Positions 1-64,000 of a DNA stretch of 64,000 nt are shown here, one piece after another. Under the pieces are notes generated by a model, which had not been told where the DNA came from, made no database searches, and saw nothing but the letters and a program-made list of their open reading frames with translations. The DNA is from an uncultured Syntrophomonadaceae bacterium. GTDB taxonomy: Bacteria > Bacillota > Dethiobacteria > DTU022. The stretch is taken from assembly GCA_964441025.1 (NCBI GenBank), contig CAYTXG010000003.1:63527-127526 (forward strand), given 5' to 3'. The position numbers were made by a program, and so were the translations under genes. Position 1 is the first letter of the stretch; each line of letters begins with the position of its first letter.

Positions 1-1306
1 CCGGCGGGATCCCGTCCAGCATGAAACGGCCCAGGGTCTTGTTGTCAAATGACCTTGACCGCTCCCCCTGCAGCACATGGATCTCCACGCTCGTCTGGTT
101 GTCGGCGGCAGTGGAAAAGATCTGTTTTTTGTTTGCCGGAATGGTGGTGTTGCGATCAATAATCCTGGTGAAGACATTGCCCAGCGTTTCAATACCCAGG
201 GAGAGCGGGGTCACGTCGAGCAGCAGGATATCCTTGGCCTCACCGGCCAGCACCGCTGCCTGGTAGGCGGCGCCCAGGGCCACCACCTCGTCGGGATTAA
301 CCCCCTTATGGGGCTCCTTGCCCAGAAGTTTGCGGATGGCCTCCTGGACCGCCGGAATGCGCGTTGAACCGCCCACAAGAATGATGTCGTCAATCTGATC
401 CGGTTCCAGGCCGGCGTCGGAGAGCGCCTGGCGGGTCGGCCCCATAGTTTTCTCAACAAGATCGGCGGTAAGCTCCTCGAACTTGGCCCGCGTCAGGGTC
501 ATCTCGAGATGCTTCGGCCCCGCCTGCGTTGCAGTGATAAAGGGGAGATTTAGATCTGTGGAGGTTACCGAGGAGAGCTCCACTTTTGCTTTCTCCGCCG
601 CCTCCTTGAGACGCTGCAGGGCCATCCGGTCCTGAAGCAGATCGATCCCCTGATCTTTTTTGAATTCGGCGGCCACGTAATTCATGATCCGCTCGTCAAA
701 ATCGTCGCCCCCCAGGCGGTTGTTGCCGCTGGTGGCCAGAACCTCAACCACATTGTCACCCAGCTCCAGCAGGGAAACATCAAAGGTGCCGCCTCCGAGG
801 TCAAACACGAGGATCTTCTGCTCACCTTTTTTGTCCAGGCCGTAAGCAAGAGCCGCGGCTGTAGGTTCATTGATAATCCGCAGCACTTCCAGCCCGGCTA
901 TGGTCCCGGCATCTTTCGTGGCCTGACGCTGGCTGTCGCTGAAGTAGGCCGGCACAGTAACCACCGCCCGGGTAACACTCTCCCCCAGATAATTTTCAGC
1001 ATCGGTTTTCAGTTTCTGCAGAATCATCGCGGCTATCTCCTGGGGGGTGAACTTCTTGCCGTCAATGTCTACCTGGTGCCCCGTCCCCATTTCCCGCTTG
1101 ATGGAGAGAACGGTCTTCTCGGGATTTGTGATGGCCTGCCTTTTAGCCACCTGCCCCACCAGCCGCTGGCCGTCCTTGGTAAAGGCCACCACTGACGAGG
1201 TCAGACGGCTCCCCTCGGCGTTCGGTATTATTTCAGGTTCGCTTCCCATGAGCGCTGCAATGGCCGAATTTGTCGTGCCCAGATCAATCCCAACTACTTT
1301 ACCCAT
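1..1306 (-). CDS. dnaK: Molecular chaperone DnaK (Hsp70), N-terminal ~435 codons; 3' end runs off the window start
   Basis: Reverse translation from 1306 gives [15 protein letters not shown]... and near position 1 gives ...[25 protein letters not shown] upstream. Missing from the ORF track because no stop codon lies inside the window. Confidence 0.9.
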
Positions 1307-1353
1307 CCCAAATACCTCCTTTAAAATTCGCAGTTGTTATTCTGTATTTGTAT

Positions 1354-1986
1354 TTAGCATTGCCCCTGCATTACCTTAACTTTGGTGTGGCGCAGAACTC
1401 GATCTTTGTAAAGATAGCCTTTTTCAAGCTCCTCCACCACGCTGCCCGGATCGCCCTCGCCTGACGCAATTTGCATCACGGCATCATGGTAATGGGGATC
1501 AAACTGCTTTCCCACAGCCTCGATCTCAACAACGCCTTCCTGCTCAAGCAACTGCTGCAGCTGTTTCCGGATCATTAACAGCCCCTGAAGGTATGACTCC
1601 GGGACGCTCTCATCGTCAGAAGCCGTTATCTGGGCCCTCTCCAGATTGTCAAGAACGGGCAGCAGCCTTTTCAAAAAATCTGAAAGGCCGTATGCCCTGA
1701 TCTCCTCTTCCCTCATCCGGCTGATACGGCGAAAATTTTCGAGATCGGCCTGCTTCCGCTGAGCCAGGCAGATGAGTTCATCCTTTTCGCGGGCCCAGGC
1801 TGCTTCTGCAACATGAGATTCCGACCCGCCCGGGGCCGTCTCCGCACTGCCGCCGCTTTCCTGCGCCGCCCCTGCGGCGGAGCCCTCTGCTGCAGGCGCT
1901 CCAGTTAAATTATCCCCATCCCCTGGAAAAACCCCGGCTGCATTTTCCGGATTGGCGGCATCCTTTTTCTCCTTTTCCATAACCAT
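1354..1986 (-). CDS. grpE: Nucleotide exchange factor GrpE
   Basis: 210 aa. Contains LENFRRISRMREEEIRAYGLSDFLKRLLPVLDNLERA, typical of GrpE. Lies between hrcA and dnaK as in the Firmicute hrcA-grpE-dnaK operon. Confidence 0.9.
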   Translation of the reverse strand: MVMEKEKKDAANPENAAGVFPGDGDNLTGAPAAEGSAAGAAQESGGSAETAPGGSESHVAEAAWAREKDELICLAQRKQADLENFRRISRMREEEIRAYGLSDFLKRLLPVLDNLERAQITASDDESVPESYLQGLLMIRKQLQQLLEQEGVVEIEAVGKQFDPHYHDAVMQIASGEGDPGSVVEELEKGYLYKDRVLRHTKVKVMQGQC

Positions 1987-2020
1987 GCTCCTGTTCCTCT
2001 ATGATTTGACCGTCCAACGG

Positions 2021-3058
2021 CTAGAGATCGGAACTCAGCGTCCTGTTAAGCTGATCCACCAGGCGGTGCAAGACGGCGATAATCCAGCGGTAGTTCATCC
2101 GTGTGGGCCCGAGCACTCCCACGGTGCCGATAACCCGCTCATCGATCTTGTAAGCGGCCGTAATCAGGCTGCACTCGTGAATATCCTTGCACTCATTTTC
2201 CGTACCGATTTTAACTACTATGCCTTCTTCAGACAAGCCTTTTTCCAAAATTTCAAATAAAAGTGATTCCTGCTCAAACAGGGAGAGCATCCGGTGGATT
2301 TTTTCCACGCTTTTAAATTCCGGCTGGTTCAGAATATTGGTGGTCCCCCCCAAAAATACCCGGGCCTGCTGCTCCTCCCTGAGGCTCTCTTCCAGCAAAA
2401 TAAAAGCCTGCTCCAGAATCTCAAGACGCCTGAAAAGATCGCGCTTCAGTTCGTTTATCAGCGAGGTGGTAACCTGATCGATAGTCAGCCCGAAAAGCTT
2501 CTGGTTGAGGTAAGTGACAACCTGGTGCAGCTCCGCCGGGGAGAGACTCTGGTTCAGCTCGATAACCTTGTTCTTGATAAAACCGCTTTCAGTAATCAGC
2601 ACCACCAGCCCCCTGTTCTCGTCAAGGGGCAGAATCCGCATCTGTTGAAAAGTGCTTTTCTGAAATTGCGGCCCCATGATCAGGGTAGTCTGGTTTGTCA
2701 CCGAAGAGAGAACCCTTACCGCATTGGAGATGATCTGCTCTATTTCCCGCATCTTTTCAAGGCTTAAGGAGCGGCTGATGGAGCGTTCCTCTTCATCACC
2801 AAGTTTGCCCCTGGCCATGAGATGATCCACATAATAACGGTAACCTCTTTGGGAGGGGATGCGCCCGGCAGAGGTGTGCGGCTGTTCCAGGTAGCCCATT
2901 TCCTCAAGATCGGCCATTTCATTGCGTATTGTTGCTGAGCTCAGCCCCATGCGGTAAGCGCGGGCTACCGTTCGCGAGCCCACGGGGTCAGCCGTCTGAA
3001 TATGATTGGCCACAACAGCATGCAGAATCTGCTTTTTTCTCTCGTTAAGAATCTCCAT
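2021..3058 (-). CDS. hrcA: Heat-inducible transcription repressor HrcA
   Basis: The ORF matches HrcA (MEILNERKKQILHAVV...PVGSRTVA...). The start is placed at the internal Met at 3058, because the track start at 3094 would overlap the CIRCE operator. Confidence 0.85.
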   Translation of the reverse strand: MEILNERKKQILHAVVANHIQTADPVGSRTVARAYRMGLSSATIRNEMADLEEMGYLEQPHTSAGRIPSQRGYRYYVDHLMARGKLGDEEERSISRSLSLEKMREIEQIISNAVRVLSSVTNQTTLIMGPQFQKSTFQQMRILPLDENRGLVVLITESGFIKNKVIELNQSLSPAELHQVVTYLNQKLFGLTIDQVTTSLINELKRDLFRRLEILEQAFILLEESLREEQQARVFLGGTTNILNQPEFKSVEKIHRMLSLFEQESLLFEILEKGLSEEGIVVKIGTENECKDIHECSLITAAYKIDERVIGTVGVLGPTRMNYRWIIAVLHRLVDQLNRTLSSDL

Positions 3059-3083
3059 CTGCCGTCCCCCCTTTGCCGCGGTG

Positions 3084-3110
3084 TTAGCACTCACGGATGA
3101 AGAGTGCTAA
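3084..3110. promoter_or_regulatory. CIRCE operator (HrcA binding site): TTAGCACTC-N9-GAGTGCTAA
   Basis: Perfect inverted repeat TTAGCACTCACGGATGAAGAGTGCTAA, 26 nt upstream of the hrcA start. Confidence 0.9.
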
Positions 3111-3120
3111 TCTCTCTAAC

Positions 3121-3149
3121 AAAATATCATCCGGCCGGGGTTTTGTCAA
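3121..3149 (-). promoter_or_regulatory. Sigma-A type promoter of the hrcA operon (TTGACA-17-TATTTT), just upstream of CIRCE
   Basis: Minus-strand reading: cTTGACAaaaccccggccggatgaTATTTTgttagagagaTTAGCACTC. Confidence 0.5.
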
Positions 3150-3162
3150 GGATTTTATCCCT

Positions 3163-3423
3163 TTATGTTGCACCGGAGGGGCGAAGCAGCCTGTCCCACC
3201 ATTGCCGTAGCGCGGCGCAGAGTTCGCCCGTATGCAGGCAGGTTGATCTGCCAGCAAAAGTAATCACCAGAGCCTCCTGAGGACCCATCCGGATAGAGAA
3301 AGCCTCATGATTGCACTCGCAGGACAGCAGACCTGTAATGCCCAGCTCGGCAAGGTTGAGGCCGGCGTAAACAAGTGCGGCGGCAAGCAGCAGAGCTGCC
3401 AGAGAAATGGTTAATTCGCGCAT
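3163..3423 (-). CDS. Small hypothetical membrane or signal-peptide protein (86 aa)
   Basis: ATG start with a G-rich RBS. Hydrophobic N-terminus MRELTISLAALLLAAALVYAGL. No recognisable family. Confidence 0.3.
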   Translation of the reverse strand: MRELTISLAALLLAAALVYAGLNLAELGITGLLSCECNHEAFSIRMGPQEALVITFAGRSTCLHTGELCAALRQWWDRLLRPSGAT

Positions 3424-3484
3424 GAGATCTGCCCCCCGGGTACAGTCGATCCCTATTAACTTTTACGTAAAGGGTTTGGAATAT

Positions 3485-4696
3485 TCAATCCCGCATAAAA
3501 AAGATGTAGTAGGTGCGGGCCAGGGCCTCGGCAAGGTAAGGGAGGGAGCGCAGCGCCTCATCAATACTGTTTTCATGGCCGCCCACTTCGATCAGCAGAG
3601 CACAGGGGTGCAGGTCCTGGTTATAGGTAAAATTTCGCTCATAAAGGCCTCTGGAAAGGCCCGGTAAAACTGCCTCCAGTTCTTTATCCAGGACCAGGGC
3701 CAGCCGCAGGTTTTCCTGGTACAGGGGGTTATGGCTGCCGACAACGAGGAGGATCGCTGCATAGTCCTCCCCCCCCAGCCTGGCTGTGGTCTTGTCCCTG
3801 GCGACGCCGTCGCGGTGCAAATCGATGATCATCTTGATCCCGCTGTTGCCGGCAAGTTTCCCCTCGATCACCGGTCGGATCTTGCTGTAGGAATAACTCC
3901 GCGGCTGATCATAAACACCGCAATGGTGGAGCACCTGCAGACCGTAGTTTTCCTCGAGCAGCCTCACCAGCTTTTCGCCAACGGTGACAACAGTACCGCC
4001 TGATGAAGCGGGATCCCCGGAAGAGACAATAAAAGCCTCGCTGGCGTGAGTGTGAAAAAGTAAAATCGGTGCGTCTCCGTAATCCGGAATCGGAAAGGGA
4101 AAGAGCGAGCCTCCCCAGGGGGGGGCAGCCGGATCAGCAGGCTGAACCGGTAAGTCCGGCTCACTGCCGCCCGGTGCATCGGCGGAGGGCGAGCACTGCA
4201 CCGGCAGGGAAACCCGGGGGGCCCCCCCAAGCTCAAGCTCCAGAACAGTGCAGGGATCGCGGGGATCAATGCCCGTCAGGAAGCGCACCATCACGCAGAT
4301 AGACCCGTAAATCTGCCCGTCACCGGAAAAGGGGGGCGGCTCGAGACCCGGTATTTCATATCCCAGAATCTGCTGTAAAAAACGGGAGTACGGACTATCC
4401 GCACTCCGCCACCCGGGCTCACGCTTATCGCCCGGCTCAGGAGAGCCCGGCGCCTGCTGAAGAACCGGAGGCCGGATCAAACCGCAGTAGCTAAGCAGAA
4501 GCAGGAGCAGAAGCAGCGTCGCGGCGGCAACGATCTTCTGTCGCCGCGACAGTGTTGGGACAGCTTTCTGCCTGCGCTTGCTTCTCCTTCCGACAAAAAC
4601 ATAGGCCCCACCCCGGCTTTTTCGCCCGGGGGTGCCCCGCCGGTCCGGCGGGCTCGTCCGTCCCGGCCTCCCTGTGATTGTTTTACGATTCAACAA
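3485..4696 (-). CDS. spoIIP: Stage II sporulation protein P (SpoIIP), TTG start
   Basis: Motifs FHTHASEAF and IDLHRDG, and a C-terminal MurNAc-amidase-like domain. Poly-Leu transmembrane segment. GGAGGAG RBS then TTG. Neighbours hrcA as in Bacillus. Confidence 0.8.
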   Translation of the reverse strand: MLNRKTITGRPGRTSPPDRRGTPGRKSRGGAYVFVGRRSKRRQKAVPTLSRRQKIVAAATLLLLLLLLSYCGLIRPPVLQQAPGSPEPGDKREPGWRSADSPYSRFLQQILGYEIPGLEPPPFSGDGQIYGSICVMVRFLTGIDPRDPCTVLELELGGAPRVSLPVQCSPSADAPGGSEPDLPVQPADPAAPPWGGSLFPFPIPDYGDAPILLFHTHASEAFIVSSGDPASSGGTVVTVGEKLVRLLEENYGLQVLHHCGVYDQPRSYSYSKIRPVIEGKLAGNSGIKMIIDLHRDGVARDKTTARLGGEDYAAILLVVGSHNPLYQENLRLALVLDKELEAVLPGLSRGLYERNFTYNQDLHPCALLIEVGGHENSIDEALRSLPYLAEALARTYYIFFMRD

Positions 4697-4790
4697 ATCT
4701 CCTCCGCCGGCTGCAGAATAATTAAATATATGCGGAGGAAAAATTATTTATGCGGTGGGCTGGACAGGCTCAGGAACAGGATCGGCTCTT

Positions 4791-5156
4791 CTACACCTCC
4801 CCGCGGTAGCGCTTTATCGCATCTTTCAGCGCATCGGCAGCCAGGTTGGAGCAGTGCATTTTCAGCGGCGGCAGCCCGCCCAGTTCGCGGGCGACAGCTT
4901 CGTTCGTCACCTGCTGTGCCTCATCCAGGGTCTTCCCCTTGATCATTTCCGTAAGCATGCTGCTGCTGGCAATGGCGGCACCGCAGCCGAAGGTCTGGAA
5001 TGTAACATCGATGATCTTTCCTTTTTCGATCTTCAGGAAGATCTTCATCGTGTCACCGCATTTGAAGCTTCCAGCCTCTCCGACAACATCCGGATCGGAC
5101 ATCGCCCCCACATTGCGCGGGTTGGTGAAATGATCGATTACTTTATCATTGTACAT
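4791..5156 (-). CDS. nifU: Fe-S cluster assembly scaffold protein NifU/IscU
   Basis: MYNDKVIDHFTNPRNVG...GDTMKIFL...GCGAAIASSS...HCSNLAADAL. GGAGGT RBS before the internal ATG. The track start at 5222 is too far upstream. Confidence 0.85.
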   Translation of the reverse strand: MYNDKVIDHFTNPRNVGAMSDPDVVGEAGSFKCGDTMKIFLKIEKGKIIDVTFQTFGCGAAIASSSMLTEMIKGKTLDEAQQVTNEAVARELGGLPPLKMHCSNLAADALKDAIKRYRGEV

Positions 5157-5172
5157 TCTGCAGTACCTCCTT

Positions 5173-6339
5173 TTAGCTCTGCCCGGGATAAAGCGCAGAC
5201 ATCCTGCGCAGCCTCCCTGCAAGGGGCGAAATCACAGCCAGAAGAGATTCCACATCTGCGTCACTGTTACCCAGGCCCAGGGTCAACCTCAGGGAACCGC
5301 GGGCAAGCTGCTGCTCCTGACCCATGGCCAGCAGGACATGCGAAGGCTCCAGGGAGCCCGAGGTGCAGGCGGAGCCGCTGGAGGCGGCAATCCCCTCCAG
5401 ATCCAGCCCCAGAAGCAGCGCTTCACCCTCGATATAATTGAAGCTTACATTGACATTGCCCGGCAGGCGGGATGTTGGATGCCCGTTAAGAACAACATCG
5501 CCCATCTCAAGAAGCCCCGCAATAAGCCTGTCCCGCAGCGCCCGCAGGCGCTCACTCTTATGGGGCATCTCCTCAACAGCCAACTCCAGGGCACGCGCCA
5601 GTCCCACAATGCCGGCGACATTCTCGGTGCCCGGGCGCATCCCCCGTTCCTGGCCGCCCCCGCGGTAAAGCGGCGCCGGAGAAATATTTTGGCGGACGTA
5701 CAGAGCGCCCACGCCCTTGGGTCCGTTAAACTTATGCGCAGAAAGGGAGAGCAGGTCAATGTTCATCTCGCGGACATCCATGGGAATCTGGCCCACCGCC
5801 TGAACGGCATCGGTGTGAAAAATGATCCCTCGCTCCCGGGCCAGCGCCCCAACAGCGGCCACAGGTTCAATTGTGCCCACTTCGTTGTTGGCCGTCATGA
5901 TGGAGATAAGAAATGTCTCCGGTGTCAGCGCCTGTTTTATACTTTCAGGATCAACTGCGCCGCAGCGGTCCACCGGCAAAAATGTCACCTTGAACCCTTC
6001 ACCGGCAAGCTCCCTGCAGACGTCAAAAACAGCGTGGTGCTCTATGGAGGAGGTGATCAGGTGCCCCTTTTTCTTCTGCTGCAGCGCCGTGCCCTTGATG
6101 GCGATGTTGTTTGCCTCTGTTCCTCCCGAGGTAAAAAATATTTCCTCACTGCCGGCGCCCAGGGCCAGTGCTGTCTTCTCCCGCGCCAGGGCAACGGCCG
6201 AGCGGGCCTCCCGGCCCGCAGAATGCATGCTGGAGGGATTGCCAAATATCCCCTGCAGGTAGGGGAGCATGGCTTCCAGCACCTCTTCACGCAGCGGCGT
6301 TGTAGCCGCATGATCCAGGTAGATCTGCCCTTTCGGCAA
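5173..6339 (-). CDS. nifS: Cysteine desulfurase (NifS/IscS family)
   Basis: 388 aa. YLDHAATTP..., a PLP-binding lysine region (SAHKFNGPKG), and C-terminal SSGSACTS with the active-site Cys. Confidence 0.9.
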   Translation of the reverse strand: MPKGQIYLDHAATTPLREEVLEAMLPYLQGIFGNPSSMHSAGREARSAVALAREKTALALGAGSEEIFFTSGGTEANNIAIKGTALQQKKKGHLITSSIEHHAVFDVCRELAGEGFKVTFLPVDRCGAVDPESIKQALTPETFLISIMTANNEVGTIEPVAAVGALARERGIIFHTDAVQAVGQIPMDVREMNIDLLSLSAHKFNGPKGVGALYVRQNISPAPLYRGGGQERGMRPGTENVAGIVGLARALELAVEEMPHKSERLRALRDRLIAGLLEMGDVVLNGHPTSRLPGNVNVSFNYIEGEALLLGLDLEGIAASSGSACTSGSLEPSHVLLAMGQEQQLARGSLRLTLGLGNSDADVESLLAVISPLAGRLRRMSALYPGQS

Positions 6340-6368
6340 AATGCAAACCTCCTTCCCGGTTCACCGGT

Positions 6369-6803
6369 CTATTCACTGAATATGCCCGCCTCTGTTCCGA
6401 TCAGATCCTCCAGGTAAACGCTGTCAAGGACCTCGTTGATCCGGTCCCGCAGTTTTTCCCAGACATGGCGGGTCCTGCAGGCTTCGCCGCGGTGGCAGCG
6501 CAGCTCCCGCCCTTCATGCTCAGCAAGACAATTCACCGGAACAATGGGGCCTTCCACGGCACGCACTATATCTCCCACATTGATCTGCCCCGGCGGCCGC
6601 AGCAGATAGTAACCCCCCCTGGCGCCCCTGACACTGCCGATAAGCCCGGCTTTGCGCAAATCGGGAAATATCTGTTCAAGAAAATGAAAGGATATCCCCT
6701 CGCTTTTTGCAATCTCCCGCAGCGGAAGCGGGCCCAGGCGATCATGAAGAGCAAGCACAGCCATAGCCCGAACACCATACTCCACCCTGGCTGACAGCTT
6801 CAA
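6369..6803 (-). CDS. Rrf2-family transcriptional regulator (IscR-like), TTG start
   Basis: (M)KLSARVEYGVRAMAVLA... with Rrf2 HTH. GGAGGAG RBS 7 nt before TTG at 6803. Heads the Rrf2-nifS-nifU operon. Confidence 0.8.
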   Translation of the reverse strand: MKLSARVEYGVRAMAVLALHDRLGPLPLREIAKSEGISFHFLEQIFPDLRKAGLIGSVRGARGGYYLLRPPGQINVGDIVRAVEGPIVPVNCLAEHEGRELRCHRGEACRTRHVWEKLRDRINEVLDSVYLEDLIGTEAGIFSE

Positions 6804-7154
6804 AAAATCACTCCTCCAGCTAAATCCTGACTGAAACACTCGGGATTGCCTTTAAAAAAAAGCACTCCTGCTTTCTGGTAAAAATAATAGCACCGCTTTT
6901 CAGCGCTGTCAAGGGCACATACCGTGTGCTTTCCAAGCCGGTACAGAGAGGAACCTTCCCCGCCGGGGCTTCTGTTCCCACCGGGCCGCCAATCCGGTTA
7001 AGACCCCTCCCCGGCATTATAATATGCGCCCCCGGCAAAAAGATTCCGCCCCCGCCCCTTCATGGAGATCATCGGGAGGGATAAATTGACCCGGCCGCCC
7101 CACTCTGTTATATTTTAACCAATTGCATAAGCGCGGAAAGAGGGGAACAAAGGC

Positions 7155-9077
7155 ATGCCTGACAACGTAGCGGTAAAAATACTGAAAGAACACCTTGTTA
7201 GCGGCCGGCTGCGGCAGGGAGAGGAGATCGCCATCCGCATCGACCAGACGCTGACGCAGGATGCCACCGGCACCATGGCCTGTCTACAGTTTGAAGCGCT
7301 GGGCAGATCGCGGGTCAGCACCGAACTCTCAGTAAGCTACATTGATCACAACACCATCCAGGGCAGCTTCGAAAACGCCGATGACCACCGTTACCTGCAA
7401 TCAACGGCAGCCCGCTACGGAATCCACTTTTCCCGCCCCGGCAATGGGATCTGCCACCAGGTTCACCTGGAGCGCTTTGGCATTCCGGGGAAAACCCTTC
7501 TCGGCTCGGACAGCCATACACCCACGGGGGGCGGCCTGGGTATGCTGGCCATCGGTGCTGGAGGGCTGGATATAGCGGTAGCCATGGCCGGCTCCCCTTA
7601 CTATCTGAACATGCCGGGAGTGCTCCGGGTAAAACTCATGGGAGCGCTGCCTCCCTGGTGCGGAGCCAAGGATGTAATCCTGGAGCTGCTCCGCCGCCTC
7701 ACCGTTAAGGGAGGTGTGGGCCGGATTATCGAGTACGGCGGCCCGGGTGCAGCCCTGCTGACGGTCCCCCAGCGGGCCACGATCACCAATATGGGCGCCG
7801 AACTGGGAGCAACCTCCTCCATATTCCCCAGCGATGAGCAAACCCGAAGTTTTCTTTCCTCCCAGGGGCGAGGGGGGGCCTGGAGAGAGCTGCAGGCTGA
7901 TCCGGACGCCCTTTATGACGATGAGATCACCCTTGAGCTGGACAAACTTGAGCCGCTGGCAGCCTGCCCGCACAGCCCCGATGCAGTCAAATCCCTCCGC
8001 GAAATTGGCCCCCTCCCTGTGGACCAGGTCGCCATCGGCAGCTGCACAAATTCCTCTTTTCAGGATCTGCTCCTCGTTGCGGAGATGCTGGAGGGTAAAA
8101 CCGTCCACAGGCGCGTCAGCCTGGTGATCGCGCCCGGTTCGCGCCAGGTTTTATTGATGCTGGCGCGCAGTGGAGCCCTTGAGAAGCTGATTGCCGCGGG
8201 GGCAAGGGTTCTCGAACCGGCCTGCGGCCCCTGCATCGGGATGGGACAGGCCCCTCCCTCGGGCTCCCTGTCGGTGCGCACATTCAACAGAAATTTTCAG
8301 GGGCGCTGCGGCACGGCAGATGCATCGGTTTATCTCACCGGCCCGGCGGCGGCGGCAGCGGCAGCCCTGCGCGGCTGCCTCACCGATCCCCGGGCACTGG
8401 GAGAACCTCCGGAGCTGCCTGAGGCGCCGCCGCCCATAATAGATGATAATATGATCATCAGCCCGCCTGAAAACAGCGGCAAAGTGGAGATTGTCCGCGG
8501 CCCCAATATCAAGCCTCTGCCCCTGAACAACCCCCTGACAGGCGATCTATCCATGACCCTCCTGCTGAAGACAGGGGATCATGTTACCACCGATCAGATC
8601 ATGCCCGCCGGGGCCGGGGTTTTACCTTTGCGCTCAAATATTCCGGCGATAAGCGAGTATGTTTTTGCGCCCCTTGATCAGAGTTTCTCCCGGCGGGCCC
8701 GGAAAGCCGGCAGCGGGCTCGTTGTCGGCGGAGAGAATTACGGCCAGGGCTCGAGCCGGGAGCATGCCGCTCTGGCGCCCATGTATCTCGGAGTAAAGGC
8801 GGTCCTGGCGAAGTCTTTTGCCCGGATCCACCATACCAACCTGGTCAATTTTGGGATCATCCCCCTGATTTTTCAATCCCCGGCCGACTATGATCTGCTG
8901 CAGCAGGATGATTGCCTGGTAATCAAAAACGTGCATGAACAGCTGGCCGGGGGGAGCATCACCATCACCAACTGCACCCGGGGCTGCTCTTTTACGGTAA
9001 GGCATGAACTCTCGCCGCGCCAGCTCGGGATAATCAAGGCGGGCGGGCTCTTATTGGAGGTTGGAGGTCGGAAGTAG
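7155..9077 (+). CDS. Aconitate hydratase (640-aa 'putative/Aquifex-type' aconitase family)
   Basis: N-terminus KILKEHLVSG...IDQTLTQDATGTMA. Cluster ligand region LGSDSHTPTGGGLGMLAIG and CGPCIGMG. C-terminal swivel domain GENYGQGSSREHAA. Confidence 0.85.
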   Translation: MPDNVAVKILKEHLVSGRLRQGEEIAIRIDQTLTQDATGTMACLQFEALGRSRVSTELSVSYIDHNTIQGSFENADDHRYLQSTAARYGIHFSRPGNGICHQVHLERFGIPGKTLLGSDSHTPTGGGLGMLAIGAGGLDIAVAMAGSPYYLNMPGVLRVKLMGALPPWCGAKDVILELLRRLTVKGGVGRIIEYGGPGAALLTVPQRATITNMGAELGATSSIFPSDEQTRSFLSSQGRGGAWRELQADPDALYDDEITLELDKLEPLAACPHSPDAVKSLREIGPLPVDQVAIGSCTNSSFQDLLLVAEMLEGKTVHRRVSLVIAPGSRQVLLMLARSGALEKLIAAGARVLEPACGPCIGMGQAPPSGSLSVRTFNRNFQGRCGTADASVYLTGPAAAAAAALRGCLTDPRALGEPPELPEAPPPIIDDNMIISPPENSGKVEIVRGPNIKPLPLNNPLTGDLSMTLLLKTGDHVTTDQIMPAGAGVLPLRSNIPAISEYVFAPLDQSFSRRARKAGSGLVVGGENYGQGSSREHAALAPMYLGVKAVLAKSFARIHHTNLVNFGIIPLIFQSPADYDLLQQDDCLVIKNVHEQLAGGSITITNCTRGCSFTVRHELSPRQLGIIKAGGLLLEVGGRK

Positions 9078-9090
9078 GAGGTTGGAAAGG
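9056..9090. repeat. GGAGG-rich 35-nt repeat (copy A) overlapping the aconitase stop codon
   Basis: GGAGGTTGGAGGTCGGAAGTAGGAGGTTGGAAAGG. It is 29/35 identical to the reverse complement of 21131..21166. Confidence 0.5.
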
Positions 9091-9107
9091 CAGGGCAAGG
9101 CTGCGAT

Positions 9108-9500
9108 TTAGTCTCCCGGGATTCTTTTGCCATAGGCGACGGCCACGGCGGCGGCAAAGGGCGGTTCGTGGGTCATGGACAGGGCAATCCGGCTGATGCC
9201 CCCATCAGCGGCCCTGGAGGCGGCACAACCTGAAAGCCGCACCCGGGGCGGCCTGCCGGGTAGTGCGATGATCTCCACATCCTGCCATGACGCCGGGGCA
9301 TAGCCGCATCCTATTGCCTTTAAAACCGCCTCCTTGGCGGCGAAGCGGGCGGCCATGGCCGGGAAAAGAGGGCGCCGCGGCAGAAGCAGAGAGAGCTCGG
9401 CGGTGCTAAAAAGCCGCCTTAAAAAGCGCCGCGGGCGGCGGCGGTAAGCCCGCTCGATCCGGGCTATAGAAACCAGGTCAACACCCACGCCGGCAACCAT
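9108..9500 (-). CDS. acpS: Holo-[acyl-carrier-protein] synthase (AcpS)
   Basis: 130 aa. MVAGVGVDLVSIARIER...FAAKEAVLKAIG. Confidence 0.85.
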   Translation of the reverse strand: MVAGVGVDLVSIARIERAYRRRPRRFLRRLFSTAELSLLLPRRPLFPAMAARFAAKEAVLKAIGCGYAPASWQDVEIIALPGRPPRVRLSGCAASRAADGGISRIALSMTHEPPFAAAVAVAYGKRIPGD

Positions 9501-9672
9501 GAAGCCAACACCTTTCCATTCACCTTTTTAAAATATACCCCAACAGGGGCAGCAGCGCAACATGCCCTTTTTTTCGTTTTTTCTTTATCTTGCATTTATG
9601 CGGATAATATGTTAATGTCGTATCGAAATTCGCCCCGCCGCCGGCAGGGCATTCTAGGAGGTAACGGATTTA

Positions 9673-9870
9673 ATGCAAGGTCGGGTGAAATGGTTTAACC
9701 CTCAAAAAGGGTACGGATTTATCGAGGTAGAGGAAGGAAAAGATGTGTTCGTGCATTACTCGGAAATTAAGGAAGAGGGATTTAAAACCCTGGAAGAAGG
9801 TCAGGAGGTAGAATTCGAAATAGTCGAAGGAAACCGCGGACCCCAGGCTGCAAACGTGACCAAGTTATAG
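9673..9870 (+). CDS. Cold-shock protein (CspA family)
   Basis: 65 aa. [32 protein letters not shown]... Strong AGGAGG RBS. Long 5' UTR with a TTGCAT-17-TAATGT promoter-like sequence. Confidence 0.9.
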
Positions 9871-9912
9871 GTCCGGGCTCACCTGGATCAGAAACTGCCA
9901 GCGTTTGAAACC

Positions 9913-9943
9913 AAAGCCGGTTTAACAACCGGCTTTTTTATTT
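9913..9943 (+). terminator. Rho-independent terminator after csp
   Basis: AAGCCGGTT-TAAC-AACCGGCTT hairpin followed by TTTTTATTT. Confidence 0.6.
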
Positions 9944-10092
9944 CCCGGCGGGCCGGATAGAGCGGAGCAATTACCGGCCCGGCAGAGCCCCGGTTCAGCT
10001 GTTTTTTCCGTAAACGCCCAGCCCGGCGGCCTCGGTAAATACAGCGGCGGCTCCTGATCAGATACGCCTTCGGCGCAGGAGCGGCACTCAGG

Positions 10093-11016
10093 CTATTCCG
10101 GCAGGATCTGCAGCAGACGCAGCCCCCAGAGCAGCGGCGTTATCCGGATCTCCTCTCCGGCAAGAGCGCGGCGGAAAAAACCCATGGCAATGGCGGTGCG
10201 CGCCTGCAGCATCGCCTCCCCTGACTCCGCCGCAGCCAGCGCCGGCGCACCCATATAGGGTTTCATCTGCCGATCACCCACCCAGGCCAGCGTTGCAGCA
10301 AGATGTTTTATATCTTCGCCAAGAATTCGCGAAAAAAGGGAAACAAGGCGTCCGAGAAATAGAACTGCTCCCGACGAGGGCGGCGGCAGCGAAGGCTCCA
10401 CCGTGCGCCAGTTTTCCCTGACCTGCTCCGGGTGGGACCGCAGCATTAGTGAAGTTTCATTGGTCCCCGCATGGGCATCGGCATCGTCACCGCAGTTGCC
10501 CGGCCGCAGCCCCGTCTCTTCCAGAAAGGCGGGATCATGCTGAACCATGAGCCGGAAATCACGGTTGAAAGGATTTACCAGACAGAAGCGGTGGCGGCGC
10601 CAGGCCTGCCGCGAGGCCGCTTCGGTGGCCATCTGGTGCCGCGGGCCGCCATGATTGTCTGCCAGAAATAGGTAGCGGAAACCCTGCGCCGCCAGCCCCC
10701 TGACATATGCCAGCAGCACTTTCCGCAGCAGAGGAGCAGGCACCGACAGGGAGCCCTTTACCGGCAGGGCGTCGGAGCCCAGGTACAGGGAAGGCAGCTC
10801 CACAAGGGTATAATCGGGATATTCTTCATGCAGGGCGTCTGCATAGCGCTGCAGCAGATCCTGGGCGACAAAGACATCGGTACCCAGGGGCAGGTGCGGG
10901 CCGTGAACCTCAATGGGGCTTACCGCCATCAGAAAAATGGTTTTCTCCCGGTCCAGGGCCTCAATCTCGGGGAGTGACATTCGGACATAGGTCGCCGTCT
11001 CGGCCATTGGGAACAC
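10093..11016 (-). CDS. Creatininase-family amidohydrolase
   Basis: 307 aa. SPIEVHGPHLPLGTDV and ...DAHAGTNETSLM motifs of creatinine amidohydrolase-like proteins. Confidence 0.75.
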   Translation of the reverse strand: MFPMAETATYVRMSLPEIEALDREKTIFLMAVSPIEVHGPHLPLGTDVFVAQDLLQRYADALHEEYPDYTLVELPSLYLGSDALPVKGSLSVPAPLLRKVLLAYVRGLAAQGFRYLFLADNHGGPRHQMATEAASRQAWRRHRFCLVNPFNRDFRLMVQHDPAFLEETGLRPGNCGDDADAHAGTNETSLMLRSHPEQVRENWRTVEPSLPPPSSGAVLFLGRLVSLFSRILGEDIKHLAATLAWVGDRQMKPYMGAPALAAAESGEAMLQARTAIAMGFFRRALAGEEIRITPLLWGLRLLQILPE

Positions 11017-11235
11017 CTCCGGTTGAATTTTATATTCTTCTACCTGATCATTTATTCCCGATTGAGGTGCTCCTTCCTGCTTGCCGCCCCGAGAATACGG
11101 GCCGCATTGGCAATGGCCAGCAAACCCCGGCCCAGACCGCAGAGGGCTTCCAGGGGGTACCCGCTCCGGACAGGGTAAAAGCGATTAGAAATAGAGCCTC
11201 GCTGAAAAAAGGAAAAGGACCGGGATGGCGGATAA

Positions 11236-11279
11236 TCCTTAAAATCGGTTGGAGCCGGTGCCCGGCACCGGCTCCAACC
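11236..11279 (-). terminator. Strong hairpin terminator downstream of the HK / RR / UPF0173 operon
   Basis: Perfect inverted repeat GGTTGGAGCCGGTGCC-CGG-CACCGGCTCCAACC, followed on the minus strand by GATTTTAAGG. Confidence 0.5.
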
Positions 11280-11325
11280 AACATATTCCTTGCAGTTTCT
11301 CTGTTAGCAAAAAGCAGGCGGCAGC

Positions 11326-12000
11326 CTAAAAGCTGTGTACCTCACCAGGCTGCAAAATAACGCAGTCCGTTTCCACCTGCCGCTCCACCTTCTCCTTGAA
11401 CAGTTTTGGATCAGCTTCAATAATGGGCCAGGTGTTGTAATGAAAGGGGATCACCTGGCGGGCTTTTAAAAAGGAGGCGGCGACAGCGGCATCATCGATG
11501 CCCATGGTAAAATTATCGCCAATGGGCAAAAGGGCCAGGGCAAGGGCATGCAACTCCCCGATAAGCTTCATATCGCCGAAAAGGCCGGTGTCACCGCTAA
11601 AATAGATCACCTTGCCGCCGTATTCAACGATAAAGCCACAGGCATGGCCTCCGGGAATACCCGAGCCGTGAAGAGCCAGCGTCGCCTTGACCGATCCGAA
11701 TGGAAAGCGGTGGCTGCCGCCGATATGCAGGGCATGGGCGCGGCAGCCTCTTTCTTGTGCCGCATCGGCTATCTCCGCGGTAGAGATGATCAGTGCATCA
11801 TTGGCGGCGGCAATGTCGTAGGCGTCGCCCAGATGATCGCCATGCGCATGCGAGACGAGGATATAGCGGACCCTGATATCAGCGGGATCAACTTTTGCTG
11901 CAGGATTGCCCGAGAGGAAGGGATCAAAAAGCAGGGTTTCTCCATCTTGTCCCTCCAGTAAAAAACAGGCATGTCCCAAGAATGTGAGTTTCGGCATCAT
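11326..12000 (-). CDS. UPF0173-type metal-dependent hydrolase (MBL fold)
   Basis: MMPKLTFLGHACFLLEG...ILVSHAHGDHLGDA. GGAGGTG RBS before ATGATG at 12000. The track start at 12111 is too long. Confidence 0.75.
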   Translation of the reverse strand: MMPKLTFLGHACFLLEGQDGETLLFDPFLSGNPAAKVDPADIRVRYILVSHAHGDHLGDAYDIAAANDALIISTAEIADAAQERGCRAHALHIGGSHRFPFGSVKATLALHGSGIPGGHACGFIVEYGGKVIYFSGDTGLFGDMKLIGELHALALALLPIGDNFTMGIDDAAVAASFLKARQVIPFHYNTWPIIEADPKLFKEKVERQVETDCVILQPGEVHSF

Positions 12001-12001
12001 A

Positions 12002-12454
12002 TCACCTCCGGGAATATACTCCTTCATCACCTGCAGCCATTCTATCATAAACTTTTTGCAGCGGCATAGATCCGCTGTTAACAATCCCCGGCACCGGCAC
12101 CGCCTCGGCAACCAGTTTCAGCAAGTCTTTTACATTGAAAGGTTTTTCCAGAACGCCTACTATATTTTCTTCCGCTTCAACCCGATCTGCAATTGCTTCC
12201 TTGTAACCTGTGACAAAAAGAATTTTCACATCATTATGATCCTGCCGGATCATCCGGGCTACTTCGAAACCATTCACCGCACCAAGTTTTATATCAATAA
12301 TTGCCAGGCGGGGACGGTAGCGGCTCACAGCACTGATTCCCCTCGCTGCATCACCGGCCACATCGCAGCTATAGTTACACATGGCCAGAACCTGCTGTAG
12401 TATCCAGCGGATGCCTTCATCATCATCAATTACCACTACATCAACGGAATCCAT
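12002..12454 (-). CDS. Single-domain response regulator (CheY/Spo0F-like receiver)
   Basis: 150 aa. VVVIDDDEGIR...AIIDIKLG...LFVTGY...EKPF; the acidic pocket, phospho-Asp, Thr and Lys are all present. No output domain. Confidence 0.8.
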   Translation of the reverse strand: MDSVDVVVIDDDEGIRWILQQVLAMCNYSCDVAGDAARGISAVSRYRPRLAIIDIKLGAVNGFEVARMIRQDHNDVKILFVTGYKEAIADRVEAEENIVGVLEKPFNVKDLLKLVAEAVPVPGIVNSGSMPLQKVYDRMAAGDEGVYSRR

Positions 12455-12500
12455 CCTTTCATCCCTTTCTCTTTATATTGATCCTCCAAACAGGCTCGTG

Positions 12501-14522
12501 TTACGTTATATTATCGCAGACCGGCAGTGCCAGGTTGACCGTTGTCCCTTTGCCCACCCCGCTCACTATATCCAGATCTCCTCCCATCATTCTCACAATT
12601 GTTGAAGAGATGTAGAGGCCCAGCCCGGTGCCGCCGGGCTTTGTCGTAAAAAACGGCCTGGTTAACATCTCCATATTTTCAGCGGGAATCCCCGGCCCGT
12701 TATCCTTCAGGATAACATGGACCCGGCCATTTCTCAGAGAAGTGGATATTTCCAGTTCGCCCCCTTCCCTCAGCGCTTCAATGGCGTTGCGGGCAATATT
12801 GAGCAGCACCTGCTTGATGCTGTCGGGAGAACCGAGTACCTCCGGCATCTTCCCCGGGCAGAGATTGATCTTAAGATCTATTTCGTTTAGCAAAGCTTCA
12901 CTGTTCAGCAAAAAGGATAATTCATGGATAATATCATTTAAATTTACCTTTTCCAGTCTTTTTTCCGGCTGGGGCTTGGTGATATCCAAAAAATTTGTAA
13001 GTATAGCACCCATCCGGTCCATTTCGCACTCCAGCTTAAGCAGCAGTTCCTCCTGCTTGACGGGATCTTCAAAAATTCTGATCAGCTGAATAGCCGCCTT
13101 TGCCGTAGCCAGGGGGTTGCGAATTTCATGGGCCAACCCGGCGGCGACCTCCCCTGCTTTGGCCAGCCTTTCCCAATCCTGGATTTCATGATGGATTTTT
13201 ACCCGTTCGTTTATATCGCTGAACAGCAGAACAGCGCCGGCGCTGCCGCCATCTTCGCGCAACAGGGGAACAACCTCCCAGCACAGATAGCCCTGTGAAC
13301 CCCCGCCGGCCGGGGCGGAACATTCCTGCATAGAACTACCGTTGTTTCCGGCAGCAATGCAGACGGCCTCTTCAATTTGATGGTCCAGATTGCAGCAGCC
13401 GATCGGCATACCTGCCTTGGGAATCGTCCTGTCCAAACCGTTGAAGAATGTTTTTGCCGCGTGGTTCATCAAGAAAATGATGCCCTTGCTGTCGACGACA
13501 ACAATGCCCTGCTCGATGGAGTTAAAAATTTTTCCCCAGCGATATTGAAATACTCTTGACAGCAGTGAAACTTTCAGGGCAAGGGCGGCCTTTTCAGCCA
13601 GAGCAAGAAGCGCCTGCCGGAAAGGGCCGCCTTCTGCGCTGATGAGGCCCAGGTAGACGGAGGCGGCGCCGCTCCTGCAGTGAAGCCCTTCAAATGTCGA
13701 GGCGTATTCCTTTTCGACCCTCTCTTGAACCAGTCCGCCAAAAATATGGACCGGATCTTTCAGCCTCCCCAGCGATTTCCAATCATCTGCTAGAGCTGTC
13801 ATGATCCGGTGCCCTTCACCACAGCTGAGAGTTAGCATCCGGCCCGGATGCTCATAACTGAAGACAAAAGCGCCCCCGTCCCCGGCAAAAGCCGCCAGGA
13901 AACAGGCTATGAGTTTCAGGACGGCTTCCAGATCAAAATATCCGGGATCAAAAGTCAGCGCTATAAGCTCGTTAACCAAAGCAACGGCCGGCAGAAGCGC
14001 AACCAGGCCCGGTTCACTGCAGCAGCGGTACAGCGCGGAGTGCAGACTGACGATCCGGGCAAGACGCTCCTTTATCTCCCTCCGGGCCGCCGGCGTCATA
14101 TGAACGCTTAAAGGGCTGCGCCTGGGGTCCTTCAGCCCCTCCGCCCCTTTTAAATAATCCTCCGGGTGTTTCGGTTTCCGCCCCTCGGAGCGGTATCCCA
14201 GAAGCAGAAAGGAACCGTTTTCGAGCCTGGCCGTGCTCACAACCATCCCGAAGGGATCAACCAGCAATTGACCTTTTCCAAGATCAGTATGCACCTGGGG
14301 GATACGTCTGTAGAAATCTTCATAAGCCGCCATCAGTGGAGGATGACCGCCCTGCCCGATGGCAGAACAGGGGGGATTATAAAGAGAAAGCAACCGTCCG
14401 CGCCGATCAATCGTGGCAATGCTCATCTTCAACACACATGCCAGGGCTTCCCAAAAATCATGCCATGGGGGCGTATGCCCTTCCTCCGGTTTACCGGACA
14501 TGCAGTAAAACTTTATAATCAT
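12501..14522 (-). CDS. Soluble PAS/GAF sensor histidine kinase
   Basis: H-box HEIRNPLATAKAA. ATPase region DNGPGIP...GGTGLGLYIS. No transmembrane segment. Start ambiguous: ATG at 14522 (MIIKFY, SD only 2 nt away) or GTG at 14579. Confidence 0.8.
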   Translation of the reverse strand: MIIKFYCMSGKPEEGHTPPWHDFWEALACVLKMSIATIDRRGRLLSLYNPPCSAIGQGGHPPLMAAYEDFYRRIPQVHTDLGKGQLLVDPFGMVVSTARLENGSFLLLGYRSEGRKPKHPEDYLKGAEGLKDPRRSPLSVHMTPAARREIKERLARIVSLHSALYRCCSEPGLVALLPAVALVNELIALTFDPGYFDLEAVLKLIACFLAAFAGDGGAFVFSYEHPGRMLTLSCGEGHRIMTALADDWKSLGRLKDPVHIFGGLVQERVEKEYASTFEGLHCRSGAASVYLGLISAEGGPFRQALLALAEKAALALKVSLLSRVFQYRWGKIFNSIEQGIVVVDSKGIIFLMNHAAKTFFNGLDRTIPKAGMPIGCCNLDHQIEEAVCIAAGNNGSSMQECSAPAGGGSQGYLCWEVVPLLREDGGSAGAVLLFSDINERVKIHHEIQDWERLAKAGEVAAGLAHEIRNPLATAKAAIQLIRIFEDPVKQEELLLKLECEMDRMGAILTNFLDITKPQPEKRLEKVNLNDIIHELSFLLNSEALLNEIDLKINLCPGKMPEVLGSPDSIKQVLLNIARNAIEALREGGELEISTSLRNGRVHVILKDNGPGIPAENMEMLTRPFFTTKPGGTGLGLYISSTIVRMMGGDLDIVSGVGKGTTVNLALPVCDNIT

Positions 14523-15097
14523 CACCTCCAGAGTCGCTGATTTTAACGATAGCCGTGTACAACCCGTTCCAGAATACACGGGGCAAGCCCGGACCGGGAG
14601 TACTGTGAGAAACTGCGCTTTTTGATAAGTAGAAAATTTTGCTGTATGTTGAGAGGGATTAGAGCAGGTCTGCTATACAAGTAAAGTTTCCTGATCCTTG
14701 CCGGTTTTACCTGTCAGCTGTTTCAAAATGTTTCCTGAATACTTTAACACTAAGTATAACAATTAGTGAAAATAAAAACAAGTATATTTTGCGTGGCGAT
14801 GCTTACTTTTATGCTTAGTTTTGCTTTCTTTTTACCGCGGGAGGCTGTACCCGCAGGAGATGGGGGCGAATATATGGGTTATCGGTCAAAAATGGCCCGT
14901 TACACGCCCCTGTTATTATTTGCCTTAACCCGCTTATGCCGGCCCCGGAACAGGCCGCAGGACTGCACCTGGCGCCCCGCCCTGTAGTCCACCAGATGCG
15001 GATAAAAGGATCGCAGCCTTTCCCGGCGAACACTGTAGTTAAAATAGAGGCGCGCACTGTTATCTTGCAGCCGGGCCAGGCAACGGGGGGATCCATC

Positions 15098-16591
15098 ATG
15101 CTTTACCGCAGTACTCGCGGAGATAATACATGTTACTCCGCAGCCGGAGCGGTGTTGAAAGGACTTGCCGGCGACGGCGGTCTTTTTGTTCCAGCGGAGC
15201 CGCTGCCTTCAATAGACCTGGAGTCCCTTGCCGGCAAAAACTATCCCGGGCGGGCTGCCGCCGTTACACGCCCCTTTATGGAGGAATTCTCTGCCGCAGA
15301 GATTGCCGCATTCTTCATGAGTGCTTATGGAGGCGCCAATTTCAGACACCCGGCCATTGCGCCCATTCACAAACTGGAAAAAGGGCTCTACATCCTGGAA
15401 CTGTGGCACGGCCCCACCTGCGCCTTTAAAGATATGGCACTGCAATTTTTGCCGCACCTGCTCGCCGGGGCGGCGGCAAAAACCGGAGAAAGGTCCGCGG
15501 CAGTCATCCTTGTCGCCACCTCGGGGGATACGGGCAAGGCCGCCCTCGAAGGTTTCCGCGATGTGCCGGGAACACATGTCATTGTTTTCTATCCCCACGA
15601 GGGAGTCAGCGAGCTGCAGCGCAGACAGATGTCTACGCAGGAAGGCGGCAATGTCCATGTCGCAGCCGTGCGGGGCAATTTCGACGATGCCCAGGCCGGG
15701 GTAAAATCGCTCTTTGCAGATCGAGCCCTGTCGGTAAAACTGGCCCGCAAGGGTTTCAAATTCACGTCGGCCAATTCTATAAACTGGGGCCGCCTGCTGC
15801 CCCAGATTGCCTACTACTTTTCTGCCTACGTGGACTTGCAAAACAGCGGAGAGGTCAAGAATGGGGAAAGAATTAACTTTGTTGTTCCCACCGGCAATTT
15901 CGGCAACATCCTGGCTGCTTTTTATGCCGCCCGCATGGGGCTGCCGGTGCACAAGTTGATCTGCGCCACAAACAGAAACAACGTGCTCAGCGATTTTTTC
16001 AATACCGGTCTCTACAACCGGAACCGCCCCTTTTATCGCACCATCTCCCCATCCATGGATATTCTTCTCTCCAGCAACCTGGAGCGGCTGCTTTTCGAGT
16101 TGGCCGGCGGCGATCCCGCCAGGGTTAGGGAGTGGATACGCCTTCTGCAGGAGAAAGGTTCCTTTCGGATTGAACCGGAAAGCACCGGTTCCGTCACCGG
16201 CATATTCCGCTCCCATTGGGCCGGCGATGACGAGACAACAGCCGCCATTGGGGATACTTACCGGAAATACGGCTACCTGCTTGACCCGCACACGGCTGCC
16301 GGAAAAGCAGTCTATGACAAGTACCGGGCATCCACCGGTGACACCACCAAAACCGTCATCACCGCCACGGCCAGCCCCTTTAAATTTGTAGAAAGCGTTG
16401 TCCCCGCCGTGCTGCCCGGAAGACGAACCGCCGGCCGATCCGCCTTTGAGATGCTGCCGGTGCTGGCGCAGGCAGCCAGACTGGAGATCCCCGCACCTCT
16501 AAATAATCTGGAGGCGCTGCCGGTACGGCACCGCACTGTTGTCGACAAAGGGGATATTCAAAGGGTCGTGCTGGACTATCTGGGCCTGTGA
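15098..16591 (+). CDS. thrC: Threonine synthase (long ThrC form)
   Basis: MLYRSTRGD... N-terminus. PLP lysine in CAFKDMALQF. Gly-rich loop SGDTGKA. The track start at 14936 is a GTG/TTG extension lying in a 160-nt leader. Confidence 0.85.
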   Translation: MLYRSTRGDNTCYSAAGAVLKGLAGDGGLFVPAEPLPSIDLESLAGKNYPGRAAAVTRPFMEEFSAAEIAAFFMSAYGGANFRHPAIAPIHKLEKGLYILELWHGPTCAFKDMALQFLPHLLAGAAAKTGERSAAVILVATSGDTGKAALEGFRDVPGTHVIVFYPHEGVSELQRRQMSTQEGGNVHVAAVRGNFDDAQAGVKSLFADRALSVKLARKGFKFTSANSINWGRLLPQIAYYFSAYVDLQNSGEVKNGERINFVVPTGNFGNILAAFYAARMGLPVHKLICATNRNNVLSDFFNTGLYNRNRPFYRTISPSMDILLSSNLERLLFELAGGDPARVREWIRLLQEKGSFRIEPESTGSVTGIFRSHWAGDDETTAAIGDTYRKYGYLLDPHTAAGKAVYDKYRASTGDTTKTVITATASPFKFVESVVPAVLPGRRTAGRSAFEMLPVLAQAARLEIPAPLNNLEALPVRHRTVVDKGDIQRVVLDYLGL

Positions 16592-16651
16592 ACATAACCC
16601 ATCTACAGAGAAATGATCGGCAGCACGTTCGGGTCCCGCCAGATGCCGGTT

Positions 16652-16698
16652 GCATTTACTTTGTCGACTAGCATTTACTTTGTCGACTAGCATTTTTA
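16652..16698. repeat. Tandem direct repeat, 2.4 copies of GCATTTACTTTGTCGACTA
   Basis: Seen directly; sits between the thrC stop and the codY promoter. Confidence 0.6.
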
Positions 16699-16718
16699 TA
16701 ATTAAACTTAAAAAGAAT

Positions 16719-16747
16719 TTGATATTTGTTATAGAATCCTGTATATT
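16719..16747 (+). promoter_or_regulatory. Sigma-A promoter of codY (TTGATA-17-TATATT)
   Basis: TTGATAtttgttatagaatcctgTATATT, about 90 nt upstream of codY. An AATTTGATATTTGTT CodY-box-like sequence overlaps it. Confidence 0.5.
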
Positions 16748-16833
16748 AGGATATTAGGGGAAAGGAACACCCTTTCTTAAATATTTAAACTCTAGCTACG
16801 CAACAACAATATAAGCACAAGGAGACAAGAAGC

Positions 16834-17616
16834 ATGATAACTTCGCCACTTCTAGAAAAATCTCGTCGTATCAACCAGCATTTGCAGAAAGATGCCAGCC
16901 GGCATGTGGACTTTAACAAGCTGGCTGAAGTCTTGAAAGATCTGGTCCAGGCAAACACCTATATCGCAGACAGCACAGGTAAAATCCTGGGGTGGTCCCA
17001 ACTCTACGACGTAGATTGTGAGCTGCTGTTCGAAGGGGCAGCGGATGATTTATTCTTTACCAAGGAATTTTGCAGAGACTTTTTGATGAAAGACGACCGG
17101 GAGCATATCAATGTTCACCAAAAAAACAAAAGCTGCCTCTTTGTTGAAGGGGAAAAATGCAGCTACAGCAACAGGTATCTCTCTACAATCCCCATTATCT
17201 GGGGGGACAAGCGGCTGGGCACACTATTCCTGGCCCGCTTTGAAAAACCTTTTAACACAGATGACCTTGTACTTCTGGAAATAAAATCAATTGTCGTCGG
17301 AATGGAGATGTATCGCCTGAGCGTAGCAATGAAGAACCGGGAGCTCCGCCAAAGAAACAACGCCAGGCTGGCGCTGGATACTCTCTCTTATTCCGAATAC
17401 CAGGCCATCAAAAAGGTCCTTGAAGAGCTGGATGGGGAAAGGGGTTTTCTGGTAGCCAGCAGGATTGCCGACGAGCTTGGGATCACCCGCTCTGTAATAG
17501 TTAACGCCATTCGCAAGTTTGAAAGCGCCGGAGTAATTGAGTCAAGATCGCTGGGCATGAAAGGAACCCATATCCGGGTGCTGAACACTCACCTGTGGGA
17601 GTTTCTGGATAAATAA
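16834..17616 (+). CDS. codY: GTP-sensing pleiotropic repressor CodY
   Basis: 260 aa. GAF-like N-terminal domain. C-terminal wHTH ASRIADELGITRSVIVNAIRKFESAGVIESRSLGMKGT. Confidence 0.9.
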   Translation: MITSPLLEKSRRINQHLQKDASRHVDFNKLAEVLKDLVQANTYIADSTGKILGWSQLYDVDCELLFEGAADDLFFTKEFCRDFLMKDDREHINVHQKNKSCLFVEGEKCSYSNRYLSTIPIIWGDKRLGTLFLARFEKPFNTDDLVLLEIKSIVVGMEMYRLSVAMKNRELRQRNNARLALDTLSYSEYQAIKKVLEELDGERGFLVASRIADELGITRSVIVNAIRKFESAGVIESRSLGMKGTHIRVLNTHLWEFLDK

Positions 17617-17661
17617 GCATGGAACATGGCAGTGTATTTTTAAATAAGCGCCAATAAATAT

Positions 17662-17703
17662 CCCCGGGCCCGGTTCAGCATCCGGACCCGGGGTTCTTTT
17701 TTG
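17662..17703 (+). terminator. Rho-independent terminator after codY
   Basis: CCCCGGGCCCGG...CCGGACCCGGGG hairpin followed by TTCTTTTTT. Confidence 0.6.
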
Positions 17704-17827
17704 TAATAAACCATGAAGTTGTCAAGATAAATACATCTGTTTTTTTGGGCAAGGCTGGATAAAATGTACAGGGCCCCCCTGCAATAACAGGGAGGCCCCG
17801 GAACAAGAGCCGGCCGCTAAGCAAGCT

Positions 17828-18913
17828 TCACACATCGGAAGACGACGGACAGGGCACGCAAAGCACGTCGCAGGGTTTGAGCACTTTCAGATTGGTGATC
17901 TGCGGATTGGCGGTTGCAAGGGCATCCACGGAGACACCGTACCTCTGCGCAATGGTAAACATGGTATCGCCAGCCACAACTGTGTAGCGCCCCTTGAAAC
18001 CGGGCGGACAGGACACCGGCTCCCGGCATGTTGGAGGCGGCGGCCCACCACCGGGCACACAGAGCACATCACAGGGGAAAATCTGGCTGGGATCACTGAT
18101 CTGCGGATTGGCAGCCGCAAGGGCGTCCACAGAGACACCGTACCTCTGCGCAATGGTAAACATGGTATCGCCAGCCACAACTGTGTAGCGCCCCTTGAAA
18201 CCGGGCGGACAGGACACCGGCTCCCGGCATGTTGGAGGCGGCGGCCCACCACCGGGCACACAGAGCACATCACAGGGGAAAATCTGGCTGGGATCACTGA
18301 TCTGCGGATTGGCAGCCGCAAGGGCGTCCACAGAGACACCGTACCTCTGCGCAATGGTAAACATGGTATCGCCAGCCACAACTGTGTAGCGCCCCTTGAA
18401 ACCGGGCGGACAGGACACCGGCTCCCGGCATGTTGGAGGCGGCGGCCCACCACCGGGCACACAGAGCACATCACAGGGGAAAATCTGGCTGGGATCACTG
18501 ATCTGCGGATTGGCGGCTATCAGCGCATCAAGAGAGACCCCGAAACGCTGTGCAATAAAGTACATGGTATCGCCCGCCACAACTGTGTAGCGCCCCATAA
18601 AACCGGGCGGGCAGCGATCCGGTTTCCGGCATGCAGTTGACGGCGGTCCGCCGGGAACACAGAGCACATCGCCGGGATAAATCAGGCCAGGATCGCTGAT
18701 CTGCGGATTGGCGGCTATCAGCGCATCAAGAGAGACCCCGAAACGCTGTGCAATAAAAAACATGGTGTCACCGGGGACAACGGTGTAACGGCCCTGGAAA
18801 CCGGGCGGGCAAAAAGCCGGATGCCGCCCCCCTCCTTTAGGCTTTATACCTGTAAATGAAATAGAGGCTTCGCCGGAGCCCGGAAAGGAACCGCTGCTGT
18901 AATGTCTGACCAT
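17828..18913 (-). CDS. Cys/Pro-rich protein with five LysM domains, no signal peptide (spore-coat SafA-like)
   Basis: The unit GRYTVVAGDTMFTIAQRYGVSVDALAAANPQISDPSQIFPCDVLCVPGGGPPPPTCREPVSCPPGFK repeats five times. Strong RBS. A CATATAATA sigma-K -10-like element lies upstream. Confidence 0.8.
   Translation of the reverse strand: MVRHYSSGSFPGSGEASISFTGIKPKGGGRHPAFCPPGFQGRYTVVPGDTMFFIAQRFGVSLDALIAANPQISDPGLIYPGDVLCVPGGPPSTACRKPDRCPPGFMGRYTVVAGDTMYFIAQRFGVSLDALIAANPQISDPSQIFPCDVLCVPGGGPPPPTCREPVSCPPGFKGRYTVVAGDTMFTIAQRYGVSVDALAAANPQISDPSQIFPCDVLCVPGGGPPPPTCREPVSCPPGFKGRYTVVAGDTMFTIAQRYGVSVDALAAANPQISDPSQIFPCDVLCVPGGGPPPPTCREPVSCPPGFKGRYTVVAGDTMFTIAQRYGVSVDALATANPQITNLKVLKPCDVLCVPCPSSSDV
17880..18890. 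repeat. Five 201-bp tandem repeats inside the LysM gene; the middle three are nearly identical
   Basis: Plus-strand track ORFs at 17994, 18195 and 18396 are identical 64-aa artefacts spaced exactly 201 nt apart. Confidence 0.85.
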
Positions 18914-19139
18914 GAGGCAAGACCTCCTTTCTAGATGATGCTGAGTGAAGGGGGTAAACGGAAACGTGCAGCAGCTCTTCTTACCCGCTCACCCGGTATA
19001 TTATATGCGCCGCTACAGTAACGGTTAATGAATTGACGGGAACGGCCCTACCGTCTAATGGTGGACCGCTCCCGTTGCCAGCGGCGGGGGCGGGGGCGCC
19101 GGCAACCCCCGTGGGCCTGCCTTCAAGAAGTAAAATCAG

Positions 19140-20081
19140 TTAGAGGTATACCTTCCCGGTAGCGGTGATCTCCACCAGGCTGTGGGTAAATGAGGCGCCG
19201 GTCAGTTCGCCGCCGGATATCTCCAGGAAAATTTCGGTTATGTCGGGCCCCCCCAGGCCAAAGGAGCCGCCGGATTCCAATTTCAGATTGACTATCCCCT
19301 CCTGCAAGGCCTGCCGCTGCGCCAGTTCACCCGAAAAAAACAGGGCCGCCCCGAGGGCGATGCTACCTGTGCCGCAGGCGGGTTCATAGTAGTCCTGCGG
19401 TATGCAGTGGGGGAAGAAAACCCGCAGGTCACCCGATCTTTCAGGATTCCAGTCATACAGCGTAAAGTAATAATCCCGTGCGCCTGTTTTTTTATGAAAT
19501 TCATTCTGGATTTCGCTGAGCAGTTCTTTTGTGAAAGCATCCCAGTTTGCAAAATCTACGCCCGGATGGGCTGCCCTGATCCTGTCGGCATTGGCTACCA
19601 GAACCACCCCGACCTGGTATATTTCTACACCACGCAGCTTCCAGGATTGGACGCCTTTCTCCCGGCATTCGCTGAGAAAAGCACGCATATCGGTAACGGT
19701 GCGCAGAACCCTGTTCCCCAGGGTGTGGATTTCCAGACCGGTTAAACCGGCATCCGTTTCCACGTCTATCCCGGTGAGAGGATCTCCGATCTTGATCCCG
19801 AAATGATCCCCCACATCTGTCTCTACCAGGGCTTTGCCCAGAACCTGGGTCATCCCCCCGCAGGCGCTGATAAAGGAGGGCAGCGTCGGCTCGCTGATCT
19901 TCACCTTCAGCGCGGCTTCACCGGCTGAAGGGTAGAGAATGCCGCCCTCATGACACCAGAGATGATTGGGGCCCAATGCCTTCACTGAAAGCTCGAGCTC
20001 CCTGCCGGGGGGCAGCTGCTCCCCATAAAGAAGAAGAATGGTATTCCCACCCATATGGCCTTTGACAAAATCTAGCTGCAC
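19140..20081 (-). CDS. DapF-like (diaminopimelate epimerase fold) protein, GTG start
   Basis: MQLDFVKGHMGGNTILLL resembles the DapF N-terminus. Two Cys motifs, SACGGM and EPACGTGSIA (compare DapF ACGTGA). GGGGAGG RBS. Confidence 0.45.
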   Translation of the reverse strand: MQLDFVKGHMGGNTILLLYGEQLPPGRELELSVKALGPNHLWCHEGGILYPSAGEAALKVKISEPTLPSFISACGGMTQVLGKALVETDVGDHFGIKIGDPLTGIDVETDAGLTGLEIHTLGNRVLRTVTDMRAFLSECREKGVQSWKLRGVEIYQVGVVLVANADRIRAAHPGVDFANWDAFTKELLSEIQNEFHKKTGARDYYFTLYDWNPERSGDLRVFFPHCIPQDYYEPACGTGSIALGAALFFSGELAQRQALQEGIVNLKLESGGSFGLGGPDITEIFLEISGGELTGASFTHSLVEITATGKVYL

Positions 20082-20229
20082 AATTACGCCTCCCCTCTAT
20101 TTCCCCTATTGGCAAGGTCCCGACTATTTTAAGCGCTTTTTAACCCTGGACTTAAACCGTTGTATCCCGGGGCTGCAAGCAGCCTGCGGGTTTCGGGGTT
20201 ACCTGCGAAGATCCAGGCGGGCGGGCAGG

Positions 20230-21015
20230 CTATCCTGGGCGCAGCAAAGGAGCATGTTGTGGAGCGCACCGGCCGGCAAGATACCGCCCTGCCCCCCGGT
20301 CCACCATCACTGTAACCCGGGGATGGGCCTGCAGCAGCGAGGCGGGCACCGCGGTGGTAAGCGGCCCCCTGACGGTCTCCCAGATTGCCGCGGCCTTATT
20401 CCCGCCCGATGCCAGGAGCAGAATACAGCGCGCTTTCATGATCGTCCCCAGGCCCATGGTCAGCGCCATGCGAGGCACATCGGCGGTTTTCTCAAAAAAG
20501 CGGCTGTTGGCGGTAATGGTCTCCCCTGATAGATCGGCCAGGTGGGTTTTCGCCTGCAGCCTTTCACCGGGCTCGTTAAAACCGATATGGCCGTTAACGC
20601 CGATACCCAAAACCTGCAAATCGATCCCGCCGGCCCGCCTGATTCTCTGTTCGTAACGGAGGCATTCCTCCGCCGCATCATCGGGATCCCCTTTCAAAAT
20701 ATGTGCCCTGGCGGCACTTATCCCCGCGGGCTCCCAGAAGTGACGCTGCATGAATTGGTAGTAACTCTGCGGGTTCTCCCTGGTAATCGGATAATACTCA
20801 TCCAGGTTGAAGGTAGTAACCCTGCCGAAATTTACATGGCCATGTTGCACCATTTCGATTAGATCGCGGTAAAGACCCAGCGGAGTTGAGCCGGTGGCCA
20901 GCCCGAGAACTGCCGCCGGATTCGAGCAAACCGTTTTCGCCACAAGCATGGCTGCCTGCCTGCTCAATGATTCATAGTCGCGCAGGATGATCAATTTAAT
21001 GGGGATCACTTCCAT
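20230..21015 (-). CDS. nagB: Glucosamine-6-phosphate deaminase NagB
   Basis: LGLATGSTP...FNLDEY...GIGVNGHIGFNEPG motifs. Confidence 0.85.
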   Translation of the reverse strand: MEVIPIKLIILRDYESLSRQAAMLVAKTVCSNPAAVLGLATGSTPLGLYRDLIEMVQHGHVNFGRVTTFNLDEYYPITRENPQSYYQFMQRHFWEPAGISAARAHILKGDPDDAAEECLRYEQRIRRAGGIDLQVLGIGVNGHIGFNEPGERLQAKTHLADLSGETITANSRFFEKTADVPRMALTMGLGTIMKARCILLLASGGNKAAAIWETVRGPLTTAVPASLLQAHPRVTVMVDRGAGRYLAGRCAPQHAPLLRPG

Positions 21016-21130
21016 CCATCCGGTATTGGCAATGCAACCCCGGCACCTGTGGGGTTTTTTAGATCCATCTATCCCCTTTTCAAAGGGACACCTGGATGCT
21101 GGAAACAGGGGCCGCAGAGCTCTTGCCCCT

Positions 21131-21166
21131 GATTTTCCAACCTCCGACTTCCAACCTCTAACCTCT
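21131..21166. repeat. GGAGG-rich 35-nt repeat (copy B, reverse orientation) overlapping the stop of the 21158..22033 gene
   Basis: Minus-strand reading AGAGGTTAGAGGTTGGAAGTCGGAGGTTGGAAAATC, 29/35 identical to copy A. Confidence 0.5.
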
Positions 21167-22033
21167 GATCAGCGGCCTGGTCAGGCAGGTGGGCCCACCG
21201 CCGCCTTTCAGCGAGATTTCTTCGCCGGGATAAGTATAAACCTCGGCCCCTGCCTTTTCCAACGCTTTCCTGGTGCGCGGATTGCCTTCAATCATGATGC
21301 ACTTGCGGGGCTCGAAAGCCAAAACATTGCAGGCAAAGCTTTCGTACTCTTCAGGCGGCACCTCGATGAGCCTGATCCCCCTTTCCAGCAGATTGCTGCG
21401 GAAGGGCACAATCATCAGGGGTGAAAACACCACCGCCAGATCAGAATCTATGGGACTGATGATACTCATAAGATGCAGGCATTCCTCGGGGCCGTTCCCG
21501 TGCGGCAGGGGCACTTCGATAATTTCATCCACCAGCCCTTTGGTCAGCTCCCGGAACTGGCGCACACCTTCGCGGTTGGTCCGGTAACTGAGACCTACAG
21601 CCAGGGTTTTCTCATCGAGCCAGAGAAAATCGCCGCCCTCCGCTGTCCCGGGGGCAGTAATGGAACCGAGAATGGGAGCGCCTTTTTCTTTAAGAAACCC
21701 GCCGATGACCTCCGCTTCAACGCGGCGCTGTTCCTTGCCCATATTCAAAAGGACAGCGCCCCCTCTGGTAATCACCACCGGATCGCGGGGATAGAGTGAA
21801 TCGGGCGAGACCCTTTCGCTCCCGGGCAGTTCAATGACAGTATCAACATGTTCTTTCAGCAGCCCCACGAAAGATTCATATTCCGCTTCTGCTTTTTTAA
21901 AATCGGGGCGGGCCGGATAGTAAAGTTTGCGCCACCAGGAATCGATATGCTCCTGGCCCAACCAGGCGCTGCGCACAGGCTTCACCAGCACGCTTTCGAT
22001 TTTAGCAATCTCCGATTGACCGTCAAGTTTCAA
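21158..22033 (-). CDS. Amidinotransferase-superfamily protein (DDAH / arginine-deiminase-like), TTG start
   Basis: 291 aa. GGDFLWL and a C-terminal GGGGPTCLTRPL putative catalytic Cys. GGGGGAGAG RBS. Confidence 0.6.
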   Translation of the reverse strand: MKLDGQSEIAKIESVLVKPVRSAWLGQEHIDSWWRKLYYPARPDFKKAEAEYESFVGLLKEHVDTVIELPGSERVSPDSLYPRDPVVITRGGAVLLNMGKEQRRVEAEVIGGFLKEKGAPILGSITAPGTAEGGDFLWLDEKTLAVGLSYRTNREGVRQFRELTKGLVDEIIEVPLPHGNGPEECLHLMSIISPIDSDLAVVFSPLMIVPFRSNLLERGIRLIEVPPEEYESFACNVLAFEPRKCIMIEGNPRTRKALEKAGAEVYTYPGEEISLKGGGGPTCLTRPLIRG

Positions 22034-22326
22034 GAACGACTCTCCCCCATTCTTTTAATCTGCTTCAGCCGTGGTAACCGGGCGAAAGGGTCCCTTTCAC
22101 CTCGCCCGTTAACATAGACTCACCATCCCTTTACACCGGCCTAAAGAGCTGTCATGATATTTCACCCTCCGGTGTTTCCAAAACATCAAATGCAACCTGA
22201 TCTGCTTTTAGTTTAGCATTTTTGCCCTCCTTTTAACACCCTGTCAGATATTTTTATCCACAGACCCGGGTCAGCTTACATATTTTCCTGATATAGATAG
22301 AGAATAAAAAGCGGGAAGGTGAGATC

Positions 22327-23940
22327 TTGCTTAACTGGATTATAGAGAAGTTCAGTCGAGGCAGAAGAGTCTTGACGCGTGATGCCGAAAAGGATCTCAG
22401 CGAGCTCATGTCAGAATCGGCGCAGAAAAAACTGGGCGGAAATCTCGAAGCCAACCTGAAAGCAATAAATGAGGCCGGCGGCTCAAGCTTTGATCTCATC
22501 ACCCGCCGCTTCAGGGCCGGAGGGCTGCCAGCGGCGCTGATCTACCTGGAAGGGCTCATCGACAGAAGATCGGCGGAAGAAGTTGTCCGCAACCTGATTA
22601 TCGAGGCAGAAAAACTGAAGGTCGCCCTGAAAAAAGGGCAGGGGCTGAAAATTGCCCGGGAGCAGCTGCTTACATCCGATCAGGTAAACCCGGCGAAAAA
22701 TATCGCCGACCTTTTCTCCGGTATGGCTCGCGGCGCCGCCGCCGTCATGCTGGAGGGCAATGCCGGGGCCCTGCTCTGCGACACCAGGGAGCCTCAAACC
22801 AGGCCCGTCAGCGAACCGGCAAATGAGTCCGCCCTGCGCGGGCCGCGAGACGGCTTCATCGAAGGCCTGCGGACGAACAGCTCCCTCATCCGGCTGCGCC
22901 TGCCCATCCCCCAGCTCTGGATGGAGTCCATGACCCTGGGCCGGCTCAGCCAAACAGAGGTTGCCCTGGTTTATATCAAGGGGCTGGCCAAAGAGAAACT
23001 GGTCCGCGAAGCGCGATCCAGGCTGCAGCAGATCGATATAGACGCCGTCCTCGGCACAGGCTATATCGAGGATTTTATCAAAGACAATCCCTATACCCTG
23101 TTCCCCCTGGCCTACAATACCGAGAGGCCGGATAAGGTCATCACTTCACTGCTGGAGGGCCGGGTGGCAATCCTGGTGGATGGGACCCCCTTCGCCCTCA
23201 TCGTCCCCACCGAGCTGAACATGCTCATGCAGGCCCCTGATGATTACTTTGAGCTGCAACCCATAGCCGTGTTCATCCGGCTGCTGCGCTATGCCGCCCT
23301 GGTTGTTTCTCTAAATTTGCCCGGTATTTACGTTGCGGTGGTCACATTTCATCCCGAACTGCTGCCCACGGATCTCTTTATGCGCATCAGCAGCTCCCGC
23401 GAGGGGGTCCCCTTCCCGGTGATTGCCGAGATGCTGCTCCTGGAGGTCATTTTTGAAATGCTCCGTGAGGCGGGGCTCCGCCTGCCGCCTGCCATCGGCC
23501 CGGCCATCAGCATCGTCGGAGCGCTGATTCTGGGGCAAGCCGCCATCCAGGCCGGCCTGGTCTCGCCGGGCGTGGTCATCATCGTGGCGCTGACCGCCAT
23601 CACCGGTTTCACCATCCCCGCGTTTTCTCTGGGGGCCTCCTTTCGGCTGCTCCGCTTCATCTTCACCATCTCCGGAGCTACCTTTGGACTCTTCGGGCTG
23701 CAGTTCATTTTGCTGCTCACCGTGATCCATCTCTGCAGCCTGCGCTCCTTCGGCATGCCTATCCTCAGTCCCTTTGCCCCCCTGGTTGTATCCGATCTCA
23801 AGGACTCCATCTTCACCGCCTGGTGGTGGGGCATGCAGGCCCGGCCCAGGCTTACCGGCGGACGCGAACCGCTGCGCCAGCCGGCGGGGCAAAAACCGCA
23901 GCCCGGACAGGATCCCGAAGAGCCTCCGGGAGAAAACTAA
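22327..23940 (+). CDS. Spore germination receptor subunit A (GerA family)
   Basis: 537 aa. NPYTLFPLAYNTERPDKV...VDGTPFALIVPT... and a C-terminal multi-TM domain. TTG start with GGAAGGTGA RBS. Confidence 0.85.
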   Translation: MLNWIIEKFSRGRRVLTRDAEKDLSELMSESAQKKLGGNLEANLKAINEAGGSSFDLITRRFRAGGLPAALIYLEGLIDRRSAEEVVRNLIIEAEKLKVALKKGQGLKIAREQLLTSDQVNPAKNIADLFSGMARGAAAVMLEGNAGALLCDTREPQTRPVSEPANESALRGPRDGFIEGLRTNSSLIRLRLPIPQLWMESMTLGRLSQTEVALVYIKGLAKEKLVREARSRLQQIDIDAVLGTGYIEDFIKDNPYTLFPLAYNTERPDKVITSLLEGRVAILVDGTPFALIVPTELNMLMQAPDDYFELQPIAVFIRLLRYAALVVSLNLPGIYVAVVTFHPELLPTDLFMRISSSREGVPFPVIAEMLLLEVIFEMLREAGLRLPPAIGPAISIVGALILGQAAIQAGLVSPGVVIIVALTAITGFTIPAFSLGASFRLLRFIFTISGATFGLFGLQFILLLTVIHLCSLRSFGMPILSPFAPLVVSDLKDSIFTAWWWGMQARPRLTGGREPLRQPAGQKPQPGQDPEEPPGEN

Positions 23941-23942
23941 AA

Positions 23943-25055
23943 ATGCCCCGGGAAAAGATCGCCAACCGCCAGCTTTTTTTCATGCTCTTCATGGTCCGCT
24001 GCAATATCGCCCTGGCTTTTCTGCCGGTACTGACCACCGCCGACGCTTATCAGGATGCCTGGATCTCGGCAATCATACAATTCTTCCCGGCAGCCCTGCT
24101 GCTCATCTTCTTCGGCGGCCCCGGCACCCACTTTCCTGATCTGACCCTGGCCCAGTACAGCGAAAAGCTGCTGGGCCGCTGGCCGGGGAAAGCGCTGACC
24201 CTGGTCATCCTTTGGAGCTTTTTGCACATGGCGGCGATAGAGGTGCGCATCTACGCGGATATGCTCGTCACCGCCTTCCTTACAGAGACGCCGCTGATCT
24301 TTCTTGTTGCCGCCTTTGTCATCGTCTCGGCGGCGGCAGCCTACGCCGGCATCGAGGTCATCGGAAGGGCCGCCGATCTGCTCTTTCCAGCCTACCTATT
24401 GATGATCATCGCCAGCCTGCTTATGCCGCTCCCCCTGCTGCGAACCATGCTTTACAACCTTGAACCTGTATTGGCCCGCGGCGCCGGGCCGGTTTTAAGG
24501 GCGACAATCTCACCATCAATAATTGTGGTCCAGTTCCTGGTGCTAACCATGCTGACCCCTTCCACAAACGAACCGAAGCGAGCCCTGCGCAGTGCGCTGT
24601 GGGCCCTGGCCGGCTCCAGTGCTATCCTCGTCCCCATTACCATTATAACAACGGTCGTTCTGGGGCCGTACAAAGGTATGCGCACAGCCTTCCCCTTCTT
24701 TACCATGGTCAGGGCCATTGCACTCAGCGAATTCATTGAACGGGTGGAGGCCCTGGCGGTCTTTGCCTGGGGTTTCGGCCTTTTTATCGAGGTGGCCATC
24801 TACCTCTTCTGCGGCGCGAAGGGCCTCTCGCAAGTGATGGGCCTTAAAAATTACCGCCCCCTGATCCTGCCCATGGCTGTAATCTGGAGCACCATGGGCA
24901 TACATGTGGATGAAAACATTTTTCAGCTTTTTGATTTTTTCAAGCCTTACTTTTTTGCACCCTATGCCCTGGCCTTTATCATCCCGCCTTTTACCCTGCT
25001 CTGGGGGGCCTATTTAATCCGCCGGCTTGTAGGGAAGCGATCCGGTGCGCATTAG
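23943..25055 (+). CDS. Spore germination receptor subunit B (GerAB-type, APC-like permease)
   Basis: MPREKIANRQLFFMLFMV... with 10 TM helices. The track start at 23823 overlaps the A subunit and is rejected. Confidence 0.8.
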   Translation: MPREKIANRQLFFMLFMVRCNIALAFLPVLTTADAYQDAWISAIIQFFPAALLLIFFGGPGTHFPDLTLAQYSEKLLGRWPGKALTLVILWSFLHMAAIEVRIYADMLVTAFLTETPLIFLVAAFVIVSAAAAYAGIEVIGRAADLLFPAYLLMIIASLLMPLPLLRTMLYNLEPVLARGAGPVLRATISPSIIVVQFLVLTMLTPSTNEPKRALRSALWALAGSSAILVPITIITTVVLGPYKGMRTAFPFFTMVRAIALSEFIERVEALAVFAWGFGLFIEVAIYLFCGAKGLSQVMGLKNYRPLILPMAVIWSTMGIHVDENIFQLFDFFKPYFFAPYALAFIIPPFTLLWGAYLIRRLVGKRSGAH

Positions 25056-26256
25056 GAAGCTGGCCCTTCTGCTGCTTGTCACCGCCCTGGCCGGCGGCCT
25101 CTGCACCGGCTGCTGGAACCGCCGCGAACCTGAGCTCCTGGGCATAGTGCTGGCTGTAGGTTTCGATTATAACCCCGAAGAAGGTCTTTATCGGGTAATC
25201 GCCGAGATAGCCAACCCGGCCGGCATAGGGCAGAGCAGCGGCGGAGAATCCGGGGTCGGCAGTAGCGGGGAAAAGGCATTCTGGACCGCGGAGGCGGCAG
25301 GACACACCCCCTTTGAAGCAGTCCGCAATATAGACAGCATTTCCAGCCGTCAGCTTTTCTGGGCCCACTGTCGGGTGGTCCTTTTCTCGGAAAGGCTGGC
25401 CCGGAGGGGGTTAAAGGATGTTCTGGATCTACTCGAACGGGGCCGGCAGTTCCGCCTCATCGCCAAGCCGGCAATAGTCGATGGGGATCTGCGCAAAGTT
25501 ATGGATGCCGACTTCCCGCTGGAGGAAACCGGAGCCAAGGGGTTGGATAGCTTTATCGTCACAAACCGTTTTGAGAAATCGGTTTTTCCGGAAAAAGATT
25601 TAAATGAATTGATCTCCACCCTGAGCCAACAGGGCCAGGAGATGATCGTCGGAAAGCTGTATGTACCCGGGGGAGAAAAGGATAACAGTGGAGACAGTGG
25701 AGAAACCAGCGCCCCGCCGCCGGCCCGGGTAGGCGGCAGCGCACTTTTCCGCGGTGATCGGATGGTCGGATGGGCCACTGACAATGAAACCCTGGGGTGG
25801 GCCTATGCCACCAGCCGCGCTTTCCGCTCTATCCTGATCATCGAGTCGCCCGAAAAGAAGGGCAGCTATATCAGCGTTGGGGCTTTCGGACACAAAGCTC
25901 AGATGCGCTTGCAGGGCGATGCAAATGACTGGCACATCGAGCTGAAGGTAAAAATTCACGCCCGCATCCAGGATTATGAAGGACCGGGCAAGTTGGACTC
26001 CGACAATGAACTGATCCGCGCACTGGAGCGGCGCGCTGCCACAGCAGCGCGCAACCACATCGAGGCCCTGCTCAGCCACTCCCAGGAGCTTAAATCAGAC
26101 GTGATCGGTTTCGGCAACCTGATCTACCGCAAAAACCCAAAGCTGTGGCAGCAGATTGAAAGCAGGTGGGATGAGGAGATCTACCCGCAGCTAAAGATTG
26201 ACCTTTTTGTTGAATTCGATATTTTACGCTCGGGGCTGACCAACAGCCCCCTGTAG
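25045..26256 (+). CDS. Spore germination receptor subunit C (lipoprotein)
   Basis: Lipobox LAGGLC after a signal peptide. GerAC-like body. GTG start overlapping the end of the B subunit. Confidence 0.8.
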   Translation: MRIRKLALLLLVTALAGGLCTGCWNRREPELLGIVLAVGFDYNPEEGLYRVIAEIANPAGIGQSSGGESGVGSSGEKAFWTAEAAGHTPFEAVRNIDSISSRQLFWAHCRVVLFSERLARRGLKDVLDLLERGRQFRLIAKPAIVDGDLRKVMDADFPLEETGAKGLDSFIVTNRFEKSVFPEKDLNELISTLSQQGQEMIVGKLYVPGGEKDNSGDSGETSAPPPARVGGSALFRGDRMVGWATDNETLGWAYATSRAFRSILIIESPEKKGSYISVGAFGHKAQMRLQGDANDWHIELKVKIHARIQDYEGPGKLDSDNELIRALERRAATAARNHIEALLSHSQELKSDVIGFGNLIYRKNPKLWQQIESRWDEEIYPQLKIDLFVEFDILRSGLTNSPL

Positions 26257-26271
26257 GAGGAATCTGGGAAT

Positions 26272-26493
26272 ATGTTTTGGGTAGCACTGGCCATGGTTCT
26301 GATGGCCTTGATCCAGGTACCCGCTATGGTCAACCAAAAGAAATGGCCGGAGCTGGCCGGCTACGCCGCCGTCTGGCTCGCCGCCACGGTCTATGCCCTG
26401 CTCATCGCCGCCGGGGTCCCAATTCCCAATCCTACAGAGCTGCTGCGTTCATTTTACAGCTGGTTCTACCCCCTCATCGGGGTCAATTACTAG
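26272..26493 (+). CDS. Small two-TM membrane protein, candidate germinant-receptor D subunit
   Basis: 73 aa. GGAGGAA RBS. Sits immediately after gerAC, as in the tetracistronic ger operons of some Bacilli. Confidence 0.4.
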   Translation: MFWVALAMVLMALIQVPAMVNQKKWPELAGYAAVWLAATVYALLIAAGVPIPNPTELLRSFYSWFYPLIGVNY

Positions 26494-26572
26494 CTCGTAA
26501 AGCCGCGGAGAGCAGCCGGTCCCGGATCCGTAAGCCCCCTTACGGGGCAGTTTCATTGCTCATAAGTCCCGA

Positions 26573-27220
26573 TCACCCTATGAATACCCTTAGCCCCGAC
26601 CAGAAAAAGAAAAGAGAAAAAGCGGCAAGAAAGAGTCCCAGGCCAAAAACAATCCACCTGTAGATCCTGTCTGTAAGCCACCTTTTTCCTGAAAGTAACG
26701 CAGCCGCCAGAAGAGACAGCCAGAGAAAGTCAGCAAAGATATGCCCGCTGAAAAAGAGCAAAACGCCGGGGTAACCGTGGTTCCGGGAAAGGGCAACATA
26801 GCCTGCTCCGATAGTAGCCCACCAGAGAAACCAGTAGGGGTTGGAGGTGGTGGCGATCATGCCGTCCCAAAAAGGCGAACGGCGGCCCGTCCCCCCATCC
26901 CCGGAGGGGTTTTCCAGTAACAGTTTCCCCGAGAGCGCGCTTCTGATCATGCCCCACCCCATCCAGGCCAGCACCAGCCCTCCGGCCAGCCCAATAATAC
27001 CGGTTACATAAGGCAGGGCCAGGTAATCACCCGCCCCCACAAGCAGCAAAATAACCATGAGCACCTCGAGCAAGCCGTGACCCAGGGTGGCCTGGGGGAT
27101 GGCCCGGTAACCCCGGGCAAGTGAGTGTTCTACTGCAACCGCGGTCAGGGGCCCAGGCATCAGCGCCCCTGACAGGCCGACAAGCAAGGCCGTGGTAAAT
27201 ATTAATGTAAGTTCAAACAC
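26573..27220 (-). CDS. LysE/RhtB-family amino-acid exporter
   Basis: 215 aa, six TM segments. LSGALMPGPLTAV motif typical of LysE translocators. Confidence 0.75.
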   Translation of the reverse strand: MFELTLIFTTALLVGLSGALMPGPLTAVAVEHSLARGYRAIPQATLGHGLLEVLMVILLLVGAGDYLALPYVTGIIGLAGGLVLAWMGWGMIRSALSGKLLLENPSGDGGTGRRSPFWDGMIATTSNPYWFLWWATIGAGYVALSRNHGYPGVLLFFSGHIFADFLWLSLLAAALLSGKRWLTDRIYRWIVFGLGLFLAAFSLFFFWSGLRVFIG

Positions 27221-27481
27221 AGCTGTTTCTGCTGCTCCTTCCGCATTGGATTACATCCTAATTATAATTCAGCGCCCGCAGGGGTTTCCCTTCTCCTGCG
27301 CTAACCCCGGATAATTTGCGACGCCAGACACCCCGGCATTTTTTTCACGCCGCTGTATATATTGAAGGCCTGGCCCCTCCGGAAAGGAGCGCAGTGGCGG
27401 GCCATGCCGCCTGCGGATCCGTCACAAAACAGCCTCCAAAGGACCGTAGCTGAGCCGGGGCCGCGGACCGGCAACCGGGTA

Positions 27482-27510
27482 TTGAACAGCGGCGCCTCCT
27501 GTGATAAGAT
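27482..27510 (+). promoter_or_regulatory. Sigma-A promoter (TTGAAC-17-TAAGAT) driving the TPP riboswitch
   Basis: Seen 15 nt upstream of the aptamer. Confidence 0.45.
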
Positions 27511-27521
27511 CTAAGAAATTG

Positions 27522-27622
27522 AAGATGGTGCCAAGGGGGGGCCGGGCGTACCCGGCTGAGATAGAACTGAGCTGTTCTGACCCTTCGAACCTGACCTGGG
27601 TAATGCCAGCGTAGGGAACATA
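27522..27622 (+). promoter_or_regulatory. TPP (thi-box) riboswitch
   Basis: GGGGGGCCGGGCGUACCCGGCUGAGA...GACCCUUCGAACCUGACCUGGGUAAUGCCAGCGUAGGGAA matches the THI element consensus, including CUGAGA and AAUGCCAGCGUAGGGAA. Confidence 0.9.
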
Positions 27623-27639
27623 CTTGCCGCCTTGATCAT

Positions 27640-27679
27640 AAAGGCTGCAGCTGCCGTTGGCTGCAGCCTTTGTCTTTGC
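27640..27679 (+). terminator. Riboswitch expression platform: intrinsic terminator
   Basis: AAAGGCUGCAGC-ugccguu-GGCUGCAGCCUUU followed by GUCUUUG, between the aptamer and the first transporter gene. Confidence 0.7.
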
Positions 27680-27723
27680 GGAAAACGAGCCGTTGTGATC
27701 ACCGCTGAAAGGGGGAAGCTGCC

Positions 27724-28513
27724 GTTGAAAAAATGGGGAAACAACAGAGAGCGCCTGCCGGCACTGCTGCTTTCTACAGCGCTGATCACTTTTTGGGAAC
27801 TGATCTGCCGGAAACTCAAACTTCCGGAATTCATCTTGCCCGCTCCATCACGCATCGTGCAGGCGCTCGTTGGAAATTTTCCCCTGTTGATGAGACATAC
27901 CTCCGTCACGCTCTATGCCGTTCTAGCCGGGCTGCTGCTGGCTGTAATCGTAGCCGTGGCCATGGCTGCAGCAATGGACCGCTGGAGACCGCTAAAAACA
28001 GCGCTGTACCCGCTGCTGGTTGTTTCGCAAGCCATCCCCATCTTTGCCCTGGCGCCGCTAGCCCTGATCTGGCTGGGCGTAGATCTGAAACCTAAAATTG
28101 CCGTGGTCGCCCTGGTCTGCTTCTTCCCCCTGGCGGTAAACATGGTTGAGGGGTTGGAACAGGTTGACCCCGCCGCTCTTGAACTGATGAAGGTGATGCA
28201 AGCCCGTCCCTTGTTTATCTTTAAGCAGGTCCGGCTGCCCTCGGTGCTGCCGCACTTCTTTGCAGGATTGAAAATATCGGCCACCTACAGCGTGATGGGT
28301 GCGATTATTGGAGAGTGGCTGGGCGGCAGCGCCGGCCTGGGTGTGTACATGACCCGGATGATGCATTCTTACAAAGCGGGCCACCTTTTTGCCGCCGTGA
28401 TCATCGCGGTGCTGCTCAGCCTTGCTCTTTTCAACATCAGCGAACTGCTGGCCTGGATCGTCATGCCCTGGAGCAGGAAAGAGCACAACAAAAATTATAT
28501 CGGGAGTGAGTAG
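27724..28513 (+). CDS. ABC transporter permease (thiamine-precursor ThiX/ThiY/ThiZ-type)
   Basis: TTG start with AAAGGGGGAAG RBS. (M)KKWGNNRERLPALLLSTALITFWE... and an ABC permease EAA loop. The track start at 27632 overlaps the riboswitch. Confidence 0.8.
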
Positions 28514-28515
28514 GT

Positions 28516-29538
28516 ATGTTCCGGACAATCAATGCAAGCAGAAGAAGACTTGTGTGGAAAACAGTGCTTCTCCTGATCCTTTTAACCGGCCTGGCTGCAG
28601 GAGCGGGATGCGCCGGGAGGGAAACACCGGCGCTCGACGAGGTTACCGTTCTCCTGGATTGGACTCCGAATACCAACTACAGCGGTCTTTTTGCAGCAAG
28701 GGATAAAGGATACTACCTGGAGGAAGGCCTTGAGGTAAAGATCGAGGAAGCGGGGGCCAATGTGCTGCCCCTTGTGGCTACAGATAAAGCGCAATTTGGG
28801 GTAAGTTACCAGGAACAGGTTACATTTGCCCGACTGAATGATAATATCCCCGTTGTTTCCATTGCTGCGGTAGTGCAGCACAACAGCTCCGGGTTTGCTT
28901 CGCTCAGGGAAAAAGGAATCAATTCTGTTGTCGATTTTGAAGGCAAAAGCTACGGCAGCTGGGGGACGGAAGTGGAGGAGGCTACCATTAAAGCGCTGAT
29001 GGATAAAGAGGGAGCCGATTTTGACAGCGTCAGCATCGTCACTATCGGGGAGACCGATCTTTTTGCAGTTATTGAAAAGCTGGCCGACTTTGCCTGGATC
29101 TATTACGGCTGGGACGGCATCGCCGCTGAACAGAAAGGGGCGGAGCTGGATTTCATTCCCCTGCGAGATCTGGACCCGTCTTTCGATTACTATACACCCG
29201 TCATCATCAGCAGCGAAACGCTCATCAATGAGCATCCCGACCTAGTTGAAAGATTTATGCGGGCAACAGCAAAAGGCTACCGCCTGGCTATTGACAGCCC
29301 CGAAGAGGCGGCGGAAATACTGCTGCGTAATGTCCCGGAACTTGACGGCGATCTGGTCAGAGCCAGCCAGGACTGGCTGAAAGATAAATACAGTGACGAT
29401 GCTGAAATATGGGGTCTGCAGAAGAAAGAGGTCTGGGAAAATTACAGCCGCTGGCTTCTTGAGCGCGGGCTTGTTGACAGGATGCTCGATGTGGACAAGG
29501 CTTTTACCAACAGGTTTATTCTGGGGAAAGCGGATTGA
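28516..29538 (+). CDS. NMT1/THI5-like substrate-binding lipoprotein (HMP/FAMP-binding, ThiY-like)
   Basis: Lipobox LAAGAGC. LDWTPNTNYSGLFAARDKGYY... NMT1/THI5 signature. Confidence 0.8.
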   Translation: MFRTINASRRRLVWKTVLLLILLTGLAAGAGCAGRETPALDEVTVLLDWTPNTNYSGLFAARDKGYYLEEGLEVKIEEAGANVLPLVATDKAQFGVSYQEQVTFARLNDNIPVVSIAAVVQHNSSGFASLREKGINSVVDFEGKSYGSWGTEVEEATIKALMDKEGADFDSVSIVTIGETDLFAVIEKLADFAWIYYGWDGIAAEQKGAELDFIPLRDLDPSFDYYTPVIISSETLINEHPDLVERFMRATAKGYRLAIDSPEEAAEILLRNVPELDGDLVRASQDWLKDKYSDDAEIWGLQKKEVWENYSRWLLERGLVDRMLDVDKAFTNRFILGKAD

Positions 29539-29705
29539 GCAGCCCCGTAAAATATGAATGGTAACCTTTAGACAGGTACCCTGCGCGCCCTTGCCTTTGG
29601 TGCAATTGAGGCCCACCCCCCTGCGCACGGTCCCCGGCAGGAGGGCGGGAAAGCATGAATAAATTCAAAGGGGCGGGCCAGTCCCCCCCCCGGAGGGTAT
29701 GTGTA

Positions 29706-30476
29706 ATGAAAACAGCAGGGCTGCAGCTGGAGGATGTCAGCTCAAGCTATCACTTTGGAAATGAAAGCCTGCCTGTGCTAAAAAACATCTCGATCACCCT
29801 GGGCGCGGGCGAGTTTGTTGCGCTGCTCGGCCCCAGCGGCTCCGGTAAAAGTACCCTGTTAAGGATCGCCGCCGGGCTGCTCAAACCCGACAGGGGCCGG
29901 GTGCTCCTTGAGGGTCGGGATATTACCGGGCATGCCGCCCGGGTCGGCTACATGCCGCAGCAGGACCTTTTATTTCCCTGGAAAACACTGCTCCAAAATG
30001 CCGCGCTGCCGCTGTTGAGCGCCGGCCTGTCCGCAGAGGAGGCCCGCGCCCGTGTCTCTGCACTGCTGCCCGTTTTCGGCCTTGACGGTTTTGCCTTATA
30101 CTACCCTGATCGCCTGTCGGGGGGTATGAGGCAGCGGGCAGCACTGCTGCGCACTATTCTAATGGAGGGCAGCCTGCTGCTCCTTGATGAGCCTTTTGCT
30201 GCGCTCGATGCTCTCACCCGGGAAAACCTGCAGGGGTGGCTGCTGCAAATTTTAAGCCGTTTTCAAAAAGCGGTTCTCTTTGTAACTCACAGCGTCGACG
30301 AGGCGATCTATCTGGCCGACCGTATCTATATGATCTCGGAGCGCCCGGGCCGGATCATCCTGGAGATGAGGGTTGATCTGCCCCGGCCCCGCTCCCGCAG
30401 CGTGGTCACAACACCCCTGTTCACCTCATACAGGCAGGCGCTGATGGAGGCGCTCGCAAAAACGCCAACGGCGTAA
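29706..30476 (+). CDS. ABC transporter ATP-binding protein of the thi transporter
   Basis: Walker A GPSGSGKST, signature LSGGMRQR, Walker B LLLDEPF. GGAGGG RBS before the internal ATG at 29706. Confidence 0.85.
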   Translation: MKTAGLQLEDVSSSYHFGNESLPVLKNISITLGAGEFVALLGPSGSGKSTLLRIAAGLLKPDRGRVLLEGRDITGHAARVGYMPQQDLLFPWKTLLQNAALPLLSAGLSAEEARARVSALLPVFGLDGFALYYPDRLSGGMRQRAALLRTILMEGSLLLLDEPFAALDALTRENLQGWLLQILSRFQKAVLFVTHSVDEAIYLADRIYMISERPGRIILEMRVDLPRPRSRSVVTTPLFTSYRQALMEALAKTPTA

Positions 30477-30615
30477 ACAGATCCACGGGGCGGCAGAAAA
30501 TCAGGGTCCCCCAAGCCGGCCCGGTATAATGCAGAGAGCGCGGTGCAGACATGACAGCGCCAAATTTCCAGGTGATGCCGGGCCGTGAGGAACCCCTTTA
30601 AAAAAAATGAACCCA

Positions 30616-30683
30616 CAGAATATATCAGTAGAACCGTCCCCGTGATATACAGAATATATCAGAAGAACCGTCCCCCTGATATA
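30616..30683. repeat. 34-bp tandem direct repeat x2; the second copy encodes the last 8 codons and stop of the TPK gene
   Basis: CAGAATATATCAGTAGAACCGTCCCCGTGATATA / CAGAATATATCAGAAGAACCGTCCCCCTGATATA. Confidence 0.8.
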
Positions 30684-31330
30684 CGGGCGGTGTGGACGGC
30701 CAGGAGCAGGCCCGAGGCCGCAGTAACTCTGGCTGTTTCAGAAATCAGCTCATTGCTCAAACCGCGGGTGGAGGCAAAGTTAAGGGTCTCTCCGTGAAGG
30801 GGATACTTCAGCCCCTGCGTGGTGACACCCCTTGTCTCCGGGGTAAGCGAAAACAGGGAGAGATAGTCGCCTGCCCGACCAAACTGGATCAGCTCGTGAT
30901 CCATGAGCCGCACCGTCTGCCGCTCATCAATAATCCTGGCTGGAATACCGGCTCTGAAGGGAATTGTCAGCAGGAAAAGGTTGATCAGGGCATGGTCGAC
31001 CCTTTTTCCTCCCAGGGCGCCGCATAGAATAATTTCCGCCGGCCGGAACGATACGGCATAGTGAAGGGCCATCTCCAGATCCGACTGCTCCTGATCCAGG
31101 AGAGGGTTGCAGATCCATTCCACCGGTAACTGCTGCAGTTTTCGGCGCAGCGCAGGGTCAAGGGAGTCGCTGTCACCGATCACCGAGGAGGGGTGCATCC
31201 CCATGGCCAGCACATGACGGCTCCCCCCGTCTGCACAGATAATCCGGTCTTCCCGGTTGATCTGTCCGCGGTAGAAATCAGGATCACATAAGTCACCGTT
31301 GGCAAATAGAAAAATCCGCCGGCCCCTCAT
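30659..31330 (-). CDS. thiN: Thiamine pyrophosphokinase
   Basis: 223 aa. ICADGG...VIGDSDSL (GDxDS motif) and a C-terminal thiamine-binding domain. Confidence 0.75.
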   Translation of the reverse strand: MRGRRIFLFANGDLCDPDFYRGQINREDRIICADGGSRHVLAMGMHPSSVIGDSDSLDPALRRKLQQLPVEWICNPLLDQEQSDLEMALHYAVSFRPAEIILCGALGGKRVDHALINLFLLTIPFRAGIPARIIDERQTVRLMDHELIQFGRAGDYLSLFSLTPETRGVTTQGLKYPLHGETLNFASTRGLSNELISETARVTAASGLLLAVHTARISGGRFF

Positions 31331-31628
31331 TTGATCTCCCCTTTCAGCGCCGGGAATATATTACCGCAGCCCGGCCTATCGAGTCAGGCGCCCCGCCGTG
31401 CCGGATATCCCCGATGGGGAACCCGGCCCCCCTGGATGAAACCGGAGCGATGTATAATCGTTTCTAGTTATTCGTTTTCCGGGCCCGTTATCCTGCCGCC
31501 TGTCCATGCGGCTGCTGCAGCCTTACGGAACCCGGAACCTTTTATTATGGAAAACAGGATTCAAATAAATTTTAGAGAATTCTATTATGATATTGTACCG
31601 GTCCATAGAACAGGAGTAGCCAACGGAA

Positions 31629-33020
31629 TTGAAGACTGAATTTGACAAAGCACATCTTATGGGCGAAGAAAGTATCAGCCGGCTGCTCTGGCGGTTTTCT
31701 ATGCCGGCCACCGTGGCCATGGCTGTAACCGCCTCGTACAATGTAGTGGATGCAGCTTTTGTGGGGCGTTTGGGAAGCGAAGCCTTTGCCGCCCTTTCGG
31801 TGGCTTTTCCCGCCCAGATGATCTTCGGCGCCCTGGCCATCGGCACCGGCGTGGGCGCCGCTTCACTCATTGCCCGCTCGCTGGGCGCCGGAAAACCCGA
31901 AGGGGCCCAGATCGCAGTGGGCCAGGTTATCACGCTGGCCCTGGCATTTGGGTTTATCTTAACCCTGGCGGGTCGATTCTACCTGGAACCGATGCTGGTT
32001 CTCTTCGGAGCCACACCGGAGATCTTGCCCTTCTGTGCCGAATATATGTCAGTGATTACCGACGGCGCCGCCCTGCTGTTCATTTCATTTATGCTCGCCC
32101 ACACCATCAGGGCTGAGGGAAATGCCATCTTCCCCATGACGGTATTGATCGCCTCTGCAGTTACGAATATTGTCCTTGACCCCATTTTTATCTTTGTGCT
32201 GCAGATGGGGATCAGGGGAGCAGCCATCGCCACCCTTCTGGCCAAAGCGGTCAATATTGCCTGTTATCTCTGGTATTACCTGGGCGGCCGGAGCGCCCTG
32301 AAAATCGCCCTGCGCCACCTGAGGCCTCACCTCAAAATCATCCTGGAAATTTACCAGGTGGGCTTGCCGACTATTTTAATCCAGGTTTCCTTCAACATCT
32401 CTCTAATTATTGCCAACAAGGTTCTCGGCGGTTTCGGCCATGTTCCCATCGCTGTGATGGGGATAGTCATGCGCCTGCAGCAGTTCGCCACCATGCCGGT
32501 AATCGGGATTAACCAGGGTATGCTTCCGATCATCGGTTTCAATTACGGCGCAAAAAAATATCCCCGCATCCGCGAGGCAGTGATCAAGAGCCTGGTGGCC
32601 GCAGCCTCCCTGGGCGCCGCCGCCATGCTCTGCTTCCTTATCTTCCCCGGTATTTTCCTGCGCATCTTTACCGATGAAAAAACGCTGCTGCAGGAAGGCG
32701 CAGCAGCGCTGAGAATCATGGTGCTGATGTACCCACTCATCGGCGTACCGCTCATCAGCGGTGCGCTTTTTCAGGGTATCGGCAAAGGCGTTCCAGCACT
32801 TCTCCTGGCCCTGCTGCGCCAGTTTTTGCTCTATATTCCGCTCATCCTGCTTCTGCTGCGGGCCTTTGGCTTGATCGGAGTCTGGGCCGCCGCCCCCCTG
32901 GCCGATTTTCTTACTTTTATCATCGCCATGCTCCTGGTAACGGGAGAGCTGAGACGCATGGGCATCCCGCTTTACAGCCGCGCTTGCGGGCCTCAGAAAC
33001 AACCGACTCTCTTGCCCTAG
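31629..33020 (+). CDS. MATE-family efflux transporter
   Basis: 463 aa, 12 TM. RLLWRFSMPATVAMAVTASYNVVDAAFVGRLG. Start is either TTG at 31629 or ATG at 31659. Confidence 0.85.
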   Translation: MKTEFDKAHLMGEESISRLLWRFSMPATVAMAVTASYNVVDAAFVGRLGSEAFAALSVAFPAQMIFGALAIGTGVGAASLIARSLGAGKPEGAQIAVGQVITLALAFGFILTLAGRFYLEPMLVLFGATPEILPFCAEYMSVITDGAALLFISFMLAHTIRAEGNAIFPMTVLIASAVTNIVLDPIFIFVLQMGIRGAAIATLLAKAVNIACYLWYYLGGRSALKIALRHLRPHLKIILEIYQVGLPTILIQVSFNISLIIANKVLGGFGHVPIAVMGIVMRLQQFATMPVIGINQGMLPIIGFNYGAKKYPRIREAVIKSLVAAASLGAAAMLCFLIFPGIFLRIFTDEKTLLQEGAAALRIMVLMYPLIGVPLISGALFQGIGKGVPALLLALLRQFLLYIPLILLLLRAFGLIGVWAAAPLADFLTFIIAMLLVTGELRRMGIPLYSRACGPQKQPTLLP

Positions 33021-33649
33021 CGTCTCTTTTCCAGCGCAGCGGCACAGCGAAGCAATTTGCAGAATTCAAATATAACAATGAGCAGCGCGGGAACCAGCAG
33101 TATGGAGATTAAGCCGGTCCTGGTCCGGGCAAAATTGAGGACATGCCCGGCGTGGGGAACAGCGAATTCAGCTTTACCGAGGATGTTTCTCTCTGGAACC
33201 GGCGCGGACTCAGCCTCAGTCGAGGCGTCACCGCAGATGGTAAAGGTTAGCTCTGAGGCGCTGTTGACCGCCGCTATACGGCTGACAGCGGGCTGCGGGG
33301 GATTTTCCGGATCAATAAAGATAATAATGTCGTCAACTTTTAAAGCCGACGGTTTCGCAGCCCTTACCGCCAGCAGGCTCCCGGGGCCGAAAGCCGGCTT
33401 CATGCTGCCGCCGGCGACAATGTAGAGCTGCCGCCCGGCCAGTTCGGGGGCTTCTCCGGTAACACTCATTTGAATCAGGGCGTAGAGCAGTACCGCCGCG
33501 CAGGCCAGCAGGAGCATCAATACCATATCTCCCGCTATTGATCCCCCTCCCTTCCTGCGGCTGCGGCGGCGCTGAAGCGACTCAAGCCTCTGCCTTTCAG
33601 CGCGAGTCATTGTAATCTGCCCGCCGATGATCTGTTTATCCATCATCAC
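33017..33649 (-). CDS. sipW: Signal peptidase I, SipW (ER/archaeal type)
   Basis: IVAGGSMKPAF catalytic Ser region and a C-terminal TM anchor. The N-terminal ~40 charged residues may not be translated, so the start is uncertain. Confidence 0.7.
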   Translation of the reverse strand: MMMDKQIIGGQITMTRAERQRLESLQRRRSRRKGGGSIAGDMVLMLLLACAAVLLYALIQMSVTGEAPELAGRQLYIVAGGSMKPAFGPGSLLAVRAAKPSALKVDDIIIFIDPENPPQPAVSRIAAVNSASELTFTICGDASTEAESAPVPERNILGKAEFAVPHAGHVLNFARTRTGLISILLVPALLIVIFEFCKLLRCAAALEKRR

Positions 33650-33698
33650 AAATACCCCTTTTATCGCTAGAAAAAGCCCGCTTGTACAAAGCTGCTTT

Positions 33699-33856
33699 TC
33701 AAGCCGGGAATGCTTCCCCCGAATGGGGGTGCAGACAGCTGCTCAAAACGATGTTTTCTCCAGGTTCCGCTCCCTGAAAATAAAGGTAGGTTGCTCCGCC
33801 GGCCAAAGCTGAAGCAAGGGCGATGATGAGCAGGCTTTTAAGAATTTTGGCTTTCA
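33699..33856 (-). CDS. Small secreted pre-peptide (52 aa) with a Sec-type signal peptide, immediately upstream of sipW
   Basis: Translated by eye: MKAKILKSLLIIALASALAGGATYLYFQGAEPGENIVLSSCLHPHSGEAFPA. AAAAGGA RBS. Absent from the ORF track because it is under 60 aa. Confidence 0.35.
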
Positions 33857-34133
33857 TACCCCAATCCTTTTCTTACTTGAGACCTCACCCGGTACAGTCG
33901 ACACACGCCGGCCCTGACAACTACCGAGAAACCCTTCAAATGCAAGGGTTTCTTAGGCTCCAAAACTGTATGTGCCCATCCGGCGCATGCCGGGGCGCGC
34001 ATTCTCCCCAACCACACGGCCCTTTGCCTCACAGCGCAGCTGCCTCTGCCGCACCCCTTCGCCGGATCACCTTGTTACTATCTTAAACGACATCCCCCTT
34101 CAGTTCAACAAAAACTGCTATAATTATGGGGCC

Positions 34134-34170
34134 GGAGGAAAAAAGACCAGCCCGGGGCGCCGGTGCCCGG
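34134..34170 (-). terminator. Terminator after the sirtuin gene
   Basis: Minus strand: CCCGGGCACCGGCGCCCCGGG hairpin followed by CUGGUCUUUUUUCC. Confidence 0.45.
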
Positions 34171-34186
34171 GAGCACCCGCCGCTTT

Positions 34187-34936
34187 TTAACTTGCGGCGA
34201 GCAGCTCCGTGATATCATGAAGCGCTTTGCTGCATTTTTCCCGGATCACGATCTCGGCGGTGTTGTCAAAATCTGTCGCCGTGAGGTTGATAATGATCAG
34301 CCTTTTCGCCAGCTGCGGCAAGAATGCCACTGGATAAACCACCAGGCTGCTGCCCGCCACCAGCATGAGATCGCACTGGCAGCGCAGGATCTCCTCAGCT
34401 TCGTAAAACAGGGGCGGCATGGGGTCCCCGAAAAGAACAACATCGGGGCGAAGCACATCGAAACAGTTGCGGCAAAGGGGAGGTATTCGTTTCAGTTCAA
34501 CCTGCTGGACCAGCTCCTCAAATGCATAGCGTTTCTTGCAGCCCTGGCAGTAACCGGAACGCAGGTGCCCGTGCACTTCCCAGACCCTGCTCGAGCCGGC
34601 TTTCACATGTAAACCGTCGATATTCTGGGTCACCAGCCCCTTGAGAAAACCCATCTCTTCCATCCTCGCCAGGGCATAATGCCCTTCATGCGGTTCGGCC
34701 AGCGTGATATGGGCGAAGCGGTTAAATGCAGCTTCATAGAAAAGACGGGGATTGTTCTGCAGGACCTCCACCGAAGCTGTTTTGATGGGGTCGATCTTCT
34801 CCCAGATACCCGTTCCGGGGGTTCGGAAATCCGGGATCCCACTTTCCGTGGAAAGCCCGGCACCGGTCAGGCTGTAGAATCCGGCGCTTTCCTTGATCAT
34901 GGCGGCGGCCTTCTCAATCTGAACCTGGTACTCCAT
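34187..34936 (-). CDS. cobB: NAD-dependent protein deacylase (Sir2/CobB)
   Basis: GAGLSTESGIPDFR, VTQNIDGLH, a zinc CxxC...CxxC module and HG. Start set at MEYQ; the track Met has an SD with zero spacing. Confidence 0.85.
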   Translation of the reverse strand: MEYQVQIEKAAAMIKESAGFYSLTGAGLSTESGIPDFRTPGTGIWEKIDPIKTASVEVLQNNPRLFYEAAFNRFAHITLAEPHEGHYALARMEEMGFLKGLVTQNIDGLHVKAGSSRVWEVHGHLRSGYCQGCKKRYAFEELVQQVELKRIPPLCRNCFDVLRPDVVLFGDPMPPLFYEAEEILRCQCDLMLVAGSSLVVYPVAFLPQLAKRLIIINLTATDFDNTAEIVIREKCSKALHDITELLAAS

Positions 34937-35247
34937 TTTTTGCATCCCTCCGTAAACCGCATGGAATCCATTATTTCTACAATATCCAATTATTAATTTA
35001 TTAGTTCTATTCTTGAATCGTCAATTCCTGTTTTTTGACTAAATTTTAGAGGTGTTCTTCCTGTTTGCTGTGTGAAGGTGGTTGCGGATTGATATTCCCG
35101 GCGGGAAAGTAGCGCAGCCCGGGCAAAAGGGGTGAAGCTCCTCTTCCCAGGGCTGCAGCCTGGCGGGCCTGTTGTATGCCGGGCCCCCCATTGAGAGAGC
35201 CCGCACTTGCGCTGCTGCCGGTTCCTTGATCCCTTTGCGCCCCCGGC

Positions 35248-36171
35248 TTAAAGAGGACCTTGCTCACCAGGGGGTGCAGCGGCATGCCCGCCCCCCCGCC
35301 TGGAGGCAAGATAAACACCGCCGAGAATCATCAGGCCGCCGGCGACAAGCGCTCCGCTGAAGGGCTCCCCCAGAACGCAAACCGCCGTAAGCACGGCAAT
35401 GACGGGGCATAGATTGGCATAGAGACCCGCCTCCGTTGATGCAAGGCGCGGCAGTCCGTAATTCCACGTGGTGGTAGCGATACCGCCTGAGACAATACCA
35501 AGGTAAGCAATGAGCAGCCAGCATTTCGGGCTGACCGGCTCATATCCCGAGCAATAAAACTCAAAGAGAGCAAAGGGGATCAGGAATATAAAACCGTAAA
35601 GCATGTTCCCGGCAGTAACAATGTGCCGGGGTATCTTTTTAAGAATTACTTTACCCGTTAACAGATATATGGTAAAACAGAGATCGCTCAATATGATCAG
35701 TGTATTCCCCAGCAGGGGAGCCGAACCGCCGGCGCGATCATCATAGAACAGCACAAGAAAAGCCACCCCGATAAATGAACACACAATACCGGCCACTTTG
35801 GGAACAGTAACCCTTTCCTTCAAAAATATCCAGGCCAGCAGCATGGTATAAAGGGGCATAATCCCCTGAAGAAGCCCCGCAGTTGATGCCGAAGTGTAAA
35901 GTATACCATAATTAAAGAGAAGATAGTAAAGTGTAATCCCGATGAAGCTTGAAAGCGCGAGAGGGCCCCACAACAGCGGCTTCAAACCGCTTTTTTTGAC
36001 GCTGTAGGGAACGAATACCGCCGCGGCGATACCGAACCTCATGGTAGCCATCAGTACAGGGGCTGTCTCCTCAACAGCAATCTTGGTAACAACAACGCCG
36101 GTCCCCCAGATCACCATCGATAGTATAACTGCCAGTCTTGCCGCAGCCTTGCCCTCTTCCCTGTTGTGCAA
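35248..36171 (-). CDS. EamA/DMT-family transporter, TTG start
   Basis: 307 aa, 10 TM, with two EamA repeats. Confidence 0.75.
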   Translation of the reverse strand: MHNREEGKAAARLAVILSMVIWGTGVVVTKIAVEETAPVLMATMRFGIAAAVFVPYSVKKSGLKPLLWGPLALSSFIGITLYYLLFNYGILYTSASTAGLLQGIMPLYTMLLAWIFLKERVTVPKVAGIVCSFIGVAFLVLFYDDRAGGSAPLLGNTLIILSDLCFTIYLLTGKVILKKIPRHIVTAGNMLYGFIFLIPFALFEFYCSGYEPVSPKCWLLIAYLGIVSGGIATTTWNYGLPRLASTEAGLYANLCPVIAVLTAVCVLGEPFSGALVAGGLMILGGVYLASRRGGGHAAAPPGEQGPL

Positions 36172-36310
36172 TGGATTTATGTCCTTTAATTGTTTTTTTT
36201 AGCGCCGCTGAAGCAGATTGGGCCCCTGAAGCTGTTCCTTTTCCGCTGATCCGGAGAGCCTGTCCCCTGGTTTCACTGATAGTATTTCAGAGAAATTCAC
36301 CGGCGGGGCG

Positions 36311-38035
36311 CTAAATATGCAGTGCCATAAAGCGCTCCATGTAGTAAATACAGAGCTGGTTGAAATAGCCTGGAAAATAGAAATCCGCAGCATGGCCGGC
36401 CCGCTGAAGCTCAAGTACTGCACACCCTTCGTTTCCCGCTGCCCGGTAGGCTTCCTGAAACCGTAATGCTGTTTTGCGGGATACCACTCCATCCTTCGCG
36501 CCCTGGCAGATGAGGCAGGGTGGGCTTTTTCCATTTATCAGAAGCTCCACATTGATCCATTCCGGAGCCCTGCCCAGGTCCGGCAGAAAACTCACCCGGC
36601 TAGCCGGGTAAAGGGGGATAAAGCCCTTAATCTTAATCTTATCGCTGAATAGATCGGGATAAAAGCCCTCTGACGCAGCCAGCGCCACCGCTGCAGACAG
36701 CTGCCCCCCGGCGGAGCCTCCGGAAATGAAGACCGAATCAAGATCCAGATCATATGCTGCAGCATGACGGGCCAGGTATTTGGTGAATATACCCAGGTGG
36801 CGGACCATGTCGTCAAGGGTAAAAGAGCCGGTCTGCTCCGGCGAAGCCAGCACCGGCTGCAGCGGCGTCAGCTTAACCAGGTCGGTCAGGCCGTACTGTA
36901 CATCAAAGACCGTGTAGCCCCGGGAGGCAAAATATTTGTTCACCTGCATCATATTGGAGAAGCCCTTGTCGCCGCTGATCCAGGCGCCGCCGTGAATGCG
37001 GATCAGCGCTGTTCCCCGGCCCGGCAGGCCTTCGGCCTCATCAGGGGGCATGAATACATCGTACCTCAGCTCAAGCCCCTCGTCAACGCCGCTGCCGCCC
37101 CGGTAGTAGACAATATCCCTTTCATAGCGGTATCCACCCGGGGGGATCCCCAGAAAATAAGCAGGCAAGGAAAAAGGAGTTTCCAGAAAACAATCTTCCC
37201 AGGCAAGGCTTTTCTGCACCGGCCCGCCCCCGCCGAAGGCCTTGCTAAATTCAACGGCCGCTTCCCTGCAGGTTCGGGGCATAGCAGCCAACGGAAGCAG
37301 ATACACCGTAAAACAGAGGAGCCCCAGGACTCCCGTGAACACAGCAGCAGCGCTGCCCGGCCTGTATTGCAGCTTCAGTATCAACAGGGCGGTGCTCAGC
37401 AGGATAAAGGCATAGAAGAGGGAAAAACCGGAGAGAAGGGTCTCGATCAGCTGGGGCGCCTTTTCATAAAAAAAGGAGTTGTCCCCGGCCAGCAAAAAAT
37501 ATATTGCGGCAGATCCGGCGGCAAGGGGTAGATAGCAAAAAACAACAGCCGTTTTCTTAAAACAGCTCCCTCTTTTTGATTTGACGGGCCTGCGGCCCCG
37601 CCGCAGCGGATAGCCCTTTTTGGCGGCAGCCAGGCTCACCCAGGCCGTAATCGATCCGGAAAGGAGAATGCCAAAATAGATAATGTAGATCCCGGTATAG
37701 ATGAATGGGTTGAACCGGTCCGAGTAGAGGGCCGCTGCCAGAAGGTTCAACGCAGCCAGCGCTGTCAAGCCGCCAATCATTGCCGCCAGGCAGAGGTAGC
37801 CCAGGCGGTGCAGGAACCGCCCCAGGCAATCGCTGCGCTCAACTGCGCGGTCATTCAGGTAAACAAGCAGATTTAACGCCGCCAAAGCAGAAAGGAACAG
37901 GATGCCAAAGATATTGTCCGCCGCCTGACAGACCGGCGCCGCAAGATGGAGCAGGCCGCCTGCCGCCGCCGCAAAAGATAGCACCAGCGTAAAGGCGCTC
38001 ACAAAGTAGATCAGCCTGACCCCTCTATTGCCCAT
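36311..38035 (-). CDS. Polytopic membrane protein with a C-terminal alpha/beta-hydrolase (esterase/lipase) domain
   Basis: 574 aa. About 8 N-terminal TM helices. IRIHGGAW (HGG oxyanion motif) and GGSAGG (GxSxG). Confidence 0.7.
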   Translation of the reverse strand: MGNRGVRLIYFVSAFTLVLSFAAAAGGLLHLAAPVCQAADNIFGILFLSALAALNLLVYLNDRAVERSDCLGRFLHRLGYLCLAAMIGGLTALAALNLLAAALYSDRFNPFIYTGIYIIYFGILLSGSITAWVSLAAAKKGYPLRRGRRPVKSKRGSCFKKTAVVFCYLPLAAGSAAIYFLLAGDNSFFYEKAPQLIETLLSGFSLFYAFILLSTALLILKLQYRPGSAAAVFTGVLGLLCFTVYLLPLAAMPRTCREAAVEFSKAFGGGGPVQKSLAWEDCFLETPFSLPAYFLGIPPGGYRYERDIVYYRGGSGVDEGLELRYDVFMPPDEAEGLPGRGTALIRIHGGAWISGDKGFSNMMQVNKYFASRGYTVFDVQYGLTDLVKLTPLQPVLASPEQTGSFTLDDMVRHLGIFTKYLARHAAAYDLDLDSVFISGGSAGGQLSAAVALAASEGFYPDLFSDKIKIKGFIPLYPASRVSFLPDLGRAPEWINVELLINGKSPPCLICQGAKDGVVSRKTALRFQEAYRAAGNEGCAVLELQRAGHAADFYFPGYFNQLCIYYMERFMALHI

Positions 38036-38256
38036 ACCTTCACACTCTCCGGCATAACTGTAATCTTCTCCAGGTTACAAGCAGCCATCTGCTTAAGTGG
38101 CGCCGGTAAAAGTGCCCTATAGACACCCCGCCATACAAAGCTGTTCATAAGTTCGACGGCGCAAGGGCTACTTCCTCCCGGCAATCCGGTTTGGGCGAAC
38201 TATTAACTCACAGGCCGGCAGGGGGATCCGGCTCTGCGCGTCCGCCAACCCTTGTT

Positions 38257-40047
38257 TCAGGCATAAAGCTTTTCAATCTGATCCAGATAGTTATCCAGCA
38301 CGACCCGCCGCTTGACCTTCATCGTCTGCGTAAGCATGCGATTTTCAATGGAGAAATCCTCCTCCAAAAAGACAAACTTCTTTGGAATTTCATAGCTGCC
38401 GAAACTATCTTTTAAAAAGGCGGTGATCTCCTGCTCCACCATTGCGGTGAACTCTCTGTTTGCCAGAAGCTCCCGCGGATCATTGGAAAAGCCCTTTTCT
38501 GCAGCCCAGCGGGCAGTTACCTCAAAGTCGGGAACAACCAGGCAGACATTAAATGGCCTGCCGTCGCCGTAAATCATGGCATTGGCTACCCGGGGGATGA
38601 GTTTGATCTCTTCTTCAATCGCCGCAGGGAAGACATATTTTCCGTTTAGCAGCTTGTACTGCTCCTTGATCCGTCCTGTAATCCAGAGATAACCATCTTC
38701 ATCCAGGTAACCGCGGTCTCCCGTCCGGAGGCCGCCGTCGGAAGTCATCACTTCGGCGGTCTGTGAAGGTTTGTCATGATAGCCTCTCATGATATTGGGA
38801 CCGTACACAATTACTTCGCCGTCGGCGGCGCCCTCTTCAACTGCAGAGCTGTCGATAACCACCCTTTGCCCTTCCAACACCATGCCCACACTGCCGAGGC
38901 GCCAGTTTTTCCGGCTGTTCATGGTTACCGCAGGGGCGGTCTCGGTAAGGCCGTAACAGTCGTATATGGGCACCCCCACATCATCAAAGAATTCAGCAAT
39001 TTCCTTGTTCATCACCGCGCTGGCGGTAAGGGAACCGACTACCCTGCCGCCCAGAGCAGCCCTGATCTTTGAAAAAACCAGGCGGTCCAGAAGGGAAAAT
39101 TGCAAATTGATCAGGAGCCTTGATTTCCCCCGCCCGGCCAATGCTCTTTTCTTTTTGGCAACTGCACAGGCTGCGTCGAAGAGTTTCTTCTTGATACCTC
39201 CCGCTTCCCTCATCTGCATCTGGATGCCGTCATATATCTTGTTGAAGAGACGGGGCACACAGATCAGGTAATGCGGCCGGACTCTTTTGATATCCTCAGT
39301 CAAGGTGGTCACATCTCTCATGAAGCCGATGGCCCCGCCAAACTGGATCCAGTTGTTGATCTCGGCGCTGAGGGCGTAGGAGTGCGCCCAGGGCAGCATG
39401 GAGATGGCCACGCACTCTTCATTGAGTTCGGGATAGATCTTGTAGCCCGCTTTGGAGCAGTAGGTCAGATTCCCATGGGTCAGGAGCACCCCTTTAGGTT
39501 CGGCAATTGTCCCGGAAGTGTATATAAGCACCGCAATATCATCATGATGGGGTATATCCGGCGCAGCGGGGTTCTCCCGACCGGACTTTTCAAGGGCGGC
39601 CAGGCTGTTCTCCCCTTCCCATTCCATGATATAGATATGCTCGAGGGTCTTGATCTCCCCGGGAAAATCCTTCACCTTTTCATAGATTTCCGGTGTTGAA
39701 ACAAGAAGGAATTTTACAGCGCTGTCCCTGATGATATATTTCCATGTTTGCGCCAGTTCCTGCTCATACATGGGCACATAGCGGGCCCTGCGTCCGTAAG
39801 CAGCAAAGGCGAGAACCACCCATTCGGGCCGGTTCGATGAAATGATCCCCACAGCATCCCCCTGTCCAATCCCCAGCCGGGCCAGGCCGCCGCGGGCGTC
39901 GTCAATGCGGCTGCCGATTTCCCCGTAAGTGATGGGATCAAGGGAGCCCCTCTCGTTATGCATCCAGAAAAGGACATTGTTTTTGTATTTCTTTGCGCTC
40001 TCCATCCACCATTCGACAAGGTTGTCCGGCTTTTCATAGATCCACAT
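38257..40047 (-). CDS. Long-chain fatty-acid--CoA ligase (AMP-dependent synthetase)
   Basis: 596 aa. AMP-binding motif LIYTSGTIAEPKGVLLTHGNL. GGAGGG RBS. Confidence 0.85.
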   Translation of the reverse strand: MWIYEKPDNLVEWWMESAKKYKNNVLFWMHNERGSLDPITYGEIGSRIDDARGGLARLGIGQGDAVGIISSNRPEWVVLAFAAYGRRARYVPMYEQELAQTWKYIIRDSAVKFLLVSTPEIYEKVKDFPGEIKTLEHIYIMEWEGENSLAALEKSGRENPAAPDIPHHDDIAVLIYTSGTIAEPKGVLLTHGNLTYCSKAGYKIYPELNEECVAISMLPWAHSYALSAEINNWIQFGGAIGFMRDVTTLTEDIKRVRPHYLICVPRLFNKIYDGIQMQMREAGGIKKKLFDAACAVAKKKRALAGRGKSRLLINLQFSLLDRLVFSKIRAALGGRVVGSLTASAVMNKEIAEFFDDVGVPIYDCYGLTETAPAVTMNSRKNWRLGSVGMVLEGQRVVIDSSAVEEGAADGEVIVYGPNIMRGYHDKPSQTAEVMTSDGGLRTGDRGYLDEDGYLWITGRIKEQYKLLNGKYVFPAAIEEEIKLIPRVANAMIYGDGRPFNVCLVVPDFEVTARWAAEKGFSNDPRELLANREFTAMVEQEITAFLKDSFGSYEIPKKFVFLEEDFSIENRMLTQTMKVKRRVVLDNYLDQIEKLYA

Positions 40048-40204
40048 AGGTGTTCCCTCCGGTTTGAATGTAGTCCCCTGCCAATTAAGAAACGCTCCGT
40101 TGGAGAAGACAATTGGAAGTATTGCTCCTATTGCCCACCTTCAAACTTCAACAAATCTTGATTACTTCCTTCTTTACCTAAAACTTTGAGTCATGAGTGA
40201 GTCA

Positions 40205-40225
40205 GGGGGACGGTGACTTTGACTC
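40205..40225 (-). repeat. Copy of the dispersed GAGTCAAAGTCACCGTCCCCC motif (reverse orientation), inside a TGAGTCA-rich region upstream of the CoA-ligase gene
   Basis: Plus strand GGGGGACGGTGACTTTGACTC. The 15-mer CAAAGTCACCGTCCC also occurs at 60474..60492 and 60533..60548. Confidence 0.5.
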
Positions 40226-40471
40226 ATCTTGAGAGACGGGGCGAACCCGCAATCCAGAAGGGCATTCCAGCAACAGCGGAGCGGGGCGCCGGCCCCGCCC
40301 GCATATGAAAGGCGCTGACAGATTTGGGCCGGTCATGACCGGCCCCAACATTTTTGGAGGAACGGTGGTGCGGCAACACCGCGGCTTACGGGGTCAAGCT
40401 GGCGCCGGGCTTTTATGCTGCAGGCAAAATACATTTATTATTTGAAAGGGCGGTAAGCAGAATTCCCGCTG

Positions 40472-40777
40472 TCACTCCTCTTTCTTCCTTCTGCGAAACA
40501 GGGACAACCCCCCGAATCCGCCGATGATGGCCATGTAGAAACCGAAATCGTACCACCAGCCTGTGTTGAAGAGTTCATAGACCCGGATCTGATTGTTGAA
40601 AAGTCCAATGATCAGGGAAAAGGGGGCAACCCAGCCGTGCCAGATCCCCCAGAGGAATCCTGCAGGCTGTGTCGGGCTGTTTCTGCCGTCGCCGGGGATG
40701 CACCCGGACAGCGCCAGTAAAAATACAACCAGCAACAGAGCCAAGATCAACAAAAGCACTTTTTTTCTCACAGTCAT
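40472..40777 (-). CDS. Small lipoprotein/membrane protein (101 aa)
   Basis: Signal peptide with LALSGC lipobox, a second hydrophobic segment, and a basic C-terminus. Confidence 0.4.
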   Translation of the reverse strand: MTVRKKVLLLILALLLVVFLLALSGCIPGDGRNSPTQPAGFLWGIWHGWVAPFSLIIGLFNNQIRVYELFNTGWWYDFGFYMAIIGGFGGLSLFRRRKKEE

Positions 40778-40918
40778 ACCTCCCCCAACATCTTGTTCTT
40801 TTTTCGGGAACGATAGAAATGTCTCTTCCTAAGTTACGGGATCCTTTGCTGCACCTGGAGCAACTGAAGTAGTCCGGCGCAAAAACAGCCCCGACTTTTT
40901 CGGTGGGCAGGCGCCCTG

Positions 40919-41902
40919 TCACCTGACAGAAGGGATCAGGTCGCCATAACCCTCTTTCTCCATCTCCTCCAGGGGGATGAAGCGCAGTGCGGCGCTGTTG
41001 ATGCAGTAGCGCAGCCCTCCCCTTTCCTCAGGTCCATCAGCAAAAACATGCCCCAGGTGGGAATCACCGGCCCGGCTGCGCACCTCCGTGCGGATCCGGC
41101 CGCCGCTGCGGTCCACCCGCTCAACAATAAAGCCGCGATCAACGGGGCGGGTAAAACTGGGCCAGCCGGTGCCCGAATCGAACTTATCCGAAGAGAAAAA
41201 CAGCGGCTCCCCGGTGACAACATCCACATAGATACCGCGGGCATGGTGATCCCAATACTCATTGTTAAAGGGCGGCTCGGTGGCATCGTGCTGGGTGACC
41301 TGGTATTGTTTTTCGCTAAGGGCTTTTTTAATCTCTTCAGGATCAGGCTTCCGGTAAGGCTGCTTTGGCTCCCCAGTTTTTCTTTCGGGCAAGGAAGAAA
41401 GATCAATGTGACAGTAGCCGCCCGGGTTTTTCTGCAGGTAAGCCTGATGATACTCTTCCGCCAGGCAAAAGTGTTCCAGGGGCCGCACCTCTGTGACAAC
41501 AGCTTTCCTATGTTTACCCTGCTCAGCGGCGGCGACAGTGCGGGCTATATCAAGGTCGTCAGGATCCTTTGCATAGATGCCGGTGCGGTATTGAGCGCCC
41601 CGATCATTGCCCTGCCTGTTTTTGCTGGTGGGATCGATAATCCTGAAAAAGTGTTCCAAAAGATCCTGCAGGATGATCCGGGCCGGATCATAAGTTATCT
41701 GTACCGTCTCGACATGGCCGGTAGCGGCTATCTCTTCATAGGTGGGGTGGTCACCCCTGCCATTGGCATAACCCACCGTGGTTCGAAGCACCCCCTCCAG
41801 CCGCGCAAAGTAGGCCTCTACCCCCCAGAAACAACCGCCGGCCAGCCAGATCCTTCGGGGCCCATTTACATTTCCATCAATTTGTTCCATCCTGATCACC
41901 AC
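40919..41902 (-). CDS. msrAB: Bifunctional peptide methionine sulfoxide reductase MsrA-MsrB
   Basis: Msr[12 protein letters not shown] at the N-terminus. MsrB zinc-ribbon with RYCINSAAL at the C-terminus. Confidence 0.85.
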
Positions 41903-42007
41903 TATCCCTTAATTGTTGTAGGGGGGCAGCCCGCAGACCGCCTGAAATGCTGCGGTTACTAAAAATCCAGGCGGCCAGCGGGCGGGGATGGAACCCCGCC
42001 CCTGATA

Positions 42008-42352
42008 TCAGCGGCAGCCGCATTCGCCGCCCTGCTGCTTCATAGTTTTCGGGGAAGGCGCCTTGACCACGAAAAATTCCAGCACCTCATCGTTCTTATT
42101 TTGGGGATGCATCCTCGTCCCATATGGTATGGCCACAATGCTGCCTGCGGGGTAAGCCCGCTCTTCCCGTCCTTCCAGCTTCAGGGTGAGCTTTCCCCGT
42201 ATCACAATCATGTGTACATGCGCATTAGCGCTATGCGCCGGCAGCGCCTCGCCTTTCGGTAAAACCATGTGATTGATGGCCACATGTTCATGATCAACGA
42301 TCAGCTCAACAGTTTTTTCATCCGTCAGGCTAAATTGATAGTCCCTTTCCAT
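42008..42352 (-). CDS. Cupin-domain protein
   Basis: MERDYQF...HMVLPKGEALPAHSANAHVHMIVIRG. AAAGGAGG RBS before GTGATG. Confidence 0.6.
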   Translation of the reverse strand: MERDYQFSLTDEKTVELIVDHEHVAINHMVLPKGEALPAHSANAHVHMIVIRGKLTLKLEGREERAYPAGSIVAIPYGTRMHPQNKNDEVLEFFVVKAPSPKTMKQQGGECGCR

Positions 42353-42572
42353 CACGGTAAAACCTCCTTTCGCTCTTAGTAGTCTACAATTTATCGCCGT
42401 CATTTATCAAAACACCGGAAACAGGGCAGCCGCCCCTGTTTTTATCAGGCCCCGGGCTCCTGGTGTGATGGATAAAAGAGTAAAGAATCTTCAGAGCCGC
42501 TGTGGAAATAATGTAACAGTGAAAGGGCTGTACTCTTTAAGGCTGTTGAACTGGAAATGAGGGCAAACCTTA

Positions 42573-43115
42573 ATGATGACCCTGGAAGATATAATGGAGT
42601 TTCTGGAAACGGATATCATCAGCATAACTTTTTCCCCCCGGGGATTACAATATCTCTCCTTAAAAGAAGATCGGGGCACCCGGAATATAGATTTAAAGCT
42701 TGCCGCCAAGGGGGGGGATGAAAACCCCGCCGTAAATCTGCTTATTAAAGAGACCTCCAGTTTTTTAGAAAGGGGCAGACATGAGATGCCCCTGGACCTG
42801 AGCAATTTTACCCCCTTCCAGCAAAGCGTTTTTGAAGCAGTCAGCAAGGTCGAGCCGGGCAAGATCACAACTTACAAGGGCATCGCGGAGAATCTTGGAA
42901 AACCGGGCGCCGCCCAGGCCGTAGGCAGCGCCGTTGCCAAAAACCCTGTTTCCTACTTTTTGCCCACCCACCGGGTGCTTCCCCAAAGGGGAATCGGGAT
43001 CTGCAGAACCGGCGCCGGCTATCTGAGAGAGAAGCTGCTGGCACATGAAGGGCATGACCTTTCAAAACTCAGGGGTAACTATATCTGCAGTAGAAGAAAT
43101 TGCTGTATGGAGTAG
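42573..43115 (+). CDS. Methylated-DNA--protein-cysteine methyltransferase (Ogt/MGMT) homologue with the catalytic Cys replaced by Thr
   Basis: Ogt N-terminal domain. The C-terminal region NPVSYFLPTHRVL...GYLREKLLAHEG matches the PCHRV region, but the codon is ACC (Thr), not TGC. Confidence 0.75.
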   Translation: MMTLEDIMEFLETDIISITFSPRGLQYLSLKEDRGTRNIDLKLAAKGGDENPAVNLLIKETSSFLERGRHEMPLDLSNFTPFQQSVFEAVSKVEPGKITTYKGIAENLGKPGAAQAVGSAVAKNPVSYFLPTHRVLPQRGIGICRTGAGYLREKLLAHEGHDLSKLRGNYICSRRNCCME

Positions 43116-43160
43116 CAGTTTCCTTCCGCCCGTTGTCTGGGAAAACAGGGCCATCCTGAT

Positions 43161-43376
43161 CTATTCGCCTTTACCCTTAAGTTTTTTGAGAAGATCCTCG
43201 ATTTTTTTCCTCTGTTCGAGCTCCCCCTCCGGATCGAGTTTAAAACTGATGCGCAGCAAGCTGCCTTCTCCGGCGCCCGGGGGCAATAAAACTTTGGGTA
43301 AATCCACCCTGATCTCCTCATCACCGAAAAGCAGCACGGCATAACTGCCCTCAAACCGATCTATTACAGCTCTCAG
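43161..43376 (-). CDS. DUF3006-like small protein (~71 aa) with a non-canonical CTG start overlapping the upstream stop (CTGA)
   Basis: Translation ...IDRFEGSYAVLLFGDEEIRVDLPKVLLPPGAGEGSLLRISFKLDPEGELEQRKKIEDLLKKLKGKGE*. No ATG, GTG or TTG in frame after the upstream TAG. GGAGGG lies 7 nt before the CTG. Confidence 0.4.
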   Translation of the reverse strand: MRAVIDRFEGSYAVLLFGDEEIRVDLPKVLLPPGAGEGSLLRISFKLDPEGELEQRKKIEDLLKKLKGKGE

Positions 43377-44371
43377 CTTCTATCCCTCCAGGGTTGTTTG
43401 TTTACCCGATAAGTATCCCCATCGGTTTCAATGATAATCGTTCCCTGCTTATCTGTCCGGTAAAGATCTGCTCCGGTCCGGGAAAGCCTGCTCAGAGTCT
43501 CCTCGTGCAGGCAACCGTAGCTGTTGTCTTCCCCGCACATGATCACAGCCACCTCAGGCTTAACCGCCTCTAGAAAATCCTGGGTGCTGCTTGATTTGCT
43601 GCCGTGATGGCCGACTTTCAGGATTGTACCGGCCAGTGTGCAGCCGCGTTGAAGCATCTCTTCCTCCGCTGCACCTTCCGCGTCACCTGTAAAAAGAAAA
43701 CTGATCCGGCCGAATATTAAGCAAGCTACAATGCTGGCATTATTAAGTTCGGAAAAAGAAAGCGAAAGAGGGTGCAGGATCTCCATGGAGACTCCGCCGC
43801 CCAGATCCCGTTTCATCCCGGCCCGGCCTTCTGTAAACTTGATCTCCTTTTCATCGATAAGGGTCAGGTAGTCTTCAAAAGTTTTTGTACTATGCACAGC
43901 GCCGGGATCGATTACTTCCTTCACCGGTATGAGTTGCAGAACATTGATCAAACCCCCGATATGATCAGAGTGGGGATGGGTTCCGATAACCAGGTCAAGG
44001 CCGGTTACATCCTGGGATTGCAGATAATCTACTGCAGCAGGACCGCGTTCTCCACCATCGATCAGCATGTTCTGTTCGGGTGTTTGAATAAGAATTGCAT
44101 CACCCTGGCCCACATCTATAAAATGAACCCTGAGCCCGCCCGGCAGGGGTTCGCCCGCCTCCCCCCAATCGATTGAGCAGCCGGGGTTTGGCAGGGATCC
44201 ACCGTTGGCTGCATCTCCGCCGGCACCCCCCAGGCCCCACCAGAACATCGCTAACGCAAGAAGCAGAAGAAAAACAATTACCGTTGGAGCAGACTTTCCG
44301 GGCACTGTACCAGCTCCTTCACCCTGAACATTGATTGGCTTTTTAGTGCATTCCACCCTACAGTCATTCAA
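43373..44371 (-). CDS. MBL-fold metallo-hydrolase, ComEC C-terminal-domain-like, membrane anchored
   Basis: VHFIDVGQGDAILIQTP...VIGTHPHSDHIGGL. N-terminal TM segment. TTG start overlapping the upstream stop (TTGA). Confidence 0.75.
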   Translation of the reverse strand: MNDCRVECTKKPINVQGEGAGTVPGKSAPTVIVFLLLLALAMFWWGLGGAGGDAANGGSLPNPGCSIDWGEAGEPLPGGLRVHFIDVGQGDAILIQTPEQNMLIDGGERGPAAVDYLQSQDVTGLDLVIGTHPHSDHIGGLINVLQLIPVKEVIDPGAVHSTKTFEDYLTLIDEKEIKFTEGRAGMKRDLGGGVSMEILHPLSLSFSELNNASIVACLIFGRISFLFTGDAEGAAEEEMLQRGCTLAGTILKVGHHGSKSSSTQDFLEAVKPEVAVIMCGEDNSYGCLHEETLSRLSRTGADLYRTDKQGTIIIETDGDTYRVNKQPWRDRS

Positions 44372-45606
44372 ATGAATCTCAGCTCAATATAGTAACAGAC
44401 CACCCCCACAATTGCCGCCACAATCGTGTTCACCACGGTGGCCCAGAATGCCGCTTTTCGATCCATGGCGATTAGGGGAAACAGGGCGTCGCCATCCTGG
44501 GAAACAGCATTTGCCAACAACGCTGCAAAGGGAAACACCCCCTTCAGGTACAAAGATACAAATATAACCTGGGGCCCGCAGCCGGGAATGATGCCGATCA
44601 AAACACCTAAAATAACTGATGCCAGACCTGTTGAAACCAGAGCCGCCGTAATAACCTGCTCACCGCCGGCAAGATGTACCGCCAGCCCGTAAACCAGGTA
44701 GGCGGCAAAGACCCAGGTTCCAACGAAAGCGGTTTCCTGCGCATTATGGATCAGGGTCTCCTTGAGGGAATAAAGCTTATGCTCCGCATCCTCATGTGTC
44801 TGGGCCTGAATTTTTTTTCGGGAAAATAACATGTACAACACCGTAACCAGGGTGCCTGCCGCTCCTACCAGGGAGCCGGCGACGGGCAGTCCCGGAAAAC
44901 TGCCCGGATCGACTTGCATCAGATCCAGGACGCCCAGGACAAACCCTGCAGCAATTACTATCCAGAACACAATGTAAAAGTTATGGGTAACCTTGTAGCC
45001 GAGTTTGCTCGTATCCAGCGGCGCAGCATGGTGCAAAGCCATATCGATTTCGTCACCCTCTTCATGGCCGATATGCTTCAGATTGCTGGAACGGCAATCG
45101 GGGGGGCTGCCACAATAGATATGATCAAGCGCGGCCTCGGCTTTTTCATGTTCTTTCTCCAGATCAACCGACGCCTTTTTAGCCGATCTTCTCCCAACCC
45201 ACTCCCCCAGCTTGTAATGATCAACGGCATAACCGGTAACGGTGCCTACAATAAAGCAGATAACTGTGACCGCAGCAAACTTGCGGGGAGCCTGGGTCAA
45301 CGTCACGAAAGCCGAATCACCTGCCGTAGCAATAAGAGTGGCCACTACGGTGCCGAAGGTTACGCTGCCCTTCACGTACAGAGGCATGACCAGGATTGAA
45401 CCCCCGCAGCCTGGGATGATGCCCAGGAGAGAGCCGATGAGGGGCTGATATTTTTTTGATCTCGCGATAGCCTCGACAAATGCTCCCTGCTGCTTGTAAT
45501 CTATATAGCCAAAGAGCAGGAGCACAGCTCCCACAAAGACAGTAACCTGGATGAATGCCTCCCTGGCAGTTGTTAGCAGGAGCACTCCTAAATTTTCAAT
45601 CATCAT
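44368..45606 (-). CDS. Two-repeat polytopic membrane protein (putative permease with duplicated IIPGCG motifs)
   Basis: 412 aa, about 10 TM. Internal duplication with IIPGCGGSI / IIPGCGPQV motifs. Family assignment uncertain. Confidence 0.6.
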   Translation of the reverse strand: MMIENLGVLLLTTAREAFIQVTVFVGAVLLLFGYIDYKQQGAFVEAIARSKKYQPLIGSLLGIIPGCGGSILVMPLYVKGSVTFGTVVATLIATAGDSAFVTLTQAPRKFAAVTVICFIVGTVTGYAVDHYKLGEWVGRRSAKKASVDLEKEHEKAEAALDHIYCGSPPDCRSSNLKHIGHEEGDEIDMALHHAAPLDTSKLGYKVTHNFYIVFWIVIAAGFVLGVLDLMQVDPGSFPGLPVAGSLVGAAGTLVTVLYMLFSRKKIQAQTHEDAEHKLYSLKETLIHNAQETAFVGTWVFAAYLVYGLAVHLAGGEQVITAALVSTGLASVILGVLIGIIPGCGPQVIFVSLYLKGVFPFAALLANAVSQDGDALFPLIAMDRKAAFWATVVNTIVAAIVGVVCYYIELRFI

Positions 45607-45879
45607 ATCCCCCCACCGGTTCTATAGCGCCGCAAAAATTATTGATCCTTTCTACCCCGGCTTTGCCCTTTCCTGCCGCCTTCAATGAAAGGCGGATCGG
45701 CTTTTGAAAATAACATTTTACCGGAAATACGCGGAAAAACAGCTTGTATCCAAAAACAAGCCCGGCCATACGCGCACGCGTGGAGCATTACATTCCAATC
45801 AGCCGCAGAGCGTTTCTTCATTGAGCAAACAAGTATTATCTCAGGAGCTTCCTCCTGCCGGTTCGCCGCTTGATTATAC

Positions 45880-45908
45880 TTGACAGTAGTTGCGAACAGT
45901 TGTATGAT
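45880..45908 (+). promoter_or_regulatory. Near-consensus sigma-A promoter (TTGACA-17-TATGAT)
   Basis: TTGACAgtagttgcgaacagttgTATGAT, about 20 nt upstream of the GGGGAGG RBS of the HTH-Uma2 gene. Confidence 0.6.
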
Positions 45909-45926
45909 GCACGGGGAGGCGATCGC

Positions 45927-46694
45927 ATGGGCAGGCTGCTCACGGCCCATGAACTGGCGAACATTTTAAGCTTATCGGTGGAGACCGTCTGGCGCTACAC
46001 CAGGCAAAAAAGGATACCTTTTGTCGAGCTTGGCAAAAAGCAGTACCGCTATGAGAAAGAGGCGGTCCTTGCCGCCCTCGCCGGCAAGTGCCTGGCTGCA
46101 AAAGAAGACCACCGGGAATATGTCCGGCAGGGCGGGTATACTTATGATGATTACCTGCTTATTCCGGAGGAGCCGGGCTACCGTTTTGAAATCCTGGAAG
46201 GGGCCCTGGTTAAGGAGCCTTCTCCTTCGACACAACATCAGCGGGTACTGCGGGAACTGGGGCGGGGACTGATCAACTACTTTGAACACGCCGATCCCGA
46301 AGGCGAGCTTTTTTTCGCCCCCCTGGATGTAACTCTAACTGCCGCCAATGTCCTGCAGCCGGATATCCTGTTTATTTCCGGTGCCCGCAGGGCGATCATC
46401 CGCGAGGCACGCATTGACGGCCCCTGTGATCTGGTAGTCGAGATCATGTCGCCTGCTAACCGTCGCAAGGACCGCCTGCAGAAAATGGATATTTACCGCA
46501 AGGCAGGAATTATCCACTACTGGCTCGCAGATCCCGAAGATAATCTCCTTGAGGCCTTCATGCTCAAGGACAGCCAATACATTATAGCCGCATCCGGGAG
46601 CCCGGGGGACGAATTCACCCACCCCGCCTTTCCGGGGCTGAATCTGGACCTGGATAGGGTATTCCACCGTCCCAGGCTAAGGCCTAACGGTTGA
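45927..46694 (+). CDS. Fusion of an excisionase-family HTH DNA-binding domain to a Uma2 (DUF820, PD-(D/E)xK) endonuclease domain
   Basis: N-terminus LTAHELANILSLSVETVWRYTRQKRIPFVELGKKQYRY. C-terminus YRFEILEGALV...QPDILFISG...DLVVEIMSP... resembles Uma2. Confidence 0.7.
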   Translation: MGRLLTAHELANILSLSVETVWRYTRQKRIPFVELGKKQYRYEKEAVLAALAGKCLAAKEDHREYVRQGGYTYDDYLLIPEEPGYRFEILEGALVKEPSPSTQHQRVLRELGRGLINYFEHADPEGELFFAPLDVTLTAANVLQPDILFISGARRAIIREARIDGPCDLVVEIMSPANRRKDRLQKMDIYRKAGIIHYWLADPEDNLLEAFMLKDSQYIIAASGSPGDEFTHPAFPGLNLDLDRVFHRPRLRPNG

Positions 46695-46907
46695 TTTCCA
46701 CAAAACCCCAGGTTTTGTCGCCTGAACACAAAGAATAAAAAGTTTTTATTTGAGTGTAGATCGGTAGGATTGAATAACACGTAGCGTATCCAAAATGCGG
46801 CGACTGTAGAAGTCGGAAAACCTTCAACTATGCAAGGGTGAGTGGTAAAATAGTGACAGAAGTTGTATTAGCGGTGTGTGGCCAAATCAGCTCAAGGAGG
46901 ATTAGCT

Positions 46908-47087
46908 ATGGATAATTATGAAGCGGTTTTGGAGTTTTTCAACAGGGCCGATAAACCTGTTAAAGCAGGGGAAGTATCGGAAAACACCGGGATTGAAAAA
47001 AAAGAAGTGGACAAAGCGATGAACAGGCTGAAAAAAGAGGGAAAGATCGTCTCTCCAAAACGCTGCTTCTGGGAGAAGAAATCTTAA
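46908..47087 (+). CDS. Small (59 aa) winged-helix-like DNA-binding protein
   Basis: Strong AAGGAGGA RBS. MDNYEAVLEFFNRADKPVKAGEVSENTGIEKKEVDKAMNRLKKEGKI fits a wHTH. Confidence 0.45.
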   Translation: MDNYEAVLEFFNRADKPVKAGEVSENTGIEKKEVDKAMNRLKKEGKIVSPKRCFWEKKS

Positions 47088-47173
47088 GAAAAGCTAAACC
47101 TGACCCCATTTGGTCCCCGCGCCGGAAGAGAGGATAAAATGGAATGAGTTAATGTTGAGGAGGGATATTATCC

Positions 47174-47941
47174 ATGGAATTCAAAGGTTGTACTGCCATA
47201 GTTACAGGCGGGGCTTCCGGCCTGGGGGAAGCCGTAGTGCGCAGCGTTCTCGCTGCGGGGGGCTATGCAGCCATTTTTGACCTGGATGCAGTCAAGGGCA
47301 GCGCCCTTGCGGGCGAACTGGGCGATACCGCAATTTTTTGGGAAGCAGATATAACCAGTGAGGAAAGCGTGCAAAGCGGCCTGGATGCTGTTGCCAGCCG
47401 CTTCGGTGAAATCAATGTTGTGGTCAACTGCGCCGGTATCGGTCCGGCCGCCAAGGTTCTGGGCAAAAAAGGGCCGCATGATCTCTCCCTTTTCAACAAG
47501 GTGCTCCAGGTCAACCTGGCGGGCAGCTTCAATGTACTGCGACTGGCAGCTGCAAAAATGGCCCTTAATGAGCCGCTGGCCGATGGAGAACGGGGTGTGA
47601 TCATCAACACCGCCTCCGCAGCTGCTTTCGAGGGACAGATTGGCCAGGCCGCTTACAGCGCCTCCAAAGGCGGGCTCGTTGGCTTCACCCTGCCCATTGC
47701 CCGGGAGCTGGCGGCGCACGGCATCAGGGTGGTGACAATCGCTCCGGGGATCATGGAAACGCCCATGCTCATGGGCATGCCCGATAATGTCAGGGAGGCG
47801 CTGGGCAAAATGGTCCCATTCCCGCAGCGCCTGGGCTACCCCGCGGAATTCGCCCTGTTAGTGCGGCAGATTGTAGAAAATCCCCTGATTAACGGCACCA
47901 CTATCCGTCTGGACGGGGCGATCCGGATGCAACCGAAATAG
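47174..47941 (+). CDS. SDR-family oxidoreductase (3-hydroxyacyl-CoA dehydrogenase type-2-like)
   Basis: TGGASGLG Rossmann motif. NCAGIG. YSASKGG catalytic YxxxK. Confidence 0.85.
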   Translation: MEFKGCTAIVTGGASGLGEAVVRSVLAAGGYAAIFDLDAVKGSALAGELGDTAIFWEADITSEESVQSGLDAVASRFGEINVVVNCAGIGPAAKVLGKKGPHDLSLFNKVLQVNLAGSFNVLRLAAAKMALNEPLADGERGVIINTASAAAFEGQIGQAAYSASKGGLVGFTLPIARELAAHGIRVVTIAPGIMETPMLMGMPDNVREALGKMVPFPQRLGYPAEFALLVRQIVENPLINGTTIRLDGAIRMQPK

Positions 47942-48024
47942 CATACCCGGTTAATCTTGTTTAAGGGCATCTGCTCACCTGGCCCGGCCTCTGTTTACCG
48001 TCGCTTTTTGCATGCCACATATGT

Positions 48025-49014
48025 ATGCTGCTGCAATCGGGCGCGAACTGCACCTCCGGCGGCAACGCCGGAAGAACAATCATGGCACAGCACCTGGAGC
48101 CGCCGCATGGAATGGGGTTTCAATACATGTTTAGAAAAATATTTAAAGCCATCTTCTATATTGTTATCGCAGGAACAGCCCTACTGATTCTTTCCCTGTA
48201 CACCGGCAGCAGCAGAATCAAAATCTCCCGGTTCCAGATCGCCCTTGCCGGGCTGCCCGAAGAGCATGAAGGTTTGAGGATCGTTCATATCAGCGATCTG
48301 CATGGAAAAGAATTTGGTTCGCATAATGAGGAGCTGGCCAGGGCCATAGAAGCACTGGACCCGGACCTGATCTTCACCTCCGGCGATATGATGAATTCTC
48401 AAAATGACGACGGCAGCGCCTTTATCAATCTCCTCTACGAGTTGAAGGGGCTTTACCCGATCTACTGTTCGCTGGGCAACCATGAGCAGATTGTCAGGGG
48501 GATGCAGGGAACGGAAAGGTATTACGACTTCACAAAGCGGCTCCGCGAGGCCGGTGGAATTCTGCTTGACAATGAGCGGGTGGAGATCAAAAAAGGCGGC
48601 GCCACTTTCGGCATCTACGGCTTCACCTCCGCGCTCCATCACTACAGCAGTCACGACATGTTGGGTTCCTGGGATGGAGCAGAGCTCAAGGCGCAGTTTA
48701 TCGTTGAATCTATCGGACGACCCAGGGACGATGAAATAGCGATCCTGCTGGCCCACAACCCAAAATATTTCCAGGAATATGTTACATGGGGCGCCGATCT
48801 GGTCTGTGCCGGACATATTCACGGTGGTGTGGTCCGGCTGCCCCTATTGGGCGGGATCCTCTCGCCTGACCTTACCTTTTTTCCCAAATACTCGGGCGGA
48901 CTCTACCGCTCGGGGAAGACCACTATGCATGTCAGCCGGGGCCTGGGCAATTCAGTAATCCCCCTCCGCATCTTCAACCCTCCTGATCTTTCCTTATTGC
49001 TGCTGCAGCCCTAG
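48025..49014 (+). CDS. Calcineurin-like metallophosphoesterase (YkuE-like), membrane anchored
   Basis: HISDLHG, GDMMN, GNHE, GHIHGG motifs. The start is probably the internal Met near 48127 (MFRKIFKAIFYIVIAG...). Confidence 0.75.
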   Translation: MLLQSGANCTSGGNAGRTIMAQHLEPPHGMGFQYMFRKIFKAIFYIVIAGTALLILSLYTGSSRIKISRFQIALAGLPEEHEGLRIVHISDLHGKEFGSHNEELARAIEALDPDLIFTSGDMMNSQNDDGSAFINLLYELKGLYPIYCSLGNHEQIVRGMQGTERYYDFTKRLREAGGILLDNERVEIKKGGATFGIYGFTSALHHYSSHDMLGSWDGAELKAQFIVESIGRPRDDEIAILLAHNPKYFQEYVTWGADLVCAGHIHGGVVRLPLLGGILSPDLTFFPKYSGGLYRSGKTTMHVSRGLGNSVIPLRIFNPPDLSLLLLQP

Positions 49015-49151
49015 CGCAGTTGCGCAGCTTTTATAACCGGCGGCTGGTGCAGGAATCTTCAGGGAGGAGCCCAACAAACGCAGCATTTCATGATACAATT
49101 ATATAGTTGGAACATTTAAAATACTTTGGGGTAAAGGAGTTGAGTGCGGTT

Positions 49152-49442
49152 ATGCCGGGGGAGGAGAACCGGATTGGATTTAAAGTTATCGGGACGATCA
49201 AGGAAATAAAGGGTTACTGCAGCGCAGGGCATAAAGCAGGGGACAGCATGGAGTTGAGCATGCATAAAACAGGAGGGCTGTGCGGTGCTTTTTATCACGA
49301 CATCTATCCCTACATCCTTATGATGCAGATGGGGGGCAGTTTTCCCGCCCAGTGGGGGGATGCCGATGTCCTGGAATTTGAGTGCATGGACAGGTATAAC
49401 GCAGCAAAGATCGAGCTGAGAAGGGTGCGGGATTCAGGCTAG
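49152..49442 (+). CDS. TIGR04076-family small Cys/His-rich protein
   Basis: GYCSAGHKAGD...GGLCGAFYHDIYPYILMMQMGGSFP fits the TIGR04076 pattern. Confidence 0.5.
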   Translation: MPGEENRIGFKVIGTIKEIKGYCSAGHKAGDSMELSMHKTGGLCGAFYHDIYPYILMMQMGGSFPAQWGDADVLEFECMDRYNAAKIELRRVRDSG

Positions 49443-49559
49443 GGAGAAAACGCCCGGCCCCTACTTTTCCAGGTTTACTGCCTGCTGATCTAACAATTAT
49501 TAAAATAACAGAAATTTGGGGGTTGACAGGCAGACGCCGATATGATAGGTTTTTAAAAA

Positions 49560-49825
49560 CCGATGAAGCGGGAGTAAAACCACTGCCAGCCGCGCAGAGA
49601 GCCGGATCAGGTGAAAACCGGCCGGTAATGGGGTGGATAAATGGGCCGCCGAGGGCGGGGCGAAAGGATGAAAGCCGAGTAGCTTCCGACGCAGCGCCGG
49701 CGTTACATGGCGAAGGGTGTGATGGCACTCTGCAGAGTGGATGCTTCGAGCAATCGTGCATCAACCAAGGTGGTACCGCAGGCAAAGAGCCTGCCCTTGA
49801 TCAAGGGCAGGCTTTATTGGTTTAT
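49560..49825 (+). promoter_or_regulatory. T-box riboswitch leader
   Basis: Stem-I-like elements GAUGA...GGAGUA...AGAGAG. Conserved T-box AAGGUGGUACCGCAG at 49767..49782. Intrinsic terminator GCCUGCCCUUGAUCAAGGGCAGGC + UUUAUUGGUUU at 49789..49823. Confidence 0.7.
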
Positions 49826-49918
49826 GCGGTCCCCGGGACTCTATTTATATCCGCGGATGAATAGAGTACTGCAGGGAAACCCTCAAAAAAATACATTTAT
49901 ATTGAGGAGGAACCCTGG

Positions 49919-50944
49919 ATGAAAAAAGTTATCACGGTGTTCTTGTCGGCTTGTTTGTTGGTTGCGCTGCTTCTCCTGGGCGCCTGCACTCCGGATAAAA
50001 ATGGCGGAGGCAACGGAGAAAATCCGGCAGATGATGAAATCGGGGGGGAATTGAAAAAGGTGGGCATTGTCCAGATCATGGAGCACCCCTCGCTGAACAC
50101 GATCCGCGAATCCATGATCGCCGAACTGGCTTCGCTGGGCTTTGTTGACGGTAAACAGATCATCATCGATTACCAGGATGCACAAAGTGATCCGAGCAAT
50201 CTTAAAACAATCTGCCAAAAATTTGCCAACCATGAATACGACCTGATCGTGGCCATCGCCACTCCCTCGGCACAGGCGGCCGTGGGAGAGACAACGAAGA
50301 TCCCCATTCTCTTTTCCGCCTGCACGGACCCGGTGGGGTCGGAACTTGTCGATAACCTGGAAAAACCGGGCGGAAATGTTAGCGGCACCTCCGATGCCGT
50401 ATCGGCGGAACAGATCATGGAGCTGGCAGTGCGAATCACCCCGAATATCAAGAGGATCGGAGCGCTTTACAACTCCAGCGAGACCAACTCTGTTTCTGTG
50501 ATCAATGACCTGAAGGCCTATGCCGCCCGCAACGGGATGACGGTGGTAGAGGCGACAGCGACCAACACCTCGGAGGTGCAGCAAGCGGTGCAGTCCCTTG
50601 TGGGCAAAGTTGACGCCATCTTCTCACCCATCGACAACACGGTGGCCTCGGCCATGCCCCTCGTGGCCCAGGTGACCAGGAATGCGAAGATTCCCATGTA
50701 TGTGGGCGCAGACTCCATGGTTAATGACGGAGGCCTGGCCACATACGGGGTCAACTATGTGACCCTGGGCCGGGAGACGGCCAGAATGGCGGCGGAAATC
50801 CTGAATGGTAAAAGGGCGGGCGATCTGCCGGTCAGGATGATCACCGATTTTGAAATCTACCTCAACCTGGAAACAGCCGAAATGATCGGGGTAACCATCC
50901 CCGATGATATAATTGATGCGGCGGTCGAAGTATTTGGCAAATAA
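49919..50944 (+). CDS. ABC transporter substrate-binding lipoprotein (COG2984 / PF04392 type, substrate unknown)
   Basis: Lipobox LLGAC. VGIVQIMEHPSLN... GAGGAGGAA RBS. Confidence 0.8.
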   Translation: MKKVITVFLSACLLVALLLLGACTPDKNGGGNGENPADDEIGGELKKVGIVQIMEHPSLNTIRESMIAELASLGFVDGKQIIIDYQDAQSDPSNLKTICQKFANHEYDLIVAIATPSAQAAVGETTKIPILFSACTDPVGSELVDNLEKPGGNVSGTSDAVSAEQIMELAVRITPNIKRIGALYNSSETNSVSVINDLKAYAARNGMTVVEATATNTSEVQQAVQSLVGKVDAIFSPIDNTVASAMPLVAQVTRNAKIPMYVGADSMVNDGGLATYGVNYVTLGRETARMAAEILNGKRAGDLPVRMITDFEIYLNLETAEMIGVTIPDDIIDAAVEVFGK

Positions 50945-50968
50945 ACTTAAGGAGCCATATAAACAGCA

Positions 50969-51886
50969 TTGATTAATTTAGCCACCTTTCTTAGTTCAGT
51001 GGAACTGGGTGTAATCTACGCCATCATGGCCCTGGGCGTGTTCCTCTCCTTTCGCACGCTGAACATGCCCGACCTGACCGTTGACGGCAGCTTTGTTCTC
51101 GGCGCGGCGGTCTCGGCGGTGCTCTGCACCGCCAGCCGCCCTCTGGCGGGCATCGCCCTGGCCCTGGCTGCGGGAGCACTGGCCGGCATCGTGACAGCAC
51201 TGCTGCATACAAAACTGAAGATCCAACCCATTCTTTCAGGGATCCTGTCCATGCTGGCGCTGTACTCCGTCAACCTGAAGGTGATGGGCGGCCGGGCCAA
51301 TATACCCCTGCTTAACCGGAAGACTGTCTTCAGCCTTCCGGAATGGATGCCGGCCTTTGATCGTACTGCACTGATCATCTCCCTCGTGTTGCTGGCAGCG
51401 GTGATACTGCTGCTGTACTTCTTTTTGAAGACCAGGATCGGCCTGGTTTTAAGGGCCACAGGCGACAACGAGCAGATGGTGCGGGCGCTGGGCGTGGACA
51501 CCGACCTGACCAAGATCATCGGGCTGGCTCTGGCCAACGCTCTGGTGGGGTTGTCGGGAGCACTTATCGCCCAGTACCAGTCTTTTACCGATGTGGGCAT
51601 GGGCATCGGTATGGTCATCATCGGGCTGGCCTCGGTGATTATCGGCGAGGCTGTCTTCGGCACTGCCGGCCTGATGCGCAGGCTCTTCGCCGTAATCCTG
51701 GGGGCAATCCTCTACCGGCTGGTAATCGCTTTCGCTCTCGAACTGGGTATGCCGCCGACAGATCTTAAACTCATCTCAGCGGTTATTGTCTGCGCCGCCC
51801 TGTCTATGCCTGCGATCAAGGGGCAGTACTCTTCACTGAAAAAAAGGCTGTTCACCCCGGCCGGCAATAAGGAGGCGCCGCTGTAA
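50969..51886 (+). CDS. ABC transporter permease (COG4120 type)
   Basis: 305 aa, about 8-9 TM. TTG start. Confidence 0.75.
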   Translation: MINLATFLSSVELGVIYAIMALGVFLSFRTLNMPDLTVDGSFVLGAAVSAVLCTASRPLAGIALALAAGALAGIVTALLHTKLKIQPILSGILSMLALYSVNLKVMGGRANIPLLNRKTVFSLPEWMPAFDRTALIISLVLLAAVILLLYFFLKTRIGLVLRATGDNEQMVRALGVDTDLTKIIGLALANALVGLSGALIAQYQSFTDVGMGIGMVIIGLASVIIGEAVFGTAGLMRRLFAVILGAILYRLVIAFALELGMPPTDLKLISAVIVCAALSMPAIKGQYSSLKKRLFTPAGNKEAPL

Positions 51887-52681
51887 ATGCTCACAGTCAA
51901 CTCCATCAGCAAAACATTTGACCGGGGCAGTGTCAATGAAAAAAGGGCGCTGCACCGGTTGAGCCTCTCTCTCGAAAAGGGCGAATTTGTTACTGTCATC
52001 GGCGGCAACGGCGCAGGCAAGTCCACCCTGACAAACTGTATCTCAGGTGTTTATGAGGTTGACTCGGGGAGCATTATTCTTGACGGCGGCAATATCACCT
52101 TCAGCCCCGAGTACAGACGCTCCCGCCTCATCGGCCGGGTTTTCCAGAATCCGCTTCTTGGTACCGCTTTCGACATGACCATCGCCGAGAACCTGGCCAT
52201 CGCCTGGGCCAAGGGAAAACGGCACGGTCTCACCGCCGGCATTACCGGATCCGACCTGGCCTTTTTCCGGGAACGCCTGGCCCTGCTGGAGCTGGGACTT
52301 GAAGATCGGATTAACCAGAAAGTTAAGCTGCTCTCGGGCGGTCAGCGCCAGGCGCTCACTCTGCTCATGGCCACCCTGACCCGGCCCAGGCTTCTGCTGC
52401 TTGACGAACATACCGCCTCACTCGACCCGGCCATTGCCAAAAAGGTGCTTGCCCTGACCAGTAAGTTTGTCTCCGAAGGCAAGCTGACTACGATCATGAT
52501 CACGCACAACATGAAAGCCGCACTTGAATACGGCAGCCGGACGATCATGATGCACGAGGGTGAGATTATCCTCGATCTCGCAGGAAAAGTAAGGGCCGAG
52601 ATGACGGTGGAACGGCTGATCAAATACTTTGAAGGCCGCAGCGGCACCCGCCTGGAAAACGACTGTCTCCTTTTAGCCTGA
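51887..52681 (+). CDS. ABC transporter ATP-binding protein (COG1101 type)
   Basis: GGNGAGKST, LSGGQRQ, LLLDEHTASLD. The ATG abuts the permease stop. Confidence 0.85.
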   Translation: MLTVNSISKTFDRGSVNEKRALHRLSLSLEKGEFVTVIGGNGAGKSTLTNCISGVYEVDSGSIILDGGNITFSPEYRRSRLIGRVFQNPLLGTAFDMTIAENLAIAWAKGKRHGLTAGITGSDLAFFRERLALLELGLEDRINQKVKLLSGGQRQALTLLMATLTRPRLLLLDEHTASLDPAIAKKVLALTSKFVSEGKLTTIMITHNMKAALEYGSRTIMMHEGEIILDLAGKVRAEMTVERLIKYFEGRSGTRLENDCLLLA

Positions 52682-52888
52682 GTGGAAACCAGCAGAGGCT
52701 TCATATATCAAGGGAACGGTTCCGACGGTATATCCATATATCACGGGGCAGTTCCACAGAGTAATGTTCGGGACAGGCAATAATGCATGGTCCTACCGCC
52801 AGGTAAACTACACCTGGTGGAGAAGGCGCCGCCGGGCTTGTTCCAAATAATGATTGATGTCCTGTCCTGAAATATATGACCGGGATGG

Positions 52889-53293
52889 TTAAAAGCCGTA
52901 GATTTTCTGAAGTATCCTTTTTTCCAGTTCAATAGCGCTCCTGCCCGGGCTTTTACTTCTCTTCAAATCAGGAATCTTTTCAAATATCCGCCCTTCAGTC
53001 ACTTTTGCGTCTCTTGTTGCGGTGGACAGGGATATCTGCCCCACACATTTTTTACAGAGGCAGTAAGCAATCCCTTTTTGCTGCTCCATATTCAAAAAAG
53101 CAGATACGGTGGCAGCATCCTTGACTTCATTCCGGTAGACTTTAAAAGCACCGCCGCAGCGCGGGCACTCCCGGCCAAAATAGTCGATGTAGCGGGTGTC
53201 AAGCTCCAAACCGGCCTTTTCAAATTTGCCCTTTATTATTCTCAATGCGGTATATATTTCGAAACTATAGGTTAGTTTTTCTTTTCCATCCAT
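52889..53293 (-). CDS. Hypothetical protein with a CPRCGG...CLCKKC zinc-ribbon-like motif
   Basis: 134 aa. No recognisable family. Confidence 0.4.
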   Translation of the reverse strand: MDGKEKLTYSFEIYTALRIIKGKFEKAGLELDTRYIDYFGRECPRCGGAFKVYRNEVKDAATVSAFLNMEQQKGIAYCLCKKCVGQISLSTATRDAKVTEGRIFEKIPDLKRSKSPGRSAIELEKRILQKIYGF

Positions 53294-53539
53294 CAGCCTT
53301 CCCCCCTTCGCTCTCTAAATATTGTATTTATTACTTCTTCTTACGGGGGACAACTCCTCTTCAATCAGCATGTACCTTCCCCGCGCCTGCTGAAAAAACG
53401 CTTATGAAACAGGGGCGGTTATTGGCAGGATATTTGGCCCGGGTATCCAATTAAATGGTGGGGTGAGGAGACAACATCCAGAAAGACATGCTTTTAAAGC
53501 CCGTACCCCGAATTCCAAGACCGGCAGGGGTGATTTTTG

Positions 53540-54556
53540 ATGAAACTTGAGGGCAACTGTTTGACTACCGCCATGGGAATCATGCCGCACCTGGAGGTGG
53601 AAAGAGCGCTCCAGCTATCACTTTCTCTTGATATTCCCTTCTGGCCCCAGCTTCCAGGCGTCAGTTTTTTTGAGGATATGTATGCGCAGGCATCAGAGCA
53701 TTTTCCGGGGATATCGCTTGATCTGGAGCGGCGGGAGATTCGTTTCGCCCTTGAACTGTTTCACAGGGAGCTGGAGGAGTACCTGCTTCACTGGGAAGAT
53801 GAGGCCTATTTTCGGCTTTCCCCCGGCTACAGCGCCGTGTACCATAGCTTCTTGAAAAAAGATCTGGCTGCCTATCCTTACATCCGCGGCCAGAGCATCG
53901 GCCCGGTCAGTTTCGGCATGAAGATCCAGGACAGTGAAAGGCGCCCCATGATCTATTTCGATGAGGTTCGCGAGATCATTTTCGATTTTTTTGCCCGGAA
54001 ACTGCAAGCCCAGTACCATGAACTGCAGCAGGTACATCCCCGGGCCTTTGTCTGGGTCGATGAGCCGGGGCTGGAGATGCTGTTTATGTCCTATACCGGC
54101 TATACCAGCGAGAAGGCTTTGGCCGACTACCGCCTTTTTTTGGACAACTTTCCCGGCCCAAGGGGGGTTCACCTCTGCGGAAACCCCGACTGGTCCTTCC
54201 TACTAAACCTGGATCTCGATATTCTTTCCCTGGATGTACTCTCCCACGGCTACATCTTTTCACGCTACCGTGAGGAAATCAGATCTTTTCTGGACAGGGG
54301 GGCCATTATCTCCTGGGGGATCACCCCTACCCTGACGGAAGAATACCTTCAGGAAGATCTGCAGTCGATGATCAAAAGAATAGAAGAGCTCTGGCAGCAC
54401 CTGGAGAAGGACGGAATACCCCGGGAGCAGATACTCAGGCAGGCCTGGTTCGCCCCGTCCCGCTGCTGCCTGATCAACCCGGACCGGGAGGTCACTGTGG
54501 AGCGCTCTTTCAGAATGTTGAAAAAGGTGGCCTCGCACTTTAAAGAAAAACTTTGA
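53540..54556 (+). CDS. MetE C-terminal-domain-like / URO-D-like TIM-barrel protein (cobalamin-independent methionine-synthase-II-like family)
   Basis: VWVDEPGLEML (compare MetE IQIDEPAL). VHLCGN (His-x-Cys zinc ligands). C-terminal CCLINPD. Confidence 0.5.
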   Translation: MKLEGNCLTTAMGIMPHLEVERALQLSLSLDIPFWPQLPGVSFFEDMYAQASEHFPGISLDLERREIRFALELFHRELEEYLLHWEDEAYFRLSPGYSAVYHSFLKKDLAAYPYIRGQSIGPVSFGMKIQDSERRPMIYFDEVREIIFDFFARKLQAQYHELQQVHPRAFVWVDEPGLEMLFMSYTGYTSEKALADYRLFLDNFPGPRGVHLCGNPDWSFLLNLDLDILSLDVLSHGYIFSRYREEIRSFLDRGAIISWGITPTLTEEYLQEDLQSMIKRIEELWQHLEKDGIPREQILRQAWFAPSRCCLINPDREVTVERSFRMLKKVASHFKEKL

Positions 54557-54588
54557 GGTAATAGTAATAACCCGCCGGGCGAACCTTC

Positions 54589-55437
54589 TTACCAGAGGGG
54601 GGGCAGCAGCCTGTATTTGACTTTTCGGGTGTATTCGCGGTAACCGGGCAGCCGGTCAATAAGCATTTTGTCCTCAAGAGCGGTGCGAATTACGATGAAG
54701 ATCACGGCCAAAAGGGCGGGGATCAGCGCCGCCCCCGAACCTGAGATTAAAGGCAACGGCAGCGTGTTCAGGGCCATGCCCAGGTAACCGGGATGGCGGA
54801 CAAACCTGTACGGACCCCTGGTTACAGCATACTGTCCGCGCTCCTTCTGCAGGCGCATGGTCCCTTCGAAAAAAGGGTTTTCCAGCATAGCCCAGAGAAC
54901 CAGGGCTGCGCAGATGAGCTGGATAAAAACCCCGGCGTATATCCAAATTGTGGGCAGCGGTGCCCGGTCAAAACGTCCAATATCAAGACCGGCAACTGCA
55001 GGCAGGATCACCAGGTTGGCAGCAAAAATAAGGAGCAGCAGGATCTTGTCGCTGCCCTCTGTTTCCTCCCCCATACGCCCCCTTTCATTCAACAGTTCCG
55101 GAGAGCGCCAGTAAAGAAACAGGTTGCCGCATAGCGACAGGGCCAGCGCGGCTAAGTAGTAAAGCCATCCCCGACATATGTTCAGCCGCCCCACCGCGAT
55201 AAAAAAGCAAAAGCCGGAGATTGCGAGCATTCGCAAGGGTTGGAACAGGGCGCTCCTTCCTGTTCCTGTCAATCGCCTGCCGGATCCGGCCCCGGCAGCT
55301 CCCGGTTCATTTTTATGCTCCATCGATATGAACCCACCTTTATTAGCGTTATAGACCTGACATGGTTGTGGTTCAACAGCAGTGCTTTCTTTTCCTTCAT
55401 CCTGCTTCCACCGGTCCCTGTATAATTTTCGCAGCAT
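54589..55437 (-). CDS. Isoprenylcysteine carboxyl methyltransferase-family membrane protein
   Basis: C-terminal VTRGPYRFVRHPGYLG...E motif. About 6 TM. Confidence 0.7.
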   Translation of the reverse strand: MLRKLYRDRWKQDEGKESTAVEPQPCQVYNANKGGFISMEHKNEPGAAGAGSGRRLTGTGRSALFQPLRMLAISGFCFFIAVGRLNICRGWLYYLAALALSLCGNLFLYWRSPELLNERGRMGEETEGSDKILLLLIFAANLVILPAVAGLDIGRFDRAPLPTIWIYAGVFIQLICAALVLWAMLENPFFEGTMRLQKERGQYAVTRGPYRFVRHPGYLGMALNTLPLPLISGSGAALIPALLAVIFIVIRTALEDKMLIDRLPGYREYTRKVKYRLLPPLW

Positions 55438-55548
55438 TTACCTGCGATGCCGCCGGCTTTATTCATTCCCGCACCATGAGGCTCATATCATTAAATCGAG
55501 AGCAGTTTAAGATCTGTACCGGGGTGGTCGGCTATAAAAAAGATCAGG

Positions 55549-56424
55549 GTGTGCGTGGTGGGATATGGCAATGTGGGTCGGGAGGCGGTTGAGTGCATCC
55601 GGCAGATTCCGGACATGGAATTGGCCGGAGTGGTCAGGCGGATCATTAACGGAAGCCCGCCGGATTTGACGGCAGTAACCCGGGTGGAAGATCTGGGCCG
55701 GGTGGATACCGCCATCCTGGCCCTCCCCTCGCGGCTGATCCCCGGGGCAGCGCCGCTTTACCTGCAAAAAGGGATCCACACGGTGGACGGATACGACATC
55801 CACGGCGAGGCAATGTTGGCTCTGAAAAGAGAACTGGCCGTCCACGCCCGGGAAAATGGGCGAGTAGCGATAACTGGCGCCGGGTGGGACCCGGGCACCG
55901 ACTCAATCATGCGCATGCTCTTCACCGCCATCGCGCCGGTGGGGATTACCTACACGGATTTCGGCCCGGGCATGAGCATGGGCCACAGCGCAGCGGCCAG
56001 GGCGATACCAGGGGTCAAAGATGCCGCCTCAATAACGCTTCCGCTGGGCTTTGGGCGGCACCGGCGGGATGTGTATGTGGAGCCTGGAGAAGGCGCCGAT
56101 TTTGCGGAGATCGCCACCCGGGTCAAGGATGATCCCTATTTCAGGGGCGATCAGACGCAGGTGTTCAGGGTCGATGATGCGCTGCAATTCAAAGTAATGG
56201 GTCACAGCGTACGGATGTGGCGGAGCGGCAGCTCGGGCACCTCCCACAACCAGCTGCTGGAACTGAAAATGAAGCTGAGCAACCCTGCGGCAACAGCTCA
56301 GATCATGGCGGCTGCCGTCCGCGCCACGGGGCGGTTGAAACCCGGCTGCTACGTACTGGGGGAGATCCCCCCCATAGATCTGCTGCCCGGCAGCCGCAGT
56401 GAAAATATAAAAAGACTGGTTTAG
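55549..56424 (+). CDS. ddh: meso-Diaminopimelate D-dehydrogenase (Ddh)
   Basis: VVGYGNVGR, GWDPGTDSIMR, FGPGMSMGHS, RIPGVK match Corynebacterium Ddh motifs. GTG start, N-terminus uncertain. Confidence 0.75.
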   Translation: MCVVGYGNVGREAVECIRQIPDMELAGVVRRIINGSPPDLTAVTRVEDLGRVDTAILALPSRLIPGAAPLYLQKGIHTVDGYDIHGEAMLALKRELAVHARENGRVAITGAGWDPGTDSIMRMLFTAIAPVGITYTDFGPGMSMGHSAAARAIPGVKDAASITLPLGFGRHRRDVYVEPGEGADFAEIATRVKDDPYFRGDQTQVFRVDDALQFKVMGHSVRMWRSGSSGTSHNQLLELKMKLSNPAATAQIMAAAVRATGRLKPGCYVLGEIPPIDLLPGSRSENIKRLV

Positions 56425-56473
56425 GGCTGCAGCGGGGCAGTGCGGGCAGCTCTACACCGGAAACGAATTGCGG

Positions 56474-57727
56474 CTAAGTCTGCCGCCCCGCAGCCTTGCG
56501 GGCGTAACGGGTCAGATAGATATGGCGCATCCACAGGGCTTTTGCAGGAGCAATCGGCCTAGCGCCGCCGAACAGGGCAGTGCCGATAACCGCCCGGCAG
56601 CCTTTATCAAGAACCTGGACCGCCGCCGCGGCATCGCTTTTTGAGGGGCCGCAGCAGAGGACGCCGCTGCCTTCGATCATGACAGCGCTCCGGCCTCGCA
56701 TTTTTCCGGCGATTAATCCGGCGGCCGCAGGCAGGGGGATATCTGCTGCCGTCCGAACGCTGACACCAACAATTTGTGCAAAGTCATCGAGCAGCGGATA
56801 CACAGTTTGTCCCGTCTGCGAGAGGGCGAGAATGTCCGGCGAAAAAGCATGGGTAACAGCCCCAATGTCCTTGAACCTGCAGTAGAGCAGGCGGTGGATT
56901 TCACTCTCCGGCGGTGCGGCGGTTCTCCCCGGGGATCTTCCCAGGCTGATCCTGATCGAACCACTTTCGCTATCGGGAAAACATCCGTCGGGGCCGACCC
57001 CGGGATAGAGCACAAAGTGATCTCCCTTCCTCTCGCTGCGGTAAAAAAACCGCCTGGCAGATTCCCTCACCAGGCCCCCCTCCGGAGAGCACCCGGCCAG
57101 GTAGCATGCTCTCAGCCCATCCCAATCGCCCTCTTCTCGCCCGCTCAAATACAGGTAGCGGCGTATTATATAATCGGCACAGATCTGTTCCAGCCTGGCA
57201 GCCAGGCTGAAAGCCTCACCGCTGTCTGCCCCCAGGCAGAGCGCCCCGTGGTTGGCCATCAGCAAGGCCTTGCCCTCCGAACGATTGAGCGCAGCTACAA
57301 CGTTTCTTTTCAATTTACCTGTCCCGGGCAGCCCATAAGCGGCGCATGGGATCGTGGAGTCGCCTGCTATTGAAACTGCCCCGGCATCGGCCATCTCTAT
57401 ATCCCGGTGGAGAGCGCTGACCACGGAGGCAAATACCTGGTGGGTATGGACAATAAAGTTGATCCCGGGCCGCCGCCTGTAAATCGCGGCATGTATACCT
57501 TTTTCAGTGGAGGGCTCTATCCCGCCGTCGTAACTGCCGTCGGCAATATTAACCGTAACAATTTCCGCAGGGGTCAAAGCCTCATAGGGCCTGCCGCTGG
57601 GTGTGATCACAAAAAAGTCCCCATCAAGGCGGGCGCTCACATTGCCCCAGGTGCGGGAGATGAGCCCGGAGCCGATCAGCCGCCGTCCCGCCTGAATCAC
57701 ATCTTCCCTGGCCTGCTGCAATTTCAC
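56474..57727 (-). CDS. Tandem class II aldolase/adducin-domain protein (two MtnB/FucA-like domains)
   Basis: Domain 1: SRTWGNVSARL...EKGIHAAIYRRRPGINFIVHTHQ. Domain 2: ESEIHRLLYCRFKDIGAVTHAFSP. GTG start abutting the macro gene stop. Confidence 0.75.
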   Translation of the reverse strand: MKLQQAREDVIQAGRRLIGSGLISRTWGNVSARLDGDFFVITPSGRPYEALTPAEIVTVNIADGSYDGGIEPSTEKGIHAAIYRRRPGINFIVHTHQVFASVVSALHRDIEMADAGAVSIAGDSTIPCAAYGLPGTGKLKRNVVAALNRSEGKALLMANHGALCLGADSGEAFSLAARLEQICADYIIRRYLYLSGREEGDWDGLRACYLAGCSPEGGLVRESARRFFYRSERKGDHFVLYPGVGPDGCFPDSESGSIRISLGRSPGRTAAPPESEIHRLLYCRFKDIGAVTHAFSPDILALSQTGQTVYPLLDDFAQIVGVSVRTAADIPLPAAAGLIAGKMRGRSAVMIEGSGVLCCGPSKSDAAAAVQVLDKGCRAVIGTALFGGARPIAPAKALWMRHIYLTRYARKAAGRQT

Positions 57728-58267
57728 TTATTCCGCCCCGGGCAGCTTTTCAAGCGCTTCCCGGTGTACGGCCAGGTCACTTTCGCTGAACAGGACAAAG
57801 CGAACGGTCTGCACATGTTTAAGTAGAGGCGCAGTTTCAGCAATAGCGCTGCAGGCCACCGCTGCAGCCTCCTTCACGGGGTAACCAAATATACCGGTGG
57901 AAATAGCCGGGAAGCCCACCGATGACAGCTCATTCTCATCTGCCAGCCGCAGGGCGTTGCGGTAGCAGTTGGCCAGCAGTTTGGCTTCGGGCTTATCCCG
58001 GCCGTAAACAGGCCCCAGGCAGTGAATCACGTGGCTGTTGGGCAGCTTATGCCCGCCGCTGATCACAGCTTCGCCGGGCTTGATGGGAGCCAGCGGGCGG
58101 CATTCCGCCTCCAGTCCAGGCCCTGCAGCCCGGTGGATCGCCCCGGCCACACCGCCCCCGCTCCTCAGCCGGGCATTGGCGGCATTTACAATTGCATCAA
58201 GGTCGGGTTGCTCCACAATGTTGCCCCGGACGCACTCAATCACGACACCGGATACTCTCTTTTTCAT
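57728..58267 (-). CDS. Macro-domain protein (ADP-ribose / O-acetyl-ADP-ribose processing, YmdB-like)
   Basis: VNAANARLRSGGGVAGAIHRAAG...GFPAISTGIFGYP. AGGAG RBS before the internal ATG. The track's 260-aa form is over-extended. Confidence 0.75.
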   Translation of the reverse strand: MKKRVSGVVIECVRGNIVEQPDLDAIVNAANARLRSGGGVAGAIHRAAGPGLEAECRPLAPIKPGEAVISGGHKLPNSHVIHCLGPVYGRDKPEAKLLANCYRNALRLADENELSSVGFPAISTGIFGYPVKEAAAVACSAIAETAPLLKHVQTVRFVLFSESDLAVHREALEKLPGAE

Positions 58268-59015
58268 CTGCATCACTCCTGGTTTCAGGTGATATTGAAA
58301 CCGGCTCTCCGCCGATAAGACCGCATCCTTCAGGATCACAAAATATGTGTTCACGGCTTTTTTTTTCAAACGTTTCGCATTTGAGCAGCTCATAATAATC
58401 ATCCCACCGCCGGAAAGGAATTTCCGCGCAGGTGCAGGCCCGGGCGAGGCTGTCGCGGGCGTAGACACCATCGGCATGGGCTGCGGCAAAGCGATCATTG
58501 TCGCCGTCACCCACGTAGATTACCCTGTATCCTTCCTCCCGCAGCCCGATAACATGGGCCGCTTTGCAATTGCCGCAAATTGAGCAGCTCTCATGGGCAT
58601 AGGGCATCAGCACCCTGGCACGCCCCCGGACGAAAAGGGTCCGGTTGCGAAAAATACCGGCAATGTATTCGCTGCATCGGTGCGATTCCAGAACAGGCTC
58701 TATATAGATGCCGAAGCCATCGCTGGCAATGTAAACAGGACGTTTTCGGGATCGGGCAAAGATCAAGAACTCTTTAAAACCGGGCCGCAGGGCCGCTCTG
58801 GCTGCAGCGAATTCCAGCAACCCCTCCTGATGAGCCGGCAGATAAGCAGACATGCGCTCCAGCCACTCTTTCATTCCGAATTCGCCCCGCCTGTAAGCGG
58901 CGCTGCATTCCAGGTAGCGCTCTTTACCAAAATGGCGGGCCAGGTCCGAGGTAATGTCCCTATCCGTTACGGTACCGTCAAAATCGAGAACATAAACAAA
59001 TTTTAATTCCGCCAA
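58236..59015 (-). CDS. HAD-IB phosphatase, MtnX-like (2-hydroxy-3-keto-5-methylthiopentenyl-1-phosphate phosphatase family)
   Basis: LDFDGTVTDRD, Cys cluster CSICGNCK (compare MtnX CGCCKP), VGDGDND. AGGAGGG RBS with TTG start. Confidence 0.65.
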   Translation of the reverse strand: MAELKFVYVLDFDGTVTDRDITSDLARHFGKERYLECSAAYRRGEFGMKEWLERMSAYLPAHQEGLLEFAAARAALRPGFKEFLIFARSRKRPVYIASDGFGIYIEPVLESHRCSEYIAGIFRNRTLFVRGRARVLMPYAHESCSICGNCKAAHVIGLREEGYRVIYVGDGDNDRFAAAHADGVYARDSLARACTCAEIPFRRWDDYYELLKCETFEKKSREHIFCDPEGCGLIGGEPVSISPETRSDADEKESIRCRD

Positions 59016-59179
59016 TAAACATGCACCCTCCTAATATTTTCCTGGCAAGGCACGGGCCTTCCCCCCTACACTATAGTAAATCTTGACGCCTGATTCAAGG
59101 GCGCGGACTGGAAGGGACCCTGGGAAAATGTTATCTACGGGGGATTGACGAAGCAGGCGCAGTCAGGGATACTCAAGGT

Positions 59180-60349
59180 ATGCTCAGATATCCCTTTACA
59201 TTCCCCAAGGTCGGCGGGCGACTGGTCAGGCGGGTAAACCGCTTCGTGGTGGAGGCCGATATTGACGGCCGGCGGGTGCAGGCTTACCTGGCCAATCCCG
59301 GACGGCTGTGGGAGTTGCTTGTACCGGGCACCGCCCTTCTGCTCAGCCCCTCTCTCTCCAGGGGCAGACTCCCATACACCGTGCTGGCCTGTGAAGCAAA
59401 AAACGGCTCTGTCCTGTTGCACACTCACCTGACCAACACCGTTGTCCGCAGCCTCATTGATGATCAAAGACTCCCCCCCTACAGGAATTACCGGATCATC
59501 AAATCGGAACCGGCAGTGGGCGAACACCGTTTTGATCTGCTTCTGGAACAGAGGCAAAGCGGCAAGCGCTATTACCTGGAGATCAAAAGCGTGACCCTTT
59601 TTGAAAGCCAAACAGCCATGTTCCCAGATGCCGTCACCGCAAGAGGCGCCGCCCATCTCCGCCTGCTAAAAGAGCTGACCGGACAAGGCCTTAATGCCGG
59701 TTGCATCTTTGTGATCATGAACCCGCAGGTAAAATATTTTCTTCCCGCCTATCATGTTGATTACATTTTTGCCCAAACCGTTCTCGATGTGAGAGATTCG
59801 GTGCAGCTGAATGCTGTCGCTCTCGGCTTTGACGCTGCCTTTACCGGGGTGACATCCGTCGAAAAGGCGGAAATCCCCTACAGCTTTCTGGAGAGAGAGC
59901 TGCATGACCGGGGAGCATACCTGCTGCTGCTGTACATGGATGGGCGAAAAGTGATCGCCTTGCCGGACGGAAAGGATCTGGAACTCCAGGAAGGCTGCTA
60001 TGTATATGCCGGCCGGGCGTCAGCAGATCTGATGAGCGAGATGGCCCGCCACAGACGAAAAAAGAAGAAGAAAAGGGCGCCCATCGATTACCTGACTGCT
60101 GCGGCCGATAGGATCACCCCTGTACCGATAATCACCGGCGAGAACCTGGAGCACCAGTTGGTTGCCGGTCTGGAGGAAATGGGCGGCAAAGCTGTGGAAT
60201 GGTCCGGCTCCCCGGGAGCCCAAAACAGCAGCAGGCTATTTTACTTTGCCGCGGATCCCCTGCACAACCGCGCCTTCATTGATCTGATCCTGCATTATCG
60301 AATCGGCAGGCCTGAGCAGAGACTAATAGCCCGAAAGAATGTGCCCTGA
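59180..60349 (+). CDS. sfsA: SfsA nuclease-family protein fused to a C-terminal DUF123 / GIY-YIG-like domain
   Basis: N-terminal ~235 aa: RVNRFVVEADIDGRRVQAYLANPGRL...IFAQT (SfsA). C-terminal ~150 aa: GCYVYAGRASADL...ARHRRKKKKKRAPIDYL (DUF123-like). Confidence 0.7.
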   Translation: MLRYPFTFPKVGGRLVRRVNRFVVEADIDGRRVQAYLANPGRLWELLVPGTALLLSPSLSRGRLPYTVLACEAKNGSVLLHTHLTNTVVRSLIDDQRLPPYRNYRIIKSEPAVGEHRFDLLLEQRQSGKRYYLEIKSVTLFESQTAMFPDAVTARGAAHLRLLKELTGQGLNAGCIFVIMNPQVKYFLPAYHVDYIFAQTVLDVRDSVQLNAVALGFDAAFTGVTSVEKAEIPYSFLERELHDRGAYLLLLYMDGRKVIALPDGKDLELQEGCYVYAGRASADLMSEMARHRRKKKKKRAPIDYLTAAADRITPVPIITGENLEHQLVAGLEEMGGKAVEWSGSPGAQNSSRLFYFAADPLHNRAFIDLILHYRIGRPEQRLIARKNVP

Positions 60350-60473
60350 AAATTGAACCGCCATCGCGGGCCGGGGTGGAACCCGGCCCCTACAAATTCA
60401 ACCGTTGTATCCCCGCGGACAGAATGTAATGCCGCCCTGCTCGCTTGACCGCTGCCGGCTGCACCTTCAGAAC

Positions 60474-60492
60474 GAGTCAAAGTCACCGTCCC
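60474..60492 (+). repeat. Dispersed repeat GAGTCAAAGTCACCGTCCC (copy 2)
   Basis: 19/19 identical to the reverse complement of 40207..40225. Confidence 0.5.
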
Positions 60493-60508
60493 TGTAACTC
60501 ACGGCTGC

Positions 60509-61195
60509 TCAGCTATGTTCCTTCTCTCCAGCCAAAGTCACCGTCCCCGCGGCTGGTTTGAAGTAGAGGGCGCCGCTGGGGCAGGATTCAACGCAAAGGC
60601 CGCATTCATTGCAGCCGGAACGGGCCAGGCTGACATCCTGAAATGTAGTCACCACGCGCCTGATGCCGCGGCGGGAAAAACCAAGGGCGCCTATCTTGGC
60701 CACCTCGCGGCAGATCCAAACGCAGCGACCGCAGAGAAGGCAACGGCTGCGGTCAAACACAAAGGTTCCAGCGCTGTCATCAACATGGGAATCATATTCC
60801 AGCGGCGCCAGGCGATCCAGCTTCATCTTCAAACCTCTTGCCTTTGCAATTTGCAGCAGCGAGCAGCTCTTTCTTCTCGGACAGCTTCCGCATCCAAGGC
60901 GGTGATTGCTCAGAAGCAGCTCAAAGGCGCTTTTCACCAGGCGGTCCACCTGCGGGCTCCGCGTCCGCACGGAAAGGCCCTCTTTGACAGGCAGCGTGCA
61001 GGAGGTAACGGGCTCGTCGCGGCCTTCAACCTGGACATAGCAGAGGCGGCAACTGCCCGAAGGGTGATCCTTCCCTTTAATGGCACAGAGATTGGGAATA
61101 AAGATACCGTTGTCCAGCGCCACCCAGAGCAGCTTCGCTCCTTCGGGAGCGGTGATTTCGCGGCCGTCAATAATAATAGTGACCCCTTTGCTCAT
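60509..61195 (-). CDS. NuoG / HydA / FdhA N-terminal-fragment-like Fe-S protein ([2Fe-2S] + His-ligated [4Fe-4S] + 2x[4Fe-4S]) with no catalytic domain
   Basis: MSKGVTIIIDGREITAPEG...C..C..C. NHRLGCGSCPRRKSC. CLLCGRCVWIC and CNECGLCVESCP. Start ATG overlaps the NuoF-like stop (ATGA). Confidence 0.8.
   Translation of the reverse strand: MSKGVTIIIDGREITAPEGAKLLWVALDNGIFIPNLCAIKGKDHPSGSCRLCYVQVEGRDEPVTSCTLPVKEGLSVRTRSPQVDRLVKSAFELLLSNHRLGCGSCPRRKSCSLLQIAKARGLKMKLDRLAPLEYDSHVDDSAGTFVFDRSRCLLCGRCVWICREVAKIGALGFSRRGIRRVVTTFQDVSLARSGCNECGLCVESCPSGALYFKPAAGTVTLAGEKEHS
60533..60548 (+). repeat. Dispersed repeat CAAAGTCACCGTCCCC (copy 3), inside the 3' end of the Fe-S protein gene
   Basis: Shares the 15-mer CAAAGTCACCGTCCC with the copies at 40.2 kb and 60.47 kb. 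Confidence 0.5.
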
Positions 61196-63111
61196 GAGCC
61201 CTTCCTCTCTTTCTCCGCCAGCAGCCCGGGCGGCGACAGCTTGATCACGGCGTTGTAGTCGGGTGGGCAGGTCTTCAGGCAGTTGTCGCATTTGACGCAC
61301 TTGTCCTGGTCAATGGCTTTAAGGCCGTCATCGCGGGTAAAGACCGCCTCGGTGGGGCAACTGCCCACGCAGACGCTGCAAAGCTTGCTGCACATCTGCG
61401 GTTCAATATAGTAGACAATGAGCTCCTTGCACATGAGCGCCGGGCATCGTTTCTCCCTGATGTGGATCTCGTATTCATCCCGAAAGTAGCGCAGAGTGGT
61501 CAGGACCGGGTTGGGCGCCGTTGCACCCAGGTTGCAGAGAGAACCGGTGCGAACATCTTCGGCCAGCTCCTCCAGAATTTCCAGAGAGCCGGGCTTGCCC
61601 CGGCCTTCTGTAATGTCAGTTAAAATATCAAGCATCTGCTTTGTTCCCAGGCGGCAGAATGTGCACTTGCCACACGATTCCTTCTGGGTAAACTCCAGAA
61701 AATACCGGGCGATAGCCACCATGCAGTCATCCTCGTCGAGAACAACAAGTCCTCCCGAACCCATAATCGCCCCCGCCTCCTGCAACGAATCAAAGTCGAT
61801 GGGTATATCTAGAGCAGACTCGGGGAGGCAGCCCCCGGAAGGGCCGCCGATCTGGGCCGCTTTGAATTTTTTCTCATTGGCCAGCCCCTCACCAACATCG
61901 AAGATCAGCTGGCGGAGGGTTGTCCCCATGGGCACCTCCACCAGCCCGGTATGAGCCACCTTGCCCACCAGGGAGAAGACGGCGGTGCCGGGGCTGTCAT
62001 CGGTGCCGATGCTCCTGAACCAGTGAGCGCCCCGGTTGAGTATGGGCGGGACATAAGCAAAGGTCTTGACATTATTCAGCACCGTGGGCCGGCCGCGGAA
62101 GCCCGACTGGGCCAGGCGTGGCGGGCGTGTTGCCGGGATCCCCATTTTCCCCTCCATGGATCGGACCAGGGCGGATGATTCACCGCAGACAAAAGCCCCC
62201 GAACCCCGAAATATCTCCATCTCGCAGCTAAAAGAGCTGCCCAGGATATGTTCGCCCAGCAGCCCCCTTGCCCGCGCCTGCTCCAGAGCACGGCGGATCC
62301 GGCTTACGGCAAGGGGGTACTCGGCCCGGATATAAAAATAGCACTTCGCCGCACCCACGGTATAGGCGCAAAGAAGCATCCCCTCGATGACCTGGTGAGG
62401 GCAGGACTCAAGAATGCTGCGGTCCATGAAGGCCCCGGGATCACCCTCATCGCCATTGCAGATAACATACTTTTCACCGGGGCCGGCATTAACGGCAGCT
62501 TCCCATTTCAACCCCGTCGGGAAGCCGGCCCCGCCGCGCCCGCGGAGATGCGACTCCTTCACCGTCTCCAGAACCCGGGCCGGATCTGCCGCCAGAGCCG
62601 AAGCCAGGGCGCTGTACCCGCCCCGAGCGATATAATGATCGATATCCCCGGGATCAATAAAGCCGCAGTGCTCAAGAACTATTTTTTGCTCGTAAACGCC
62701 GCGGGGAAAATCGCTGAAAGTGGGAAAAACATCGTTCGCCTCCAGCGCCACCATAGCGAATTCATAGCAGGGATCATCATGGATTAAAAAATCTTCGACC
62801 AGCCGCCCGGCCAGGTCCTCGTCCGCATAACCATAACAGAGGGAGGGGAAACCGGGCTTGGAAATAATCACCAGCGGCTCGGCATAGCAGTGGCCCATGC
62901 AGCCGACCTCGATCACTTTAGCCGCAACGCCCTTTTCTTCAATAATCCCGGTAAAAGCATCTTTTACCTGCACAGCGCCGGCGGCGATGCCGCAGGTAGC
63001 CGTTCCCACGCGGATCACCGGCTCATCATAAAGGGCCTTTTTCGCGGCGGCGGCATCGCGCTCCAGCTTGCCGTATCTTTCGCGGATGGCGGAAAGCTGA
63101 TCCCCCGTCAT
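61192..63111 (-). CDS. NuoF-like NAD(H)-binding flavoprotein subunit (HydB/HndC type, with N-terminal thioredoxin-like [2Fe-2S] and C-terminal 2x[4Fe-4S])
   Basis: 639 aa. GRGGAGFPTGLKW (FMN site), an NADH-binding Gly motif (CNGDEGDPGAF), ESCGKCTFCR, and C-terminal ferredoxin motifs. Confidence 0.9.
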   Translation of the reverse strand: MTGDQLSAIRERYGKLERDAAAAKKALYDEPVIRVGTATCGIAAGAVQVKDAFTGIIEEKGVAAKVIEVGCMGHCYAEPLVIISKPGFPSLCYGYADEDLAGRLVEDFLIHDDPCYEFAMVALEANDVFPTFSDFPRGVYEQKIVLEHCGFIDPGDIDHYIARGGYSALASALAADPARVLETVKESHLRGRGGAGFPTGLKWEAAVNAGPGEKYVICNGDEGDPGAFMDRSILESCPHQVIEGMLLCAYTVGAAKCYFYIRAEYPLAVSRIRRALEQARARGLLGEHILGSSFSCEMEIFRGSGAFVCGESSALVRSMEGKMGIPATRPPRLAQSGFRGRPTVLNNVKTFAYVPPILNRGAHWFRSIGTDDSPGTAVFSLVGKVAHTGLVEVPMGTTLRQLIFDVGEGLANEKKFKAAQIGGPSGGCLPESALDIPIDFDSLQEAGAIMGSGGLVVLDEDDCMVAIARYFLEFTQKESCGKCTFCRLGTKQMLDILTDITEGRGKPGSLEILEELAEDVRTGSLCNLGATAPNPVLTTLRYFRDEYEIHIREKRCPALMCKELIVYYIEPQMCSKLCSVCVGSCPTEAVFTRDDGLKAIDQDKCVKCDNCLKTCPPDYNAVIKLSPPGLLAEKERKGS

Positions 63112-63647
63112 GAGGCTTCCTCCCCTTTTGTTTCCGCCGCCTTCGCTGCCGGCGGCAGGCTTTCCCCCGTTTCAAAGGAAAGCAGGATCCCATCCACCCT
63201 GGTCGGGGTAACCCGCCCTTCCACATCTTCATCGACAACGACAACGGGAGCCATGGTACAGCAGCCCACGCAGGCTACCCTCTCCAGGCTGAATTCGCGA
63301 TCCGGAGTGGTTTCTCCCTCGTTAATTTCAAGACGTCTTTCAAAGCACTCCATGGCAATGCGCCCGCCGACCATGTAACAGGCGGTACCCATGCAGACTT
63401 TCAGCTGATGTTTGCCCGGGGGATTCAGCCGGAATTGATTGTAAAATGTTGCGGGACCATATACTTCAACAGCCGGCATTTCCAGTGCTTCAGCAATCAG
63501 CTCCATGGCCAGGCCCGGCAGATAACCCAGCTCCTCCTGTACCCGTAGCAGTATGGGGATAAGATTTTCGCGTATTCTAACAGAACCCTCCAGCACTCCA
63601 GCCACGCCTGTCCGAATAAGCTCCTCTTCACCTTCGATTAGCGGCAA
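63108..63647 (-). CDS. NuoE-like thioredoxin-fold [2Fe-2S] subunit (HydC/HndA type)
   Basis: CMGTACYMVGG...ACVGCCTMAPVVVVD. TTG start with AAAAGGGGTG RBS. Overlaps the NuoF-like start (ATGA). Confidence 0.85.
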   Translation of the reverse strand: MPLIEGEEELIRTGVAGVLEGSVRIRENLIPILLRVQEELGYLPGLAMELIAEALEMPAVEVYGPATFYNQFRLNPPGKHQLKVCMGTACYMVGGRIAMECFERRLEINEGETTPDREFSLERVACVGCCTMAPVVVVDEDVEGRVTPTRVDGILLSFETGESLPPAAKAAETKGEEAS

Positions 63648-63763
63648 AAAAACACCCCTTTTCTACGATAGGCTGATAACGCCCCTTGAGGATAATATTA
63701 TTATAACGTATTTAAGGCGGAATGTGGAGACTTATCTCTATTGTTATAAATGTTTTGATTAAA

Positions 63764-64000
63764 TAAACACAGATCAGCTGTCTTCGCGGGCGATAATCCC
63801 GGCCAGGCTGCGGGCCTCCTCCCAGAGTTTGTCCTCCGGGATAGGGGCTTCCAGCATGATCCGGATCAACGGTTCTGTTCCGGAGGGACGGATAAGAATC
63901 CGGCTGTGCCGGCCCAGCCTGCCGCGCAGGGCCTCGACGGCTGAAGTTAAAGCCGGACTGTTTTCCCAGCATTTTTGCGAGGCAACAGGGTGGTTGTACA
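63764..64000 (-). CDS. glmM: Phosphoglucosamine mutase (GlmM), C-terminal ~78 codons; 5' end off the window
   Basis: Reverse translation ...ALRGRLGRHSRILIRPSGTEPLIRIMLEAPIPEDKLWEEARSLAGIIAREDS*. Confidence 0.6.

Follow-up and report, generated by a model that had tools for sequence, protein, structure and literature searches.

Degenerate GGARGTT-type heptanucleotide arrays at two stop codons in an uncultured member of the Bacillota

Tandem arrays of G-rich heptamers were described by Rehm et al. 2015 (PMC4692102), with the unit GGGAATC in Xanthomonas and GGGGAYT in Nostoc PCC 7120. These arrays are mostly intergenic, prefer about 4 units, carry their G-rich strand on the coding strand and lie 0-50 nt from a stop codon or overlap it. 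Close pairs are always convergent and inverted, and the same genes flank the arrays in related species, in which array length and sequence vary. Transcript starts and stops are in excess at such repeats in Xanthomonas, and a G-quadruplex was proposed for both the Xanthomonas and the Nostoc heptamers (PMC4692102). In many genomes, heptanucleotide tandem repeats outnumber every other class of long SSR, and polymerase slippage has been proposed as their origin (Mrazek et al. 2007, as cited in PMC4692102 and PMC4679880). Another heptamer, TAACTGA, forms direct repeats in marine Beggiatoaceae, cyanobacteria and some Bacteroidetes (MacGregor 2015; PMC4679880); these repeats are G-poor, directly precede start codons, always in forward orientation, and have been suspected of a posttranscriptional role. 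A literature search with either orientation of the dimeric unit of the arrays described below, used as a string, returned unrelated vertebrate primers only, and a search for other heptamer repeats at stop codons found nothing beyond PMC4692102.

An earlier note on the DNA analyzed here, a 64-kb stretch that we refer to as the window, reported a 35-nt repeat at the ends of two genes. The two copies, A and B, were recovered as follows.

9056-9090, + strand: array A, GGAGGTTGGAGGTCGGAAGTAGGAGGTTGGAAAGG, five degenerate heptamers (GGAGGTT, GGAGGTC, GGAAGTA, GGAGGTT, GGAAAGG)
21132-21166, - strand: array B, AGAGGTTAGAGGTTGGAAGTCGGAGGTTGGAAAAT, five heptamers (AGAGGTT, AGAGGTT, GGAAGTC, GGAGGTT, GGAAAAT)

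The repeat proved to be real and non-random: its coordinates held, A and B were identical at 29/35 positions, and each contained the TAG of its host gene, an aconitase gene for A and a DDAH-like gene for B. At both loci the purine-rich strand is the coding strand. The note had described 10-nt units, GGAGGTTGGA, but TRF returned a period of 7 at 9054-9086, and A and B each parse as five in-phase RGARGYN units. The stop codon phase differs between them, lying at units 3/4 in A and at units 1/2 in B. Matches to the 18-mer GGAAGTNGGAGGTTGGAA were confined to the A and B loci (4 overlapping matches with at most 3 mismatches, 0.19 expected in the 64-kb window), and no further array copies were found in the window. 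A heptamer-array detector identified 2 arrays in these 64 kb, compared to a mean of 0.04 in 100 Markov-1 simulations. Furthermore, 27/35 nt of B, following the stop codon, and 13/35 nt of A are noncoding, and the heptamer periodicity is kept in orthologues. Array counts, noncoding share and periodicity effectively refute a coincidence of coding sequence as the origin of the repeat, which we regard as having next to no probability even though the native Arg-Gly codons make up unit 1 of B.

The similarity of A to B is ordinary for arrays of this heptamer, as an equal or better match to A or B was obtained for 22-27% of the arrays in unrelated genomes. A and B lie on opposite strands inside one stretch of uniformly negative GC skew, each co-oriented with its own gene, and thus array orientation tracks the gene and not replication; a replication-strand bias was ruled out on these grounds. 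The antisense strand is C-rich and G-poor: its C count is 19 in A and 15 in B, against a single G in each, and it has 11-14 YC dimers.

Array A overlaps the end of the aconitase gene and extends towards a convergent gene.

7155..9077, + strand: aconitate hydratase gene, 640 aa, PF00330/PF00694, 100% identical to P0001
9054..9077, + strand: array-encoded aconitase C-terminal tail and stop, TTG GAG GTT GGA GGT CGG AAG TAG, read as LEVGGRK and stop, with the TAG at 9075-9077
9108..9500, - strand: convergent 130-aa gene, of the 4'-phosphopantetheinyl transferase (ACPS) family in relatives, with PF01648 on the syntenic gene in L121, L126 and L129

Comparison of orthologue C termini supported the earlier claim that array A encodes the last aconitase residues and the stop. 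Aconitases of relatives without the array end in ...GGLLNYTRxxx or NHTRRG, whereas those of the window clade end in ...GGLLLEVGGRK, and the tails of the array-bearing clade differ in both sequence and length (LEVGGRK, LEVKG, LEVRGWK, MEVRGQK and LDVKGRGGVPSPPM), consistent with a ribosome reading on into a drifting repeat. The L129 gene ends ...ATT GAA GGT TAG AGGTT..., and the window differs from it by 13 nt in length and by a frame shift; this difference shifts the frame by one, so that array A now supplies seven codons (LEVGGRK) and the TAG. The comparison shows that the aconitase array is older than the clade and that its coding overlap is secondary. Array A first began at the last aconitase codons, the state kept in L129, and was drawn into frame later by the difference in length. 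The odd clade-specific C terminus of aconitase is explained in this way as a translated microsatellite that follows a frame-shifting change in length. The stop-to-stop spacer between the aconitase and ACPS genes is 30 nt, the first 13 nt of which are occupied by array A. The array is the sole conserved part of this spacer, in which the adjacent sequence is unalignable among orthologues and no terminator-like site was found. Autoregulation by binding of aconitase to its own 3' UTR was rejected, because array B is unrelated to aconitase.

Array B overlaps the end of the DDAH-like gene and is followed by a predicted hairpin, upstream of a nagB-like gene.

21158..22033, - strand: DDAH / arginine-deiminase-family gene, 291 aa, PF19420/PF02274, ending ...RPLIRG and stop
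21106..21131, - strand: hairpin directly 3' of array B, from fold prediction, CAGGGGC-N12-GCCCCUG, without a strong U-tract
20230..21015, - strand: nagB-like gene (glucosamine-6-phosphate isomerase family), with PF01182 on the syntenic gene in L124, L131 and L136

The DDAH-like gene ends ...CTG ATC AGA GGT TAG, in which unit 1 of the array is formed by the native Arg-Gly codons and the TAG (21158-21160) arises where units 1 and 2 meet. The tail of this protein, ...CLTRPL[LIF]R-x, is of equal length family-wide, and the array-less orthologue in L131 ends AGA GGC TAA; thus, array B adds no new residues. The earlier note had assigned three codons and the stop to the element and had concluded that the element supplies the C terminus. 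The stop and two codons (AGA GGT) do lie within it, the third codon does not, and the conclusion fails because the tail is present with or without the array. The distance from array B to the nagB-like ATG (21015) was 115-116 nt, as claimed. The last unit of B can lengthen the predicted hairpin stem by pairing with UUUCCA. L124 and L136 retain the core stem; the comparison covers only 3 sequences, which show one compensatory pair. At the arrays themselves, no significant RNA structure was predicted (fold z-scores of -1.24 and +0.81 relative to shuffles, with the arrays largely unpaired), no intrinsic terminator (GC-rich hairpin plus U-run) was found on the gene strands, and Rfam gave no match at the gathering threshold and only sub-threshold noise in permissive searches.

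Related uncultured Bacillota carry arrays at orthologous positions (79-88% protein identity), and these have drifted in place. Array A is present in four further lineages (L121, L128, L126/127 and L129/130; 80-87% protein identity), each with exactly 5 units, while the non-syntenic aconitase of Desulfofundulus kuznetsovii is without an array and ends AGG GGC TAG. Array B has 5 units in L124/125, 3.4 in L136, about 2 in L137 and 0 in L131, in which the DDAH region is syntenic and the whole spacer is unalignable. The presence of both arrays at orthologous positions indicates vertical inheritance; on these alignments, both arrays were shown to be old occupants of the same locus in related genomes, and no sign of mobility was found. 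L124 carries a third, lineage-specific array (4682-4716) that the window does not share, indicating that individual loci gain or lose arrays separately. Five units and the ending GGAGGTT GGA(A/T)A are common to all three arrays of the window lineage. No polymorphism in unit number was seen among independent same-species assemblies (L121-123, L124/125, L126/127 and L129/130), and a metagenome scan for strain polymorphism, using the L129 array flanks with a variable gap, matched L129's own assembly only.

The two arrays differ in how they have evolved. Array A is more conserved than the four-fold sites of the same gene (identity of 0.57-0.86 versus 0.47-0.67; Fisher p < 0.05 in 8/10 pairwise comparisons, which are non-independent), and its changes are nearly all transitions (e.g., 9:1 and 13:2) compared to about 0.5-1.2:1 at four-fold sites. 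Its purine/pyrimidine pattern persists even where the amino acids differ, and it has exactly five units in five lineages. The conservation, the transitions and the fixed unit number suggest selection on the nucleotide pattern, although homogenization from unit to unit could mimic such constraint. In array B, the window and L124 differ by 1 transition and 3 transversions, and unit number ranges from 0 to 5.

A scan of a genome collection with GGAAGTNGGAGGTTGGAA yielded a cross-phylum sample of at least 120 loci, with 181 arrays among the matches listed, and the counts in this paragraph refer to those matches. The GGARGTT unit occurs in Chloroflexota, Bacteroidota, Acidobacteriota, Bacillota, Verrucomicrobiota and other phyla, including the cultured strains Algoriphagus iocasae, Syntrophaceticus schinkii and Carboxydothermus islandicus. 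In other genomes, GGAAGTT occurs twice as often as GGAGGTT, and it is also the commoner unit in Bacteroidota; the modal array size is 4-5 units. Array midpoints were intergenic in 89/181 cases (120 loci), although only ~13% of the sequence is intergenic. The array began within -10 to +5 nt of a co-oriented upstream stop in 21/44 cases, compared to 4/42 at convergent stops, and the upstream ORFs were full-length genes in 10/10 tested. The association of this repeat type with gene ends, as the earlier note had supposed, therefore extends across phyla. Inverted array pairs were convergent in 19/19, while the window arrays are single. These class-wide rules, i.e., the strand rule, the four- to five-fold excess at co-oriented stops and the 19:0 pair orientation, are not predicted by plain slippage and are unexplained by it.

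With moderate confidence, we interpret A and B as independent, vertically inherited, degenerate heptanucleotide microsatellites of the GGAGGTT/GGAAGTT type located at stop codons. Such arrays could originate by slipped-strand duplication, in place, of a heptamer seeded by native gene ends of the form AGR-GGY-TAR. Duplication of AGAGGTT recreates T+AG, which leaves the protein unchanged. The arrays may then persist because a purine-rich, structure-poor tract of mRNA sense just after the stop is well tolerated. As the DDAH phylogeny is poorly resolved, the series of 0, 2, 3.4 and 5 units could represent decay instead of growth. On balance, we also lean, if only somewhat, towards the view that the arrays have no regulatory role of their own apart from what A does to the aconitase tail.

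The earlier note had considered a small insertion element, and the arrays might more broadly be mobile mini-elements or solo ends, i.e., a small insertion sequence or MITE-like terminal repeat that targets gene 3' ends. Inverted arrays do bound repeated elements elsewhere, such as two ~300-nt homologues, 80% identical, on a Chitinophagaceae contig (L076), an Akkermansia MAG (L021) has a ~240-nt element that directly follows a stop codon, and the three arrays of the window lineage are alike in unit number and ending. However, A and B are single, with no inverted partner visible nearby, and by eye they show direct heptamers only, with neither terminal inverted repeats nor a target-site duplication. 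They drift in place at orthologous positions, unit 1 of B is native coding sequence, and the copies are few, with 2 in 64 kb and 3 distinct loci in an estimated 150 kb or so of non-redundant clade sequence. The resemblance of A to B (83%) is no better than that between arrays of unrelated phyla. We consider an insertion origin improbable. We consider it highly improbable that the arrays are Shine-Dalgarno (SD) clusters, in which GGAGG would bind the 16S anti-SD sequence after termination and act as a sponge, a STAB-SD-like stabilizer or a means of coupling to nagB. GGAGG occurs three times in A and once in B, along with AGAGG twice, B is upstream of the nagB-like gene on the same strand, and Bacillota use strong SD sequences, which counts in favor of this reading. 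On the other side, GGAGG is absent from the A orthologue in L129 (GAAGG AGAGG AGAAG AGAAG) and from the B orthologue in L136 (AGAAG AGAAG GGAAG), and unit positions 1 and 4 are freely A or G. Among the matches listed, the prevalence of GGAAGTT over GGAGGTT and the many arrays in Bacteroidota, which are largely without SD pairing, also count against it. No co-oriented gene lies downstream of A, and the nagB-like ATG is about 115 nt past B, behind the hairpin, and not 5-10 nt away as for an SD site. The ribosome-binding sponge or nagB effect proposed in the earlier note thus found no support; the SD likeness is incidental, a caution that SD-like strings after stop codons need not be ribosome-binding sites. 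As for RNA-binding proteins, we rejected CsrA (GGA), HutP-type NAG-N4 triplets, TRAP, Hfq and cold-shock proteins, because GGA/GGAGG is not conserved in the orthologues and the positions misfit. A G-quadruplex (G4), in which folding of the G-rich strand, as DNA or RNA, would influence transcription or translation where the gene ends, also has very little likelihood. The described class offers a precedent (PMC4692102), and ViennaRNA with G4 energies predicted a two-tetrad G4 in GGAGGUUGGAGG of A (-19.3 versus -6.7 kcal/mol, 37 C), but none was predicted for copy B, orthologues with AGAAG or GAAGG units lose the GG runs, and the tracts of G3 or longer that define the published class (PMC4692102) are absent. 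Having GG doublets only, the arrays would support two tetrads at most.

A further alternative, which we view as possible but tentative, is that the arrays are gene-end elements kept by selection, providing a strand-specific signal at the 3' boundary of the gene. On the mRNA, a purine-rich, structure-poor tract of ~30 nt, about one ribosome footprint, would follow the stop codon, and in B it would space the terminating ribosome from the downstream hairpin. The C-rich antisense strand could be where Rho loads or pauses on transcripts, convergent or antisense, at the point of their entry into the gene. Consistent with selection are the conservation of array A above four-fold sites, with its transition-only pattern and its five units fixed across deep divergence, its position as the sole conserved part of a 30-nt spacer that contains no terminator-like site, the order of stop, array and conserved hairpin at B, the antisense-strand composition, and the strand and stop-codon rules seen across phyla among the matches listed. 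The same rules, plus the excess of transcript starts and stops, are reported for Xanthomonas (PMC4692102). Against it, array B lacks this constraint, in both its changes relative to L124 and its 0-5 units, and is missing from L131 with synteny kept; the third array (L124) is lineage-specific; no significant structure is predicted for either array; and 35 nt is short for Rho loading. Cyanobacteria, which carry analogous arrays, are not known to possess Rho, which also counts against it. More broadly, the GGARGTT, GGGAATC and GGGGAYT arrays might constitute one pan-bacterial, strand-specific gene-end signal, of which A and B would be selected, functional members, an idea that we consider doubtful. 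The signal would consist of ~4-5 purine-rich heptamers on the coding strand starting from the stop codon, with pairs always convergent, and it might be read or made by the terminating ribosome, by RNA polymerase with Rho, or by a factor with 7-nt periodic recognition. Array A, with its transition-only pattern and constant length, points toward such a signal.

Compared to known systems, A and B resemble, but do not coincide with, several types of repeat. REP/BIME elements of enterobacteria, short repeats located at gene 3' ends and in convergent intergenic regions, are hairpin-forming imperfect palindromes mobilized by RAYT transposases. A REP near a stop codon can affect translation termination, and REP/BIME can affect upstream mRNA stability. 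Unlike these, the window arrays are non-palindromic direct repeats without a partner and are largely unpaired in folds. The STAB-SD of Bacillus is a single conserved SD at the mRNA 5' end that acts as a stabilizer and is not used for initiation. A and B likewise are SD-like polypurines not used for initiation, but their SD core is not conserved and they follow stop codons. They are heptanucleotide tandem repeats, as are the long period-7 SSRs and the cyanobacterial STRR heptamers described in the articles cited above; in contrast to these, they are short and degenerate, and unit number at a given locus is stable between same-species assemblies. With the TAACTGA repeats (PMC4679880), they share intergenic heptamer direct repeats and a patchy distribution across phyla, but they are purine-rich and located at stop codons. 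The closest likeness is to the heptamers of Rehm et al. (PMC4692102): A and B are head-to-tail 7-nt tandem units on the coding strand, each contains the stop of a co-oriented gene, and their five units, with a mode of 4-5 among the matches listed, are near the ~4 units preferred there. They differ from that class in having GG doublets only, with neither the defining G3-G4 tracts nor robust G4 potential, in their uncultured Bacillota host and the spread of the GGARGTT unit over several phyla, and in their low density in the window (2 per 64 kb), compared to the "highly enriched" repeats of that study (PMC4692102). The grammar of purine-rich heptamers at stop codons, for which the earlier record comprised just two other units and three species, is now seen for GGARGTT in several phyla. 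Thus, A and B are members of a G-rich heptamer class that has already been described but little studied, to which the GGARGTT unit is the addition.

The genes for an aconitase and for a protein of the DDAH/arginine-deiminase family each end in an array of five head-to-tail heptamers (period 7, Tandem Repeats Finder; unit consensus RGARGYN). The features are as follows:

7155..9077, + strand: aconitate hydratase ORF, 640 aa (PF00330/PF00694, homologue search)
9056-9090, + strand: array A, sequence GGAGGTTGGAGGTCGGAAGTAGGAGGTTGGAAAGG; units 1-5 GGAGGTT GGAGGTC GGAAGTA GGAGGTT GGAAAGG
21132-21166, - strand: array B, reverse complement reads AGAGGTTAGAGGTTGGAAGTCGGAGGTTGGAAAAT; units 1-5 AGAGGTT AGAGGTT GGAAGTC GGAGGTT GGAAAAT
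21158..22033, - strand: DDAH/arginine-deiminase-family ORF, 291 aa (PF19420/PF02274, homologue search)

The two copies were identical at 29/35 positions and both gene stops lie inside them, which bears out the claim of the earlier note that a repeat recurs at two gene ends. The stop sits in unit 3/4 of A and in unit 1/2 of B, and each arises where the other copy holds a non-stop variant. The sense strands are 74-80% purine, and the antisense strands contain 15-19 C and one G. A heptamer-array detector found two arrays in the window versus 0.04 per 64 kb in Markov-1 simulations, and the 18-mer common to A and B had no match elsewhere in the window (0.19 expected). Within one stretch where GC skew is uniformly negative, A and B have opposite orientations; array orientation therefore follows the gene and not replication. 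At the arrays, an Rfam search gave no match and RNA folding no significant fold; a two-tetrad G4 was predicted for copy A only, and inspection by eye revealed no inverted partner or flanking duplication at either. The heptamer microsatellite structure of both copies is a solid result, and the feature is real, non-random and ordinary in kind.

Other repeats were also observed in the window. A 201-nt unit is repeated 4.6 times (90% matches) at 17896-18808, inside a 361-aa ORF (17828..18913, - strand); since the relatives' syntenic gene has LysM domains, the units probably encode repeated domains. The spacer ahead of ORF 16834..17616, which is CodY-like by synteny with the relatives' locus L131, holds a 19-nt sequence directly repeated without mismatch (16652-16695, 2.3 copies, GCATTTACTTTGTCGACTA) that may be an operator. 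At 30615-30684, a 34-nt sequence is present as 2.1 direct copies (ACAGAATATATCAGAAGAACCGTCCCCCTGATAT, 94% matches).

The nearest named relatives are uncultured Bacillota or 'Dethiobacteria' MAGs, mostly of anaerobic-digester origin. Five heptamers were found at the same place in every syntenic aconitase locus (L121-123, 87% protein identity; L128, 83%; L126/127 and L129/130, 80%). The window gene ends TTG GAG GTT GGA GGT CGG AAG TAG (LEVGGRK*), whereas that of L129 ends ...CTG CTT AAC CTG GCC CGG ATT GAA GGT TAG (…LLNLARIEG*), leaving its array almost wholly non-coding. Relative to L129, the window clade is short by 13 nt just upstream of the array, which shifts the frame by one, so that translation enters the array for seven codons and ends at the TAG in unit 3/4. 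Orthologues farther off end …GGLLNYTRxxx, and that of D. kuznetsovii ends …NHTRRG* (AGG GGC TAG) without an array. Tails within the array clade differ in length and sequence (LEVGGRK, LEVKG, LEVRGWK, MEVRGQK, LDVKGRGGVPSPPM). The aconitase terminus slid into a repeat already present downstream, which is not an insertion; we regard this frame-shift capture of the tail as solid.

Only 30 nt (9078-9107) separate the aconitase gene from a convergent 4'-phosphopantetheinyl-transferase-family gene. No terminator-like site was found in this spacer on either strand, and the two transcripts therefore probably overlap or are terminated with the help of a factor. At L127, a 462-aa UPF0236-family (PF06782) gene (12561-13949) lies between the transferase-family and cold-shock genes; it is missing from the otherwise identical locus L126 and so was probably inserted recently. 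L133 holds a member of this family too.

The DDAH-like ORF ends ATC AGA GGT TAG (IRG*), of which array B includes just AGA GGT and the stop. The C-terminus …CLTRPL[LIF]R-x* is common to the whole family with its length unchanged, and the last residue is G or S in close homologues (LIRG/LIRS), which corresponds to A/G variation at unit position 4. Syntenic orthologues carried the following:

L124/125 (88%): AGAGGTT AGAGCTT GGAGGTA GGAGGTT GGATAAT, 5 units
L136 (82%): AGAAGTT AGAAGTT GGAAGTC GGA…, 3.4 units
L137 (79%): AGAGGTT AGAGGTT, then decayed, about 2 units
L131 (79%): gene end AGA GGC TAA, 0 units

The DDAH tree is poorly resolved, so growth of unit number is inseparable from decay. The DDAH terminus is native. 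The earlier proposal that the last codons and the stop come from the element held for the aconitase, whose tail differs in array-less relatives, but not for the DDAH-like gene, whose tail is the same family-wide. A terminator-like hairpin with a T-run (AACCCCGGCACCTGTGGGGTT TTTT; 21036-21066, + strand) lies in the spacer between this gene and nagB, on the strand opposite both; its T-run is not conserved in L124.

Two explanations had been offered for the repeat, a string of Shine-Dalgarno sequences acting as a ribosome sponge on nagB and a small insertion element targeting gene ends. The first was rejected: the L129 and L136 arrays contain no GGAGG, GGAAGTT outnumbers GGAGGTT elsewhere, array A has no co-oriented gene downstream, and nagB starts ~115 nt past array B, behind a conserved hairpin. 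The second could appeal to the resemblance of A and B, but 22-27% of arrays from unrelated genomes, themselves chosen by the 18-mer common to A and B, equal or exceed 29/35 identity, and the arrays occupy orthologous sites, where they drift. Both readings clearly fail.

Both arrays are inherited vertically. Array-less relatives of both genes end Arg-Gly-stop, spelled AGR-GGC-TAR. Such a gene end would serve as a proto-unit: duplicating it recreates T+AG without altering the protein, from which we infer that slippage gave rise to the arrays where they now stand. L124 carries a third array (4682-4716) that is missing from the orthologous window region, indicating that arrays are gained or lost locus by locus. 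It sits just ahead of the promoter of a thiamine-related ABC transporter operon with a TPP riboswitch; in the window, the riboswitch preceding this operon spans 27524-27634 (+ strand; RF00059, 61.8 bits).

Compared with L121, L128, L126 and L129, array A was 86, 86, 83 and 71% identical, versus 67, 62, 57 and 49% at aconitase four-fold degenerate sites. Its changes are nearly all transitions (e.g. 9:1, 13:2) versus ~0.5-1.2:1 at four-fold sites, and exactly five units are kept while the remainder of the 30-50 nt spacer is unalignable. This pattern points to selection on RGARGYN or to homogenisation among the units. No such constraint was evident in array B, with one transition versus three transversions against L124 and a variable unit number.

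A scan with GGAAGTNGGAGGTTGGAA, using one genome per species, returned at least 120 loci. N was T in nearly all matches listed and 117/120 loci listed held an array of at least three units by the detector, which argues that the matches are arrays and not chance. They came mainly from Chloroflexota, Bacteroidota, Acidobacteriota, Bacillota, Verrucomicrobiota and Planctomycetota, cultured strains included. Among the matches listed, a sample biased by the query and scored with crude ORF calls, the array midpoint was intergenic in 89/181 (~13% of sequence being non-coding), and arrays started -10 to +5 nt from the stop of a co-oriented upstream ORF in 21/44 cases versus 4/42 for a convergent downstream ORF (Fisher p = 1e-4). 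Upstream ORFs with an array at the stop were full-length housekeeping genes by Pfam in 10/10 cases, including GlnRS, AdoHcyase, FabH, DnaN, MurB and RF3. Close inverted pairs among these matches were convergent in 19/19 cases, G-array then C-array (p = 4e-6), and in some lineages bound repeated elements of 240-300 nt.

Two homologous ~300-nt elements in a Chitinophagaceae MAG (L076 560-920 and 1370-1730; 80% identical), with convergent GGARGTT arrays at their ends and a conserved hairpin at the start, look like MITEs with heptamer arrays as ends. A ~240-nt element in an Akkermansia MAG (L021 5614-5852) has convergent arrays at its ends and a long internal hairpin, and starts 2 nt past the stop of a gene for a PLP enzyme of Cys/Met metabolism; this MAG shows similar array flanks in L016, L074 and L115 as well. 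The longest array among the matches listed (L024 3657-3916, Anaerolineae MAG) has 37 units over 260 nt with a 42-nt higher-order periodicity. Other heptamers (GGAGATT, GGGTATT, GGATATT, AGCTGAT, TAGAATT) often adjoin in GGARGTT-carrying genomes (e.g. L019, L006, L043, L075); periods 5, 6, 9, 10 and 11 gave 0-4 arrays each in the scanned loci, and period 8 gave 13.

Among long SSRs, heptamers dominate in many genomes, with an origin by slippage proposed (PMC4692102, PMC4679880). In Xanthomonas and Nostoc, Rehm et al. 2015 (PMC4692102) described repeats of GGGAATC and GGGGAYT, respectively, in which four units are preferred, pairs are convergent, and the locus is conserved while length varies between species; G4 formation was proposed for them. 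The window arrays share the structural and positional features of that class but lack its G3-G4 tracts. A literature string search found no paper mentioning the GGARGTT unit, and we therefore file the window arrays under the already known class of G-rich heptamers, which they extend to a further unit and to hosts new to it.

Follow-up and report, generated by a model that had tools for sequence, protein, structure and literature searches.

The closest described counterpart of the locus reported here is the trpXYZ operon of streptococci. In Streptococcus suis this operon, whose name goes back to Panina et al. 2003 as cited in PMC9382623, is regulated by a Trp-T-box, serves the uptake of tryptophan and is needed for growth at low tryptophan (PMC9382623; Dresen et al. 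2022). With respect to the binding component of such importers, crystal structures of PF04392 proteins have been obtained with different aromatic amino acids, i.e., tryptophan in SP1069 (PDB code 3LFT), phenylalanine in VC_1101 (PDB code 3LKV) and tyrosine in CD0873 (PDB code 6HNI). According to the published two-residue selectivity rule, which is based on three structures only, a tyrosine at position B sterically excludes tryptophan (PMC6816091; Bradshaw et al. 2019), and the Trp-binding streptococcal proteins possess a glutamine at this position (Q284 in SP1069, Q273 in S. suis). No mention of T-box control was found in the sources consulted on VC_1101 and CD0873.

The window, i.e., the whole stretch of 64,000 nucleotides that was analysed (GCA_964441025.1, CAYTXG010000003.1:63527-127526), belongs to an uncultured Syntrophomonadaceae-like member of the Clostridia, whereas S. 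suis is a Trp-auxotrophic pathogen. Like the trpXYZ loci of S. suis and S. pneumoniae, it displays a PF04392 lipoprotein gene followed by a permease and an ATPase gene, a T-box that acts on transcription through a terminator/antiterminator switch and has UGG as its specifier, a predicted induction when tryptophan is scarce, and a binding protein in which the backbone-binding residues are conserved (Table 1). The operon is regarded as a functional analogue of streptococcal TrpXYZ. The two systems differ in the length of the leader (~270 nt in the window, 461 nt in S. suis), in the T-box bulge (UGGU in the window, UGGC in S. suis) and in the binding protein, which is ~40 % identical to SP1069 and carries Tyr280 in place of the streptococcal glutamine.

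Table 1. Features of the leader and of the operon it precedes, numbered from the first nucleotide of the window.
Feature	Position	Strand	Basis or detail
-35 hexamer TTGACA	49523-49528	+	Read from sequence; predicted
Extended -10, TG-a-TAGGTT	49543-49551	+	17 nt after the -35 hexamer; predicted
T-box leader RNA, complete	49554-49825	+	Runs from near the transcription start as far as the U-tract of the terminator
Stem I	49560-49654	+	Rfam alignment, invariant motif columns, covariation
K-turn	49562-49567 (GAUGAA) with 49650-49652 (CGA)	+	Stem I
GGAGUA/AGUA motif	~49570-49576	+	Stem I
AG bulge, AGAGA(G)	49593-49600, with AGAGA(G) at ~49596-49601	+	Stem I
Distal loop	49606-49617	+	Stem I
Specifier triplet UGG (Trp)	49642-49644	+	Purine G49645 and closing helix CCGC lie directly 3'
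Stem II with GAAA/AGUA S-turn-type internal loop	49656-49688	+	Rfam alignment, covariation
Stem IIA (ACGC/GCGU), IIB pseudoknot and F-box	49689-49712	+	Covariation; IIB pairs CGCC 49695-49698 with GGCG 49709-49712; F-box GCGUUA 49700-49705
Extra hairpin	49714-49731	+	RNAalifold prediction; insertion relative to the Rfam model
Discriminator 5' part: GAGUG, Stem III, AA	49735-49764	+	Sequence, motif definition; GAGUG 49735-49739, Stem III 49740-49762, AA 49763-49764
Antiterminator	49766-49799	+	MFE fold of the truncated leader; covariation
T-box sequence	49767-49781	+	7-nt bulge UGGUACC at 49771-49777
Intrinsic terminator and U-rich tail	49786-49825	+	13-bp stem 49786-49815, loop GAUC
Ribosome-binding site GAGGAGG	49904-49910	+	8 nt before ATG; read from sequence
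Lipoprotein substrate-binding protein, TrpX-like, 341 aa	49919-50944	+	PF04392 3e-86; lipobox LLGAC
Permease, TrpY-like	50969-51886	+	BPD_transp_2 1.4e-34; start codon uncertain
ABC ATPase, TrpZ-like	51887-52681	+	ABC_tran 2.5e-27; start abuts the permease stop codon

The elements listed in an earlier note on this DNA, namely a near-consensus T-box sequence (AAGGUGGUACCGCAG) directly 5' of a strong terminator, Stem I-like motifs (K-turn, GGAGUA and AGAGAG) in the 5' part of the leader, a promoter-like sequence and the three genes of a PF04392-type ABC system, were all found in place, and the leader is confirmed as a genuine transcription-attenuating T-box located upstream of a PF04392/BPD_transp_2/ABC_tran operon. 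The RF00230 covariance model covers it from end to end (83.6 bits over 49554-49801, model positions 1-219 of 219), with an E-value of 9.7e-19 for the leader alone and of 1.3e-16 for the whole window. The expected RF00230 match is accordingly significant by its E-value and falls short of the curated threshold: a scan of the window in Rfam gathering mode returns no RF00230 match because 83.6 bits lie below the gathering score of 93, which represents an operational threshold and not a biological feature. A related leader (L010) similarly reaches 76.1 bits. The long insertions relative to the Rfam model, i.e., the additional hairpin and an extended loop of Stem II, probably lower the RF00230 score, and an nhmmer profile built from 22 homologous leaders gives 243 bits on the window leader. 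Taken alone, the 12-nt T-box core occurs at chance level (2 matches with at most one mismatch, versus 1.6 expected), whereas the full covariance-model match and the covariation are above chance.

All the modules of canonical transcriptional T-boxes of the Bacillus subtilis tyrS type (RF00230; PMC7583486) occur in the leader in the canonical order, comprising the K-turn, the specifier loop, the AG bulge and distal loop, the Stem II S-turn, the IIA/B pseudoknot with its F-box, the RRRxG-Stem III-AA motif, the UGGNACC bulge and an overlapping terminator. Besides its score under the Rfam gathering threshold, the leader departs from these canonical T-boxes by a G-C instead of a G.U pair at the foot of helix A2 and by a G instead of an A after the specifier. 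Of 54 related loci, 23 have the same leader in front of the orthologous operon. The gene order binding protein-permease-ATPase is conserved in the related loci, and an alignment of 22 leaders was used to evaluate covariation.

Stem I consists of the helices GCGG/CCGC, CCAC/GUGG, CC/GG, CCG/CGG and GCCGG/CCGGC. Among the aligned leaders, helices 1-6 of Stem I are 84-100 % paired, with compensatory changes in 10 of 20 pairs, and the columns of its functional motifs are invariant (G12 A13/G98 A99; A43 G44 G46 A47; T59 G60 A63). The specifier, which the earlier note had left unread while proposing that T-box control would disclose the class of the ligand, reads UGG, the codon of tryptophan, and does point to the ligand class as the note had proposed. 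Its columns (T89 G90 G91) are invariant and fall at that place in the loop where the Rfam model has its specifier. UGG occurs in all 23 leaders with a Stem I (the window and 22 related ones). The next base is G in 19 leaders, including that of the window, A, the usual base, in three, and U in one (L032). While UGG stays constant, the adjacent closing helix co-varies through four pair types (CG 8, GC 7, AU 6, UA 1). Owing to this invariant UGG, tRNA-Trp is taken as the effector.

Downstream of Stem I, six pairs of Stem II (helices 7-8) show compensatory changes, and helices 9-10 (IIA/IIB) are 94-99 % paired. The pseudoknot pairs themselves are 94 % paired, the IIB pairs co-varying as CG 8, AU 4, GC 2, UA 1 and GU 1, and the F-box is invariant among the aligned leaders. 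The extra hairpin (helix 11) is 98 % paired with four co-varying pairs; it was also found in the Lys-type leader of another locus (L020). The purine-string motif 5'-RRRxG-Stem III-AA-3', as defined in PMC7583486, is present, with a Stem III (helix 12) that is 85 % paired, three co-varying pairs, and invariant columns C209 A210 A211.

The 3' part of the leader can adopt two mutually exclusive structures, both of which are backed by covariation. The antiterminator (-13.9 kcal/mol; helices 13-14, 99 % paired) consists of helix A1 (CAAGG/CCUUG), the 7-nt bulge and helix A2 (GCAGGC/GCCUGC). Its 3' arm is reused as the 5' arm of the terminator, the segment 49786-49799 being common to the two structures, and the terminator stem, followed by UUUAUUGGUUUAU, reaches -22.8 kcal/mol and is 94 % paired with five co-varying pairs. 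Alignment columns 267 and 272 even co-vary with their partners in both structures. For the whole antiterminator conformation, 94.7 % of the cells pair, versus 34-45 % when the partners are slid, and compensatory changes occur in 30 of 59 pairs; the observed values were reached by none of 500 shuffles. For the terminator conformation the pairing amounts to 93.7 %, with 31 of 61 pairs compensatory. The pair at the A2 foot, next to the bulge, is G49778-C49794 in the window, the usual G.U being absent; in the alignment (columns 254/272) it is G.U in 14 leaders and G-C in eight. A G-C at this sensor position has been reported in the literature as a rarer but functional T-box variant, and therefore does not exclude the leader from the T-box class.

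From this architecture, the most likely reading, to which we assign a probability of about 0.8, is that a tRNA-Trp-sensing T-box switches on the PF04392 importer upon tryptophan starvation, with L-tryptophan as the most likely substrate. A sigma-70-type promoter (TTGACA, a 17-nt spacing and TGnTAGGTT) would start a leader RNA of ~270 nt, in which the specifier UGG of the Stem I loop would pair with the CCA anticodon of tRNA-Trp while the AG bulge and the distal loop dock the tRNA elbow. The 3' NCCA end of an uncharged tRNA would pair with the UGGU of the T-box bulge and stack on helix A1, thereby stabilising the weaker antiterminator over the stronger terminator and allowing read-through into the operon. 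With a charged tRNA, the aminoacyl group would be sterically rejected, the terminator would form and transcription would stop at ~49820. Since the T-box is predicted to read uncharged tRNA-Trp and the operon belongs to a family of aromatic amino acid importers, tryptophan starvation would induce the uptake system.

The binding protein matches PF04392 over nearly its full length (profile positions 1-292 of 293), and its relatives in the PDB are 6HNI, 3LKV and 3LFT, with E-values across the group of 4.6e-76, 6.3e-68 and 3.6e-65. The earlier note considered the transporter family as uncharacterised and its substrate as unknown. This is no longer tenable, because of the ligand-bound PF04392 structures and the S. 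suis TrpXYZ precedent, to which a TrpX equivalog model of NCBIfam (NF041285) can be added. The residues in contact with the ligand backbone, T115, A134, T136, D159 and N240, align with T71, A90, T92, D115 and N196 of SP1069 (chain numbering), each being retained in 52-53 of 53 loci. The selectivity pair of the window protein and of its clade, Ala264/Tyr280, is of the "Phe-type", the glutamine associated with Trp selectivity being replaced by Tyr280 in the window, as it is in each of the 51 loci that cover the position. VC_1101 and CD0873, which belong to the same fold family (E = 1e-68 to 1e-76, 42-44 % identity), both have Tyr at position B as in the window. At position A, VC_1101 has Ala, as does the window protein, whereas CD0873 has a Glu that binds the tyrosine hydroxyl (PMC6816091). 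Next to position A, Asp265 is invariant in the window clade, whereas Thr and Ser occur in VC_1101 and CD0873, respectively. The clade, which is recognizable by the motif GADSMV...G(I/V)NY, includes Syntrophomonadaceae and some Oscillospirales, and public records name close homologues generically as "ABC transporter substrate-binding protein".

In this respect, it is conceivable, albeit unlikely, that the T-box senses tRNA-Trp while the preferred substrate is not tryptophan. It could be phenylalanine, a tryptophan-related amino acid or a wide range of amino acids with aromatic or hydrophobic side chains, and tryptophan starvation would then turn on a general aromatic importer and not a dedicated tryptophan system. 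The Ala264/Tyr280 pair corresponds to the "default" pocket of Phe-bound VC_1101, unlike the Ala/Gln of Trp-bound SP1069, and the protein, slightly nearer in sequence to CD0873 (44 % identity) and VC_1101 than to SP1069 (39.5 %), scores 326.8 bits against the TrpX equivalog, its sole NCBIfam match, below the cutoff of 390. Moreover, the loss of a homologous transporter of C. difficile lowers the uptake of tyrosine and phenylalanine alike according to the literature, which indicates that this family is not restricted to a single aromatic amino acid. However, the specifier of a T-box generally corresponds to the amino acid supplied by the gene under its control, and none of the 23 leaders reads UUC/UUU or UAC/UAU. 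The narrow structural basis of the two-residue rule and the clade-invariant Asp265, which could stand in for the Gln-indole contact, further weaken the objection drawn from the pocket, and an importer of broad specificity would import tryptophan too. Tryptophan thus remains the favoured substrate, a choice that derives from the regulation and not from the pocket, because of the Ala264/Tyr280 pair and of the TrpX score under the cutoff.

The identity of the sensed tRNA can also be approached from the bulge, in which the variable base of UGGNACC is U in 21 of 24 leaders (the window and 23 loci) and C in three. Bacterial tRNA-Trp has G73 as its discriminator base, with which both the UGGU and the UGGC bulges are compatible, whereas elongator tRNA-Met has A73. 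Neither the window nor any of the 54 related loci contains a tRNA gene. In 22 of the 23 leaders an AUG begins one base before UGG (49641-49643 in the window), and were this overlapping triplet the specifier, tRNA-Met would be sensed, the UGGU bulge would pair perfectly with A73 and the operon would encode a methionine-related importer. This is very improbable: two unpaired bases instead of a single purine would then separate it from the closing helix, UGG is the triplet put at the specifier by the Rfam alignment, and the UGGC bulge of L005-L007 and of S. suis cannot pair with A73. In addition, one leader (L016) reads UUGGG, keeping UGG and losing AUG, so that the AUG is not invariant, and the ligands of the binding-protein family are aromatic amino acids.

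Upstream of the leader assigned to tRNA-Trp, TTGACA and the extended -10 element (TGTGnTAnnnT-like) are kept at a fixed distance in 21 of the 21 related leaders examined, the relatives displaying TGTGnTAtAAT-like sequences at the -10 place; the -10 hexamer of the window matches the consensus at 3 of 6 positions only, and for this reason the promoter is absent from a consensus scan. The least probable reading, i.e., a decayed T-box remnant or a mere intergenic terminator with the operon driven by a downstream promoter, could draw on the RF00230 score below the gathering threshold, the weak -10 hexamer, the G-C where a G.U sensor pair is usual and the ~95 nt between terminator and start codon, but every functional motif is intact, the promoter is conserved, the G-C pair is a known functional variant, and compensatory covariation extends to all helices, with those of the pseudoknot and of the two alternative 3' structures, across relatives whose binding proteins are 50-87 % identical to that of the window.

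As a mechanism, the tRNA-Trp-dependent switch proposed here is not new, since earlier work on streptococci has described T-box control of this transporter family and put it to the test, and the locus of the window is an ordinary further example of the Trp-T-box/TrpXYZ arrangement with a few minor twists. A broader statement is advanced tentatively, with somewhat less than even confidence, namely that a large clostridial PF04392 clade is wired to tRNA-Trp by a T-box and yet carries the Ala/Tyr "phenylalanine-default" pocket said to exclude tryptophan. If the proteins of this clade do bind tryptophan, they would represent a second, independent mode of indole recognition, in which Asp265 may take part, and the two-residue code would be wrong or incomplete; if they do not, the T-box specifier would mismatch the substrate of the transporter it controls. 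The mismatch between the ligand suggested by the T-box and the pocket rule therefore offers a cheap test case for the selection of Trp, Phe and Tyr in PF04392 proteins. From a practical point of view, the default Rfam annotation misses the leaders of this clade, the two scored here being under the gathering score, and, once their UGG specifier is read, the T-box-linked loci can be re-annotated more precisely as "tryptophan-starvation-induced aromatic amino-acid importer", a gain of relevance to auxotrophy and to the cross-feeding of amino acids among syntrophic anaerobes.

The T-box riboswitch leader at 49554-49825 (+) is predicted to be a tRNA-Trp-sensing transcription attenuator of the standard type, driving a TrpXYZ-like importer of aromatic amino acids. 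The elements that the earlier note had listed between positions 49500 and 52681, namely the promoter, the Stem I motifs, the T-box sequence, the terminator and the three genes, are all present, the genes being co-directional and located 3' of the leader. The binding-protein gene is preceded by a GAGGAGG ribosome-binding site and codes for a lipoprotein signal with LLGAC at its end. The -10 hexamer of the window itself is weak and the promoter was not picked up by a consensus promoter scan; by phylogenetic footprinting, TTGACA and the extended -10 are kept at equal spacing in 21 of the 21 related leaders examined. No tryptophan biosynthesis genes were found beside the operon in the window. An ORF of 155 aa (49318-49785, - strand) lies antisense to the leader, and is most likely spurious, given that the sequence there changes in the compensatory manner of an RNA.

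Features of the leader and of the transporter operon (window positions)
Feature	Position	Strand	Details	Basis
-35 hexamer	49523-49528	+	TTGACA	read from sequence
Extended -10	49543-49551	+	TG-a-TAGGTT, spacer of 17 nt from TTGACA	read from sequence
K-turn-like motif	49562-49567	+	GAUGAA	read from sequence
AGUA and AGAGA motifs	within leader	+		read from sequence
T-box sequence	49767-49781	+	AAGGUGGUACCGCAG	
Terminator hairpin	49786-49815	+	13-bp, G+C-rich; U-rich tail 3'	
Binding-protein gene	49919-50944	+	PF04392 (3e-86)	
Permease gene	50969-51886	+	BPD_transp_2	
ATPase gene	51887-52681	+	ABC_tran	

The scan with the Rfam T-box model RF00230 proposed in the earlier note gave a significant match at 49554-49801, covering the full model (positions 1-219) with 83.6 bits in E-value mode (E = 9.7e-19 when the leader was searched, 1.3e-16 when the whole window was searched). 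This score falls short of the gathering score of 93 set for RF00230, and when Rfam was run on the window with its default gathering thresholds, no T-box was reported, a TPP riboswitch being the only element listed. The alignment of the leader to the model contains long insertions, chiefly one of 19 nt 3' of the F-box, and these are the probable cause of the low score. The leader of a related locus, L010 (3654-3921), reached 76.1 bits and also remains under 93. As both of the leaders scored in this clade, the only two, lie below the gathering score, routine Rfam-based annotation likely misses its Trp T-boxes. The 12-nt T-box core alone has no statistical significance. Folded alone, Stem I did not adopt the canonical fold as its minimum free energy structure (z-score -0.5), which is expected for such a motif-rich stem; reliance was therefore placed on the covariance model alignment and on covariation.

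The TPP riboswitch (RF00059, 27524-27634 (+), 61.8 bits, above gathering) lies directly 5' of the genes at 27632-30476, which encode an ABC permease (BPD_transp_1), an NMT1/THI5-like binding protein and an ABC ATPase, a standard arrangement for the uptake of thiamine precursors. A weak match to the cspA thermoregulator (RF01766) at 9496-9941 (+), with 33.5 bits vs a gathering score of 78 and E = 6e-5, is probably without meaning.

A genome scan performed with the binding protein yielded 54 loci sharing 42-87 % identity, mostly from uncultured Syntrophomonadaceae and other Clostridia, the closest relatives being uncultured Syntrophomonadaceae MAGs (up to 87 %). An equivalent leader occurs upstream of the corresponding operon in 23 of these loci, and 22 leaders were aligned on an architecture comprising Stem I in six helices, Stem II followed by IIA and the IIB pseudoknot, then an additional hairpin, Stem III and the antiterminator helices A1/A2. 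In the antiterminator conformation, 94.7 % of the alignment cells pair, vs 34-45 % after shifting the 3' partners by 1-3 columns, and compensatory double changes occur in 30 of 59 pairs; the observed values were reached by none of 500 shuffles. In the terminator conformation of the same 22 leaders, pairing reaches 93.7 % of the cells, with compensatory changes in 31 of 61 pairs. Two alignment columns, 267 and 272, co-vary both with a helix A2 position and with another one in the terminator, the pattern expected if two mutually exclusive folds are each under selection. The computed energies are -22.8 kcal/mol for the terminator vs -13.9 kcal/mol for the antiterminator; the terminator being the more stable, the default state is predicted to be OFF. 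The discriminator domain displays RRRxG (GAGUG), Stem III, AA and the UGGNACC bulge. It is the comparative evidence that is decisive for the T-box identity of the leader.

Two details of this architecture depart from canonical T-box leaders. The foot pair of helix A2, adjoining the T-box bulge, is normally a G.U wobble which acts as a steric sensor. At 49778/49794, the window carries G-C instead, as do its seven closest relatives, and 14 other leaders have G.U; G-C is a rarer but working alternative in the literature, and the pair was thus not retained as an anomaly, being a known functional variant. The extra hairpin at 49714-49731, an insertion relative to the Rfam model, is 98 % paired with 4 co-varying pairs among the 22 leaders. 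It also occurs in a Lys-type leader of another locus, L020, and is therefore lineage-specific rather than Trp-specific. Both the RRRxG-Stem III-AA combination and the UGGNACC bulge are listed as hallmarks of the discriminator domain in a 2020 review, which also reports insertions of unknown function in every T-box domain (PMC7583486).

The identity of the sensed tRNA is predicted from the specifier loop. Rfam aligns the 3' side of this loop (model GAAauuca) to UAAAUGGG, and the triplet ahead of the last loop base is therefore the specifier, UGG (49642-49644). The corresponding columns T89, G90 and G91 are invariant in the 22 aligned leaders, UGG also occurs in L010, and the closing helix directly 3' of UGG varies (CG, GC, AU, UA). 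The discriminator base is A73 in tRNA-Met and typically G73 in bacterial tRNA-Trp, the latter being able to pair with UGGC. An overlapping AUG (Met) specifier was rejected: with it, two bases would stay unpaired ahead of the helix, the UUGGG of locus L016 loses AUG and keeps UGG, and the UGGC bulge found in three leaders, and in the Streptococcus suis trpX leader, is unable to pair with A73 of tRNA-Met. No tRNA genes, sought for the discriminator base of tRNA-Trp, were found in the window or in any of the 54 loci. Downstream of the transporter operon of L020, a second T-box of equal architecture (3819-4088, +) carries AAG/AAA (Lys) at the specifier position and a UGGU bulge, the regulated gene being truncated where the contig stops. 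The scaffold looks to have been duplicated and its specifier altered, and this leader offers a partial internal check, in that the triplet changes and the scaffold remains constant; it leaves the register undecided because both possible readings there encode Lys.

A leader-profile match was lacking in 31 of the 54 loci, which include several Syntrophomonadaceae copies and all Ruminococcus-type gut copies; among them, L008, L018, L023 and L052 offer at most 132 nt upstream. The 16 loci of this group scanned with Rfam gave no T-box match. The Syntrophomonadaceae homologues L014 (3740-3995) and L017 (3820-4000), devoid of a T-box, still have a promoter of the TTGACA type, followed by some 130-170 nt of 5' UTR without Rfam match.

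The interpretation given in the earlier note is partly supported: the T-box is real, but the description of the transporter as uncharacterised, with a substrate said to be unknown, is out of date, owing to a TrpX model match, ligand-bound PDB relatives and a precedent in S. suis. The sole NCBIfam match of the binding protein is NF041285, "tryptophan ABC transporter substrate-binding protein TrpX", and its PDB relatives comprise CD0873 (6HNI, tyrosine-bound), VC_1101 (3LKV, phenylalanine-bound) and SP1069 (3LFT, tryptophan-bound). In S. suis, trpX-trpY-trpZ form one operon, which is expressed more strongly when tryptophan is limiting and is headed by a T-box that has UGG as its specifier and UGGC in its bulge, and loss of trpX impairs growth when tryptophan is low (Dresen et al. 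2022, PMC9382623); the name TrpXYZ was taken there from the tryptophan ABC transporters of other streptococci, citing Panina et al. 2003. The mention of T-box-regulated ABC transporters in Wels et al. 2008 is a general one.

With respect to the binding pocket, two selectivity positions have been defined in PF04392 proteins: at position A, the Tyr binder has Glu where the others have Ala; at position B, the Trp binder has Gln, and the Phe and Tyr binders share a Tyr that is said to exclude tryptophan sterically (Bradshaw et al. 2019, PMC6816091). According to HMMER alignments, the window protein possesses Ala264 and Tyr280 (codon 50753-50755) at these positions; as an independent check of the numbering, Val235-Pro236 of CD0873 fall exactly where the offset predicts. 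Ala/Tyr occurs in all clade members, including every T-box-linked one, with the lone exception of a Desulfitobacterium homologue (Glu/Tyr). T-boxes with other specifiers, which would relate the specifier to the pocket type, were sought in the Glu/Tyr (Tyr-type) homologue L051 and in the gut Ruminococcus/Oscillospiraceae homologues; none of these gave any Rfam or leader-profile match, and the data set therefore yields no such calibration. Five backbone-contact residues are conserved in the window protein, so that the ligand should be an alpha-amino acid. The protein shares 44 % identity with CD0873, 41.6 % with VC_1101 and 39.5 % with SP1069, and differs from streptococcal TrpX by Tyr280, where SP1069 has Gln, and by a score of 326.8, below the TrpX cutoff of 390 (NF041285). 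Together, the pocket residues, the identities and the sub-cutoff score place it outside the streptococcal TrpX equivalog. The prediction of tryptophan as substrate draws its support from the T-box and not from the pocket. Asp265 (codon 50708-50710), adjoining position A, is invariant in the clade, and the three solved structures have Thr or Ser there; as a hypothesis only, it could offer the indole NH another partner.

Like S. suis trpXYZ, the window's syntrophic-Clostridia-like genome associates a UGG T-box with a TrpXYZ-type operon. The locus is a new example of a known regulatory pairing, of note chiefly for an Ala/Tyr pocket that may or may not accept tryptophan.

Follow-up and report, generated by a model that had tools for sequence, protein, structure and literature searches.

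The window analysed here, a 64-kb stretch of contig CAYTXG010000003.1 from an uncultured Syntrophomonadaceae bacterium, encodes three minus-strand ORFs, which were confirmed where a previous sequence-only reading of this DNA had placed them. These are genes for an MtnX-like HAD-IB phosphatase, a MacroD-like macro domain protein and a tandem class II aldolase, which are listed with their surroundings below.

34187..34945 (-): sirtuin (SIR2), 69% identical to the SIR2 encoded directly after the orthologous HAD gene elsewhere
56470..56486 (-): weak terminator-like hairpin across the aldolase stop codon (pattern match only, poor T tract)
56474-57727 (-): tandem class II aldolase gene, GTG start, 417 aa
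56474..57067 (-): linker and degenerate C-terminal class II aldolase domain (alignment)
57158..57727 (-): N-terminal class II aldolase domain (200 bits; catalytically complete by residues)
57515..57517 (-): Glu71 codon GAG (alignment of aldolase homologues)
57728-58267 (-): MacroD-like macro domain gene, 179 aa
57728..57742 (-): deletion scar, CCC GGG GCG GAA TAA, ending the macro ORF (sequence inspection and alignments)
58236-59015 (-): MtnX-like HAD-IB phosphatase gene, TTG start, 259 aa
58236..58267 (-): overlap of the HAD 3' end and the macro 5' end, 32 nt
59070..59098 (-): sigma-70-like promoter candidate, TTGAAT-17-TATAGT (consensus scan, pattern match only)
59180..60349 (+): SfsA-DUF123 fusion gene (profile matches), on the strand opposite to HAD-macro-aldolase
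60509..63647 (-): NuoE-like, NuoF-like and Fer2_4 (NuoG N-terminal-like) genes (synteny comparison)

The HAD stop codon (58238-58236) lies 32 nt within the macro ORF, whose ATG at 58267 follows GGAG by 8 nt, and the macro TAA (57730-57728) is located directly 5' of the aldolase GTG (57727); both the overlap and the abutment had been claimed before and are present. An assembly artefact can be ruled out, because the same junctions recur in assemblies made independently (L008/L009/L012 and the 100% identical L011). The promoter candidate is situated upstream of HAD in the intergenic region shared with the divergently oriented SfsA gene. SfsA itself, previously suggested as a pathway partner, was rejected as a member of the unit because of its opposite strand and its patchy presence in relatives (L008 and L015 have it, L001 and L172 do not). 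The NuoE/NuoF/Fer2_4 block forms the upstream synteny anchor of HAD and is kept in all orthologous loci.

The HAD protein contains PF06888 (E = 3.5e-14) and PF12710 (E = 1.4e-11) domains and scores above the cut-off of TIGR01489 for MtnX-like HAD-IB proteins (90.2 bits, cut-off 81.55) and below those of the MtnX equivalogs NF007103 (102.7 bits, cut-off 292) and TIGR03333 (87.3 bits, cut-off 303). It matches the MtnX structure 2FEA with 76 bits, compared to ~22 bits for phosphoserine phosphatase (PSP) structures and 26.8 bits for the SerB model TIGR00338 (cut-off 144). A grouping with SerB/PSP, which had been named in advance as the result that would speak against an MtnX-like protein, was thus not seen, and phosphoserine phosphatase (SerB) was rejected as an identity (22-27 bits versus 76-90 bits for MtnX-like matches). 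The MtnX-like Cys cluster pointed out earlier is real, as C144, C147 and C150 align with the cluster of 2FEA and, together with C226, are invariant among the HAD homologues (n = 20-22); D11/D13, S98, K151 and D170/D174 are conserved or invariant, and residues ~236 to 259 constitute a clade-specific read-through tail. No MtnK/A/W/D-type domains were found among the ~45 larger ORFs scanned in the window, and mtnK, mtnA, mtnB, mtnW and mtnD were likewise absent around seven HAD homologue proteins (15 loci) and at the metagenome locus L094. The locus is not methionine salvage, in agreement with the sequence-only reading, which had remarked on the lack of MtnW and MtnD. Paralogous MtnX-like HADs are encoded in PTS/dihydroxyacetone kinase operons (L092 and L185), once with a single-domain class II aldolase, and the HADs of L092 and L093 belong to a paralogous group linked to PTS and dihydroxyacetone kinase genes; because of these operons, a sugar-phosphate role for the MtnX-like HAD family, and even a HAD-aldolase partnership, may be conceivable.

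MacroD-type macrodomains function as O-acetyl-ADP-ribose deacetylases and mono-ADP-ribosyl hydrolases. The macro domain of the window matches PF01661 (139.6 bits, E = 5.6e-41) and reaches 180.4 bits against the equivalog NF001664, below the 200-bit cut-off. It retains the Asn of the Asn/Asp/Tyr catalytic triad (NAAN) and carries Ala in place of the canonical catalytic Asp (GGGVAGAIH) and Phe in place of the loop Tyr (GIFGYP), so that the triad is incomplete; the same A/F combination is also found in Af1521-like and viral macrodomains. Among PDB entries it matches best 5LCC, the Oceanobacillus MacroD D40A mutant. The Asn/Asp/Tyr triad of MacroD was defined in the study in which OiMacroD D40A retained only about 14% of kcat/Km (PMC5413906).

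In relatives, HAD and macro are encoded adjacently, as overlapping genes or as one fused protein, with HAD ending 44-45 nt short of the macro start in L013 and L172, and with in-frame fusions in P0133, P0135 and a 417-aa ORF of L015. HAD and macro thus form a genuine, evolutionarily coherent pair. Furthermore, SIR2 is the gene immediately after a HAD orthologue in five other lineages (L094, L175-L180 and L183-L184), although these loci share long synteny and are therefore not fully independent observations. The SIR2 of the window, ~23 kb away from HAD, is an orthologue of the HAD-adjacent SIR2 (compare L175-L180), and the TPK and NMT1-type ABC transporter genes found downstream of SIR2 in HAD-SIR2 lineages still adjoin it. 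The fusions and the SIR2 adjacency thus lend independent support to the previously proposed link of HAD to ADP-ribose/sirtuin biology. At one locus (L181), the HAD orthologue is followed by neither SIR2 nor macro. When metagenomes were scanned with the HAD alignment, most matches were distant HAD-IB proteins (~30% identity) lacking macro or SIR2 neighbours, and only L094 and L095 were informative. Literature searches yielded nothing relevant on MtnX with macro domains or on HAD phosphatases with sirtuins/OAADPr.

The aldolase matches PF00596 in two stretches (E = 3e-59), and with PF06888/PF12710 in HAD and PF01661 in macro, the three family assignments and the tandem duplication proposed from the sequence alone are correct; all of these domain matches lie well outside what chance would produce. 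Residues E75, H94, H96 and H160 of the N-terminal domain correspond to E73, H92, H94 and H155 of FucA. In the C-terminal domain, a single metal-binding His of the three remains, and the phosphate-binding motifs have been lost. The protein scores below every NCBIfam cut-off (score/cut-off: PRK06557, the best, 135/251; Ru1P aldolase 130/300; FucA 118/264; MtnB 74/137), and its identification as a specific characterised enzyme (FucA, AraD, MtnB, Ru1P aldolase or OtnC) was rejected, as no equivalog cut-off was reached. Homologues with 41-80% identity across 98-100% of the length share the ~400-420 aa tandem architecture, and no tandem form turned up among solved structures.

A glutamate-1-semialdehyde aminomutase (GSAM)-like class III aminotransferase is encoded directly upstream of the tandem aldolase in 68 of the 75 distinct homologues with known upstream context. 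About 24 aldolase loci contain an FGGY kinase and a TetR regulator, and an MFS transporter and ALDH are present in L046, L090 and L062. The typical cassette consists of FGGY kinase and TetR genes divergent from the aminotransferase, followed by the tandem aldolase as the last gene, and is carried by gut Oscillospiraceae/Acutalibacteraceae, by digester Firmicutes and by Paenibacillus. This organization looks like a catabolic module for an amine-bearing sugar or polyol; a literature search for an aminotransferase/FGGY/class II aldolase cluster found nothing relevant. Proximity of HAD and macro to the aldolase is confined to the clade of the window, with neither gene found at any of the ~75 loci outside it, for which sequence of up to 10 kb on each side was considered. 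The sequence-only reading had staked its three-gene unit beforehand on co-conservation in other genomes, which does not extend to the aldolase. One aldolase lineage without the aminotransferase (L036/L038) adjoins a PNP_UDP_1 nucleosidase-like gene.

Synteny within the window's clade shows how the three genes came together. L001, L013, L015 and L172 share the order NuoF-Fer-HAD-Macro-[FGGY- TetR- AT3+]-Ald-DAPDH, and the window, L008 and L012 show the same order without the FGGY/TetR/AT3 block; among species-level relatives, three of six clade members carry the divergent FGGY/TetR/aminotransferase cassette between macro and aldolase. Alignments of the junction delimit a deletion of ~4.1 kb, common to three species, with the macro stop codon at one end and the ribosome-binding site of the aldolase at the other. 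The final codons of the macro ORF align with the former aldolase Shine-Dalgarno/spacer (CCGGAGGTGAAAATCA) of cassette-keeping relatives. Within the 64-kb window, there is no trace of FGGY, TetR or aminotransferase genes; a kinase and aminotransferase elsewhere in the genome might make the aldolase relocated rather than orphaned. The abutment of macro and aldolase is a deletion scar and not the mark of a purpose-built salvage pathway, and the aldolase adjoins HAD-macro only because the loss of ~4 kb removed its usual partner genes. The ADP-ribose salvage proposed by the sequence-only reading stays plausible for HAD plus macro, given their fusions and SIR2 adjacency, and falls away for the aldolase.

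Purifying selection continues to act on the orphaned aldolase, with dN/dS of 0.16-0.22 in the deletion clade, 0.14-0.18 in intact relatives and 0.15-0.21 for the neighbouring DAPDH. It has kept 63 of 65 near-invariant family residues. At residue 71, located in the KPSSEKG loop, 67 of 68 aminotransferase-linked homologues have Lys, and all three sequences of the deletion clade (window, L008 and L012) have changed to Glu. Glu is present in five of seven aminotransferase-less homologues, in at least two separate Glu clades, and the Glu71 orphans L022, L023, L043 and L051 lack HAD and macro nearby. As this near-invariant Lys beside the catalytic PSSE loop was replaced by Glu as in other aminotransferase-less homologues, an altered substrate is suggested.

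Taken together, we consider it probable that the HAD-macro-aldolase cluster is a composite made by deletion. Comparison of sequences shows that HAD and macro are a coherent pair downstream of the NuoE/NuoF/Fer2_4 block and that the 417-aa tandem aldolase is the terminal gene of a separate, widespread aminotransferase cassette. It also shows that, in the ancestor of the window's subclade, a deletion of ~4.1 kb took away the promoter of the aldolase together with the kinase, regulator and aminotransferase genes. The leftover aldolase 5'UTR now codes for the final four residues and the stop codon of macro, which accounts for the TAA|GTG junction. The aldolase is most likely expressed by read-through of the HAD-macro transcript and by translational coupling to it, and its substrate may have changed after K71E. 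The probable target of HAD-macro is a by-product of protein deacylation or ADP-ribosylation reactions that consume NAD, as gene fusion and neighbourhood suggest, with macro binding or hydrolysing an ADP-ribose derivative and HAD dephosphorylating a small phosphorylated product.

Alternatively, the aldolase could have been recruited to HAD and macro after the deletion, giving rise to a functional three-enzyme neo-operon close to the idea of the sequence-only reading; in one version, it would cleave or form a ketose phosphate derived from ADP-ribose/ribose-5-phosphate that is then dephosphorylated by HAD. The TAA|GTG junction and the HAD-macro overlap are indeed maintained in three species whose aldolases are 20-25% divergent, the aldolase is under purifying selection with a clade-specific K71E near the active site, and a paralogous MtnX-like HAD, a class II aldolase and DhaKL share one operon in L092. 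However, K71E is also found in the orphan aldolases without HAD or macro, the ~75 loci outside the clade do not place either gene beside the aldolase, and HAD-macro and the aldolase are separate, differently oriented transcription units in sister lineages. Moreover, we know of no ADP-ribose degradation route that requires a class II aldolase, and we regard recruitment as unlikely. Decay may instead still be to come, with the aldolase persisting as a functionless relic after the loss of its promoter, regulator and neighbouring pathway genes, but its ORF is intact in three species, every metal and catalytic residue is kept and its dN/dS (0.16-0.22) equals that of the neighbouring housekeeping gene DAPDH, which makes a relic very improbable.

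The order of events could also be reversed, with HAD-macro-aldolase being ancestral and the FGGY/TetR/aminotransferase block inserted in sister lineages. Both arrangements occur in one clade, and in a neighbour-joining tree the subclade without the cassette is the sister group of the cassette-bearing relatives and does not nest among them. In every outgroup, from Paenibacillus to Oscillospiraceae, the aminotransferase nevertheless adjoins the aldolase as a rule, and the codons by which macro is longer at its 3' end in cassette-less genomes can be aligned with the Shine-Dalgarno region that precedes the aldolase where the cassette is kept, as predicted by a deletion and not by an insertion; this polarity is therefore disfavoured, with even less probability than a relic. 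We assign the least probability of all to a variant methionine salvage/SAM by-product module, in which HAD would play the role of MtnX and the aldolase would be either a dehydratase of the MtnB type or an aldolase for MTRu-1-P/5-deoxyribulose-1-P. B. subtilis MtnX is the closest sequence relative of HAD among solved structures, the aldolase gives partial MtnB matches (NF006672, 88 bits; TIGR03328, 74 bits) and the L036/L038 orphan lineage has its nucleosidase-like neighbour, but HAD has only around a third of the score that the MtnX equivalog models require, and the MtnB score of 74 (cut-off 137) is exceeded by those of AraD/FucA/ribulose-1-P aldolase models. In addition, MtnK/A/W/D-type domains are missing from the window and from every examined HAD or aldolase neighbourhood, and the aldolase has an aminotransferase as its conserved partner.

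The three-gene operon as a candidate new pathway does not hold up, and the composite origin favoured here carries a lesson for annotation, namely that tight packing and start/stop abutment can reflect a deletion scar and not necessarily functional coupling. The recurrent link of MtnX-like HADs to sirtuin or macro genes, including natural fusions, may merit specialist attention, as may the aminotransferase and tandem aldolase cassette with or without FGGY, TetR, MFS and ALDH. The same applies to the natural experiment of an enzyme that has outlived its pathway neighbours with a near-invariant residue beside the active site changed. We speculate that MtnX-like HADs of this orthologous group could be dedicated partners of NAD-dependent deacylases/macrodomains, providing an as yet undescribed phosphatase step by which bacteria would dispose of or recycle O-acyl-ADP-ribose, ADP-ribose or related NAD by-products, and, separately, that tandem aldolases losing their aminotransferase might repeatedly switch substrate via Lys71-to-Glu; that both proposals hold is doubtful.

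Among characterised systems, B. subtilis MtnX (PDB 2FEA) aligns over its full length with HAD (residues 7-213 with 8-214, E = 3.4e-20) and shares the DxDGT and GDGxND motifs and the C-x2-C-x2-C-K Cys cluster. In contrast to MtnX, HAD has an additional invariant C226 and a HAH motif, scores at around a third of the MtnX equivalog thresholds, is fused to macro in some relatives and is found outside a methionine salvage context, with NuoEF-type genes plus macro or SIR2 as neighbours. The N-terminal aldolase domain aligns over its whole length with E. coli FucA and AraD (PF00596, E about 1e-25) and keeps the catalytic Glu, the three Zn-binding His and the GNVS/TPSG/PSxE phosphate-binding motifs, whereas the window protein combines an active and a degenerate domain in one ~410 aa chain and belongs to a tandem family whose usual partner is a GSAM-like aminotransferase. 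The macro domain is similar over the whole domain (E = 6.7e-39) to MacroD-type proteins (Oceanobacillus iheyensis OiMacroD 5L9K/5LCC, E. coli YmdB and human MacroD1/2), with the NAAN Asn, the GGG loop and the G-x-F/Y-G-Y-P loop all kept, and differs from them by Ala at the proposed catalytic Asp and Phe at the loop Tyr. Sirtuin-macrodomain operons are represented by SirTM-MacroD with GcvH-L/LplA2 in Staphylococcus and Streptococcus, which likewise encode NAD-consuming and ADP-ribose-processing enzymes together with accessory genes. Unlike in those operons, lipoylation genes are absent from the HAD-macro/HAD-SIR2 loci, sirtuin and macro do not co-occur but alternate at one position by lineage, and the accessory protein is an MtnX-like HAD phosphatase.

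The window contains three minus-strand genes, and the ORF list and the sequence bear out the overlapping and abutting arrangement proposed in the sequence-only reading:

56474-57727, minus strand: tandem class II aldolase, 417 aa, GTG start
57728-58267, minus strand: macro domain protein, 179 aa, ATG start 8 nt after GGAG
58236-59015, minus strand: HAD hydrolase, 259 aa, TTG start

The HAD ORF overlaps the macro ORF by 32 nt, and the aldolase GTG abuts the macro stop codon TAA without a gap. Pfam confirmed all three family assignments (Put_Phosphatase/HAD; Macro, E = 5.6e-41; Aldolase_II in two stretches, E = 3e-59). The identical arrangement recurs in L011, which comes from the same organism but was assembled independently, and in L008/L009 and L012, which represent two related species (L numbers denote homologous loci or contigs); an assembly artefact is therefore ruled out. 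Pattern matches place a promoter-like site 5' of the HAD gene and a weak terminator-like hairpin across the aldolase stop, consistent with a single putative transcription unit. Another terminator-like hairpin followed by T7 (GCCTGGTGAGGGAATCTGCCAGGC GGTTTTTTT; 57052-57075, minus strand) falls within the aldolase coding sequence, in the interdomain linker; including this hairpin, the number of such matches in the region is within chance expectation. The window also encodes an SfsA nuclease fused to a C-terminal DUF123 domain (59180-60349, plus strand, 389 aa; long form also in L008 and L015) and a 339-aa ORF without Pfam or NCBIfam match (53537-54556, plus strand), which corresponds in position to a 331-aa gene of L008 (12428-13423) with no Pfam match.

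Comparison with related genomes shows the cluster to be a chimera of two units joined via a deletion.

Gene order around the tandem aldolase (DAPDH, diaminopimelate dehydrogenase; aldolase identities are relative to the window)
L001, L013, L015, L172 (aldolase 60-64% identical): NuoE-NuoF-Fer2_4-(SfsA)-HAD-Macro-[FGGY(-) TetR(-) aminotransferase(+)]-aldolase-DAPDH(-)
Window, L008, L012 (aldolase 75-80% identical): NuoE-NuoF-Fer2_4-(SfsA)-HAD-Macro-aldolase-DAPDH(-), without FGGY, TetR and aminotransferase

In junction alignments, homology to the cassette-bearing genomes ends at the last Leu codon of the macro gene and resumes at the aldolase Shine-Dalgarno/spacer (CCGGAGGTGAAAATCA before GTG in cassette-bearing genomes versus CCCGGGGCGGAATAA before GTG in the window), with the last four macro residues and the stop codon now encoded by a remnant of the aldolase 5'UTR. 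As the aminotransferase and aldolase genes are adjacent in all outgroups, the parsimonious reading is that the common ancestor of the window, L008 and L012 lost ~4.1 kb (4.7 kb if L001 is the reference) in a single deletion. The 64-kb window contains no detectable remnant of the kinase, regulator or aminotransferase genes. In L013 and L172 the HAD stop lies 44-45 nt before the macro start, and the window clade reads through that stop; like the macro-aldolase abutment, the HAD-macro overlap is derived. The longer intergenic regions of L001 are explained by a duplicated ORF-like element of ~100 aa (2386-2580 and 3501-3800) and by hairpin repeats rich in G+C (GGGGCGGGG...CCCCGCCC), which lie in the spacers on either side of macro and aldolase, including ~7800-7990.

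The aldolase belongs to a large family of tandem aldolases of ~410 aa. Its N-terminal domain aligns to FucA over the whole length and retains the catalytic Glu and three Zn-binding His (E75, H94, H96, H160); its diverged C-terminal copy preserves only one of the three His and lacks the phosphate-binding motifs. AraD-like, Ru1P-aldolase and FucA models scored above MtnB, and no specific enzyme model reached its cut-off. Scanning one genome per species yielded 80 loci, all surveyed by tblastn. Of the 75 distinct homologues whose upstream context is known, 68 directly follow the gene of a 490-aa class-III PLP enzyme resembling glutamate-1-semialdehyde aminomutase (284 bits versus a 398-bit cut-off); this enzyme shows 70-89% identity across Clostridia and Paenibacillus. 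Approximately 24 loci carry a divergent upstream xylulokinase-like FGGY kinase and a TetR regulator, with an occasional MFS transporter (L046, L090) or aldehyde dehydrogenase (L062). This uncharacterised cassette is widespread (L001-L007, L013-L091; e.g., L046:8502-14158 and L002:3936-9239), and L086 holds the aminotransferase-aldolase pair in two copies. Co-conservation of the aldolase with HAD and macro, the test that the sequence-only reading set for itself, did not hold up: outside the window's clade, no HAD or macro homologue occurs near the aldolase at the surveyed loci, within the available sequence up to 10 kb each side.

Pairwise dN/dS of the aldolase (0.16-0.22 in the deletion clade, 0.14-0.18 in cassette-bearing relatives, 0.15-0.21 for the adjacent diaminopimelate dehydrogenase) indicates that it is still under selection, and the orphaned enzyme is probably functional. 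It keeps 63 of the 65 positions at least 97% conserved in aminotransferase-linked homologues, and its deviations cluster around the catalytic PSxE loop. All three deletion-clade aldolases share Lys71->Glu; in the full set of loci, 67 of 68 linked homologues carry Lys at this position, and five of seven orphans, i.e., aldolases without the upstream aminotransferase, carry Glu. In a neighbour-joining tree the window subclade groups with Lys-type linked relatives, and a second Glu-type clade, made up mostly of orphans, branches separately, which implies at least two independent Lys-to-Glu changes. The correlation is suggestive rather than proven, given that the tree lacks support values and the observations cluster phylogenetically. 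The simplest reading of a charge reversal beside the phosphate-binding/catalytic loop would be a substrate change. Lys-type orphans of an uncultured Clostridia lineage have a divergent PNP_UDP_1 (nucleosidase/phosphorylase) neighbour (L036:1450-2205(-), L038:639-1319(-)).

The HAD protein passes the NCBIfam 'MtnX-like HAD-IB' subfamily model (90.2 bits, cut-off 81.55) and scores 27 bits with SerB. With the MtnX equivalogs it reaches about one third of the cut-offs (103/292 and 87/303), bearing out the view that the locus is not classical methionine salvage. Among 20-22 homologues C144, C147, C150 and C226 are invariant and H139/H141 nearly so, which suggests a putative metal site. HAD positional orthologues (40-47% identity) always lie 3' of NuoE-NuoF-Fer2_4. 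In-frame HAD-macro fusions occur in the database proteins P0133 (427 aa) and P0135 (421 aa) and in an L015 genomic ORF (417 aa). Furthermore, in five different groups of homologues (L094, L175/176, L177/178, L179/180, L183/184) a sirtuin gene comes directly after the HAD orthologue, with spacing from a 1-nt overlap to 57 nt; these loci share long synteny and are not independent observations, and the L181 orthologue has neither partner. The HAD-adjacent sirtuin is 69% identical to that of the window (34187-34945), whose downstream neighbours, thiamine pyrophosphokinase and an NMT1-type ABC transporter, are unchanged; in the window lineage HAD and SIR2 are now ~23 kb apart and macro occupies the slot beside HAD. 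The suggested ADP-ribose pathway thus gains support for HAD plus macro from the fusions and the sirtuin adjacency, and none for the aldolase.

In this other Firmicutes lineage (L094, L175-L180, L183-L184) the conserved order is NuoE-NuoF-Fer2_4-(Asn synthase)-(HAD_2 hydrolase)-MtnX-like HAD-SIR2-60 aa ORF-GNAT-CBS-aminotransferase-TPK, often with a second, different HAD directly 5' of the MtnX-like one. A caveat to the ADP-ribose link is a paralogous HAD encoded in operons for PTS and dihydroxyacetone kinase, in one case together with a class II aldolase of a single domain, which shows that members of the family also serve where sugar or triose phosphates are handled. The paralogue is the last gene in L092 (284-6696: FucA-like aldolase, DhaK, DhaL, Zn-ADH, enzyme I, HAD) and L185 (1-5690: BtpA, ribulose-phosphate 3-epimerase, HPr, enzyme I, HAD), suggesting a triose- or ketose-phosphate phosphatase. 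On ten metagenome contigs (L112, L113, L121, L128, L132, L133, L145, L150, L155, L158), genes for remote HAD-IB homologues, 30-36% identical to the window HAD, are followed after ~0.1-1.2 kb by a gene resembling class-III aminotransferases and distantly related to that of the cassette (22-25% identity).

Genome reduction most likely brought the genes of the three-enzyme pathway proposed earlier together by accident. Aldolase expression may now depend on the HAD-macro promoter, possibly via termination-reinitiation at TAAGTG, and the orphaned enzyme may act on another ketose phosphate than its aminotransferase-linked relatives. HAD and macro could act on a by-product of NAD-dependent protein deacylation or ADP-ribosylation, either a phosphorylated or an ADP-ribose-derived one.

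Within the searchable literature, neither the aminotransferase-tandem aldolase cassette nor the HAD-sirtuin/macro partnership is described, which is absence of evidence only. Among solved structures, B. subtilis MtnX (2FEA) comes closest to the HAD protein (E = 3.4e-20 over the full length), and the Cys clusters of the two align. The macro protein is nearest to MacroD-type enzymes and narrowly misses the NCBIfam equivalog (180 bits, cut-off 200). That its top PDB match is Oceanobacillus MacroD D40A is explained by the Ala that it naturally carries at the mutated position (GGGVAGAIH); it also has Phe for the loop Tyr. As OiMacroD D40A retains ~14% of catalytic efficiency (PMC5413906), activity of the window protein is plausible, yet not canonical. 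None of the three proteins qualifies as a characterised enzyme within its own family, and the locus is not methionine salvage. Overall of modest interest, the cluster points to two uncharacterised, fairly widespread gene associations, and its products add new members or variants to known families, namely MtnX-like HAD-IB, MacroD-like and class II aldolase.
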